The notes under the pieces were generated by a model. It was given only the letters and a program-made list of their open reading frames with translations, did no database searches and was not told the DNA's origin. Source: a virus (Duplodnaviria > Heunggongvirae > Uroviricota > Caudoviricetes). From it: a DNA stretch of 35,920 bases. The stretch is taken from the IMG/VR virus record IMGVR_UViG_2529293138_000008, positions 1-35,920 of that record. The stretch is one strand, 5' to 3'. The position numbers and the translations under genes are program-made. This document shows, one piece after another, positions 1 to 35,920 of this stretch (positions are counted from its first letter, which is position 1; each line of letters begins with the position of its first letter).

Positions 1-57
1 GGTATCCGTTCTGCTGAAGTGTCATGGCGTTGATTTTACGGTGACTCTTCGACAGTG

Positions 58-83
58 AAAAGAAAAAAGGCCGCAGAGCGGCC
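58..83 (-). terminator. Rho-independent terminator candidate for the int-cargo operon
   Basis: Perfect hairpin ggccgc-aga-gcggcc at 69-83; on the minus strand it is followed by a U-run (reverse complement of aaaagaaaaaa at 58-68). Lies about 125 bp downstream of the last minus-strand gene. Confidence 0.45.
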
Positions 84-208
84 ATAAACACAAATAAAAA
101 TCAATAAGTTAGATAATTATCAAAGACTTACAGACACACAAAAACACAGCCAACCACAACAAATAACAGGGATGTGGTCACTTTGTGGATCATATCGCCG
201 CCATAAAT

Positions 209-646
209 TTACTTAATAACAGTAACCACAGCCACAAGCACGGCCATCGCAGACAGGACAATACCTGTGAGTAACCAAGTCTGATTTGCAAATGATTTCT
301 GAAGTTCAGTACGATGCTCAGCCATCTCAACTTTCAGAGACTGGCGTAAATCAGCCATCTCAGACTTCAGGGATTGGCGAGATTCTGCCATCTCAAGCCT
401 CAACCCTTCGCGAATCTCCAGTACATCAGATTTGGTAGCAAAGGATTCGCTTCTTGTGGTGAGAGTAATCAGGTTGTTTTTGATTTCAGTCACATCACTT
501 TCCAGGCAACTGACCCGCCGTTCAAGGTCGTCATTCATGCCATCACCTCCATCATTACCACTTCCTGTTACTTGGTTGTTGGATACATTATAGGCATTCT
601 CTTTCTTTTTTCTGAACCGCGAAATATGTGCAACATTCTCTGCCAT
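209..646 (-). CDS. Hypothetical coiled-coil protein with C-terminal transmembrane anchor (cargo)
   Basis: ORF track 209..649. Start likely the ATG at 646 overlapping the upstream TGA stop (TGATG coupling); an alternative ATG at 538 has a strong GGAGGTGA SD. Four tandem 11-residue repeats ending in EMA/SFA, then hydrophobic tail LLTGIVLSAMAVLVAVVTVIK. Confidence 0.5.
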   Translation of the reverse strand: MAENVAHISRFRKKKENAYNVSNNQVTGSGNDGGDGMNDDLERRVSCLESDVTEIKNNLITLTTRSESFATKSDVLEIREGLRLEMAESRQSLKSEMADLRQSLKVEMAEHRTELQKSFANQTWLLTGIVLSAMAVLVAVVTVIK

Positions 647-1008
647 CACTTCTCATCACCCTGCTTGCCTACCCAGTTCATAAAGGCCCGGGCCGAGTAA
701 CGATGAACAAACCCACATCTGTTACAGGTAAGTCGGAATTCATAGTTATGGATATTTTCCCGATCATGTCCCTCATATCCCGGATACCCAGTAAATGGAC
801 CGATGTAATCAAGCATAACAAAAGTGCCTAAATCACACTCCTCAGCAGTTTTCGGCTCAGGCCCCACCTCAACAATATTCGTCAAATACATGTACATATC
901 CGTATCGCCACACGACAAACATTTTTCATTCGTAGACGACTCATTGAGAAAACGCGCAAAATTATCGAGCGTTGCCATTCTTTTAAGCTCATCTAAATGA
1001 AACTTCAC
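646..1008 (-). CDS. Hypothetical Cys-rich protein (CxxC ... CxxC), cargo downstream of int
   Basis: ORF track 646..1008. GTG start preceded by a perfect AGGAGGTG SD with 7-nt spacer. Two CxxCG motifs (CLSCG, CNRCG) suggest a zinc ribbon. Start abuts the int stop. Confidence 0.55.
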   Translation of the reverse strand: MKFHLDELKRMATLDNFARFLNESSTNEKCLSCGDTDMYMYLTNIVEVGPEPKTAEECDLGTFVMLDYIGPFTGYPGYEGHDRENIHNYEFRLTCNRCGFVHRYSARAFMNWVGKQGDEK

Positions 1009-1010
1009 TC

Positions 1011-1988
1011 TTAAGCACCTCCTAGTGGATTAAACCTCACCGCATCCTGCAGGTAATCCGGCGCAAGATGGGCATAAATCATCGTTGTCTGAATCTTTGC
1101 GTGCCCCAGAATTTTCTGGAGCGTGAGAATATTGCCACCGTTCATCATGAAATGACTGGCGAAGGTGTGACGCAGCGCATGAACAGCCTGGCCGTCAGGA
1201 ACATCAGGTGCGACCGTTTTGATGACATCGCGAACCAATGAATAATCCAGCGTCGGAAACACCAGTTTCCCGCCCCGTTTTTTGATCTTTTCAAACAGGC
1301 TTTCAGAAATAGGAACGGTACGGTTTTTGCTGTTCTTCGTTTTTGAAAAAGTGATTCGACAATGAAGAACACGGCGCTGCTCCAGTACCGCTACCTCGCC
1401 CCATCGCGCCCCGGTCGACAGAAGGATTTCGACAGCCAGCCGTTCATCGGGATTTTCAGCCAATGCATCCAGCAACTGAACACATTCAGACTTACTCAGA
1501 TATCCCATTTCGCGCTCGTTAACCTTCATTCCTTTAAGGCCTTGAACGGGGTTATCGTTAAGAAAATGGCCGGATGAGATGAGTGCGGTAAACATCGCGC
1601 TTAACGCCCCAATCTCTCGATTTATGGTGCTGGGCTGTATCCCCTGCTCTATCCTGGACACACGTAGCTCGGTGAGCATCGTTGTATTAAGTTTATGCAC
1701 GCACGGGTCATCCATTGCCTCACTCAAGCGCAGCAATTTAAGGCGCGTGTTATGCCCTGACTTCATTAGCTGGCCGTGGTATTTCCACCACAAGTCAATA
1801 AGCACTGACAGAGGACGGCGATCAATAGAGTTTCCTTTCCACTCATTGTTATGCTGTTGCGCCAGCACCCACCGCTCATATAAAACTGCATCCGATTTCG
1901 TTTTAAATTTTTTGCGAATGCGTTTGCCTTTACGCCCCTCAGGGCGCATGTCAAGAAGATACCCTCCCGGAATTGATTTTATGCTCAT
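1011..1988 (-). CDS. int: Tyrosine site-specific integrase (P2/186 family)
   Basis: ORF track 1011..2138; start trimmed to internal MSIKS (1988), which matches the P2/186 Int N-terminus and avoids overlap with the repressor. C-terminal HALRHTFASHFMMNGGNILTLQKILGH...IYAHLAPDYLQDAVRFNPL is the catalytic R-H-R-Y region, recalled as near-identical in pattern to 186/P2 Int. Confidence 0.9.
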   Translation of the reverse strand: MSIKSIPGGYLLDMRPEGRKGKRIRKKFKTKSDAVLYERWVLAQQHNNEWKGNSIDRRPLSVLIDLWWKYHGQLMKSGHNTRLKLLRLSEAMDDPCVHKLNTTMLTELRVSRIEQGIQPSTINREIGALSAMFTALISSGHFLNDNPVQGLKGMKVNEREMGYLSKSECVQLLDALAENPDERLAVEILLSTGARWGEVAVLEQRRVLHCRITFSKTKNSKNRTVPISESLFEKIKKRGGKLVFPTLDYSLVRDVIKTVAPDVPDGQAVHALRHTFASHFMMNGGNILTLQKILGHAKIQTTMIYAHLAPDYLQDAVRFNPLGGA

Positions 1989-2037
1989 TCGTGAAACCCC
2001 AGCGTTACAAGACCACCATGCCCCCAGCGCTCCATGA

Positions 2038-2349
2038 TTAGCCGGGCTGTGTACCAGTCTTGCGGGATTTTTGAGAAGACGATGTGTTTTCTGGCCCATC
2101 AGGGGAGAGAGAGGGACTGATCTGCCCAGCAGCCTCATTTGTTTTTCCCGTCATAAGCCATATAGTGTATTTTTCGAAATCCTTAGAATTAATTACGCGA
2201 TCAACAACGCTTAAACCAACCTCTCTTTTACCGCTCTCATAATTCTTTATAGTTCCGAGATTTATCCCAGTAACATCAGCAAACTCAGCTTGAGTTAACC
2301 CTTCACTTTTCCGTATCTCTTTCAGTTTTTTTTCGTACCCACTTGACAT
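2038..2349 (-). CDS. Immunity repressor, HTH (XRE-like), P2 C-type
   Basis: 103 aa. N-terminal LTQAEFADVTGINLGTIKNYESGKR is a classic helix-turn-helix. Position is immediately upstream of int, same strand, divergent from the early operon. Confidence 0.8.
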   Translation of the reverse strand: MSSGYEKKLKEIRKSEGLTQAEFADVTGINLGTIKNYESGKREVGLSVVDRVINSKDFEKYTIWLMTGKTNEAAGQISPSLSPDGPENTSSSQKSRKTGTQPG

Positions 2350-2376
2350 GGTGGTCTCCAGACGACCAAATTAACC

Positions 2377-2404
2377 CTAAAAGTCGCCTAGAGACGACTT
2401 TTAG
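2377..2404. promoter_or_regulatory. Operator: perfect 10-bp inverted repeat in the lysis/lysogeny switch region
   Basis: ctaaaagtcg-N8-cgacttttag read directly from the sequence. Sits between the divergent repressor start (2349) and cox-like start (2441). A related half-site agacgac occurs at about 2361-2367. Confidence 0.5.
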
Positions 2405-2440
2405 CAACAAATAACCACAGACTGAACAGGTTATCACATC

Positions 2441-2719
2441 ATGACAAAGCTCTTGAACACATACGAGCAAGCGGATTTTGAGCGTTTGGCGGCGTTCTAC
2501 CCATACCGCGATGAGCATGGATTACCGGTACTCGAAGAAAGCCTGAAAGATTACGCGAAGCGTACCAATCAAACTGTTAATGCAGTGAAAAGGCAGGCTG
2601 ACAGAGCAGCCCTTCCCATCAACCAAGAAGAAAAAAACTCAAAACGTACAGTAAATCTCTTCGCAATTTTCCTGAAAACCATCAGAAACGCAGAGAAATA
2701 CGTGCAGATGACAAAATAA
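2441..2719 (+). CDS. cox: Cox/Apl-like excisionase-regulator, first gene of early operon
   Basis: 92 aa. Central segment DYAKRTNQTVNAVKRQADRAALP resembles the HTH region of P2 Cox (from memory). Position is divergent from the repressor. Confidence 0.55.
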   Translation: MTKLLNTYEQADFERLAAFYPYRDEHGLPVLEESLKDYAKRTNQTVNAVKRQADRAALPINQEEKNSKRTVNLFAIFLKTIRNAEKYVQMTK

Positions 2720-2733
2720 CGAGGTGTCATTTT

Positions 2734-3072
2734 ATGCTGAAGCAACGCCGTAATTTTCGCACCGAAACGGAACGCCAAGCTAACCGTTTCGCTACCAGCG
2801 CATCACGCAGCAACATCCGCTACAGCCTGAGCGAGACGCACGCAACGCCAGATGGCCATACAGTAAAACAAATTGGCGAACACACCTGGCTGATTGAAAA
2901 AGCTGGAATCGTGGTTCACAGATGCCAACGCAACCCATTTACCGGAAACCGCATTTTTGCACTAAGCAGCGGCGACAATCAGTTCGGGCAGGATTTCACA
3001 TTATACGAAGCACTTCGCACGGTTGATCGTCTGCTTCGCGGGCAAAGTTTTATTAAACAGACTGATTTATAA
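2734..3072 (+). CDS. Hypothetical early protein
   Basis: 112-aa ORF in the early operon, tightly packed after the cox-like gene. No domain recognised. Confidence 0.5.
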   Translation: MLKQRRNFRTETERQANRFATSASRSNIRYSLSETHATPDGHTVKQIGEHTWLIEKAGIVVHRCQRNPFTGNRIFALSSGDNQFGQDFTLYEALRTVDRLLRGQSFIKQTDL

Positions 3073-3082
3073 CAGGTGCGTT

Positions 3083-3361
3083 ATGATCAAAGAGCATGCA
3101 CAAGGTGTATTTATCCGTTTTATTGATTTTCGCGGTGAACTGTTATTGCGCGCATCAGCTATTGATGGAGTTGTCCCATCAGAAAAAAATGCAGCTACTT
3201 ACGTTTATCTGAACGGCACGCGCCTGACCGTAGAACTTCCGTACCAGACTGTACAAGGAATCATTAGCGAAGCTGAAAAAGCACGTAAGATTAATGGCGA
3301 TGAACCCTATATCGAAATTATTTGTATGGATTCAGAAGCTGAAATTCAGAAAGCAGATTAA
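3083..3361 (+). CDS. Hypothetical early protein
   Basis: ORF track 3023..3361; start moved to ATG 3083, which follows an aggtg SD. No domain recognised. Confidence 0.5.
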   Translation: MIKEHAQGVFIRFIDFRGELLLRASAIDGVVPSEKNAATYVYLNGTRLTVELPYQTVQGIISEAEKARKINGDEPYIEIICMDSEAEIQKAD

Positions 3362-3372
3362 AGGGCGTTGCG

Positions 3373-3615
3373 ATGGGCAAAGAATATAAAACTCTCATTA
3401 ACAAAGCACTTGAGCGTTTTTATTTTCGCTTAAGTGCATCAGGTGCTCATGCTGAACGTGCAGCCCGTGACTCATTGACCAGGGCAATCCGGAGTCTGTA
3501 TGACGTGGCTTTTTACGCTGATGATCTGGATGCACTTAACGAACTTTCCGAGCTGATCTGTGCCGCAGAATGCGGGGAGCATATTGAACCGTATAAGCTA
3601 GGGAATATTGCATGA
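3373..3615 (+). CDS. Hypothetical early protein
   Basis: 80-aa ORF, co-directional and tightly spaced in the early operon. Confidence 0.5.
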   Translation: MGKEYKTLINKALERFYFRLSASGAHAERAARDSLTRAIRSLYDVAFYADDLDALNELSELICAAECGEHIEPYKLGNIA

Positions 3616-3725
3616 GTATATTTATCTCATGGCTTGTTCTGATTATTTCGGTGGTCTGCGCCATTGGGATTATGCAAATTATTCATTCAGTAAAAAAGAT
3701 TGAACGCTTTTTCACTGGCGAATAA
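3612..3725 (+). CDS. Small hydrophobic peptide (37 aa, one predicted TM helix)
   Basis: ATG at 3612 overlaps the previous stop (ATGA). Translation MSIFISWLVLIISVVCAIGIMQIIHSVKKIERFFTGE. Not in the ORF track because of its length. Confidence 0.3.
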   Translation: MSIFISWLVLIISVVCAIGIMQIIHSVKKIERFFTGE

Positions 3726-3812
3726 CAGCGCAAATAAAAACCCTAGGTTAAATAAGAAAATGTAAAAACAATCCGCATTCGCGGAGGTATTCGCACACGC
3801 CCAGGAGGCGTA

Positions 3813-4016
3813 ATGGCAATTAAGCATTTTCCTGTCGTTCGTTTCACTTCCAGAGGACGTGAATACGAAGTCGACGAACGCCTGATTACCACAATCGACA
3901 AACACCGCTCAGAAAAGGATGCACACCACATCTATCTCACTGACGGTACTTACTTCTGCGCCACTAATGTGGCGCGGGTGAATCTTATCCGACAGGTACA
4001 GGATCCACGTAAATGA
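3813..4016 (+). CDS. Hypothetical early protein
   Basis: 67-aa ORF with a caggagg SD upstream. Confidence 0.5.
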   Translation: MAIKHFPVVRFTSRGREYEVDERLITTIDKHRSEKDAHHIYLTDGTYFCATNVARVNLIRQVQDPRK

Positions 4017-4231
4017 GCAGGAGAAGAATCACTCGCAGACATCACCGCACACACCTGAATTCCTCAGCAACGCTAAAGGCACTTATTCAAAGCGAGATCG
4101 GTGATTTCTTCGCGGGAGTTGGCTCACTAGGTGAACCAGAAACACCAGAAGCGATGCAGCGTGAGCTCATGATACGCATAGATAACACTTTTGATTTCTT
4201 CTACAGCATGCACGGAATTAAACAGAAATGA
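4013..4231 (+). CDS. Hypothetical early protein (basic N-terminus)
   Basis: 72-aa ORF; start overlaps the previous stop (ATGA coupling). Confidence 0.45.
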   Translation: MSRRRITRRHHRTHLNSSATLKALIQSEIGDFFAGVGSLGEPETPEAMQRELMIRIDNTFDFFYSMHGIKQK

Positions 4232-4339
4232 ACCTCAAGCCAGCAATAACTACTCGTAGAACGCCAATTTCTGTAACCGACCGCTTCTGAGTTTTTTGGC
4301 AGGAAGCCTTCGCACATCCTTAGTAGAGAGAATTGCAGC

Positions 4340-4729
4340 ATGATTGACGCTCATGACTTCACAAGATGGGTGCGCACACAGGACACCCGTCTGGCTCCCG
4401 TTCTCCAAGGATTATTTGATCTTTACATCCGTGGTCGTGACAACAGAGCACGCACTACAAAACCGGAGAATGTGGATACCCTTTATTTCACCGTAGACGA
4501 CTGCTACCGCGTGGACTTCACACCACACGGACTGGCGTTGCACTGCCTGACACCGCACGGCGAATCACTGCTGGCATATTACGACTCCCCGGCCTCCGTA
4601 TTTGCGGCAATGCTGGCGCATCGCACTGCTGGCGGGTGTGCCTCGCTGAGTGAATACACCGCTGAATTTAACCGCCTTTCCACCATCTTCTTGCAGGAGT
4701 GGCAGCGCGTGACGGGATACCAGCCATGA
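4340..4729 (+). CDS. Hypothetical early protein
   Basis: 129-aa ORF immediately upstream of the replication gene; its stop overlaps the A start (ATGA). Confidence 0.5.
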   Translation: MIDAHDFTRWVRTQDTRLAPVLQGLFDLYIRGRDNRARTTKPENVDTLYFTVDDCYRVDFTPHGLALHCLTPHGESLLAYYDSPASVFAAMLAHRTAGGCASLSEYTAEFNRLSTIFLQEWQRVTGYQP

Positions 4730-7566
4730 GTGAGTTTGCATGGAGCTGGAATGAACCACGACCAGCCATTGATCCGGCCAGATTTACGGAGCACAGGCAG
4801 GAAACTGAAACCGACCTGCAACGCGCCATCCGTTACTACCTTGAGGCAGACAAAAAGGCTCTGGAAGAACAGGAAGCGAAGGAGGAAGCCTTTTTCGCAC
4901 AATCCACCGTGGGTAAAAAACTCATGGCATCCCTTGAGGAAGCCGGACAGCGTGAAAAGCTGGCACAAAGCATCATCAGCAAGCGTCAGGCAACAGAACA
5001 AGACCCGGTGGCCCGTGCTTTTGCCACACTGAAGGTGCTTCCCGTTTATCTGCGTGAACCTCTGAGCCGCCACCTCTCTTTCCTGCGCAAAAAACAGGAA
5101 GCCGATCGCCAGAAAGGCAAAAAGAGCTGGCAGGCTGAACGCTACGCGCGCGGAACCCTGCGCAAAATATTCGAACGTCTGGACCGCACCGATCACCGCT
5201 GGCTGACACCGGGTTATCGCTCCCTTGCCGGACGCGAACGCCTGGACGATTTGCTTTACCTGCCGCAGCTCAACAAACACCAGATACAGACGCTGGCCAC
5301 CATGACGGCGGCGATGTTCAGCAGCACCTTCGAAAAACTCTGCGATGGCTTTGGCGCGACTGATGGCGAACTGACCATGGATGTAACGCTGAAGGCGTAT
5401 CAGATGCTGGCCCGCATGGCGTTACACCTGCACGCCATGCCTCCACATTATGACGCACTGACAACAGACAAAGACCGGAGGAACGAACCGGACACGGAGC
5501 TGCTGCCGGGCGCAATCCTTCGCCTGACCTGTGCGGAATGGTGGAAACGCAAACTGTGGCTGTTACGTTGCGAGTGGAGAGAAGAACAACTCCGCGCCGC
5601 CTGTCTGGTTTCCAGAAAAACATCACCCTATCTGAGCCAGGACGCGTTAAGCGAGTTTCGCGCACAGCGCGAGAAAACACGCGATTTCCTGAAAAGTTTC
5701 ATGCTGGAAAATGAAGACGGGTTCACGATTGATCTCGAGACAGTGTATTACGCGGGAGTAAGTAACCCGGTTCACCGTAAGGCAGAAATGATGGCCACCA
5801 TGAAGGGACTGGAACTTCTGGCCGAAGCCCGTGGCGACAGAGCGGTGTTTCTGACTGTCACCTGCCCGTCAAAATACCACGCAACAACGGAGAACGGTCA
5901 TCCGAACCCCAAATGGAACGGGGCCACCATGCGCGACTCCAGCGATTACCTGGTTAACACGTTTTTTGCGGCGGTCCGCAAGAAACTGAACCGCGACGGC
6001 CTGCGCTGGTATGGCATCCGCACGGTGGAGCCTCACCATGACGGCACCGTGCACTGGCATATGATGGTCTTTGCTCATCCGGAAGAAATCGACACCATTG
6101 TGTCCCACACCCGCGATATTGCCATTCAGGAAGATTGTCACGAGCTGGGCGATGATATTACTCCGCGCTTTAAGGCGGAGTATGTCGACGGCTCAAAAGG
6201 CACGCCAACCAGCTACATCGCCACCTACATCGGAAAAAACCTGGACAGCCGCGCCGTGGATGGCATCGACCCGAAAACAGGCAAACCACGCGTTGACCAC
6301 GAAACCGGAAAATCAATGGCGGAGAGCGTGGAGCGCGCCATCGGCTGGGCGCGCCTTCACCGGGTCCGCCAGTTCCAGTTCTTTGGCATCCCCTCCCGTC
6401 AGGTGTGGCGTGAACTGCGCCGCCTTGCCAGCCAGATGGCACGCAACCCGGAAGGCCCGCAACGGCTGAAGGACGACGCAATGGATGCGGTACTCGCTGC
6501 CGCTGATGCCGGGTGTTTTGCCTCCTACATTGAAAAACAGGGTGGCGTACTTGTTCCACGCAAGGACTACCTGATTCGCACCGCCTACGACCTCGCAGAT
6601 GAGCTGAACGATTACGGCGAACAGAGCGTACAGATTTACGGGATCTGGTCACCACTCATCGGGGAATCCTCCCGTGTGTGCACGCACCCGGATAACTGGA
6701 AGCTGGTAAGACGTAAACCGGAAGCGGAAGACAGCGCCCGCGAAAATGGTTTTGACCTTCAGGGCGGCCCTGCCGCCCCTTGGACTCGTGGCAATAACTG
6801 TCCCCGTGTACAGGAAACGGACAACAACGGGACAGAACAGCCGGAAGAACGGCCAGCACCGTGGCCGCAGCTCCCTGACGGCGTTGAAGTAAACGAATGG
6901 ATGCGCTCACTGAAACGGCACGAACGCCGGGCGCTGATGCGTTCGCTTCGTGACAAACAGGCAAAAAACAGCAGTGATGAAATGCAGAGCTGGACACAGA
7001 GCCGCAAACAGCAGCGGCCTTTGCCTGATAACCACGAGTTACTCGCTAAAGAATGGCGGGAGTCTGCCGAATCTCTCGGCCTGCATATCGGTGAACAGCA
7101 GATGCAGCACCTGTTACGGGGCGGCAGCCTGTACGTTGACGGCAGCATCATTGCACCGCAGGGATATGAAATTGTACGCAAACCGGATACCCGCCCGGAC
7201 AGCCGGATCACGCAGCTCTGGCAACGCCTGAGCCGTAATCACGGCGTAAGCAGCACGGAGATCCGCCATAACCCGGTCGCCAGCTATCTGGAACAACTAG
7301 GGGCATCAGCCCCTGAAGCCGCCGCACGCCTGGCATCCACACTTCAGCAGAACCAGAACACCATGAAAACACCCGTTACCGTACTTTCTGACATGCTGCG
7401 CGCTATCCGTGACGCAGAGCACGCACAGAGAATCAGTGAAACCACTGAACGCGCCCGCCGCAAAGCAGACCTGCTGCGGGGTGGCCTGACCAGTGGAAAC
7501 AAAAAACAGACAGAAACGGGATTCACAAATCCCGTAAATGAGCAAAAGACGCGCCGCGATATATGA
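4726..7566 (+). CDS. A: Rolling-circle replication initiation protein (P2 gpA-like)
   Basis: ORF track 4699..7566; ATG 4726 chosen for stop-start coupling. Contains a metal-binding HWHMMVFAH motif and an active-site tyrosine region YIATYIGK. Position after the early genes matches P2/186. Longer than P2 A as I recall it. Confidence 0.85.
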   Translation: MSEFAWSWNEPRPAIDPARFTEHRQETETDLQRAIRYYLEADKKALEEQEAKEEAFFAQSTVGKKLMASLEEAGQREKLAQSIISKRQATEQDPVARAFATLKVLPVYLREPLSRHLSFLRKKQEADRQKGKKSWQAERYARGTLRKIFERLDRTDHRWLTPGYRSLAGRERLDDLLYLPQLNKHQIQTLATMTAAMFSSTFEKLCDGFGATDGELTMDVTLKAYQMLARMALHLHAMPPHYDALTTDKDRRNEPDTELLPGAILRLTCAEWWKRKLWLLRCEWREEQLRAACLVSRKTSPYLSQDALSEFRAQREKTRDFLKSFMLENEDGFTIDLETVYYAGVSNPVHRKAEMMATMKGLELLAEARGDRAVFLTVTCPSKYHATTENGHPNPKWNGATMRDSSDYLVNTFFAAVRKKLNRDGLRWYGIRTVEPHHDGTVHWHMMVFAHPEEIDTIVSHTRDIAIQEDCHELGDDITPRFKAEYVDGSKGTPTSYIATYIGKNLDSRAVDGIDPKTGKPRVDHETGKSMAESVERAIGWARLHRVRQFQFFGIPSRQVWRELRRLASQMARNPEGPQRLKDDAMDAVLAAADAGCFASYIEKQGGVLVPRKDYLIRTAYDLADELNDYGEQSVQIYGIWSPLIGESSRVCTHPDNWKLVRRKPEAEDSARENGFDLQGGPAAPWTRGNNCPRVQETDNNGTEQPEERPAPWPQLPDGVEVNEWMRSLKRHERRALMRSLRDKQAKNSSDEMQSWTQSRKQQRPLPDNHELLAKEWRESAESLGLHIGEQQMQHLLRGGSLYVDGSIIAPQGYEIVRKPDTRPDSRITQLWQRLSRNHGVSSTEIRHNPVASYLEQLGASAPEAAARLASTLQQNQNTMKTPVTVLSDMLRAIRDAEHAQRISETTERARRKADLLRGGLTSGNKKQTETGFTNPVNEQKTRRDI
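7516..7535. repeat. 20-bp palindrome acgggatt-caca-aatcccgt (copy 1, inside 3' end of A)
   Basis: Read directly: 8-bp inverted arms with 4-bp spacer; conserved flanks aaacggg...cccgtaaa shared with copy 2. Confidence 0.6.
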
Positions 7567-7588
7567 AGCGCGCACAAAACAGGCAAAA

Positions 7589-7608
7589 ACGGGATTTCAG
7601 AATCCCGT
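7589..7608. repeat. 20-bp palindrome acgggatt-tcag-aatcccgt (copy 2, upstream of parM-like gene); candidate centromere or operator
   Basis: Same arms as copy 1, about 73 bp away centre to centre; lies in the 76-bp gap between A and the ParM-like gene. Confidence 0.6.
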
Positions 7609-7642
7609 AAACGATTAATTAATCAACACAAGGAAAATCGAC

Positions 7643-8602
7643 ATGAAAATTTGTATCGACGACGGCTCCACCAACATCAAGCTGGCATGGACTGAGAACG
7701 GCGAACGCCGCAACGCCATCAGCCCGAACAGCTTCAAGTCGGAATGGTCTGCGCCGTTCGGTGGCACGACGCCTGCAAACTACATGCTTGATGGCGTGCG
7801 CTATGGTTTTGATCCGGTCAGCGATCGCTTTGTCCAGACGACCGACACGCAATATCAGTACAGCGATGTGAATGTCATTGCCATACATCACGCACTGCTC
7901 AAATCAGGCATCACACCACAGGAAGTGGATGTGGTTGTCACCCTGCCACTGAGCGAGTATTTCGACACAAACGCCCAGCCGGATATGACCAACATCAACC
8001 GCAAAAAAGCGAACGTTATGCGACCGGTGGAATACCAGAACGGCGAAGCATTCACTATCCGTAATGTACGGGTTATGCCTGAATCCATTCCGGCTGGCTT
8101 TAAAGCACTGGCTGACATGAGTCCGTTTGAATCCCTGCTGATTGTGGATTTGGGCGGAACCACGCTGGATGTGGCAAAGGTTCAGGGACAACTGGCAGGT
8201 ATCAGCCAGGTGTTTTGCGATCCACACGTAGGCGTTTCACTGATGACCGATGCAGTGCTGTCGGTGATGGCCACCAACGGTATGCGTACCAGCCACCACA
8301 TCGCCAATACCATTATCGAACATCGCCACGATGAAACCTGGCTGCGCCAGCACATCCACAATGACGCGCATTACGCCAGCCTGATGGCGGTTATTAGTGA
8401 AAAGGAAGAAACACTGAAACAACGCGTGATCCGTGCGCTGGCGGGTTTTTCGGGTTACGGGCGGGTGATGGTTGTCGGTGGCGGGGCGGAGATTGTGGCA
8501 CCCGCTATCCGCGAAGCCTGCGGAGTTAATGCGACTTTCATCGCGGACGGGGTGCCACAGTTTGCTCTGGTTAATGGGCTGTACGCAATGGACAAGGAGT
8601 AA
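7643..8602 (+). CDS. parM: ParM/StbA-like actin-type segregation ATPase
   Basis: N-terminus MKICIDDGSTNIKLAW matches plasmid R1 ParM (MLVFIDDGSTNIKLQW, from memory). Further matches recalled: ISPNSFK, YSDVNVIAIHHALL, VMPESIPAG, DLGGTTLD, GGGAE. Length 319 aa, same as ParM. Confidence 0.8.
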   Translation: MKICIDDGSTNIKLAWTENGERRNAISPNSFKSEWSAPFGGTTPANYMLDGVRYGFDPVSDRFVQTTDTQYQYSDVNVIAIHHALLKSGITPQEVDVVVTLPLSEYFDTNAQPDMTNINRKKANVMRPVEYQNGEAFTIRNVRVMPESIPAGFKALADMSPFESLLIVDLGGTTLDVAKVQGQLAGISQVFCDPHVGVSLMTDAVLSVMATNGMRTSHHIANTIIEHRHDETWLRQHIHNDAHYASLMAVISEKEETLKQRVIRALAGFSGYGRVMVVGGGAEIVAPAIREACGVNATFIADGVPQFALVNGLYAMDKE

Positions 8603-8606
8603 ACCA

Positions 8607-8918
8607 ATGACGACACCAACCAGACGAATAAGTTTCTATCTGAAGCCCGCCGCCGTCAAGAACGAAGGCGAAGCATGCGCCTGGCTGGACAGCCTTACAC
8701 CAGAAGCCCGTAAAAACGGCCAACGCGTGGCTTTTCTGGCCGGGCTGGCGCTTCTGAAAATGAATCCGGCAGAGGCTTACCGACTGGCAGCATGGGCTGA
8801 CGATGAGGCGTTATCAGTGAGACAAACCAGGACAGAACGCCCCCTGTCACAGCCAGTACCAACCGCACAGATAACCAGTCAGATGGCCGGAAATATCAGG
8901 GCGTTATTTCCTGAATAA
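8607..8918 (+). CDS. ParR-like centromere-binding adaptor (putative)
   Basis: ORF track 8472..8918 trimmed to ATG 8607, which follows a ggag SD 4 bp after the parM stop. About 103 aa. ISFYLKP...LDSLTPEAR...AFLAGLALL...ALFPE parallels R1 ParR (IAFKLNP...DSIPQGERS...ALTAGLALY...SLFPKE, from memory). Confidence 0.5.
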   Translation: MTTPTRRISFYLKPAAVKNEGEACAWLDSLTPEARKNGQRVAFLAGLALLKMNPAEAYRLAAWADDEALSVRQTRTERPLSQPVPTAQITSQMAGNIRALFPE

Positions 8919-8981
8919 CACAACGTCAGGGCGAGTTCGCCCTGATCTCCATCTCAGAACATAAACAAGAAGAGCGACTTA

Positions 8982-9365
8982 ATGAGCAAAATCAACTATC
9001 AGGCATTACGTGAACGTTATTCACCTGCACCAGTACCAAAATGCCCTATTTGCGGCGAAGAAATGTCAATTCAGCGAATATCTGGATCACAGGTTGTTTA
9101 TGCCTGCTCCGGTTATGGTGATGATGGAGATTTCAAAATTGGTCGAACTCTTGCCGACGAACATTATGAAAAATCACGCGTAACAGTGTTGGATGTCGGG
9201 GATCCTGAAGTATTGGCGCTACTTGATTGGCTGGAAACCAAAGACAACCGAATCGCTGAACTGGAGAAAATCGCCACTGACTATGCACTTAAATTCCAGA
9301 AAGCACAGGACGCATTAAAGTACGCCGCTTTGCTGCATAGCAGGACAGCGCAGCTACAAGACTAA
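8982..9365 (+). CDS. Hypothetical protein with N-terminal zinc-ribbon-like motif (cargo)
   Basis: 127 aa; CPICG ... C...C near the N-terminus, C-terminal predicted helical. Occupies the P2 tin-like position. Confidence 0.5.
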   Translation: MSKINYQALRERYSPAPVPKCPICGEEMSIQRISGSQVVYACSGYGDDGDFKIGRTLADEHYEKSRVTVLDVGDPEVLALLDWLETKDNRIAELEKIATDYALKFQKAQDALKYAALLHSRTAQLQD

Positions 9366-9393
9366 CTTAAAGCGGAAGATTAATACATGGTGA

Positions 9394-9420
9394 GTCGGGA
9401 TAATTTGTTTTTATCCCGAC
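9394..9420. other. Hairpin between convergent cargo genes (possible terminator)
   Basis: gtcgggata-N9-tatcccgac stem-loop, read directly. No clean U-run on either strand, so terminator function is uncertain. Confidence 0.3.
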
Positions 9421-9455
9421 AAATAAACAAAAAAGTGGACTATCTCTGTAGTATC

Positions 9456-9986
9456 TTATTCAGCATCGTCTCGTGCAGTCTGTGCATACGTCACAACAAC
9501 GCCCAATGCATTAGTTTTCTTTTCAACATAGATAATATTGTCATATTCATAGTTACCATACGGATAGCAAATAAGAATATTTTTATGCAGATCGGGATCA
9601 TCAACAAACGCTCCGGAACAGCTTCTTGAACTACCGGATGTATACTCATACGGTGCAACATATGATGATGTTACTCCTGGTAAAAAATAAGTCACCATCA
9701 TAAGAGGGATAATCAGGAATATCCCTGTAAGAATGCAAGAGCCAGCATAAACCTTCAGGTATTCCGACAGTCCTTTCCAGCCACTTTGCTTCACTACCCC
9801 CCTCTTCACCAGAAACAAGGAGAAGAAAAAGGACATACCCATACTACACAAGATGTAATAATTGGATATACGCGAATTAAGATATGTAATCCTGTAGATA
9901 TCTGCCCTCCACCAGTAAAAGAGGAAAATAATCCCTAGCACTGAAACAGTCATGCAAATCAAATAAGGATATGAATCTTTCTTCAT
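9456..9986 (-). CDS. AT-rich integral membrane protein (about 3 TM helices plus C-terminal soluble domain), cargo
   Basis: 176 aa. Hydrophobic segments LICMTVSVLGIIFLFYWW, YILCSMGMSFFFSLFLV, AGSCILTGIFLIIPLMMVTYFL. Visibly lower GC than flanking phage core. Same position and orientation as P2 old (next to cos, minus strand). Confidence 0.55.
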   Translation of the reverse strand: MKKDSYPYLICMTVSVLGIIFLFYWWRADIYRITYLNSRISNYYILCSMGMSFFFSLFLVKRGVVKQSGWKGLSEYLKVYAGSCILTGIFLIIPLMMVTYFLPGVTSSYVAPYEYTSGSSRSCSGAFVDDPDLHKNILICYPYGNYEYDNIIYVEKKTNALGVVVTYAQTARDDAE

Positions 9987-10463
9987 GTCTTGCGCTCATT
10001 AAAATTTCCCTGCTACGAACAAATTTACCATCCGTTTTTTGCGCAGAAAACAGCACGATGCACACTGCACGATAGTGCACAAATTTGCACAATTTTTTTG
10101 AACGACTTTTTACCCTTCCGGCCCGCATGGCGGCTGGATCCGTCAAGGATCCGTGCGTGCACAAAAAAACGCGTTTTTCTGCGCGCAGGTGACGGGGGAA
10201 CAGCCCGCGTTTCAGGGGGTAAATAGCATTCCCTGAGCGATGTCGCAGCGACACAACAGAATGGCTGTATTTCTCACGCTGAGCGTGAAAAAGACGTAAG
10301 GGTTTTTGATTTGATGGGTTGAAAGGTAAGGCCGTCAAAATCGCACTGAGGCGGCGAGAACATACAGTCAACGCGGTGGGATTGCGTAAGAGCCTGACCG
10401 TCGATGGTGGCGATAAACTGGAAGGCGTCGTGAAATTATCTGACTGATACAGGAACTGGAGAG

Positions 10464-10488
10464 TCGGGGCATAAATTTTTTATGCCCC
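10464..10488. other. Hairpin just downstream of portal gene (possible terminator or cos-associated structure)
   Basis: cggggcataaa-ttt-tttatgccccg, read directly. Confidence 0.3.
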
Positions 10489-10515
10489 GGCGAAGCAGCA
10501 GGCAAGCGAAGCGCG

Positions 10516-11562
10516 TCAGGCTGTGGGCTGGGTGTCTAACAGTGCGTAAGGGTTAAAGCGGATCACCTCTTCGCCCAGCCAGTCATTGATGTGCTTCATG
10601 GCCTCCATGACGGGCATCAGCTCGTTAATTGCGTAAACCCGCGCGGCCTTCTCCACATCACCAAACGCACTTTTTTCACCCGGCATCGCCCCCATCAGTT
10701 GCGGCGGAACGCGGTGCGCAGCCAGCACATCATCACGGGATGCCGCCTTAACATTCATGAACTCATCCTTTGCGGTGATCTGCTGGAACGGCAAAATTTG
10801 CACCCCCTCTTTGCCCCCGTTGGGCGCATGAATGAGCACGTTTTTAAACGCACCACCACCACGTGCACCCTGTAGCGTTTCTTTCAGGGAGTCCATGCTT
10901 TCGCGGTTTACCTGCGCTGCACCGATGTAGATGATGCACCCGGCGTGGGATCCGTTGTCGTAATACAGTTTTCTGAACATGTCCGCCGAATGAGACAGGC
11001 TGGCCGAGAGTAATGCGCCGAGATATTCCGGCATGCCGTAGATTTCCTGGTTAATGTCAGGATTCATCAGGTGGCACACTTTGCCAGGGCGAAACTGAAA
11101 CGCGTCCTTACCATCCTGCACATACCACCATGATTCAAGATCGCTTCCGCGTCGCATGTATTTCGCCAGGGCGTGCCGTAATTTAAGCGGTTCGCCGAGC
11201 ATATTGCTTCGAAGCTCAAGGAATGCGTTACCGAACACAAACCAGTCCAGCGCCAGCGCCGAGAAATCCTGCCGGGAAAGCAGCGGGTGCGGAATATAGC
11301 AGCCGAGCAATACATTGCGCTTAAAGTAAAGCGCAGACTGATGCCAGGACGTTTGCCGGGCAGCTCTTGCCAGACCGTACCAGTCCACCGGGGTTTCATA
11401 CCATCGCCCGTTATCGGCACAGTACATATTGTCCAGTAAATCATGCCCGGTCAGGCGGTAAGGGCCGTCAAATGTGAATGCACTGAGCGATGATTCTTTC
11501 CTGAGCGCATCAGCGAGATCAATGCGTGAACTCATGCGCACTTTTTTATTTTTTCTGCTCAT
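10516..11562 (-). CDS. Q: Portal protein (P2 gpQ-like)
   Basis: 348 aa (P2 Q is about 344 aa). Divergent from the capsid operon and adjacent to the large terminase, as in P2. Confidence 0.9.
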   Translation of the reverse strand: MSRKNKKVRMSSRIDLADALRKESSLSAFTFDGPYRLTGHDLLDNMYCADNGRWYETPVDWYGLARAARQTSWHQSALYFKRNVLLGCYIPHPLLSRQDFSALALDWFVFGNAFLELRSNMLGEPLKLRHALAKYMRRGSDLESWWYVQDGKDAFQFRPGKVCHLMNPDINQEIYGMPEYLGALLSASLSHSADMFRKLYYDNGSHAGCIIYIGAAQVNRESMDSLKETLQGARGGGAFKNVLIHAPNGGKEGVQILPFQQITAKDEFMNVKAASRDDVLAAHRVPPQLMGAMPGEKSAFGDVEKAARVYAINELMPVMEAMKHINDWLGEEVIRFNPYALLDTQPTA

Positions 11563-13313
11563 CAGAACTCCATAACCGTGAAACGCTCGTTTTCTCCTTC
11601 GCCGCCAATCGGTTCGTTAATGACAGCAAGCATGGTTGCCCACGCAAGGTCGCCGTGGCTGATCCCCCTCGCGCGGTCCGTTTCGTAAGTGATAAAGCCG
11701 CCCGGTGTTTTCACCTTACGCACGGCGTTAAAGGCTGCGACCAGCTCCCGTTCGGCGCGATCGTATTCCCAGCGCCCGGCACGCATTATTTGCAGCATTT
11801 TCAGTACCAGCGACCGTTTTGATGACAGCGTGAAGGTGTACGGAATAGCAGCAGGGAAAAACCGTTTCACTATCTGATAAACAGCCTCCCCGTTCCCGCC
11901 CGTCACATCAATGCCGATGTGTTCCACGTTGTAGCGATACGTAAACTCTTCAATGACTCTGGCCTGTTCTTCAAACTCCAGCCCCTGAACGCGTCGCGTC
12001 TCCACCGTTCGAAAACGGCCACCAGGAACAGCCGGAGGAACCACCACGGACACTGCGCCGCTGTCGCCGTTTCCACTGCTGCCGTTTGCGTCATATCCAA
12101 TCCATACCGGACGATTCCCCATCGGGCGGGGAGCAAAAGGTTTCCAGTCTTTCCAGTCGTCGTATCCGTCAACACCGCAGCCAATCAGGATATTCAGGTT
12201 AAATGCCGATTCCCCTTCGCGGACAAACTCACACATATAGAGATTGAGGAACTCGTCTTCGGTGTTTTCATCACGAATTTCGTCGATATCGGTGTGTTTC
12301 CAGCCGTGATTAACCACATCTTCCAGCGTGACAATTTGCCGCCACGTCCTGTCAGGGCAGATAAGCCCGTTATGCAGCGTTTTCCAGTCAACAGAAAAAC
12401 GCTGGCGTTTATGCGCGGCCTTTTTCTCATTCCAGCGGTCGCCGTTCCAGTAGGCGTATGCCTCGTGCGTTTCGGTGGATGGCGTGGAGAAGTAGGTGCG
12501 CCGCAGTCCGCTGAGGGTTGCCATAGCGCCAGCCACCTTGCGCAGTTCAGCAAAGCGACTGACCCAGAAAAATTCATCAAAATAAAAATTGCCCGTATAG
12601 GACTGTGCCGACGCAGCAGAAGTGCCGAGAAAATGCAGCTCTGCGCCGTTGGAGAGGATGATTTTATCGCCCCCTTTCAGCTCCACATCAACTTCAGCCG
12701 CGGCCTTCTGAATAATGCTTTTAAACTGGAACGCCTGACGACGCGACGCAGACAAAAAAATCTGGTTACGCTGGTAAGGTTGCGCCACATCGTCACGCAG
12801 CGCCATCAGCAGAGCTTCCTGTGCAAAATACCAGGTCGCCCCAATCTGTCGGGATTTCAGGATCATCCTGTTACGTATCCCGACTTCCCTGCAAAGGGTC
12901 AGGGAGTCAAACCAGCCCCGCTGATGCCACTCCAGCCTGCTGATGATTTTTTCCCGCAGTGCGGCAATCTGTTCCGGCGTGAAATGATTTTTGAGTTTTT
13001 TCGCCCGGCCTTTCTTTCCTGCGGCCATCACATCCGGCTGGCCATCATGCAGCTTTTTAAGCTGCCGGGTCAGCAGGTCTATTTCCTTAAAGTCACCGCC
13101 TGTTTTATTCTGTTTTTCAGTAAGCTGGATAAGGCGCGCATCGATGGACTGCGTGACACGCTGCACGGGTGGCGTTTCATCCCACTGGTCGCGTTTTTTC
13201 CACGCATAAATCGTGTTCGGGTTTATTCCCATCAGACGTGATATTTCTGCGGGCGGATAACCCTGCCAGTAAAGTTGTCGCGCACGCTGGCGCACAAAAG
13301 CGTCCTGAATCAT
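11562..13313 (-). CDS. P: Terminase large (ATPase) subunit (P2 gpP-like)
   Basis: 583 aa; position and size match P2 gpP; stop overlaps the portal start. The 440-aa plus-strand ORF at 11919..13241 is a shadow ORF. Confidence 0.9.
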   Translation of the reverse strand: MIQDAFVRQRARQLYWQGYPPAEISRLMGINPNTIYAWKKRDQWDETPPVQRVTQSIDARLIQLTEKQNKTGGDFKEIDLLTRQLKKLHDGQPDVMAAGKKGRAKKLKNHFTPEQIAALREKIISRLEWHQRGWFDSLTLCREVGIRNRMILKSRQIGATWYFAQEALLMALRDDVAQPYQRNQIFLSASRRQAFQFKSIIQKAAAEVDVELKGGDKIILSNGAELHFLGTSAASAQSYTGNFYFDEFFWVSRFAELRKVAGAMATLSGLRRTYFSTPSTETHEAYAYWNGDRWNEKKAAHKRQRFSVDWKTLHNGLICPDRTWRQIVTLEDVVNHGWKHTDIDEIRDENTEDEFLNLYMCEFVREGESAFNLNILIGCGVDGYDDWKDWKPFAPRPMGNRPVWIGYDANGSSGNGDSGAVSVVVPPAVPGGRFRTVETRRVQGLEFEEQARVIEEFTYRYNVEHIGIDVTGGNGEAVYQIVKRFFPAAIPYTFTLSSKRSLVLKMLQIMRAGRWEYDRAERELVAAFNAVRKVKTPGGFITYETDRARGISHGDLAWATMLAVINEPIGGEGENERFTVMEF

Positions 13314-13467
13314 TGCTCCCCCTGAGTAATTACAGGAAGATTACCCGCGCGCGAAACCGTTCTCCTTAACCCCCTGTTCTGACTGTTTTCTTACAACAAA
13401 AGCCCTTTGTATCAGCCTGTTACGCTTTGCCATCATGACTGAAGAACCAGTCAGAGGGGCAAAAACT

Positions 13468-14304
13468 ATGGCTAATGAAAAAAAGACATCCCGCAAAAAG
13501 TTTCGCGTGGCTGTCTCCGGTGTAACGGCAGACGGGCGCGAAATCAACGGCGACATGCTGAAAGCTGCCGCCACCAGTTATAACCCGTCCGTTTATGGTG
13601 CACGTGTGAATATTGAGCACATCCTGTCACCACTCCCCGGTAGCGAGTTTTCCGCTATGGGCGATGTTGTGGGGTTGAGCACCGAAGACATAACCGATGG
13701 CCCGCTGGCAGGTCGCACGGCACTGTATGCCGAAATTGAGCCGACCGCTCGCATGATGTCCCTGCTTAACGATGGTAAAAAAATTTACTCCAGTATTGAG
13801 CTGGAGCCACAGTCAACCATCACGGGAGGCCCTTACCTGCGCGGGCTGGCAATGACCGACACCCCCGCCAGCCTGGGCACGGAACGTCTGGCCTTTGCGG
13901 CACAACAACGTATGCAACTGATGACATTCAACTGTCAGCAGGGAGACGTGGCGATGTTTACCGCCGCTATGGAGTCAGAACTTATCGAACTCACCGAACA
14001 ACGTCAGGAAGAAGGTACCCAGTGGTTTAACCGCGTTATGGGGATTATTGGCCGTGGCCGCAAAGCGGATGACGCCAGTTTTTCCCGTATTCAGGAAGCA
14101 GTGGAAGGCGTCGCAACGTCACAGGCCGACATTATCGACCGTTTTAATGCACTGGAAGCCCGCCATCAGCAGGACAGCCAGAAAATCACATCACTGACCA
14201 CAGAGCTGGCAGCACTGAAGGAAAAACTGCGCACGCAGGACGGCGATCCGCAGAACCGGTTCACCGCAACAGGCGCAGCCTCAGACCAGCTGGCTGACTT
14301 CTGA
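13468..14304 (+). CDS. O: Capsid scaffolding protein (P2 gpO-like)
   Basis: ORF track 13435..14304 trimmed to ATG 13468 after an agagggg SD. FRVAVSGVTADGREINGDMLK parallels the P2 gpO N-terminus (FFRIGVEGDTCDGRVISAQDI, from memory); acidic/coiled C-terminus. Confidence 0.85.
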   Translation: MANEKKTSRKKFRVAVSGVTADGREINGDMLKAAATSYNPSVYGARVNIEHILSPLPGSEFSAMGDVVGLSTEDITDGPLAGRTALYAEIEPTARMMSLLNDGKKIYSSIELEPQSTITGGPYLRGLAMTDTPASLGTERLAFAAQQRMQLMTFNCQQGDVAMFTAAMESELIELTEQRQEEGTQWFNRVMGIIGRGRKADDASFSRIQEAVEGVATSQADIIDRFNALEARHQQDSQKITSLTTELAALKEKLRTQDGDPQNRFTATGAASDQLADF

Positions 14305-14327
14305 TAAGACAAAGGAGCAAATTTTTT

Positions 14328-15377
14328 ATGAATCTGGTGATGTCAGATATTACCCGCAACAAGCTGGGTTGCTATATGGCGCAGCAGGCGTCGCTTAACA
14401 ATATCCCGGTATCTGCACTGGTATCGCGATTTACCGTGAAACCCGCGGTACAGCAGCGTTTTGAAAACGCCTCAAAGGAAAGTACCGAATTTACGAAAAG
14501 AATTAACGTGATCGGCGTGACCGACCAGAAAGGCGAAAAAATCCTCCTGGATACCACAGGACCGATTGCGCGCACGAATACCAGTTATGACGGAACAAAA
14601 CGCCGTAACCCGAATAACGTGGTTGATCTGAAAAACCGCAAATACCAGTGCGAACAGGTGAACTACGACACGTTTATTTCGTATCCGCAGCTTGATGCCT
14701 GGTCGGCACACCCTGATTTTCAGTCCCGCATCAGCGCACAGATTGCCCGGCAGGTGGCGCTTGACCGCATCATGATCGGTTTCAACGGCACGTCTCACGC
14801 GGATGAGTCCAACTTCAGCACCAACAAGCTGCTTCAGGACGTTAACGGCTGGCTGGAGCACATCAGAACCGACGCCAGCGAACGCGTTATGAATGACGTG
14901 ACGCTGACCTCCCGCAACATGGACAACACCGTGGCGCACGCGGGTAAGTATGCGAACGCTGATGCACTGGTACAGGACGCGCGTTCATCCCTGCTGGATG
15001 AATGGCACAAGGAAGCTGACGACCTCGTGGTGATTATGGGGCGCAACCTGTTTAACTCGCTGCGTCTGCCCGTGCTGAACAGCATCAGCGGCCAGAATCC
15101 CAATGCGGAATTACTCGCTGGGCAGCTCATCCTGTCATCGCGCACCATTGGCGGGCTGGGCGTGTTCCTTGCGCCGTTCTTCCCGGATTCAACGATGCTT
15201 ATCACCTCGTTCAACAACCTGTCGATTTACTGGCAGAAAGGTTCAATGCGTCGCCTGATGAAAGACGAACCGGAATACAACCGCATCGCCACCTACCAGT
15301 CCATCAATGACGCTTATGTCGTTGAAGACTATGGCAAGTGCGCGATGGTCACTGGCCTGAAGTTCGCCGACAGCTAA
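14328..15377 (+). CDS. N: Major capsid protein (P2 gpN-like)
   Basis: 349 aa. Motifs FTVKPAVQQ, TKRINVIGVTDQKGEKI, MIGFNGT, DLVVIMGRNL, NLSIYW align with recalled P2 gpN. Confidence 0.9.
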   Translation: MNLVMSDITRNKLGCYMAQQASLNNIPVSALVSRFTVKPAVQQRFENASKESTEFTKRINVIGVTDQKGEKILLDTTGPIARTNTSYDGTKRRNPNNVVDLKNRKYQCEQVNYDTFISYPQLDAWSAHPDFQSRISAQIARQVALDRIMIGFNGTSHADESNFSTNKLLQDVNGWLEHIRTDASERVMNDVTLTSRNMDNTVAHAGKYANADALVQDARSSLLDEWHKEADDLVVIMGRNLFNSLRLPVLNSISGQNPNAELLAGQLILSSRTIGGLGVFLAPFFPDSTMLITSFNNLSIYWQKGSMRRLMKDEPEYNRIATYQSINDAYVVEDYGKCAMVTGLKFADS

Positions 15378-15422
15378 TCAACTCACGGCGGGCATCATGC
15401 CCGCCTGCAACGGAGAGAAAAA

Positions 15423-16220
15423 ATGATTACTCCTGCACAGCAACACTGGCAGAACGTGATGGCACAGCGCGCGGGCCGGGCGAATGAAGGCGTGGACCAC
15501 GCTGCGCGTACCGCGCATGAAGAGGTGCTGTATCGTCTGCGTCTGGCACAGGCCCGGCTTAAGGGCGTACAGGCCAGAAGCGCGAAAGCCGCCATCAAAA
15601 AAGAGTTGTTGCCGGATTTTTCCGGCTGGATTGAGGGAACGCTGGAGGCTGACGGCGGGCAGCAGGATGAAGTGATTGCCACGCTGATGGTGTGGGCGAT
15701 TGACTGCGGCGATCTTCCGCTGGCGCTGCGTATTGGTGCGTATGTGGTCCGTCACAACCTCATCATGCCGGATAACTTTGGCCGTACTGCTGCCACGGTT
15801 CTGACCGAAGAAATCTGCAATCCGGTACTGACGCAGGCCGGGACGGATGCCGACGCGGATTTGTCCGCCTTTATCGAACCACTGGACACCCTCCGGGAGA
15901 TTGTCACCGACCAGGACATGCCGGACGAAGTGCGCGCCAAATTATGCAAGGCGTGCGCCTTTGCCCGTCGTGGTCTGACCGATGCAGACAACATGGCCTT
16001 ATCACTGAAGCTGCTGCGCGAAGCGATGCACCTGAACCCGAACGCAGGTGTGAAACGCGAGATTGCAACCCTTTCCCGCGCCCTGAAAAAAGCCGATTCC
16101 GCAGCCGCACCAGTTGCCAGCGCACAGCAGGCGCAGGACGAAAGCAGCAAAAGTAAAAAGACAACGCGGAAGCCTGCAACACGAAAAACCACCGCGACGC
16201 AGAAGGCGAAGCGCGGTTAA
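15423..16220 (+). CDS. M: Terminase small (endonuclease) subunit (P2 gpM-like)
   Basis: 265 aa. MITPAQQHW, KKELLPDF, MPDEVRAKL, NPNAGVKREI and a basic C-terminal tail parallel recalled P2 gpM. Confidence 0.85.
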   Translation: MITPAQQHWQNVMAQRAGRANEGVDHAARTAHEEVLYRLRLAQARLKGVQARSAKAAIKKELLPDFSGWIEGTLEADGGQQDEVIATLMVWAIDCGDLPLALRIGAYVVRHNLIMPDNFGRTAATVLTEEICNPVLTQAGTDADADLSAFIEPLDTLREIVTDQDMPDEVRAKLCKACAFARRGLTDADNMALSLKLLREAMHLNPNAGVKREIATLSRALKKADSAAAPVASAQQAQDESSKSKKTTRKPATRKTTATQKAKRG

Positions 16221-16321
16221 CGACTGACCCCGTCAGCGGGCGGCGTGCGCGGTGTTCCGGTTTGACTCCGTGGCCGTTTACACCACGCACCCACCGCCCG
16301 ATTTTTTCAGGAGTGAACCCC

Positions 16322-16816
16322 ATGAGTATGGTTGCCAGAACCGAAACCCGCCCCGCAGAGGATGACATCACTGATACCGATGATGGCGATACCCGTATTT
16401 CTGCGGGGGCATTCTGGCCGGATATTGTGCTGCGTGAGCTGCGTCTGGCGGTACGACTGCCGGGCCGCGTGACCACCTCCCGCCTGCTGCATACCGCCAC
16501 CGGGGCGGTGGCCCACGTTACCCGTGAGCTGGAAGCGTGGCAGCAGGAACAGCAGGCAGCCGGACATGAAACACTGGCCGATGTCCCGGCGCCATTAATT
16601 AACGGAGAAAGCGTCAATCTCTGGCACTGGCGCAATGCGGTTTATACCGCCACCCGTGCCCTGATTCTGGAGCGTTACCGCGATGCGGACACAACGGACA
16701 AGGGCGACCGCCGGGCGGACGCACTGGATATACAGACATCGGATTTGTGGCGCGATGTGAGCTGGGCCATCTCTGACATTCTGTGCCGCCCGCGAATCTT
16801 TGCGGAGTTGTGCTGA
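16322..16816 (+). CDS. L: Head completion/stabilisation protein (P2 gpL-like)
   Basis: ORF track 16262..16816 trimmed to ATG 16322 after a caggagtg SD. LADVPA..INGESV and ERYRDADTTDKGDRRADALD..DLWRDVSWAI match recalled gpL. Confidence 0.85.
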   Translation: MSMVARTETRPAEDDITDTDDGDTRISAGAFWPDIVLRELRLAVRLPGRVTTSRLLHTATGAVAHVTRELEAWQQEQQAAGHETLADVPAPLINGESVNLWHWRNAVYTATRALILERYRDADTTDKGDRRADALDIQTSDLWRDVSWAISDILCRPRIFAELC

Positions 16817-17016
16817 TGAAAGTGAAGGCACTGGAAGGCGACACCGTGGATTCGCTCTGTTTCCGGTACTACGGCACGACGCAGGGCGTCACCGAAAAGG
16901 TGCTGGATGCCAACCCCGGACTCTGTCAGCAGGTATTTCTGGACGCCGGGCAGGAAGTGGAGATGCCGGAGCCGGAGAAGAAGAAACGAGAAATGATTCA
17001 GTTGTGGGGGGAGTAG
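16816..17016 (+). CDS. X: Tail protein X-like (LysM-like small protein)
   Basis: MKVKALEGDTVDSLCFRYYG parallels P2 gpX (MKTFALQGDTLDAICVRYYG, from memory); ATG overlaps the gpL stop. Confidence 0.75.
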   Translation: MKVKALEGDTVDSLCFRYYGTTQGVTEKVLDANPGLCQQVFLDAGQEVEMPEPEKKKREMIQLWGE

Positions 17017-17018
17017 CA

Positions 17019-17342
17019 GTGAGCACCATTCAAACAGGGATCACAGAGCAGGTTATTGCGTGGCTCTTTGACCACCTGCCAACGGTGTATGCAGTAGGCG
17101 CGGCGGTCAGCATTTCCGCGCTGATGAGTCTTTATGACGGACGAACACTGGTTCAGACCGTAACGGGATCGCTGGCGTGCGGCGTTCTTGCCATGGCCGT
17201 GGCCGGGTCGTTGCGCTTCTTCGGTTTTCCTGAAGATGCCGTGACGTTTATCGGCGCATCAATCGGTTTTATGGGCGCAGAGAAAGCACGCGACAAGGTT
17301 ATTGCGGCCTTTAATCGCAGGGTGAAGGAGAAGGACGAATGA
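17019..17342 (+). CDS. Holin (putative)
   Basis: GTG start after a ggggag SD. Two or three hydrophobic helices and a charged C-terminus (KARDKVIAAFNRRVKEKDE). Sits immediately upstream of the endolysin. Confidence 0.6.
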   Translation: MSTIQTGITEQVIAWLFDHLPTVYAVGAAVSISALMSLYDGRTLVQTVTGSLACGVLAMAVAGSLRFFGFPEDAVTFIGASIGFMGAEKARDKVIAAFNRRVKEKDE

Positions 17343-17731
17343 GCAACACATTTAAATTCAGCAGCCGGAGCGAAAAGAATTTGCAGGGCGTAAACCCTGA
17401 TCTGGTGAAAGTGACCCGACGGGCACTGGAAATCTCGGAAGTGGATTTTGGTATCACCGAAGGATTGCGCAGCCGTTACCGCCAGAAGCAACTTGTGGCC
17501 ACGGGTAAGAGCCAGACCATGAACAGCCGCCACCTTACGGGGCATGCTGTGGATGTTGTGGCTTATGTCGGCAGCCAGGTGTCATGGGAATGGCCGCTGT
17601 ACGAAAAAATCGCAGCAGCATTCAGACAGGCCAGCCGGGAGCTGAATATTCCGGTGGAATGGGGCGGCGACTGGAAGACCCTGAAAGACGGGCCGCATTT
17701 TCAGTTACCACACGGAGCCTATCCGGTATGA
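17339..17731 (+). CDS. Endolysin, peptidase M15 family (L-alanyl-D-glutamate endopeptidase type)
   Basis: 130 aa with SRHLTGHAVDV zinc-binding signature typical of VanY/M15 peptidases. Follows the holin with ATGA overlap. Confidence 0.7.
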   Translation: MSNTFKFSSRSEKNLQGVNPDLVKVTRRALEISEVDFGITEGLRSRYRQKQLVATGKSQTMNSRHLTGHAVDVVAYVGSQVSWEWPLYEKIAAAFRQASRELNIPVEWGGDWKTLKDGPHFQLPHGAYPV

Positions 17732-18135
17732 AGCTCTGGCCCACGCTGGGTGTCGCTTTCCTTCTGATTGCCGCATGGGGAGCATCCATGCGTCTGTCGT
17801 GGTCACTGGGCCGGGAGAACGCCAGAAACGAAGCGCAGGCCAGCACCCTGAAAAGTACCGTCGACACCCTGAATATCATCAGCGCCGGGGTACAGGATAT
17901 GCAGCAGGTGCTGGCACAACTCCGCGCGGAAAATCAGCAACGCAATCAGGACGGAGAGGCCAGACGTGAACAGCTACGCAACGATATTGCAAAAGATGAA
18001 TGCGCCCACGCTTTGCCTGACGCTCGTTTTACTGACAGGTTGCGCAGGCACGCAGAACGCGCCACGGCCAGCGCCGTCAGTCCGGCTTATACCGCAGACG
18101 CTGACCATACCGGTAACGCCTCCCCCCTTCCCTGA
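17728..18135 (+). CDS. i-spanin (Rz/LysB-like)
   Basis: ORF track 17584..18135 trimmed to ATG 17728. N-terminal TM helix LWPTLGVAFLLIAAWG then a coiled, charged periplasmic region. Confidence 0.6.
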   Translation: MKLWPTLGVAFLLIAAWGASMRLSWSLGRENARNEAQASTLKSTVDTLNIISAGVQDMQQVLAQLRAENQQRNQDGEARREQLRNDIAKDECAHALPDARFTDRLRRHAERATASAVSPAYTADADHTGNASPLP

Positions 18136-18286
18136 TACTCCCACATGGGGAAATCTCGGTATATGGGGTGACCGCCTTCTGGATGCACTGGAAACCTGTA
18201 ACGCGGATAAACGGGCCATTGAATTACTGGAACAGCGCAGGCTGCAACGACTGAACAACGAGGACAACAACCATGCTGAAAACTGA
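17996..18286 (+). CDS. o-spanin lipoprotein (Rz1/LysC-like), overlapping i-spanin in another frame
   Basis: Signal peptide with lipobox (LVLLTGCAG) and proline-rich mature part; upstream alternative start at 17966. Overlaps the 3' end of the i-spanin and the 5' end of R. Confidence 0.55.
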   Translation: MNAPTLCLTLVLLTGCAGTQNAPRPAPSVRLIPQTLTIPVTPPPFPDTPTWGNLGIWGDRLLDALETCNADKRAIELLEQRRLQRLNNEDNNHAEN

Positions 18287-18740
18287 TTCCCTGCGTGAAG
18301 CCATGACCCGTTCATGCCGATGGTGTCAGGCCAACCCGGAAAAATTCACCATTTTCGTGGAGAGCGGCAACATTGAAACGACCGGAGAAACGCCCTCGTT
18401 TGTTTACCGCTATCAGATGGTGATGTTTGTCATGGATTACGCCGGGGAGCTGGACGACCTCACGCTGCCGCTACTGGCGTGGTTATCCGAAAATCAGCCG
18501 CAGTTGTTGCTCAATCCGGAGCGTAATCAGGACATCAAATTCTCCGCCGTTATCAATGACGATGACAGCGCCGATCTCCTGTTTACGCTCCCCCTGCGGG
18601 AACGCGTTCGCATTACGCGCAGCAGTCAGGGGACACCGCAGGCAGAACACCTGCCGGAGCCAAAACCCCGCCTGCCATCTTCCGAAGGCGACTGGTCGCA
18701 TGTATTCCAGGATGTGACGTGGGGTGAAAGCGATGGATAA
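18273..18740 (+). CDS. R: Tail completion protein (P2 gpR-like)
   Basis: 155 aa, same length as P2 R. MLKTDSLR and LLAWLSENQP parallel recalled P2 gpR (MLKPDSLR ... LAWLRENQP). Confidence 0.85.
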   Translation: MLKTDSLREAMTRSCRWCQANPEKFTIFVESGNIETTGETPSFVYRYQMVMFVMDYAGELDDLTLPLLAWLSENQPQLLLNPERNQDIKFSAVINDDDSADLLFTLPLRERVRITRSSQGTPQAEHLPEPKPRLPSSEGDWSHVFQDVTWGESDG

Positions 18741-19368
18741 GGCATTCACCCGTGTGGATGAAACCTTTGAGGCTATCCGCGACGGCCTGAATCAGCAGGC
18801 CATCAATAACATCGCCAGAAAGCTGGCACAGGATTTACGTCGCGCCCAGCAGGCACGCATCCGGTCACAGAAAGCGCCGGACGGGAGCGCATGGACACCA
18901 CGCAGACGCCGCGTAACCCGGATACAGGAGCGCATTCGCTTTATCTGGAATAACGAAGCACGCACGCTGAAAAACTGGCATCACGACACGGGGAAATACG
19001 GGCGAACCATTACCGGGTGGGATGAGGATAAAAACAATATCCGCACGTTTTACCGGGATGACATCGACCGTTTTCTGGAAATACGCACCCGGCGCATCAA
19101 CCAGGCCAGCACAAAGCGCGTCCCCATGTTCGTAAAACTGCGCACCGCCCGCTACCTGAAAGCCCGTGCAGATGCTTCTGGTGTGACGGTGGGTTACAGC
19201 GGCGTGGCCGCACGTATTGCCCGCGTTCATCAGTTCGGTGAGCGCGATCAGGTTGCGCCGGGCATTTTCACCGATTACCCGGTACGCGAGCTGCTGGGTA
19301 TCAGCCAGGCAGATGAGCGCCTGATTTATAACACGGTGCTGGGCCGGATTGCGGAGGCTGTACGGTGA
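18733..19368 (+). CDS. S: Tail completion / virion morphogenesis protein (P2 gpS-like)
   Basis: ATG 18733 after a ggggtga SD, overlapping the R stop. HQFGE motif; position between R and V. Confidence 0.75.
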   Translation: MDKAFTRVDETFEAIRDGLNQQAINNIARKLAQDLRRAQQARIRSQKAPDGSAWTPRRRRVTRIQERIRFIWNNEARTLKNWHHDTGKYGRTITGWDEDKNNIRTFYRDDIDRFLEIRTRRINQASTKRVPMFVKLRTARYLKARADASGVTVGYSGVAARIARVHQFGERDQVAPGIFTDYPVRELLGISQADERLIYNTVLGRIAEAVR

Positions 19369-19946
19369 GCGCAGAACTCATGCGACTGCTGAGTAACATC
19401 ATCCGCACCGGGATCATCTCTGAAGTTGATGAGAAGTCCTGGCGCGTGCGCGTTCGCAGCGGCGAACTGGAAACAGGCTGGTTGCGCTGGAACACCACGC
19501 GCGCGGGGGCCTTCAATGTGTGGCTGCCGCCATCACCAGGCGAACAGGTGGTAATTGCCTGCATAGGCGGCAACCCGGAAACCGCCATGATAATTGGCAG
19601 CCTGTGGAGTGATGCCAGTCCGGCCCCCGGCAAAAGCCTGAAAGAAATCGTGGTCAGCGCGCCGGACGGCGCGGTGTTCCGCTACGACGCGGACGCAGGC
19701 GCACTGAGCGCCAGCGGCATGAAAACAGCCACCCTGCAGGCATCCGTCAGCGTGACACTGGATACGCCTGTCGTGGAATGCACAGACCTTCTGAGAACAG
19801 CGACGCTTGACGTCACAAAAGGGGGAACGATGAGCGGCAATATCACGCACAGCGGCGGCGATTTCACCTCAAACGGCATCACTGTGCATACGCATAAACA
19901 CGGTGGCGTTAAAGGGGGCAGCGATTCGACAGGAGGCCCACAGTGA
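19365..19946 (+). CDS. V: Baseplate assembly/spike protein (P2 gpV-like)
   Basis: GTG start with GGAGG SD 7 nt upstream, overlapping the S stop. 193 aa. Confidence 0.85.
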   Translation: MSAELMRLLSNIIRTGIISEVDEKSWRVRVRSGELETGWLRWNTTRAGAFNVWLPPSPGEQVVIACIGGNPETAMIIGSLWSDASPAPGKSLKEIVVSAPDGAVFRYDADAGALSASGMKTATLQASVSVTLDTPVVECTDLLRTATLDVTKGGTMSGNITHSGGDFTSNGITVHTHKHGGVKGGSDSTGGPQ

Positions 19947-20293
19947 CAACCCGCTACACAGGAATGAACCCGGACGGAACGGGAAACCTGAACGATATGG
20001 AGCACCTGAAACAGTCAGTCAGGGACATCCTGACCACCCCGCTGGCAAGCCGGGTTATGCGACGGGAATATGGCAGCCTTGTGCCTGATTTGATTGACGA
20101 ACCCATGAATAACACCACGCGTCTGCAATGCATGAGTGCTGCCGTGATTGCGCTGACACGATGGGAACCCCGCATTGCCCTGGACGCCATCGACGTTGTC
20201 TGGAAGGCAGGAGGCCGCGCCGGGGTGACGCTGTCGGGCACTGTCATGCAGACCATGCAGAATGTTGAATTAACCATCACGCTGAGGGAGTAA
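19943..20293 (+). CDS. W: Baseplate wedge protein (P2 gpW-like)
   Basis: GTG start with AGGAGG SD; 116 aa (P2 W is about 115 aa). Confidence 0.85.
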   Translation: MTTRYTGMNPDGTGNLNDMEHLKQSVRDILTTPLASRVMRREYGSLVPDLIDEPMNNTTRLQCMSAAVIALTRWEPRIALDAIDVVWKAGGRAGVTLSGTVMQTMQNVELTITLRE

Positions 20294-20296
20294 ATC

Positions 20297-21193
20297 ATGC
20301 CTGCCGTTGACCTTTCCCAGTTACCGGAACCCGCCATCATCGCGGAGCCTGATTTTGAGGCAATTCTGGCTGACACAAAGGCCATGATGATTGCGTCCTA
20401 TCCTGCCGAACAGCGTGAAGCCGTCTCCGCCGCGCTGGGGCTGGAATCGGAACCCCTGAACGTTATCGCCCAGACAACAGCGTTTCGTGAAATGCTGTTA
20501 CGCCAGCGGGTCAATGAGGGTGCACGCGCCTGCATGCTAAGCCACAGCGCCGGGACAGACCTGGACAACCTCGCGGGCAATATGAACACAAAGCGCCTGG
20601 TTATCACTCCGGCAACGGATACCACCGACGCAGTGATGGAAAGTGACACCTCGCTGAGACTACGGGCGCAACGGGCATATGACGGTCTGAGTGTTGCTGG
20701 CCCGTCAGGTGCATACGAGTATTTTGCACGCAGCGCCAGCGGTCTGGTACGCGATGCGCGGGCCATCAGCCCGTCTCCGGCCAACGTGACGGTTTCCATC
20801 CTGTCCACTGAGGGCGACGGCACAGCAACGGAGGCGTTGCTTAATACCGTTCGCGCCGTTCTGAATGCAGAGGATACCCGCCCGGTGGCCGACCGCCTGA
20901 CCGTACAGAGTGCCAGAATCGTGACATGGCGGCTGAATGCAAAACTGTACTTTTACCCCGGCCCGGAATCCGAACCTATTCTGGCCGCGGCGGAATCGTC
21001 GTTCAGGAAGTGGCTGTCTGAGCAGGGGCTTATCGGTCAGGACGTGGCGTTGTCAGCCATTGCTGCCGCACTGCATGTGCACGGTGTGCAACGCGTGGAG
21101 ATAATCGAACCCACACAGAATATGGCCATCAGCGACATACAGGCGGCGCGCTGTGAGTCATTCACCATCAGCGAAGGTGGGCGCAATGAGTAA
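20297..21193 (+). CDS. J: Baseplate protein (P2 gpJ-like)
   Basis: 298 aa (P2 J about 302 aa); synteny W-J-I-H. Confidence 0.85.
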   Translation: MPAVDLSQLPEPAIIAEPDFEAILADTKAMMIASYPAEQREAVSAALGLESEPLNVIAQTTAFREMLLRQRVNEGARACMLSHSAGTDLDNLAGNMNTKRLVITPATDTTDAVMESDTSLRLRAQRAYDGLSVAGPSGAYEYFARSASGLVRDARAISPSPANVTVSILSTEGDGTATEALLNTVRAVLNAEDTRPVADRLTVQSARIVTWRLNAKLYFYPGPESEPILAAAESSFRKWLSEQGLIGQDVALSAIAAALHVHGVQRVEIIEPTQNMAISDIQAARCESFTISEGGRNE

Positions 21194-21716
21194 TTCACTG
21201 TTACCGCCATCAGCCAGCAGTTTCATGCGTTGTGCCGAAGCCGTCGGAACACGCATTACAGGCATTCCGGTAGACCTCAACACACTGTGGTCACCAGATA
21301 CCTGCCCGGTGCATCTGCTGCCTTATCTCGCCTGGGCGTTTTCCGTTGACCGCTGGGATCGCAACTGGCCGGAAGAGACAAAGCGACAGGTTATTCGTGA
21401 TGCATGGCTGATACACCGACACAAAGGGACCATCAGCGCACTGCGCCGGGCCATTGAGCCGCTGGGGTACCTCATTCGCGTGTCTGAGTGGTGGGAGTTC
21501 GGCGGAGAACCGGGAACATTTACCGTTGAAGTCGGCACGCTGGACAGTGGCGTGACAGAGGAAATGTATCTGGAAATGGAGCGGTTGATTGCTGATGCCC
21601 GCCCGGTCAGCCGCCACATGACAGGGCTGAATATCATTCAGGAAATTCCGGGAGATATTTTCGCAGCGGCGGCAACTTATGACGGTGAAGTTATTACCAT
21701 TTATCCAGGCGATTAA
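21186..21716 (+). CDS. I: Baseplate/tail protein (P2 gpI-like)
   Basis: ORF track 21153..21716 trimmed to ATG 21186, overlapping the J stop. About 176 aa, as for P2 I. Confidence 0.8.
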
Positions 21717-21718
21717 GC

Positions 21719-24268
21719 ATGAGTACCACAACACGAAAATTTAAAACCGTTATCACCGATACGGGTGCAAAAAAATTAGCGCAGGCAGCCGCGTCAGATG
21801 GTAAGCCTGTCCGCCTGACTCATATGGCCGTAGGCGACGGTGGCGGCACGTTGCCCACACCAGACAGTAAGCAGACCCGTCTGGTGCATGAGGTGTGGCG
21901 ACACACTGTTAATCGCGTCATCCTGGACGCAACACATCAGAACCGCATTATTGCAGAGCTGGTTATTCCTCCAGAAACGGGCGGATTCTGGATCCGGGAA
22001 ATTGGTGTATTTGATGAGCACGGCGATTTAATCGCGGTGGGCAATACTGCCGAAAGTTACAAGCCAGCCGTTGCCGAAGGGTCCGGTCGTGCACAAACAT
22101 TTCGCACCATTCTGACCGTATCCAGCACTGCCGCCGTGGCGCTTACCGTGGATAACACCATGGTGATGGCCACAGTGGATTACGTGGATGACAAACTGAA
22201 AGAGCATGAACAGTCACGACGTCACCCGGACGCCTCGCTGACCGCAAAAGGCTTTGTTCAACTCAGTAGCGCCACTAACAGCGATTCTGAAACGCTGGCG
22301 GCAACGCCGAAAGCGGTTAAGGTCGCGTATGATCTTGCTAACGGAAAATATACAGCGCAGGATGCCACAACAGCGCGAAAAGGCCTTGTCCAGCTCAGTA
22401 GTGCCACCAACAGCGATTCTGAAACGCTGGCGGCAACGCCAAAGGCAGTAAAATCAGCCTATGACAATGCAGAGAAACGTCTGCAGAAAGACCAGAACGG
22501 TAGAGATATTCCAGATAAGGGCGCTTTCCTGAATAACATTAACGCGGTCAGTAAAACAGACTTTGCTGCTAAGCGCGGTATGCGTTATGTGCGGGTTAAC
22601 GCTCCTGCAGGTGCAACGTCTGGAAAATATTACCCTGTTGTTGTTATGCGCTCTGCTGGATCAGTAAGCGAGCTGGCATCAAGAGTAATTATTACTACGG
22701 CAACACGAACCGCAAACGATCCGATGAATAACTGCGAGTTTAATGGATTCGTTATGCCTGGCGGCTGGACTGACAGGGGGCGTTATGCCTATGGAATGTT
22801 CTGGCAATATCAAAACAATGAACGAGCCATTCACTCAATAATGATGAGTAATAAGGGCGATGATTTGCGCTCTGTGTTCTATGTTGATGGCGCTGCTTTC
22901 CCTGTTTTTGCGTTTATCGAAGATGGCCTGTCAATATCCGCACCGGGTGCTGATCTCGTTGTTAATGATACGACCTATAAGTTTGGGGCAATAAATCCGG
23001 CGACTGAATGTGTCGCGGCGGACGTTATCCTTGATTTCAAGAGTGGGCGTGGTTTTTACGAATCTCATTCGTTAATCGTTAACGATAACTTGTCGTGCAA
23101 AAAACTTTTTGCCACAGACGAAATTGTAGCGCGTGGTGGTAATCAGATTCGAATGATAGGTGGGGAGTATGGTGCATTATGGCGTAATGATGGCGCTAAA
23201 ACTTACCTGCTGCTTACCAATCAAGGTGATGTTTATGGTGGCTGGAATACATTAAGACCGTTTGCTATTGATAACGCAACCGGCGAACTGGTTATTGGAA
23301 CCAAACTGTCCGCAAGTCTGAACGGTAATGCATTAACAGCAACAAAGCTGCAAACGCCAAGACTGGTTTCTGGTGTTGAGTTTGATGGTTCCAAAGATAT
23401 TACTTTAACCGCCGCGCATGTGGCTGCTTTTGCCAGAAGGGCAACGGATACATATGCCGATGCGAATGGTGGCGTTCCCTGGAATGCCGAATCAGGCGCT
23501 TACAATGTCACCCGCTCTGGCGACAGCTATATTCTGGTTAACTTCTATACCGGAGTCGGAAGTTGCCGGACCTTGCAGATGAAGGCGCATTACAGAAATG
23601 GTGGTCTGTTCTACCGTTCTTCAAGAGACGGTTATGGTTTTGAGGAAAACTGGGCAGAAGTTTATACCTCGAAAAATCTTCCACCAGAAAGCTACCCAGT
23701 CGGCGCACCAATCCCGTGGCCATCAGATACCGTTCCGTCTGGTTATGCCCTGATGCAGGGGCAGACTTTTGACAAATCTGCTTACCCGAAACTTGCAGCC
23801 GCTTATCCGTCAGGCGTGATCCCTGATATGCGTGGCTGGACGATTAAGGGCAAACCTGCCAGTGGTCGGGCCGTATTGTCTCAGGAACAGGACGGCATTA
23901 AATCGCACACCCACAGCGCCAGCGCATCCAGTACGGATTTGGGTACGAAAACCACATCGTCGTTTGATTACGGTACTAAATCCACAAATAACACCGGAGC
24001 ACATACACATAACTTTGCTTACAACAATACTTCAGCATACGCAGATACTCCTGGTACTGGCGGAGGAATGCATGCAACTAACACCAGCAAGACAGCAAGT
24101 AATCGCGTATTAAGCGCAGGAGCTCATACTCATACAGTAGCAATAGGTGCGCATACACATACGCTCGCTATTGGTTCGCATACACACACCATTACCATTG
24201 CCGCTTATGGTAACGCGGAAAACACCGTTAAAAACATCGCATTTAACTATATTGTGAGGCTTGCATGA
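21719..24268 (+). CDS. H: Tail fiber protein (P2 gpH-like), with internal repeats and His-rich tip
   Basis: 849 aa. Duplicated 44-residue module containing [21 protein letters not shown] (DNA direct repeats around 22250-22322 and 22382-22454). C-terminal GAHTHT-type HxH repeats typical of fiber tips. Confidence 0.85.
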
Positions 24269-25155
24269 TTACGCTCATTCTTTCTGCACCAGTAACAGAA
24301 ATGGCTGAAGCATTTAAGCGAGTATTCGCAAATGCAGATAATGTGAATATTGTCGGAAAGCCATTTGAAACAATCAGAGAATTTGACTGCATGGTAAGTG
24401 CGGCAAATAGTTTCGGCCTGATGGATGGCGGCGTTGATGCCGCCATTACCACATTCTTCGGTACTCAGTTACAGGCCCGTGTTCAGAATCACATTCTTCG
24501 TGAATGTCTCGGCGAACAGCCTGTAGGTTCTGCATTTGTCATTGAAACGGGGCATAATCATCACCCCTGGTTGGTACATGCGCCAACAATGCGTGTTCCG
24601 TTGACAATTGACGGAACAGACGCTGTATATAACGCAACCTGGGCAGCTCTGCTTGCCATCTTTCAGCACAATAAAAACGCAACGACAGACATGAAAATAA
24701 AAACAGTGGTATTCCCTGCAATGGGGGCCGGATGTGGTCAGGTGCCGTTTGAAAGTGTTGCCCGGCAGATGAAGCAGGCATGGGATAACTTTAATAAAAA
24801 AACAGAATCAATTAACTGGGAATACGCACAATCCCGCCAGTCGGCAGTATTTGGCACATATGCATACTGTCCGGGTAATTCTGTTTGCCGTTATGCGGAT
24901 ACTAAATATATTGGATGCGGCGATTATCGGACGTATTGCTTACGGTCAGGGCAGGCATGTATTAATCCTGAACATCAGGTTGATGATGTGCTGGCTAATA
25001 ATCGCTCTCGCCCGGGTTCGCATGCACATCGAATTAATCCAGAAAATCCCGTAGGCCATCTCACCTCTGGTGAACATAGCCACGGAGGAGGCATCATTAT
25101 TGGTGCTCACCCCCATACGCTCAATAAACAATATTCTGTCTCTGGTATTAAGTAG
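24265..25155 (+). CDS. Macro-domain (ADP-ribose-binding/processing) protein with Cys/His-rich, fiber-tip-like C-terminus
   Basis: ATG overlaps the H stop (ATGA). N-terminal ~180 aa carries three macro-domain motifs: [30 protein letters not shown]...[32 protein letters not shown]-terminal ~110 aa has five Cys and three HxH motifs (SHAHR, EHSHGGG, AHPHTL) resembling the H tip. Confidence 0.6.
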
Positions 25156-25163
25156 AGGTGAAC

Positions 25164-25742
25164 ATGGATTTCAGAATGAGTGAACAACCACGGACCATAA
25201 AAATTTATAATCTGCTGGCGGGAACCAATGAATTTATTGGTGAAGGTGATGCATACATTCCACCTCATACAGGTCTGCCAGCAAACAGTACCGATATTGC
25301 GCCGCCAGATATTCCGGCAGGATTCGTAGCCGTTTTCAACAGTGATGAGGCATCGTGGCATCTCGTTGAAGACCATCGGGGAAAAACCGTCTATGACGTG
25401 GCTTCCGGCGACGCGTTATTTATTTCTGAACTCGGTCCGTTACCGGAAAATGTCACATTGCTGTCACCGGAGGGGGAGTATCAGAAGTGGAACGGCACAG
25501 CCTGGGTGAAGGATACGGAAGCAGAAAAAATGTTCCGGATACGGGGCGCTGAAGAAACCAAAAACAGCCTCATGCAGGTAGCCAGCGAGCATATTGCGCC
25601 ACTTCAGGATGCCGTAGATTTAGATATTGCGACGGAGGAAGAGGTATCGTTACTGGCTGCATGGAAGACATATCGGGTATTGTTGAATCGCGTTGATACA
25701 ACAGTGGCAGCGGATGTTGAGTGGCCAGTCGCACCACAATAA
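25164..25742 (+). CDS. G: Tail fiber assembly chaperone (P2 gpG/Tfa-like)
   Basis: ORF track 25158..25742; ATG 25164 follows an agagg SD. Position directly after the fiber genes; acidic C-terminus typical of Tfa proteins. Confidence 0.7.
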
Positions 25743-25748
25743 AAAGGA

Positions 25749-25778
25749 AAAGCCATCGATAGAAATATCGATGGCTTT
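25749..25778. terminator. Bidirectional terminator hairpin between convergent tfa and acetyltransferase genes
   Basis: Perfect 13-bp stem aaagccatcgata / tatcgatggcttt with GAAA loop; U-rich on the minus-strand side. Confidence 0.55.
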
Positions 25779-25785
25779 ATGTACT

Positions 25786-26358
25786 CTATTTATATAATAC
25801 AACACCGCTCTTTTTAGTTATATATGTGCAGTTCGATGGTATATCTTTATTTATAAAAGACATTGCACCTATTTTTACATTATCCCCAATTTTACGTGAT
25901 AATCCAATGATGCAACAATTAGCTCCGATATCAACGTTATTACCAATTTTTATTCTTGCACCAGGCATGTCACCATCTATCTGTCCAATGGTAGTATTCT
26001 GTCGTAACACCAGATTTTCACCAGCATCAACAGCAAAATGAACAACAATTCCAGCATGATGGGGAATTGTTAACCCTTTTCCAATATTTGCACCCAATCC
26101 AATTTCGCAACCAAACTTGTTAATTATTTTACTGTTTAACTTCTTGGCTGCTTTCTTATGTAATTCATTACCATTAATATACATTTCGTTAGCCAACCGC
26201 CACCAGAAAAGGAAATTCCGGTTACGCTGCTTTTTCTCTCTTAAAAGCCTCCAGATATCCACACGTTTCCGCCGAATTACTTCATATTTCCAGAAGTTTT
26301 TTAAATCAGTAGAGTTTCCAAATAAAACAAAGTGAATTGCCATTAAGTAAGACAGCAC
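25786..26358 (-). CDS. Hexapeptide-repeat (left-handed beta-helix) O-acetyltransferase, CysE/WcaB/NeuO-like (moron)
   Basis: 190 aa with repeated [LIV]-G-x-x-x-x hexads (IGLGANIGKGLTIPHHAGIVV, IKIGNNVDIGANCCIIG, IGDNVKIGAMSFI). Strongly AT-rich relative to flanking genes. Confidence 0.7.
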   Translation of the reverse strand: MLSYLMAIHFVLFGNSTDLKNFWKYEVIRRKRVDIWRLLREKKQRNRNFLFWWRLANEMYINGNELHKKAAKKLNSKIINKFGCEIGLGANIGKGLTIPHHAGIVVHFAVDAGENLVLRQNTTIGQIDGDMPGARIKIGNNVDIGANCCIIGLSRKIGDNVKIGAMSFINKDIPSNCTYITKKSGVVLYK

Positions 26359-26514
26359 GATAATCTCCTTAATTATTATTTCAGACCATACATGTTATAA
26401 GGTTAAGAGATTATAAAATCCTGTTATTTGTTATTCAAAAACAATTTTCTAAGAAGGACATACAACAGCAAGTCGTCAGTCACCTTCATCAGGACATTGG
26501 CGACATACGTTAAA

Positions 26515-27009
26515 TCAGAGCAGCCCCTTAACTGAGCTGGCCGCGCTATTAAGGGATGATGTCACCTTATCTTTGAAGCCGGACAACATATCGCTGAACG
26601 ATGAGGATTGCAGACGCTCCCGCAAATCCTCATCACAGCGTTCAAGGGTCAGTGAAAATTCTATCTTTTTCGCCTTACCGTAGCGATCAAACTCGGAACG
26701 GGTCGTATTCGTTCCGGTCAGGACATACATGCCGTAAATCTGCCCGACACCATCAATCAAAGGCCAGGGTCGTCCTGTATACGCCTGCGTGGTCAGCAGC
26801 GACAGCGACACTTCGCCACCTGTAATTTCAGGATAAAGCACACCAGAAAGAACGATGCGATCATCACCTGCACCGATATACTGCCAGCTTGCTGAACGGT
26901 TAACGCGTTCATTTTTCACATGCCGCCAGCTTTTGTTTTGCTGTAACTGCTGATGCGGCAATGTGCGCAGCTCAAAAACAAACATGCCGTAGATCATCAT
27001 CATGGTCAT
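26515..27009 (-). CDS. U: Tail protein (P2 gpU-like)
   Basis: 164 aa. MMMIYGMFVFELRTLPHQQLQ..SWRH, GVLYPEITGG, PLIDGVGQIYGMYV, IEFSLTLER parallel recalled P2 gpU. Confidence 0.85.
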   Translation of the reverse strand: MTMMMIYGMFVFELRTLPHQQLQQNKSWRHVKNERVNRSASWQYIGAGDDRIVLSGVLYPEITGGEVSLSLLTTQAYTGRPWPLIDGVGQIYGMYVLTGTNTTRSEFDRYGKAKKIEFSLTLERCDEDLRERLQSSSFSDMLSGFKDKVTSSLNSAASSVKGLL

Positions 27010-27015
27010 GACTCC

Positions 27016-29859
27016 TCAATCTTTATCGTAAAAACTGCCACGCCCGGCACGGGCTCGCCGTTCCATTTCTGCCCTGACCATTTCACCGACCAGTTTCGCC
27101 AGTTCGCGGGGATTCTGCGTAACAACGTTATGCAGATGAACATGAATTTCACCGCCAAATCCGGAGACAGCAGGCTCCCGGTTACGGGAAGTTGCAGGAA
27201 CTGATGCCACTGGCGATCGTATGGCCTCCGCCACCGGGCGGGAGCTGGCCGCAACAACAGGGACCAGCGCCGGAGGCAGCGGAGCCGGGACCACGGGGGT
27301 GATATTAATTGCGGGGACAGGCTTACTGACCTGCGCAATCTTCCGCTCCTGCCACTCCCCACGAACAGCAAGTGCGCGAGGCAGGTTCTTAAAGACAATA
27401 TCGCCGGGGCCAATGCGTTTTTTCGTCTCATCAACCAGCTTACCTGTGTTATCAGCAATTTTGCTGAGTCTGCGTAGCGTCCCGGTATTGCTGTCTGTGA
27501 GTGGTTTGTTGTCTTTGGGTTTATCACCTCCGGTGCCATTGCCATTTTCCACAGGCTTCGGCAGATTGATTTTCGCCAGGTCCCCCTGAAGCAAGGCAAC
27601 CTTGTCCTGAAGAATGGCCGCACGCTGTGCGTCTTCGATTTTCTTTCTCGCCCTTTCCGCTTCATCCGGAAGAACACCGAGTTTTTCAAGTATCCATGCC
27701 AGCGTATCCAGCAGCATTTTTGCAGGTGTCAGAACAAGTTGTAACGCACCGCCAAGAACGTTACCGAATACCTTGCCAGCACTGGTACATTTATCCAGCG
27801 TTTCCTTGCTGGACTCCATCGGTGACAGCAGCGATTTAAACCAGTTAAACACCTGGCTGATCCCACTCCCGATTGCGTCAAAAACAGGACCAAACCGTTC
27901 AAAGGTTTCGCGCAACGGGGTCAGCCTTTCCATAATCCCGCTGAACACCCCGGCAAAAAATGCCCTGATGGGATCCCAGTATTTCCAGATAAGAACGGCA
28001 GCTCCGGCAAGCGCAGCCACGATAAGACCAACCGGACTGAACAGCGCCCCGATAGCACCTCCCAGTAAAGAAACGGAACCCGTCACCATTCCCCACAGCG
28101 CAGGCAACACTCTGACGACATTCATTGACCGGGTAAGAATGTCAAAACCAAGACGCAGTTTTGCCAGCGGGCCAGCAAGCACACCAATAGCCAGCGACAA
28201 CGAGCCAACCGTTGCAGTCATTGCCAGCAGTGCACCGCCTGCAATCAGTAGCTGGCGCGTCAGTGCGGGATGGGCCTGCGCCAGCGCCGTCACCTTTGAT
28301 ACCACACGCGTGAGCCACTGCGTGACAGAACGCAGCGGACCGTCAATCAGATCTGCAATGCGGATGCGCAACCCTTCCCATGCACTGCTGAGTGATTTCA
28401 GATCGCCGTCAAGGTTGTTGGCCATAACCTTTGCCGTGCGTTCAGCCTCACCGCGCGCGCCTTCAAGTTCTTTTCTCAGTTTGGGTAAGGAGCCGTCACC
28501 TGCCGCATCAACGAGGGCCATAAATGATGTGAAAGCCTCTTCTCCGGCAATGTCCTTAAAGAACGATACCCGGTCAACTTCCCCGTATTTGCGGGTAGCT
28601 TTATAAAGGTCAGCCAGCACATCCTCCATCGGGCGCATTTTGCCCCCGGCATCCGAGACAGACACGCCAAGCTCTTTCAGCGCCTCTGCTGCCGCCTTTG
28701 GCGGTGATGCCAGACGAGCCAGGCTGGCACGCATTGCCGTACCAGCATCACTCCCCCTGATACCCATATTCGCCAGCACGCCCGCCATCGCTGCGGCCTG
28801 CTCCAGCGATATTCCCAGCTTACCCGCCACCGGACCTGCATATTTCATGGTTTCACCCAGTGCGCGAAGGTCAGTGTTGGTACGGGTAAACGCTGCGGTG
28901 AGTGTGTCGCCGACCCGGTCCATCTGGTCAGCAGAAAGGCCGAACTGCGTCAGGATATTTGAGCCAATATCCGCCGTCTCGCCGAGATCCATACCGCCAG
29001 CCGTTGCCATGCTCAGCACGCCGGGAAGCGCAGCCTGAATGGCCTGCGGAGTAAAACCAGCCATTGCAAGAAATGCCTGTCCACTGGCGGCATCGCCTGC
29101 GGTGAACTGCGTTTCAGAGCCAAGTTTTAACGCCTGCTCACGCAGCGCCTTAAACTGCGGGCTGTTCTGGTCAATTCGCGTCAGCGCCTGAACGCGGGAC
29201 ATCTCTTTCCCGAACCCGATCGCGGGCTGCAAAAAACGCCCGGCAGCATAGCCGCCCGCCGCTGCCGCACCAGTTGCCAGCGCACCACCTGTTTTCAGTT
29301 TTCCAGCGGTTTCCTGCGCGCGCGAATACCGCTCACGCGCCCGCGTTACACGCGCAAGCGCCTGCCGTTCGCGTTCAAGCTGGTTGTTGTACTGTTCGGT
29401 GCGTCTGATGGCCTGCTGGATGGTGTTATCGCTGCCTGTCAGGGAAATGCCGTGGCGTTTCAGTTCTCCGCCAAGCTCCCGCATTTTCTGAATTTCCCGT
29501 GTGCGCGATTCATTCAGGCGTTCAAGCCGGGTGCTTAACTGCTGCATCAGCTTTTGTTGTTTTTCGCTGAGCACTGTACCCGTGCGTTGTAACTGATTAA
29601 GGGCGTTAAGCTGGCGTCGTGCTTTCACGATACCCGCATCCGCTTTACTGACAGCGTCGCGGGCGCGCTCAAATGAACGCGCCTGACGCTCGAGATTTTT
29701 GATCGCCCCCTGCGTTCGCTGGATGGAGTCACCAAACTGCCCCATCAGGCGGCGTGCGTTTTCGGCAGGCCGGGTCAGCCTGTCAACGGCGCTGAAAGCG
29801 ACCCGGATATCAAGAGTCTTCATTGTCTGCATTCCCGCTGCGAAGTGCCGCCCGCTCAC
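27016..29859 (-). CDS. T: Tail tape measure protein (P2 gpT-like)
   Basis: 947-aa ORF with coiled-coil N-terminus, Gly/Ala-rich hydrophobic middle and long helical C-terminus. GTG at 29859 or ATG at 29832/29823 are all possible starts. The 330-aa plus-strand ORF at 27614..28606 is a shadow. Confidence 0.85.
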   Translation of the reverse strand: MSGRHFAAGMQTMKTLDIRVAFSAVDRLTRPAENARRLMGQFGDSIQRTQGAIKNLERQARSFERARDAVSKADAGIVKARRQLNALNQLQRTGTVLSEKQQKLMQQLSTRLERLNESRTREIQKMRELGGELKRHGISLTGSDNTIQQAIRRTEQYNNQLERERQALARVTRARERYSRAQETAGKLKTGGALATGAAAAGGYAAGRFLQPAIGFGKEMSRVQALTRIDQNSPQFKALREQALKLGSETQFTAGDAASGQAFLAMAGFTPQAIQAALPGVLSMATAGGMDLGETADIGSNILTQFGLSADQMDRVGDTLTAAFTRTNTDLRALGETMKYAGPVAGKLGISLEQAAAMAGVLANMGIRGSDAGTAMRASLARLASPPKAAAEALKELGVSVSDAGGKMRPMEDVLADLYKATRKYGEVDRVSFFKDIAGEEAFTSFMALVDAAGDGSLPKLRKELEGARGEAERTAKVMANNLDGDLKSLSSAWEGLRIRIADLIDGPLRSVTQWLTRVVSKVTALAQAHPALTRQLLIAGGALLAMTATVGSLSLAIGVLAGPLAKLRLGFDILTRSMNVVRVLPALWGMVTGSVSLLGGAIGALFSPVGLIVAALAGAAVLIWKYWDPIRAFFAGVFSGIMERLTPLRETFERFGPVFDAIGSGISQVFNWFKSLLSPMESSKETLDKCTSAGKVFGNVLGGALQLVLTPAKMLLDTLAWILEKLGVLPDEAERARKKIEDAQRAAILQDKVALLQGDLAKINLPKPVENGNGTGGDKPKDNKPLTDSNTGTLRRLSKIADNTGKLVDETKKRIGPGDIVFKNLPRALAVRGEWQERKIAQVSKPVPAINITPVVPAPLPPALVPVVAASSRPVAEAIRSPVASVPATSRNREPAVSGFGGEIHVHLHNVVTQNPRELAKLVGEMVRAEMERRARAGRGSFYDKD

Positions 29860-30339
29860 GCCAGCTAACCACTTCGCCGGGCGTCATCATGAAGATTTCG
29901 GCGGGCGACCAGTTAAAAATAACGGCAATATCTGCCACAAAGTCTTCTATGTGCTCAAAGCACACAACCGTGATCAGGCTTCCGTCGCCTGTTCGTTCTT
30001 CCCGCCAGAGTCCGCACCGCTCAAAAAATTTACGGCAACCACACATAACTGAATAAAGTCACGGGATGCCATTTTTTTGATCGTCACTTCATCCAGTCGC
30101 GGTGATGTCACGCGTGACAGCAGCGTAAACATGGATTCCGCTTTCAGATTCAGCACATCAGACAGTGACAAATCTCGCAGAGATCCAGCCTGCTCAATAG
30201 CTCCGGTGATCTCCACATACGTGATTTTTTCGCCGCCTCGCTCAATTGGTTGGGTAAGTTTTACGCCACGCTCACTGGTTTCTTTCACAGTGTCAGTAAC
30301 TACCGTATTTTCGGTATCGATGTTTTTCGTCTCTTTCAT
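29810..30339 (-). CDS. gpE+E' -1 frameshift fusion product (predicted)
   Basis: Frame arithmetic: E codons start at coordinates congruent to 0 mod 3; the 29810..30046 ORF is in the frame reached by a -1 slip. The A7 tract AAA-AAA-A (30078..30072 on the coding strand) lies in E frame as TIKKMA. E' overlaps the T start, as in P2 and lambda G/GT. Confidence 0.5.
29974..30339 (-). CDS. E: Tail assembly chaperone (P2 gpE-like)
   Basis: AGGAG SD upstream. Core region GEKITYVEITGAIEQAGSLRDLSLSDV resembles recalled gpE. Contains an A7 run at 30072-30078. Confidence 0.75.
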   Translation of the reverse strand: MKETKNIDTENTVVTDTVKETSERGVKLTQPIERGGEKITYVEITGAIEQAGSLRDLSLSDVLNLKAESMFTLLSRVTSPRLDEVTIKKMASRDFIQLCVVAVNFLSGADSGGKNEQATEA

Positions 30340-30393
30340 CAGGAAACTCCTTTCAGTCAGAGGCGACGCACTGCGCCGCCTGCATATTACTTA

Positions 30394-30906
30394 TCAGCCA
30401 AGCCCAAGCGCGGAACGGATGCGATCGGGCACAATGTCCTTGCCGTCCTTCCGGTAAATGAAGTTCAGCAGGTCAATCTCCCACAACGGGCGATCGTTAA
30501 CACTCAGCTTGTAGTAGGTGTTTTTAATGGCGTAAGTGTGTGATGTGGCTTCGCCCTGTTTGGCTTCCCCCATATCAATTTCCGTCACACGTCCGCGCAT
30601 TTCGACTTCATACAGGTCGCTTTCATCATCGGTGTAGTATTCACCCGCAAAACGCAGTAGCGTGCCGTCAATCGTGCCGCCATACTTCAGGAACAGCTCA
30701 CGAACTGCGCCCCCCATGACAAAGCTCGCATCAAGCGCGGAGTCGTCCAGACCGAGATCAATACTTACCGCACCCATCATGCCGCCCCCCCGGTAGCTGT
30801 CGGTTTTGCGCGTCAGCTTGGGCAGAGTGACGGACGTCACCTTACCTACTTCGTTTTCACCATCCACAAACAGCGTAAAAAAGCGAAGATGTTTTGGCAC
30901 AGCCAT
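30394..30906 (-). CDS. FII: Tail tube protein (P2 gpFII-like)
   Basis: 170 aa (P2 FII about 172 aa), directly downstream of the sheath gene on the same strand. Confidence 0.9.
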   Translation of the reverse strand: MAVPKHLRFFTLFVDGENEVGKVTSVTLPKLTRKTDSYRGGGMMGAVSIDLGLDDSALDASFVMGGAVRELFLKYGGTIDGTLLRFAGEYYTDDESDLYEVEMRGRVTEIDMGEAKQGEATSHTYAIKNTYYKLSVNDRPLWEIDLLNFIYRKDGKDIVPDRIRSALGLG

Positions 30907-32090
30907 CAGGCACCTCCCAGCACCGCAAATGCGGGTTCAAAGTATTCATCAGTAAACGTCTGGTAAAGCTCCATGTCTTCCAGTGGCGGAACGGGCGTAT
31001 ATTTGTAGCGAATACGCACACGCCCCTGACGTAAATCCGTGGTGCTGTTATCCACCACGTCATACCAGCACTCCGCGCCAATCAGTTTCCCGGCAGTAAC
31101 CAGTGAATCCAGTTTTGCCCTGATGGCACTGATAACATCTTTCACGTTCGCAGGCGTCAGTGGACTGTCGATGGTTTCAAACTGCGCTTCCGCAATTGAA
31201 TCAGCCAGCACCTGTGCGGTTCGGGTATACACCTCAAAGATGTAGGCATTCGTTTCCGGTGTGCGGTTGCCCCAGAAGCGGAACCCGTTGCGACGAATAA
31301 TGGTCGTGATTTCTTTGTTGTTGAGGCTGTTGGCATCACTGTCTTCGGCCTGCAACGACCAGAACACATGCCTCGACATCCCCAGCACATTTTTAACCGG
31401 AACGTTGGACAGTGATTTGTGCCAGCCCTGCTCATGGTCAATGTATGCACGAAGACCGCACGCATAGGCAGGCGCGGGGAACGTTTCGTTTTTGCCACTT
31501 TTGGGGTTGTAGGCGATGAAGTCCGGCCATAAGAGCATCACCTCACGTTCGTTGAATTTCTGGCGGTAGGTAATTGCCTCTGCCATCGTGTTACAGCCAT
31601 TACATGAGGCATACACAAACGCGCGCAGTTTACCTGCAATCACGCACAGGGATTTTGTTACAGCCTCCGTGTCCAGCTCCGGCGCGGCCAGAATACGCGG
31701 ACGGTATCCGATGCTTTCATCCTGCTCTGCAACAAGCAGCGCATACATCCCCGTATAGCTGCCGTCATCCTCAGAACCACCGATAACCAGTTGATCCTGC
31801 GTCTTACCGTCTTCTTCTTTGTGTTCAGCCACGCGAACGACGATCACCTTTGTGCTCACCTGGTCTGCGATGGCTTTAAGCGCACGATAAAGCGTCCCCG
31901 TTGTCCCGCATTTTCCCAGCACGTCATTGACGCGGGTCAGCAGTGTGGGCTTGTTCAGCGGGAACAGCTTCGCGTCCGCATCATCCGCCGTTGCCACGAT
32001 ACCGATAACGCTGGAATCAACATCGTTAATCGCTGTTACCAGGTCGGTATTTTCCGTAACACGGGCACCATGAAAACGAGTTTCACTCAT
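30906..32090 (-). CDS. FI: Tail sheath protein (P2 gpFI-like)
   Basis: 394 aa (P2 FI about 396 aa); ATG at 32090 with a GGGG-type SD. Confidence 0.9.
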   Translation of the reverse strand: MSETRFHGARVTENTDLVTAINDVDSSVIGIVATADDADAKLFPLNKPTLLTRVNDVLGKCGTTGTLYRALKAIADQVSTKVIVVRVAEHKEEDGKTQDQLVIGGSEDDGSYTGMYALLVAEQDESIGYRPRILAAPELDTEAVTKSLCVIAGKLRAFVYASCNGCNTMAEAITYRQKFNEREVMLLWPDFIAYNPKSGKNETFPAPAYACGLRAYIDHEQGWHKSLSNVPVKNVLGMSRHVFWSLQAEDSDANSLNNKEITTIIRRNGFRFWGNRTPETNAYIFEVYTRTAQVLADSIAEAQFETIDSPLTPANVKDVISAIRAKLDSLVTAGKLIGAECWYDVVDNSTTDLRQGRVRIRYKYTPVPPLEDMELYQTFTDEYFEPAFAVLGGA

Positions 32091-32247
32091 AGCTTCAGCC
32101 CCTTGTATCCGTTAAATGATTCGGCAACAATCATCACCCACCACGCGCGTAATCTCACCCCTGCGCCGTTCTCCCGCCACGGCGACAACAAAAAGCAGTA
32201 ACCCCCTCCGCACGCACATGCGACCATGCCGCACAGGGAGGGAACAG

Positions 32248-33357
32248 ATGACCGACACCACCATGCAATTGCTCAGTCAGGGCACAGACCCCGTAAAAAT
32301 GCCGGATTTTGATATTCTCGCGGAGGGTAAAACGCTGTCCGGCGTGGCAGAGCGCCTGATGAGCCTGTCGCTGACCGACAACCGGGGATTTGAGGCAGAC
32401 CAGCTCACCATCACGCTGGATGATGCGGATGGTCAGTTGCAGCTACCGCCACGGGGCGCGCGCCTGACGGTTCTCATTGGCTGGAAAGGCGAACCGCTGA
32501 CAGAAAAAGGGTCTTACATTGTTGATGAAATCGCACACGAAGGACCGCCGGACAGGCTGACTGTTTCAGCCAGAAGCGCAGATTTCCGGGATGAATTTAA
32601 CGTTAAACGTGAGGTGTCCTGGCATGATGTGACCGTTGAGCGTGTGGTATCCGCCATCGCTCATCGGTACGGTCTGAAACCGCAAATCAGCGAAATGCTG
32701 ATGGATATCGAAATCGACCACGCCGACCAGACCGAAGAAAGTGACATGTCCTTCCTTACGCGCATGGCGGAAATGCTGGGCGCAATCACTACGGTAAAAA
32801 GCGGTAATCTGTTATTCATCATGCCCGGTGGTGGCGTGAACGCACAGGGCCAGCCGTTGCCATCGTTCGCCATCACGCGCAGCAGCGGCGATCGCCATCA
32901 GTTCCGCATTGCTGACCGCGAGGCGTATACGGGGGTACGCGCTTACTGGCTTGATCTTAATTACGGGAAAAAGAAAAAAGTCAGCGTGAAACGCCGCAAA
33001 CCGCCAAAACCGAAAAAAGAGAAAAGCAGCAGCCGTGAAGGTGATTATATGGAAGGCGCGGAAGGCAATGTGTTTGTGTTACGCAAGACTTATCAGAACG
33101 AGCAGGCAGCAAGACGCGCAGCGGCGGCAAAGTGGCAACAACTACAACGCGGAGCCGCATCATTCTCCATCACGCTGGCACGTGGACGAGCAGAACTCTA
33201 CCCCGAAATGCATGGCACGGTAACAGGATTTAAAAGCGAGATTGATAATCAGGACTGGATTATTGCAAAAGCCGAGCACACCATTGATAACAGCGGCTTT
33301 ACCACGCAGCTTGAGCTTGAGGCAAAAATCCCGGAATGGATAGCAGAAACAGAGTGA
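32248..33357 (+). CDS. D: Tail protein D (P2 gpD-like)
   Basis: ORF track 32116..33357 trimmed to ATG 32248 after a gggaggg SD. LSGVAERLMSLSLTDNRGFEAD, ARSADFR, SWHD, lysine-rich linker and REGDYMEGAEGNVF align with recalled P2 gpD. Confidence 0.85.
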   Translation: MTDTTMQLLSQGTDPVKMPDFDILAEGKTLSGVAERLMSLSLTDNRGFEADQLTITLDDADGQLQLPPRGARLTVLIGWKGEPLTEKGSYIVDEIAHEGPPDRLTVSARSADFRDEFNVKREVSWHDVTVERVVSAIAHRYGLKPQISEMLMDIEIDHADQTEESDMSFLTRMAEMLGAITTVKSGNLLFIMPGGGVNAQGQPLPSFAITRSSGDRHQFRIADREAYTGVRAYWLDLNYGKKKKVSVKRRKPPKPKKEKSSSREGDYMEGAEGNVFVLRKTYQNEQAARRAAAAKWQQLQRGAASFSITLARGRAELYPEMHGTVTGFKSEIDNQDWIIAKAEHTIDNSGFTTQLELEAKIPEWIAETE

Positions 33358-33582
33358 GCAACTTAAATGTATTAACTCAGAACGGATCAACACACTCACA
33401 ACATAGAGTCAATATAGCTGCTCGCTTTGTTCCAGCAAGGATGCCTATTTCTAAGGAAAAACAGAGCAGAAACATATGGTGTTTTCCTACCTGACATCAG
33501 GGGTGGTAAGAATCATGCTTTGATAACCAATTGATAACTATTATTATATTAATCTAACACCATTGACATAGTTGAGGTTTGA

Positions 33583-35085
33583 ATGAACAAAAAGCTGTAT
33601 TTATTCCCAGACTCAAACATTTTTCTACAATGCAAGGACTTGACGCAGGTAAATTTTTCCGAGATTACTGCTTGTGATGAAGTATGTATCATTATTACAA
33701 GGCCCATTCAGCAAGAGATTGACCGCCAGAAAGGGCAAGGTAATTCCCGCCTATCCAAAAAAGCAAGGAAGGCTGCTAGCCTATTTAATCAAGTAGTTGA
33801 TTCAACTGACATGACTCTTGTTATTCGTGAACGCTCGCCGCGAGTTTTTCTTACCATGGATCTAAGCCTGAAACCATGTGAACAGTTATCTGAACAATTG
33901 GATTATCAGGAGGCCGACGATCGTTTTGTTGGTATTGCGGCAGGGTATTGCGCTGACGATCCAGATTCGGAGGTGGCAATCATTACCAATGATAGCGGTC
34001 CACGTTTTTCAGCAATAAAACATAATATAATCTGCTATAAAGTGCCTTCTTCATGGTTGCTTCCTGCTGAGCCAGATGAAAAGGATAAACAAATTAAATT
34101 GCTGGAAGCTAAGCTGAAGCAATTCACTCAGTCTATGCCCGATTTCAGCATTAAAGTAGCCGATGACGAGCAATTAAATATTGTACTTCCTTATTATACA
34201 GCTTTATCTGTATATGAAGTTGATAATTTGCTTTGTCAACTAACGGATGCATTCCCATTGGTTACAAACTTTGACAATGAACAAACTACCCCACAATCAC
34301 TAGAAAAAATCATCAAGTCATTTAGTCAACAGGAGTATTTCCCTGTATCAGCAGATGATATTTCTCTTTATAAAGAAAAACATTATCCACTTTGGAAAAA
34401 GCAGTGTGAAGAAATACTGAAAAACTGTCATACTCATATTAATCCGAAGGCAATAAAATACCCGCTGTCGTTTTTATTACAAAACACAGGTTATACTATC
34501 GCTGAACGTGCTGTGGTAACATTTACAGCAAAAGGAGATTTTCGTCTGTGTGGATTTAATTGGGAGATAATGGAAGAGCTGACTGAAAGCAAAAGGATTG
34601 ACCTACCTTCAGCCCCTACCGCCCCCAAAGGAAAATGGCGTAGTGTATGTGGCGTAACAGAAAGAATGCCTTACGCTTGGGGAGCTTTGGAAACACCGCT
34701 ATCCAGTATAATTTCAAAAGAAATTGGTCCTTTGTTATCTCTTACTCCAACAGAAAGGGATAAAAACGATTTTTATTATAAAGAAAAGAGAAATGAGCCA
34801 GTTCAAGTTGTATCGCTGGAATGCGAAGAGTGGCGTCATCAAGTCAAAGAAGAAATATTCCCGTTGTTCGTATATACAGCCAACAAACCAAAGAAAGTGA
34901 ATGGTGCAATTGAGGTGAGAGTTGATGCAAATAACCTTACCAATCCGGTCATTAAAACATTTAAATTAAAAATAACTATAGAAGAACATAGTGCATTTTC
35001 AACCATAACAGAAATGGTGCAGACATACATTCAAGAGCAGAAGAAAAGACAGAAAAGTTCTATTAGCGCACAAATCAAAACATGA
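33583..35085 (+). CDS. Stand-alone 500-aa protein with PIN-like N-terminal nuclease fold and uncharacterised C-terminal domain (cargo; candidate defence gene)
   Basis: AT-rich gene with its own sigma70-like promoter region (TTGATA ... TATATT around 33520-33560), gagg SD and downstream hairpin. N-terminal acidic residues in PIN-like spacing: LYLFPDSNIF (D), QQEID (E/D), QEADDRFVGIAAG (D), AIITNDSGP (D). C-terminal ~330 aa has no motif I recognise. Confidence 0.6.
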   Translation: MNKKLYLFPDSNIFLQCKDLTQVNFSEITACDEVCIIITRPIQQEIDRQKGQGNSRLSKKARKAASLFNQVVDSTDMTLVIRERSPRVFLTMDLSLKPCEQLSEQLDYQEADDRFVGIAAGYCADDPDSEVAIITNDSGPRFSAIKHNIICYKVPSSWLLPAEPDEKDKQIKLLEAKLKQFTQSMPDFSIKVADDEQLNIVLPYYTALSVYEVDNLLCQLTDAFPLVTNFDNEQTTPQSLEKIIKSFSQQEYFPVSADDISLYKEKHYPLWKKQCEEILKNCHTHINPKAIKYPLSFLLQNTGYTIAERAVVTFTAKGDFRLCGFNWEIMEELTESKRIDLPSAPTAPKGKWRSVCGVTERMPYAWGALETPLSSIISKEIGPLLSLTPTERDKNDFYYKEKRNEPVQVVSLECEEWRHQVKEEIFPLFVYTANKPKKVNGAIEVRVDANNLTNPVIKTFKLKITIEEHSAFSTITEMVQTYIQEQKKRQKSSISAQIKT

Positions 35086-35192
35086 GGGTGTACTCAAATA
35101 ATACAATGCTATAGTAAATCTATAAGTGCATAACTATTTCCTGATCTTTTCCCAAAATAGATGACAGGATAAAAAACATTCCAATCTTTTAC

Positions 35193-35218
35193 AGGCTTTG
35201 GATAAATCGTATCAAAGC
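35193..35218 (+). terminator. Hairpin downstream of the PIN-like gene (possible terminator)
   Basis: ggctttggata-aatcg-tatcaaagcc, followed by a T-rich stretch (tatttcttc). Confidence 0.35.
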
Positions 35219-35328
35219 CTATTTCTTCAAGAGTTAAATCACCGCTTTTCGCTCGAAACGGACTGGCTGTTGGAGTATGAGCCAGAACAACTTAGAATAG
35301 CCCCTGCACTACGTTAAGGGAGGTCGCT

Positions 35329-35589
35329 ATGTTCCGTTGTCCGCTTTGTGGCGCATCTGCCCGCATCCGTACCAGTCGTCCGGAAAATGATTCAAACACC
35401 GTGCGGCAAAAGTATTACCAGTGTAACAATCTAGAATGCGGCGTATGCTTCTCAACACTGGAAGCTTTTCATAAATTCACATCGAAACACGCCTCCGGCG
35501 TTCACTCTTCAGAAGGTATCCCGTGGCATGAGCTGCCAGCTTCACACAGGGGAAACAATCAGATGAGTTTGCCTTTGCCTCAAAATTAA
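35329..35589 (+). CDS. ogr: Ogr/Delta-family zinc-finger late-gene transcription activator
   Basis: MFRCPLCGASARIRTSR ... YYQCNNLECGVCFSTLE matches the P2 Ogr Cys4 pattern (MFHCPLCQHAAHARTSR ... YHQCQNVNCSATF, from memory). AAGGGAGG SD upstream. Confidence 0.85.
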   Translation: MFRCPLCGASARIRTSRPENDSNTVRQKYYQCNNLECGVCFSTLEAFHKFTSKHASGVHSSEGIPWHELPASHRGNNQMSLPLPQN

Positions 35590-35649
35590 CAGGCAGAATT
35601 GCCGGAGTAACAAAAAAGCGATAGATTACGCGCGGGTGCCTTTCGGCTG

Positions 35650-35862
35650 ATGGTCGGAGGGAATACCCGAAGGCCAGATGTGGAAAGGCCCCGGAAAACA
35701 TCTCTGTTTAACCGAGGCCCTAACCGCATTACCTTGACAAGTGAAAGGTTAGCGCCTCTCCGGAAAAGGAGCAAGTGCTATGTCGCAAAAATCGCTTACG
35801 GCCATCACGTTCTGTGTGACGGCAATCCTCATCATCTGGATGTTGCACGGTTCGCTGTGTGA
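35650..35862 (+). CDS. Mok-like overlapping reading frame of a hok/sok-type locus (putative)
   Basis: 70-aa ORF overlapping the hok start in a different frame, as in hok/mok/sok loci. Weak by itself. Confidence 0.35.
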   Translation: MVGGNTRRPDVERPRKTSLFNRGPNRITLTSERLAPLRKRSKCYVAKIAYGHHVLCDGNPHHLDVARFAV

Positions 35863-35920
35863 AATACGGATGAGCTTCTGGGGAGCGGAGTTTGCGGCGT
35901 TCTTACAGTGTAAGCAGTAA
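35780..35920 (+). CDS. hok: Hok/Gef-family type I toxin (small membrane peptide)
   Basis: 46-aa ORF MSQKSLTAITFCVTAILIIWMLHGSLCEIRMSFWGAEFAAFLQCKQ: N-terminal TM helix followed by the family-typical SLCEIR motif and AAF. Stop codon is the last three bases of the window. Confidence 0.7.
   Translation: MSQKSLTAITFCVTAILIIWMLHGSLCEIRMSFWGAEFAAFLQCKQ

Follow-up and report, generated by a model that had tools for sequence, protein, structure and literature searches.

A mobile one-gene PIN nuclease cassette between D and ogr of a P88-like Escherichia coli prophage as a candidate anti-phage defence

The window analysed here, the whole 35,920-nucleotide stretch of a Caudoviricetes record (IMG/VR IMGVR_UViG_2529293138_000008), carries an island of cargo DNA between two phage genes. 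To its left lies the tail/baseplate gene D (32116..33357, + strand; these are the limits of the longest open-reading frame, the true start is probably further downstream), which was recognised as gpD by Pfam Phage_GPD (E 4.4e-17) and is 96.8% identical to gene D of phage P88, and to its right lies the ogr/Delta late-gene activator (35329..35589, + strand; Pfam Ogr_Delta, E 5.1e-14). Blastn homology to P88 stops at 33365 and restarts at 35289, and as the two segments overlap by 6 nt in P88 coordinates there is nothing between D and ogr in P88. The original prediction, made from the sequence of the window, took D and ogr to be normally adjacent, which proved true for the closest phages. The island itself, defined by P88 blastn and composition, spans 33366..35288 (1923 bp, no strand assigned) and has a GC content of 0.379 vs. 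0.524 in the rest of the window; in 300-nt windows GC falls to 0.32–0.46 over 33250–35350, against ~0.50–0.61 in the flanks, and the GC3 of the single 500-aa open-reading frame is 0.319. Measurement thus bore out the AT-rich island of ~2 kb with one 500-aa gene that had been described, and its reading as horizontally acquired cargo, drawn from the compositional contrast, agrees with cargo of other types in phages 500465-2 and 520873, which enters at the same junctions (33374–33379 and 35256–35287). A search of the flanks for direct or inverted repeats marking a transposon gave only short, chance-level matches, and no RNA gene turned up when the island was scanned with Rfam. The only Rfam match nearby was to sok, downstream of ogr, where the prophage carries a hok/sok-like module.

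The island is an autonomous cargo cassette of promoter, one gene and hairpin at a variable site of a P88-like (Peduoviridae) E. coli prophage. The mobile unit, a moron at 33441..35265 (+ strand), is delimited by its nucleotide match to a Rahnella locus (L002, 7858–9686), with 78% identity over 1842 nt; the match extends beyond the open-reading frame by ~140 nt on the upstream side and ~180 nt on the downstream side, and the Rahnella copy belongs to a different P2-like prophage, where it is flanked by gpS and gpV. The structure of the cassette and its mobility are both shown. Upstream of the gene is a sigma-70 promoter-like site, TTGATA-16-TATTAT (33520..33547, + strand), matching 10/12 consensus positions and placed 36 nt before the ATG. 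The promoter-like sequence that had been claimed is therefore present, however such sites are no more numerous in the whole region than in shuffled sequences, so its support is positional and weak. A Shine-Dalgarno GAGG (33574..33577, + strand) is read from the sequence 5 nt before the ATG, and the stretch containing it, GTTGAGGTTT, is kept in the Rahnella copy. Downstream, both MFE and centroid folds contain a terminator-like hairpin, AGGCTTTG-N12-CAAAGCCT followed by TATTTCTTC (35193..35220, + strand), which the Rahnella cassette retains with one A-to-G change that leaves the pair as T.G. The predicted hairpin therefore stood as a conserved structure, but not as a recognised terminator: a consensus terminator scan did not pick it up, because its loop exceeds 8 nt, and the fold z-score of the region is only −1.4. 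Promoter and terminator are best regarded as consensus-level predictions, both kept within the transferred unit.

The gene (33583..35085, + strand, ATG start) encodes the 500-aa RefSeq protein WP_001035742.1, annotated “PIN domain-containing protein”, in which a PIN_4 nuclease domain is followed by a second, C-terminal module. The nuclease domain covers residues 1–160 (33583..34062, + strand) and scores 33.9 bits with Pfam PIN_4 (PF13638), where the gathering cut-off is 21.9 (E 4.4e-8); residues 10–151 align to profile positions 4–128 of 132. Fold searches returned a PIN fold (Rossmann-like alpha/beta/alpha) nearest to the RNA-cutting PINs, and in BFVD only PIN matches were found. The acidic residues are D10, E45/D47, D112/D113 and D137; D10 is conserved in 152/152 relatives with a residue at that column, and among 161 relatives E45 is kept in 159, D47 in 158, D112 in 161 and D137 in 160, these four positions each being retained in at least 98% of the relatives having a residue there. 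The N-terminus is a PIN fold with an intact, conserved acidic site, as had been proposed from residue spacing. That spacing appears comparable to the SMG6 tetrad D1251/E1282/D1353/D1392 (PMC5499597), an equivalence drawn from order and spacing rather than from superposition. By analogy with SMG6, Utp24, Nob1, VapC and PhoH2, the substrate is probably RNA. PIN-like domains are able to cut DNA as well. The best profile and fold matches are SMG6, Nmd4, PhoH2 and PIN-TRAM proteins (PF13638), in which, as in this protein, a PIN_4 RNase at the N-terminus precedes an accessory domain, there one for RNA binding or handling; here, however, the accessory domain is a new helical and Ig-like module and not PhoH, TRAM, KH or 14-3-3-like, and the context is one of mobile-element cargo and defence loci and not of RNA quality control.

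The family-specific module comprises residues 165–500 (34075..35082, + strand; 335 aa) and consists of a linker helix, a small alpha/beta unit, a helical hairpin, an Ig-like beta-sandwich and a terminal helix. Profile and fold searches gave it no match, in keeping with the impression from the sequence that it resembled nothing recognisable. It contains ten invariant residues, among them invariant Cys, His, Arg, Asn and Trp. The full-length model has a pTM of 0.53, so the relative placement of the two modules is uncertain and auto-inhibition is not visible in it. In a codon alignment with the Rahnella orthologue dN/dS is 0.23 over the whole open-reading frame; taken separately, the PIN domain gives 0.13 and the C-terminal module 0.27, and both modules are under purifying selection. 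A profile built from the C-terminal module only recruited 1489 clusters (50% identity, E ≤ 0.001), from Pseudomonadota, Chloroflexota, Latescibacterota, Gemmatimonadota, Verrucomicrobiota, Bacteroidota and Actinomycetota. The best 150 of the 1489 are mostly ~470–560 aa long with the module starting near residue 165, the shorter members among them look like fragments, and PIN_4 was matched in all six PIN-length family members scanned. Given this near-uniform length and module start, and PIN_4 in 6/6, the architecture looks fixed, with the module almost always fused to a PIN domain. We also considered the module as a swappable sensor on other effectors, an idea set aside as nearly all of the best 150 matches are PIN plus module. 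The sole exception (P0052, 745 aa) has a multi-pass membrane N-terminus; it is a single metagenomic gene call whose C-terminal tail looks like junk, and may be an artefact.

Across genomes the D–ogr junction behaves as a cargo site. The flanks were found in 1508 genomes and the PIN island in 57–59, and in a spread sample of 60 records 42 had both flanks, of which 24 were empty and the rest held at least nine different inserts. These alternative cargoes are single genes and include the known type IV restriction enzyme GmrSD, as well as HEPN-like, DUF3800, YecA-family and several hypothetical proteins. The PIN gene is missing from most closely related prophages, and tblastn against 50,697 sequenced phage records found the protein in none. 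The cassette resembles P2 old, tin and the Z/fun genes, accessory genes of low GC that likewise sit at set variable positions in P2-like prophages and exclude other phages. The D–ogr site lies outside the two classical P2/P4 hotspots (Rousset et al. 2022, PMC9122126; PMC13586616), neither ogr nor PIN is mentioned in these two studies, and the PIN family is not among the catalogued systems. Relatives of the gene occupy the A/Q and int/att hotspots that these studies describe.

The relatives were found in a wide range of surroundings. Within P2-type prophages they occur at S/V (Rahnella), at A/Q (Enterobacter, where the copy adjoins an AAA_15/21 ATPase) and at int/att (a 186-like prophage), one further relative lies within an ICE, another beside a Gabija-like ATPase and UvrD pair, and some are in ordinary chromosomal surroundings (e.g. 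P0025). In 51 species-level loci, the two upstream open-reading frames included 16 type I methyltransferases and 10 specificity subunits, and the downstream open-reading frames included four HsdR, GajA, QatC/D, a type IIG restriction-modification enzyme and DrmMI. In ~13 of the 51 the gene is co-directional between hsdS and hsdR (e.g. L013, where it spans 7001–8497, and L016), its start often overlapping the hsdS stop, whereas no restriction-modification genes adjoin the E. coli copy in the window or those of Rahnella, Enterobacter and Pectobacterium. A conserved partner gene was sought in 15 loci and the neighbours were unrelated in every one; as they differ at each locus examined, the family has no conserved partner gene. 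It is strongly associated with defence loci and mobile-element hotspots.

We consider a single-protein anti-phage defence of the abortive-infection type, so far uncatalogued, to be the most likely function, and hold this reading with moderate confidence. The original prediction had named the gene a candidate single-gene anti-phage system, and the association with cargo hotspots and defence loci lends that suggestion support. It had also proposed a search of defence catalogues; the HMMs of PADLOC-DB v2.0.0, including the HEC and PDC candidates, returned no family at E ≤ 1, so none of the systems in that catalogue was matched and the defence assignment rests on association. A literature search found no paper naming WP_001035742. 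In the mechanism we propose, a lysogen would make the protein from the cassette's own promoter, and the RNase would stay latent, held off by the C-terminal module, which we put forward as the restraint because no antitoxin gene exists. A cue from infection by another phage would then release the RNase, which could cut cellular and/or phage RNA (tRNA, rRNA or mRNA) and so stop translation and phage production. Latency through auto-inhibition, the nature of the trigger and the abortive outcome are all presumed steps of this scheme. Two observations count against the defence reading: the C-terminal module is highly conserved, which one would not usually expect if it sensed phage proteins, as these evolve fast, and some relatives lie in ordinary chromosomal surroundings.

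A close functional precedent is DS-3, a 340-aa E. coli protein (WP_022645725.1) predicted by DefensePredictor, which is an antitoxin-less PIN protein with validated anti-phage defence; mutation of its catalytic site abolishes defence, and it has been suggested to stay auto-inhibited until infection (PMC13092281). Each is a single protein that has a PIN ribonuclease domain but lacks a cognate antitoxin; the PIN domain of DS-3, however, is split between the N- and C-termini, whilst here it is contiguous and N-terminal and is followed by a 335-aa module absent from DS-3. Identity with DS-3 was rejected by hhalign of the family profile against WP_022645725.1 (probability 0.1%), as was identity with the DS-5 PIN protein WP_021513009.1 (probability 0.2%), and the N-terminal sequence of WP_001035742.1 was not found in the DefensePredictor supplementary tables (PMC13092281). 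At 340 aa, the protein that phage 500465-2 carries at this site equals DS-3 in length, but on translation it proved to be another protein; it has an Rx4H motif and matches HEPN_RiboL-PSP only weakly, under the Pfam cut-off. DS-5 (PIN_12 plus a partner) and HEC-03 (ABC ATPase plus a VapC-like PIN; Payne et al. 2024, bioRxiv 10.1101/2024.01.29.577857) are PIN defences that lie within other immune systems or are predicted to lie close to them, a setting which the family here shares; both are two-gene systems, unlike this family with its lack of a conserved partner, and the PADLOC scan gave no match of the protein to HEC-03.

The embedding in type I operons raises a different account, in which the protein is a guard of restriction-modification. 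The gene for PrrC lies between hsdS and hsdR in the EcoprrI locus, and like PrrC and RloC the protein would be a latent RNase, encoded in that same position and silent until infection; docked through its C-terminal module on the HsdM/HsdS/HsdR complex, it would be set free once that complex had been disabled by an anti-restriction protein of a phage (Ocr, ArdA or Stp type), and prophage-borne copies would use the resident type I enzyme of the host or have become independent. The co-directional placement in ~13/51 species-level loci favours such a role, the invariant C-terminal residues would suit binding to a conserved partner, and the coupling of PIN-like genes to type I restriction-modification, in some cases without an antitoxin, has already been noted (Matelska et al. 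2017, PMC5499597). On the other hand, no restriction-modification genes lie next to the copies in E. coli, Rahnella, Enterobacter or Pectobacterium, and many unrelated toxins (VapBC, AbiE and HEPN-MNT) are embedded in type I loci too, the same loci included, so the embedding may show only a common defence context. There is also no relation to PrrC in sequence or fold: PrrC combines an ABC ATPase with an anticodon nuclease, whereas this family combines a PIN domain with a beta-sandwich, and NCBIfam and Pfam scans found no ATPase or PrrC match in the 500-aa protein. We judge the guard role to be unlikely, and similarly doubtful the broader proposal of a PIN-based family that would be functionally analogous to PrrC and that P2-like prophages, ICEs and other elements would have captured as a portable one-gene cassette, able to plug into any type I enzyme resident in the host.

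That the protein is an addiction toxin, maintaining its carrier element by post-segregational killing without blocking phages, seems very improbable. In its favour, no toxin fold is commoner than PIN among toxin-antitoxin systems (PMC5499597), prophages and an ICE carry the gene from place to place, and the hok/sok-like module lies just downstream in the same prophage. A candidate antitoxin was sought, however no small conserved open-reading frame was found upstream or downstream, and the neighbours vary by locus; VapBC pairs have an adjacent, usually overlapping upstream VapB, and no VapB-like gene is present beside the 500-aa open-reading frame in the window. VapC is moreover a single-domain protein of ~130–150 aa, 3–4× smaller than this protein with its fixed extra module, and the embedding in restriction-modification operons, together with the Gabija, Qat and type IIG neighbours, points to defence. 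About as improbable is an RNase serving the phage itself, whether by shutting off host mRNA, by processing RNA or by countering the defences of the host or of satellites: the gene lies in the late region in the orientation of D and ogr, and PIN_4 proteins of the PhoH2 type are carried by phages (PMC5499597), but it is absent from most close prophages and from all of the phage records searched, many relatives are in non-phage loci (restriction-modification operons, the ICE, plain chromosome), and its own promoter-like site and hairpin suggest expression independent of the late operon.

If the single-protein defence reading is true, the family would be an uncatalogued, widespread one-gene defence with ~1,500 clusters (50% identity) in at least seven phyla. 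PADLOC lacks it, so that defence counts made at present miss the family, also in the EHEC O157 and O111 lineages, where the gene rides on a P2-like prophage. The C-terminal module is a new domain, and the control of the nuclease would be defined by the ligand or partner that it binds. If instead the protein guards restriction-modification, back-up immunity for these systems would have arisen a second time, independently and in a much more widespread form; the repeated embedding between hsdS and hsdR would then link restriction to RNase back-up. The D–ogr junction of P88-like prophages is a hotspot for single-gene cargo beside the classical A/Q and Z/fun sites, and could be mined for further systems.

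The window is a P2-like prophage, in which Pfam finds an integrase (1011–2138, minus strand), the replication protein GpA, portal, tail sheath, gpD and Ogr; RefSeq copies of the prophage in E. coli O111 and O157 adjoin ihfA-pheT. Between the gpD ORF, which ends at 33357, and ogr, which starts at 35329, lies a single long ORF on the plus strand (33583–35085) encoding a 500-aa PIN protein. GC content across this stretch is 0.32–0.46, compared with 0.50–0.61 in the flanks; the island as a whole has a GC of 0.379 and the PIN ORF a GC3 of 0.319, against 0.524 in the remainder of the window. BLASTN homology to phage P88 stops at 33365 and restarts at 35289, and the two segments share 6 nt of P88 coordinates. 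P88 therefore has D directly next to ogr, and the extra DNA in the window amounts to 1923 bp. The original prediction, that these genes adjoin in P2 and are separated here by an AT-rich island of ca. 2 kb with one 500-aa gene, was borne out, the adjacency for the closest phages. Gene D itself is called differently between records: it is an uninterrupted 413-codon ORF in the window (32116–33357), 367 codons in the P88 annotation, and in O111 strain 11128 (7147–8000 of the extracted locus L001) RefSeq gives only an 801-nt 'VgrG/Pvc8 family' CDS and an antisense pseudo-fragment, a difference that probably reflects inconsistent annotation, not a broken gene.

The protein belongs to the PIN superfamily (PIN_4), as profile, fold and active-site conservation agree, and the predicted N-terminal nuclease domain thus holds. 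Residues 10–151 match Pfam PIN_4 (PF13638) at 33.9 bits against a gathering score of 21.9, and an AlphaFold2 model from 27 homologues has a mean pLDDT of 84. Across 161 full-length family members, D10 is kept in all 152 sequences with a residue at that column, E45 in 159, D47 in 158, D112 in 161 and D137 in 160; by order and spacing, not superposition, these acidic residues resemble the SMG6 catalytic tetrad (D1251/E1282/D1353/D1392; PMC5499597). The C-terminal module (residues 165–500) has no match in Pfam, NCBIfam, PADLOC or PDB sequences and only a marginal one in PHROG, confirming that it lacks recognisable relatives there. Modelled separately (pLDDT 84.6, pTM 0.73), it has these predicted parts: linker helix, small alpha/beta unit, disordered linker, helical hairpin, Ig-like beta-sandwich (one of its loops disordered) and terminal helix. 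Y263, W271, N301, G303, P345, P348, C414, R418, H419 and N451 are invariant in 161 of 161 sequences, C275 and H283 nearly so (97% and 94%); the four Cys/His positions could form a putative zinc site, and the other invariant residues could form a putative ligand or partner surface.

A word-indexed search recovered 51 full-length homologues (lowest identity 28%), and a profile of the C-terminal module matched 1489 clusters among 1.84 billion representatives, 718 of them with E ≤ 1e-30. Most of the best 150 profile matches are about 470–560 aa long and have the module from about residue 165 onward, shorter members among them look like fragments, and PIN_4 was present in 6 of 6 PIN-length members scanned; the two-module architecture is therefore essentially fixed. 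One metagenomic protein (P0052, 745 aa) has the module fused to a multi-pass membrane N-terminus with a weak Wzy_C hint in place of PIN. It also has a linker of low complexity and a C-terminal tail that looks like junk, and may represent either a rare exchange of the effector or an artefact of assembly or gene calling. In a genome scan the family was found in Pseudomonadota, many Dehalococcoidia, Latescibacterota, Gemmatimonadota, Opitutales, Rhodothermaceae and Acidimicrobiales; tblastn of 50,697 sequenced phage records did not find the PIN gene. Some Dehalococcoidia MAGs hold two copies (L041/L042 and L032/L068), the former pair ca. 55 kb apart on one contig, and at least one copy (L042) is within a type I restriction-modification (R-M) operon.

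Positions 33441–35265 share 78% identity over 1842 nt with a Rahnella P2-like prophage, the match extending ~140 nt upstream of the ORF and ~180 nt downstream, including a hairpin, yet the Rahnella unit sits between gpS and gpV rather than D and ogr. Promoter region, gene and hairpin therefore travel together between different sites of related phages, which, with the GC contrast, upholds the view of horizontally acquired cargo. The two orthologues share 73% amino-acid identity with a dN/dS of 0.23 overall (0.13 in residues 1–160, 0.27 in the remainder); both modules are under purifying selection. The signals themselves are at consensus level, on the plus strand: a promoter-like site (TTGATA-16-TATTAT, 33520–33547), a GAGG Shine-Dalgarno 5 nt upstream of the ATG, and a hairpin followed by a T-rich run (35193–35220). 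The proposed promoter and hairpin are thus present as motifs, but promoter-like sites in the region show no excess over shuffles and the fold z-score of the hairpin region is −1.4.

Besides the Rahnella S/V copy, the closer relatives (44–73% identity, Rahnella included) occupy, in Enterobacter, the classical A/Q hotspot of a P2-like prophage, adjoining an AAA_15/21 ATPase, a Pectobacterium ICE, a position adjoining a Gabija-like ATPase and UvrD pair amid integrases and a zeta toxin, and one beside a prophage remnant; a 34% relative is found in a 186-like prophage, flanked by the integrase and the chromosome junction. Of two distant relatives (~30% identity), L013 lies within a type I R-M operon ordered hsdM - TA - hsdS - X - TA - hsdR, where X is the family gene, and L016 starts 34 nt downstream of hsdS. 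Type I R-M genes occur within 10 kb of the family gene in 16 of 51 species-level loci, and ~13 have a co-directional hsdM-hsdS-X-(...)-hsdR order, the start often overlapping the hsdS stop. The two nearest upstream ORFs at each locus (n = 99) include 16 MTase_I and 10 Specificity_I by PADLOC, and 9 Methylase_S, 6 N6_Mtase, 3 AbiEii and 4 Polbeta by Pfam; downstream ORFs include 4 HsdR, GajA, QatC/D, a type IIG enzyme, DrmMI and PDC candidates. Across the family loci no neighbour is conserved, which makes this a one-gene unit, standing alone as originally proposed.

D/ogr flanks were found in 1508 of 5426 complete E. coli genomes, with the PIN island (≥99% identity) in 57–59. Both flanks were present in 42 of 60 records in a spread sample; 24 of these 42 were empty (span ~1470 bp), and the remaining occupied sites held at least nine different inserts. 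Alternative cargo includes the known type IV restriction enzyme GmrSD (527 aa), a DUF3800 protein (389 aa, minus strand) and a YecA-family protein (379 aa), from E. coli MEI003, TUM13770 and 7_11_88A (L078–L080), with D-ogr junctions common to all, as well as a 132-aa protein and several other hypothetical proteins. Phage 500465-2 (L008, 1379–2401, opposite strand) and several E. coli genomes (span 2763 bp) carry a 340-aa protein that has an Rx4H motif (RHGIVH) and matches HEPN_RiboL-PSP weakly (E 1.2e-4, below the Pfam cut-off), a candidate second stand-alone RNase at this hotspot. Insert junctions are common to different cargo types. D-ogr looks like a hotspot for single genes that has yet to be exploited, although the notion of a hotspot is not itself new, since P2-like phages are well known to have variable cargo sites (PMC9122126; PMC13586616).

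Within 35256–35329, the right junction of each cargo type is only ~40 nt upstream of the ogr start codon, the cargo hairpin being placed between D and ogr, and a weak TTGGAG (35270–35275) - 17 nt - TAGAAT (35293–35298) pair spans it; any ogr promoter would thus take its −35 region from whichever cargo is present. Directly 3′ of ogr is a hok/sok-like module (35634–35920), with a sok antisense RNA match (RF01794, 48.4 bits, E 4e-9, under the gathering score of 59) and a Hok/Gef-like ORF from 35780 that leaves the window end, named Hok/Gef or MokW-like in RefSeq and related phages. The A/Q (old/tin-type) hotspot (7600–10500) holds a ParM/StbA actin-like segregation protein (7643–8602), an Ead/Ea22-like protein (8982–9365) and a 176-aa ORF (9456–9986, minus) with no PADLOC or Pfam match; the same ParM/StbA pair adjoins the PIN homologue in the Enterobacter prophage. 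At the Z/fun-type site, between tail fibre assembly and tail genes, a hexapeptide-repeat acetyltransferase (25786–26358, minus; 'serine O-acetyltransferase' in RefSeq, no PADLOC match) may be a lysogenic-conversion gene.

Single-protein anti-phage defence is the best reading of this candidate, given the intact PIN_4 site, purifying selection, the lack of an antitoxin or partner gene, carriage as hotspot cargo, type I R-M embedding and defence neighbours; structure and genomic context make it a well-founded candidate for the predicted anti-phage role. Judging from the closest PIN relatives, the substrate would most likely be RNA. Since an unrestrained PIN RNase would be toxic and there is no antitoxin, the enzyme would most likely be kept latent by its own C-terminal module and released by an infection cue. 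The same auto-inhibition has been proposed for DS-3, a validated one-gene PIN defence unrelated to the family (PMC13092281).

A more specific model, in which the protein would guard type I restriction, is suggested by the hsdS-X-hsdR position, which is that of prrC, lying between hsdS and hsdR in the EcoprrI locus; we consider this improbable, since prophage copies are found without R-M neighbours and type I loci also harbour many unrelated toxins. Matelska et al. (PMC5499597) had previously noted that type I R-M can be coupled to PIN-like genes, some of which lack an antitoxin. A relationship to DS-3 or to DS-5, another validated PIN defence, is ruled out by an hhalign probability of 0.2% or less; the protein is also distinct from the two-gene ATPase and PIN system HEC-03, and its wrong size and missing antitoxin rule out a VapBC toxin.

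The protein matches no PADLOC v2 family; RefSeq names it 'PIN domain-containing protein' only, and its accession is named in none of the papers searched. As far as could be checked, the family and its C-terminal domain are undescribed to date. A predicted nuclease-based single-gene defence carried as prophage cargo, it is a solid, widespread and directly testable candidate, which introduces a new domain and hints at a link with R-M.

What the first reader, a model, noticed from the sequence alone, without database searches (positions are those of the whole stretch)
35590..35920. hok/mok-type type I toxin locus immediately after ogr at the window edge
A 46-aa Hok/Gef-like toxin with the overlapping Mok-like frame follows ogr by about 190 bp. 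It is either prophage cargo at the right end (post-segregational killing, which pairs with the partition cassette in a plasmid-like-maintenance reading) or the host flank marking attR. The antisense Sok RNA could not be placed by eye.
Basis: partly seen in the sequence, partly recalled or inferred. Interest (0 to 1): 0.45.

Follow-up and report, generated by a model that had tools for sequence, protein, structure and literature searches.

The report
Phage-carried hok/sok toxin–antitoxin locus
The last 330 bases of the window hold a real hok/sok-type toxin–antisense RNA module that belongs to the P2-like prophage, not to the host; it is a common, already annotated kind of phage cargo, and its 3' end is cut off by the window edge.

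Summary
A 46-aa Hok/Gef-family toxin gene (35780-35920) lies 190 bp after ogr and passes Pfam's own cut-off. Its leader has the hok-type RNA anatomy: a conserved promoter, a 5' tac element, a ucb box and a GAGG target hairpin.

The window stops at the hok stop codon. The 3' stem-loop, the fbi element and the terminator were read from an E. coli genome identical over the last 621 bases.

The cargo-or-flank question is settled. The attR core lies 265 bp beyond hok, the K-12 empty site (btuC-ihfA) has no hok, and isolated phages such as P88 carry the locus. Phage P2 has no hok at the ogr-attP junction.

One departure from the plasmid R1 model stands out. The Mok-like frame is open in this allele, but 47 of 89 related loci have no such frame. 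None has the canonical mok AUG, which a control Hok clade always keeps.

This is an ordinary member of a known kind, with one unexplained regulatory detail.

The parts
59..83 (.). attL core AAAGAAAAAAGGCCGCAGAGCGGCC (5' half of the ihfA terminator). The same 25 bp recur as the attR core 265 bp beyond the hok stop, outside the window.
   Evidence: Longest common block between window 1-220 and L001 6741-6960; attB in K-12 is the uninterrupted sequence.
35329..35589 (+). ogr (late-gene activator); the last core phage gene before the hok module.
   Evidence: Pfam Ogr_Delta 52.4 bits; PGAP annotation in identical genomes.
35599..35627 (+). Predicted hok promoter: -35 TTGCCG (35599-35604), 17-nt spacer, -10 TAGATT (35622-35627).
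   Evidence: Read from the sequence. The same two hexamers and spacing are kept in three or more unrelated upstream contexts, namely P2-like, Stx phages and others. It aligns with the hokC promoter of K-12. It falls below the threshold of the consensus scanner.
35634..35648 (+). 5' end of the hok mRNA and tac element GGGUGCCUUUCGGCU. It pairs either with fbi in the 3' UTR (outside the window) or with ucb.
   Evidence: Minimum-free-energy folds. tac/fbi helix 95% paired and tac/ucb helix 98% paired over 49 distinct homologues. The Rfam RF01794 match starts here.
35680..35692 (+). ucb-like box (GUGGAAAGGCCCC). In the full-length fold its 3' GGCC pairs with the GAGGCC region, helping to sequester GAGG (its 5' GUGG pairs with the target-loop region); it pairs with tac in the 3'-trimmed fold.
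   Evidence: the GGAAAGGCCCC block is invariant or nearly invariant in alignment A2.
35714..35758 (+). Sok-target hairpin of the trimmed mRNA. GAGGCCCUAACC (homologous to the mok SD region) pairs with GGUUAGCGCCUC (dcb-like). The loop is the most variable part of the locus.
   Evidence: Helix 98% paired in 49 sequences. 22 loop variants are listed. Positional homology to CCGAGGCC of hokC.
35682..35738 (-). Predicted Sok-like antisense RNA of about 57 nt: a 5' single-stranded tail of about 13-17 nt (GUCAAGGUAAUGC, up to ...GGUU), a hairpin GGGCCUCGG...CCGGGGCC(U), then UUCC.
   Evidence: Fold -22.9 kcal/mol, z -3.7, none of 200 shuffles as good. Hairpin pairs kept, with some compensatory changes (helix 5). 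Same position and shape as the annotated sokC of K-12. The ends are predicted, not mapped.
35746..35774 (-). Predicted sok promoter: -35 TTGCTC (35774 to 35769), 17-nt spacer, -10 TAACCT (35751 to 35746). It overlaps the hok SD region, as in R1.
   Evidence: Read from the sequence. AGGTTA is invariant in 48 of 49 sequences and GAGCAA is nearly invariant in A2. Not reported by the consensus scanner.
35650..35862 (+). Mok-like frame, -1 relative to hok. Possible starts are ATG 35650, GTG 35680, ATT 35728 and TTG 35734. It stops at TGA 35860-35862, a stop created by the TGT codon of Hok Cys27.
   Evidence: Open in 42 of 89 related loci, and in all 29 that share this window's loop allele. Absent from 47, including phage P88 and the Stx-phage paralogues.
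35750..35782 (+). Local hairpin that occludes the hok ribosome-binding site: anti-SD CUCC (35758-35761) against SD AAGGAG (35766-35771), with the stem reaching the UA before and the A of the AUG (35780).
   Evidence: Helix 7, 94% paired. The SD stays about 75-80% paired in ensemble calculations for the full-length, trimmed and Sok-blocked forms.
35780..35920 (+). hok toxin gene, 46 aa: an N-terminal hydrophobic helix, then the SLCEIR ... EFAAF motif.
   Evidence: Pfam PF01848 above its cut-off. Family-invariant residues C12, T14, L26, C27, E28, E37, A39, F41. dN/dS 0-0.13 within the P2-like group.
35879..35895 (+). 17-nt block, strictly invariant in all 49 homologues, inside a longer nearly invariant stretch of the hok coding sequence. 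It pairs with the hok start region (AUGUCGCAAAAAUCGCU).
   Evidence: helix 8/9 is 99.8-99.9% paired.

Best explanation
The locus is a hok/sok-type type I toxin-antitoxin module carried as accessory cargo by a P88-like (Xuanwuvirus, P2 family) prophage. It sits between ogr and the phage attachment site. The prophage is integrated between btuC and ihfA.

Inferred mechanism, by homology with plasmid R1 hok/sok and K-12 hokC/sokC:
1. A weak constitutive promoter makes a stable hok mRNA. This mRNA is locked shut by pairing of its 5' end (tac, 35634-35648) with an fbi element in the 3' UTR, just beyond the window edge.
2. Slow 3' trimming back to a protective stem-loop removes fbi.
3. tac then pairs with ucb, and a hairpin forms that presents a variable loop.
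4. A short-lived antisense Sok-like RNA of about 57 nt (35738 to 35682, own promoter) binds that hairpin. It prevents toxin synthesis and probably triggers RNase III cleavage.
5. When Sok supply stops, the 46-aa Hok peptide is made and damages the inner membrane. Sok supply could stop through loss of the prophage, transcription shut-off by a superinfecting phage, or prophage induction.

Shown here: family membership of the peptide, the RNA helices and their conservation, the position inside the prophage, absence from the empty site, and presence in free phages.

Inferred: toxicity, the Sok ends, the processing steps, and the biological role. Candidate roles are prophage addiction, exclusion of other phages, or help with lysis as reported for hokW-sokW.
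For: - Peptide: Pfam HOK_GEF 29.9 bits against a cut-off of 22. NCBIfam closest family is HokA. Conserved Hok residues are present.
- Leader: Rfam RF01794 E 8.8e-10. It aligns element by element with the K-12 hokC leader.
- RNA structure: in the full-length fold, 15 tac positions pair with GGCCGGAUAAGGCACCC of the 3' UTR. Over 49 distinct homologues, 93.6% of cells pair, against 36-45% when partners are slid. 16 pairs show changes on both sides. The trimmed fold gives 95.3% paired, with tac/ucb at 98% and the target hairpin at 98%.
- Sok: stable hairpin, z -3.7. Promoter hexamers are conserved. Geometry matches the annotated sokC.
- Cargo: the att core is at window 59-83 and at L001 6886-6910. 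K-12 attB is uninterrupted and has no hok. The same locus, 93-97% identical, is in phages P88, Chuche, PhiR44_2, P884B11, 500465-2 and Shae_phiSM. P2 has only a terminator and attP after ogr.
- Selection on Hok: dN/dS 0-0.13 within the P2-like group.
Against: - There are no expression or toxicity data for this clade.
- The Rfam score is below the family's gathering threshold.
- Neither promoter reaches the threshold of the consensus scanner.
- The 3' half of the RNA switch is not in the window. It was read from genomes identical over only the last 621 bases. The window's own source genome was not found whole in the collections.
- The clade lacks the canonical mok start, and more than half of its alleles lack any leader ORF. 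In R1, translation of such an ORF up to the hok SD is mandatory (PMC9841398).
- Most helices are conserved rather than covarying. The structure tested was derived from one member of the alignment.
Confidence: 0.85

Rival explanations
1. The hok locus is host chromosome, not phage: it marks the host side of attR.
For: It lies at the extreme edge of the predicted prophage. E. coli chromosomes carry several hok loci of their own.
Against: - Host sequence resumes only 265 bp after the hok stop, at the 25-bp att core.
- The K-12 btuC-ihfA intergenic region is uninterrupted and has no hok.
- Isolated phage genomes carry the same locus next to ogr.
Confidence: 0.02
2. The locus is a silent or decaying relic. 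The RNA elements and the ORF persist, but Hok is not translated because the mok leader needed for coupling has degenerated.
For: - There is no AUG at the mok position in any allele, and 47 of 89 loci have no leader ORF reading into the hok start.
- A control Hok clade keeps such an AUG in 49 of 49 distinct sequences.
- In R1, stop codons in mok upstream of hok abolish toxicity (PMC9841398).
- The hok SD stays about 75-80% paired in every modelled conformer.
- K-12 chromosomal hok loci are known to be inactivated; hokA is split by IS150.
Against: - The hok ORF is intact in all 49 distinct sequences, with mostly synonymous change.
- All switch helices and both promoters are conserved at down to about 75% DNA identity over the aligned 421-nt region.
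- The window's own allele keeps the frame open through the hok start.
- 42 of 45 diverse Hok homologues tested were toxic (bioRxiv 10.1101/2025.08.07.668861).
Confidence: 0.13
3. The locus is part of a plasmid-like maintenance kit. With the ParM/ParR cassette it stabilises an extrachromosomal form of the phage, as parMRC and hok/sok do for plasmid R1.
For: - ParM (273.6 and 231.5 bits) and a ParR-like Plasmid_stab_B protein are encoded at 7643-8918.
- The cassette is shared by 14 P88-like phage records, five of which (four distinct phages) also appear in the hok list.
Against: - The element is integrated, with an integrase (1011-2138) and an att core repeat.
- Phage 500465-2 has hok but does not appear in the ParM list, and several ParM phages are not among the top hok hits.
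- No episomal copy was seen: 1994 of 2011 matching places are chromosomal.
Confidence: 0.1

Closest known systems
hok/mok/sok (parB) of plasmid R1
   Same: - A Hok-family peptide with the LCE motif.
- A 5' tac element that pairs with a 3' fbi element, and the alternative tac/ucb stem.
- A GAGG-containing target hairpin.
- An antisense RNA gene whose -35 box overlaps the hok SD.
- The SD AAGGAG is occluded.
- A protective 3' stem-loop follows the stop codon.
(R1 model as described in PMC9841398.)
   Different: - The peptide is 46 aa against 52, and only 33% identical.
- It is carried by an integrating phage, not a plasmid.
- There is no AUG 8 nt after GAGG.
- The leader frame is present in only about half of the alleles, and in this allele it ends inside hok at codon 28.
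hokC/mokC/sokC and hokA of E. coli K-12
   Same: - The hokC leader aligns element by element: promoter, GGGTGC start, ucb and CCGAGGCC.
- sokC (59 nt, 5' end 49 nt before the hokC AUG) has the same position and hairpin as the predicted Sok here (5' end 42 nt before the AUG).
- HokA is the closest named NCBIfam family.
   Different: - 26% peptide identity to HokC.
- The score against the HokA equivalog model is far below its cut-off (34 against 89).
- mokC starts with an AUG 57 nt upstream, which this clade lacks.
- K-12 hokA is disrupted by IS150, so it could not be compared usefully.
hokW-sokW of Stx2 prophage Sp5 (Takada et al. 2021, PMC8621323)
   Same: - A phage-borne hok/sok locus in E. 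coli.
- RefSeq names the P88 gene 'MokW-like host killing'.
- It is the only prophage hok/sok with a tested role: Sok loss on induction, earlier lysis, and a two-fold higher phage yield.
   Different: - HokW is a 51-aa HokC-like peptide (MKQQKAM...) with a different leader (GGGTGCTTGAGG...), in a lambdoid phage.
- The Stx-phage relative of the present locus is a separate 46-aa paralogue, 74% identical in protein.
ogr-attP junction of phage P2
   Same: Same gene order (D, ogr, att, int) and the same family of late-gene activator.
   Different: - P2 has about 100 bp between ogr and the attP core, holding only a terminator and Int/IHF sites.
- Here about 595 bp lie between them and hold the hok module.
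- A second insertion, the PIN-domain gene, separates D from ogr.

Membership tests
Hok/Gef toxin family (Pfam PF01848) | Profile match at or above the curated gathering score. | tested here: met
   29.9 bits against a cut-off of 22, E 4.1e-7, residues 7-44 on profile positions 5-42 of 42.
Hok/Gef toxin family (Pfam PF01848) | Peptide of about 50 aa with an N-terminal hydrophobic helix and the conserved C..T...LCE...E residues. | tested here: met
   46 aa. C12, T14, L26, C27, E28 and E37 align with C16, T18, L30, C31, E32 and E41 of R1 Hok (residue list from bioRxiv 10.1101/2025.08.07.668861). The C-terminal conserved Glu (E49 of R1) is absent.
Hok/Gef toxin family (Pfam PF01848) | Membrane toxicity on expression. 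| not testable with these tools
42 of 45 diverse Hok homologues were toxic in the cited preprint, but I did not confirm that this clade was among them.
HokA equivalog (NCBIfam NF007290) | Score at or above the equivalog cut-off. | tested here: not met
   34 bits against a cut-off of 89. It is HokA-like but not HokA.
[quoted passage not shown] | Antisense RNA gene with its own promoter, complementary to the hok leader. | tested here: met
   Sequence level only. TTGCTC-17-TAACCT on the minus strand, a conserved hairpin with z -3.7, and the same geometry as the annotated sokC. No transcript data.
[quoted passage not shown] | Long-range 5' tac / 3' fbi pairing that closes the full-length mRNA, and the alternative tac/ucb stem after 3' trimming. 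| tested here: met
   Folds. 95% and 98% of cells pair across 49 homologues, against about 40% for slid controls. fbi lies outside the window and was read from locus L001 (6671-6687).
[quoted passage not shown] | mok leader ORF: an SD plus a start codon about 57 nt upstream, translated into the hok initiation region. | tested here: not met
   No AUG at the homologous position in any allele. 26 of 48 distinct sequences (47 of 89 loci) have no ATG/GTG/TTG ORF reaching the hok SD. The control clade has one in 49 of 49. This window's allele does keep an open frame (35650-35862), but with only distant or non-canonical starts.
[quoted passage not shown] | Match to the Rfam hok-leader/sok model RF01794 at its gathering score. 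| tested here: inconclusive
   48.4 bits against a gathering score of 59, E 8.8e-10 in a 621-base search, covering the full model 1-157. The match is on the hok strand, so it certifies the leader rather than the strand of Sok.
[quoted passage not shown] | 3' exonucleolytic activation, RNase III cleavage of the duplex, and short Sok half-life. | not testable with these tools
   These need RNA biochemistry.
Accessory cargo (moron) of a P2-family prophage | Lies between attL and attR, is absent from the empty site, is present in free phage genomes, and is absent from the type phage at the same junction. | tested here: met
   att cores at window 59-83 and L001 6886-6910. K-12 empty site. P88 and five other phages. 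P2 junction.

The most novel reading that the evidence does not exclude
The 46-aa Hok clade carried by P88-like and Stx phages may regulate toxin synthesis without a mok leader ORF. All RNA switch elements, including the GAGG box that serves as the mok SD in R1, are kept. Yet the mok AUG is gone from every allele, and over half the alleles have no leader ORF at all, while Hok stays under purifying selection. If these alleles are active, the 30-year-old rule that hok translation needs mok coupling does not hold for a widespread natural clade. Sok would then have to act in another way, for example through cleavage alone or a standby-site block.
Probability: 0.2. Interest if true: 0.5.

Novelty: new member of a known kind. 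Interest (0 to 1): 0.25.

Why it matters
On its own this locus is routine. Hok genes are known to be enriched in prophages. This exact protein (WP_000078916.1) is already annotated by RefSeq, and the ogr-hok stretch matches in about a fifth of complete E. coli genomes.

The check is useful for three reasons:
- It fixes the true right boundary of the prophage. The attR core is 265 bp beyond the window.
- It shows that prophage callers routinely clip the hok 3' UTR.
- It maps all regulatory parts of a phage-borne hok clade that nobody has characterised.

The one point of wider interest is the missing mok start. This clade offers natural allele pairs, with and without a leader frame, for testing whether mok coupling is universal in hok/sok systems. 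It could also help show what a hok module does for an integrating phage: addiction, exclusion of other phages, or lysis timing.

Tried and rejected
- The consensus promoter scan found no sigma-70 site in the locus. Both promoters were therefore placed by homology to hokC/sokC and by conservation, not by the scanner.
I used a five-sequence alignment instead.
- I looked for the window's source genome. The left 3 kb is 99.6% identical to strain SCU-387 and relatives. The last 621 bases are 100% identical to O157:H7 Z885 and four others. No complete genome matches the last 12 kb above 96.5%. The right flank is therefore taken from proxies, but SCU-387 and Z885 agree on hok-attR-ihfA.
- I tested whether a leader ORF starting at the conserved AUGUGG motif (35678-35683) could replace mok. 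Its end point varies from -100 to +137 among alleles, and the motif is buried in the tac/ucb stem. Rejected.
- I tested whether the GAGG...CCUAACC/dcb hairpin frees the hok SD directly, as an 'anti-anti-SD'. Ensemble calculations keep the SD 72-80% paired in the full-length, trimmed and Sok-blocked forms of three alleles. Not supported.
- Comparison with K-12 hokA was uninformative because IS150 splits its leader.
- PADLOC gave nothing for Hok, for the PIN-domain protein or for one of the two small ORFs next to attL; the other small ORF (209-649) had only a marginal LmuB-like match (E 0.0074).
- A chance ORF and a host-flank origin were both rejected (see the rival explanations).

Full report
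**What is in the sequence.** The last 330 bases of the window contain an ATG-initiated ORF at 35780-35920 that encodes 46 aa. It scores 29.9 bits on Pfam HOK_GEF, above the curated cut-off of 22. Its closest NCBIfam model is HokA, at 34 bits and well below the equivalog cut-off. The leader at 35634-35793 matches Rfam RF01794 over the whole model, with E 8.8e-10 but 48.4 bits against a gathering score of 59. The match is on the hok strand. The model consensus begins GGGUGCUUGAG and ends at AUG, so what it recognises is the hok leader. The ogr-hok stretch (window 35300-35920) matches in 1561 records from 1553 of 5426 complete E. coli genomes, and 1158 genomes cover at least 80% of it. It is annotated there as a Hok/Gef family protein.

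**The window edge.** The window stops at the hok stop codon. Twenty-seven of 80 IMG/VR contigs that carry this gene end at the same base. This looks like a prophage caller trimming at the last called gene. I therefore read the 3' part from E. coli O157:H7 Z885 (locus L001), which is 100% identical to window 35300-35920. The window coordinate equals the L001 coordinate plus 29299.

**Cargo or host flank.**
- In L001 the hok stop (6621) is followed by a stem-loop (6631-6652), the sequence GGCCGGATAAGGCACCC (6671-6687), a terminator (6709-6745), about 140 bp more, and then ihfA.
- All 5426 genomes match this flank, but most, including K-12, match only from L001 6886 onward.
- The K-12 btuC-ihfA intergenic region reads ...GTGAAAAGAAAAAAGGCCGCAGAGCGGCCTTTTTAGTTAG... 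without interruption and has no hok.
- The 25-bp block AAAGAAAAAAGGCCGCAGAGCGGCC occurs at window 59-83 (attL) and at L001 6886-6910 (attR). It is the 5' half of the ihfA terminator.
- A second genome, SCU-387, has a left end 99.6% identical to the window and shows the same ogr-hok-attR-ihfA order.
- Isolated phages P88, Chuche, PhiR44_2, P884B11, 500465-2 and Citrobacter phage Shae_phiSM carry the locus at 93-97% identity. In P88 it lies downstream of the tail gene in the same order and is named 'MokW-like host killing'. P88 is a viable phage inducible by mitomycin C (PMC5285337).
- Phage P2 has only a terminator and the attP sites in the roughly 100 bp between ogr and the att core.

hok is therefore phage cargo inserted at the ogr-attP junction. 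The host-flank alternative is refuted.

**RNA anatomy.**
- Upstream of the mRNA start, TTGCCG (35599-35604), a 17-nt spacer and TAGATT (35622-35627) are kept with the same spacing in at least three unrelated upstream contexts. They align with the hokC promoter.
- Folding L001 6335-6690 gives -159.6 kcal/mol. The 5' GGGUGCCUUUCGGCU pairs with the 3' GGCCGGAUAAGGCACCC.
- When the sequence is cut after the post-stop stem-loop, the 5' end instead pairs with GGAAAGGCCCC (35682-35692). In addition, GAGGCCCUAACC (35714-35725) pairs with GGUUAGCGCCUC (35747-35758).
- These are the tac/fbi, tac/ucb and SD/dcb elements of the R1 model (PMC9841398).
- On an alignment of 49 distinct homologues, some only about 75% identical over the aligned 421-nt region, the full-length structure has 93.6% of cells paired, against 36-45% for slid partners. 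Sixteen pairs change on both sides.
- The trimmed structure has 95.3% of cells paired, with tac/ucb at 98% and the target hairpin at 98%.
- The clearest compensatory changes are in the post-stop stem-loop and in a long-range helix between 35732-35744 and the 3' UTR.
- Caveats: the structure was derived from one member of the alignment, and most pairs are conserved rather than covarying.

**Placing Sok.** On the minus strand, TTGCTC (35774 to 35769), a 17-nt spacer and TAACCT (35751 to 35746) form a promoter. Its boxes are the reverse complements of the nearly invariant GAGCAA and AGGTTA. A start near 35738 gives an RNA with a single-stranded tail of about 13-17 nt, a strong hairpin and UUUCC. 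Its fold energy is -22.9 kcal/mol, z -3.7. The annotated sokC of K-12 has the same position relative to GAGG and to the toxin AUG, and a homologous hairpin. The tail's target, the loop at about 35726-35745, is the most variable segment of the family, with 22 variants. That pattern would fit diversification of antisense specificity. Z885 and other EHEC genomes hold a second matching place, and a 46-aa paralogue lies in Stx phages.

**The Mok-like frame.** The frame at 35650-35862 is in the R1-type -1 register. In this clade, however:
- No allele has an AUG at the position of the mok or mokC start.
- 26 of 48 distinct sequences, or 47 of 89 loci, have no ATG/GTG/TTG ORF in any frame that reaches the hok SD. 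These include P88 and all Stx-phage paralogues.
- The window's loop allele is the most common (29 loci), and it always keeps the frame open.
- As a control, 49 of 49 distinct phage-borne HokC/HokW-like loci keep an ATG at -56 to -59 that reads through the hok start, whatever the frame.
- The hok ORF is nevertheless intact everywhere, with dN/dS 0-0.13 inside the P2-like group.
- A synonymous TGT/TGC change at Cys27 moves the frame's stop by 51 nt. [quoted passage not shown]

I tested two ways round the missing mok, and neither held. One was a leader ORF starting at the conserved AUGUGG motif. The other was direct release of the hok SD in the trimmed conformer. The point stays unexplained.

**Function.** What the module does for the phage is inferred, not shown. 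Known roles of relatives are:
- post-segregational killing, for R1;
- partial exclusion of T4 by R1 hok/sok (as cited in PMC8621323);
- faster lysis and a two-fold higher phage yield for hokW-sokW of Sp5 (PMC8621323).

A census preprint reports hok enrichment in prophages and leaves the function open (bioRxiv 10.1101/2025.08.07.668861). The ParM/ParR cassette at 7643-8918 is real and typical of P88-like phages. The element is integrated, though, and I found no sign of a plasmid state.

**Verdict.** The locus is an ordinary, already annotated member of the hok/sok kind. The only unusual feature is the clade-wide loss of the canonical mok start.

Noticed in passing
window 7643-8918: A ParM (StbA_N 273.6 bits, ParM C-terminal 231.5 bits) plus ParR-like (Plasmid_stab_B 83.8 bits) partition cassette lies just after the replication gene. 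The same cassette is in 14 P88-like phage records. An actin-type plasmid segregation system in an integrating P2-family phage has no obvious role.
   Followed up: partly
window 33583-35085; L095 2205-3788: A 500-aa PIN-domain protein sits between the gpD-like tail gene and ogr, which are adjacent in P2. In strain SCU-387 the same slot holds a GmrSD restriction endonuclease-domain gene instead. This looks like a variable cargo slot, possibly for defence genes. PADLOC and NCBIfam gave no hit for the PIN protein.
   Followed up: partly
window 209-1008 (minus strand): Two small ORFs of 146 and 120 aa lie between attL and the integrase. They are annotated as hypothetical in relatives and have no Pfam hit. 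The first has weak coiled-coil-like matches only.
   Followed up: partly
window 25507-25705: This is the only Rfam match at gathering score in the whole window: IS009 (RF02111), 171.6 bits against a cut-off of 117. It lies inside the ORF at 25158-25742 in the tail-fibre region.
   Followed up: no
window 35920 (right edge); loci L018-L073: 27 of 80 IMG/VR contigs carrying this hok end exactly at its stop codon, as the window does. Prophage boundary calls therefore routinely drop the hok 3' UTR (fbi, terminator) and the last roughly 290 bp of the prophage, including attR.
   Followed up: yes
window 35858-35862: The Cys27 codon of hok is TGT in some alleles and TGC in others. TGT creates the TGA that ends the Mok-like frame at +83. 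TGC lets the frame run to +134. Both forms are common among relatives.
   Followed up: yes
window 35879-35895: TGGGGAGCGGAGTTTGC inside the hok coding sequence is identical in all 49 distinct homologues, synonymous positions included. It pairs with the hok start region, so the constraint is on the RNA as well as on the peptide.
   Followed up: yes
window 35726-35745: The loop targeted by the Sok 5' tail is the most variable part of the locus, with 22 variants in 89 loci. Z885 and other EHEC genomes hold a second matching place, and a 46-aa paralogue lies in Stx phages. This suggests selection against cross-talk between co-resident sok RNAs.
   Followed up: partly
whole window: The prophage is a mosaic. 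The left 3 kb is 99.6% identical to the SCU-387 lineage. The last 621 bases are 100% identical to O157:H7 Z885. No complete E. coli genome in the collection matches the last 12 kb above 96.5%.
   Followed up: partly
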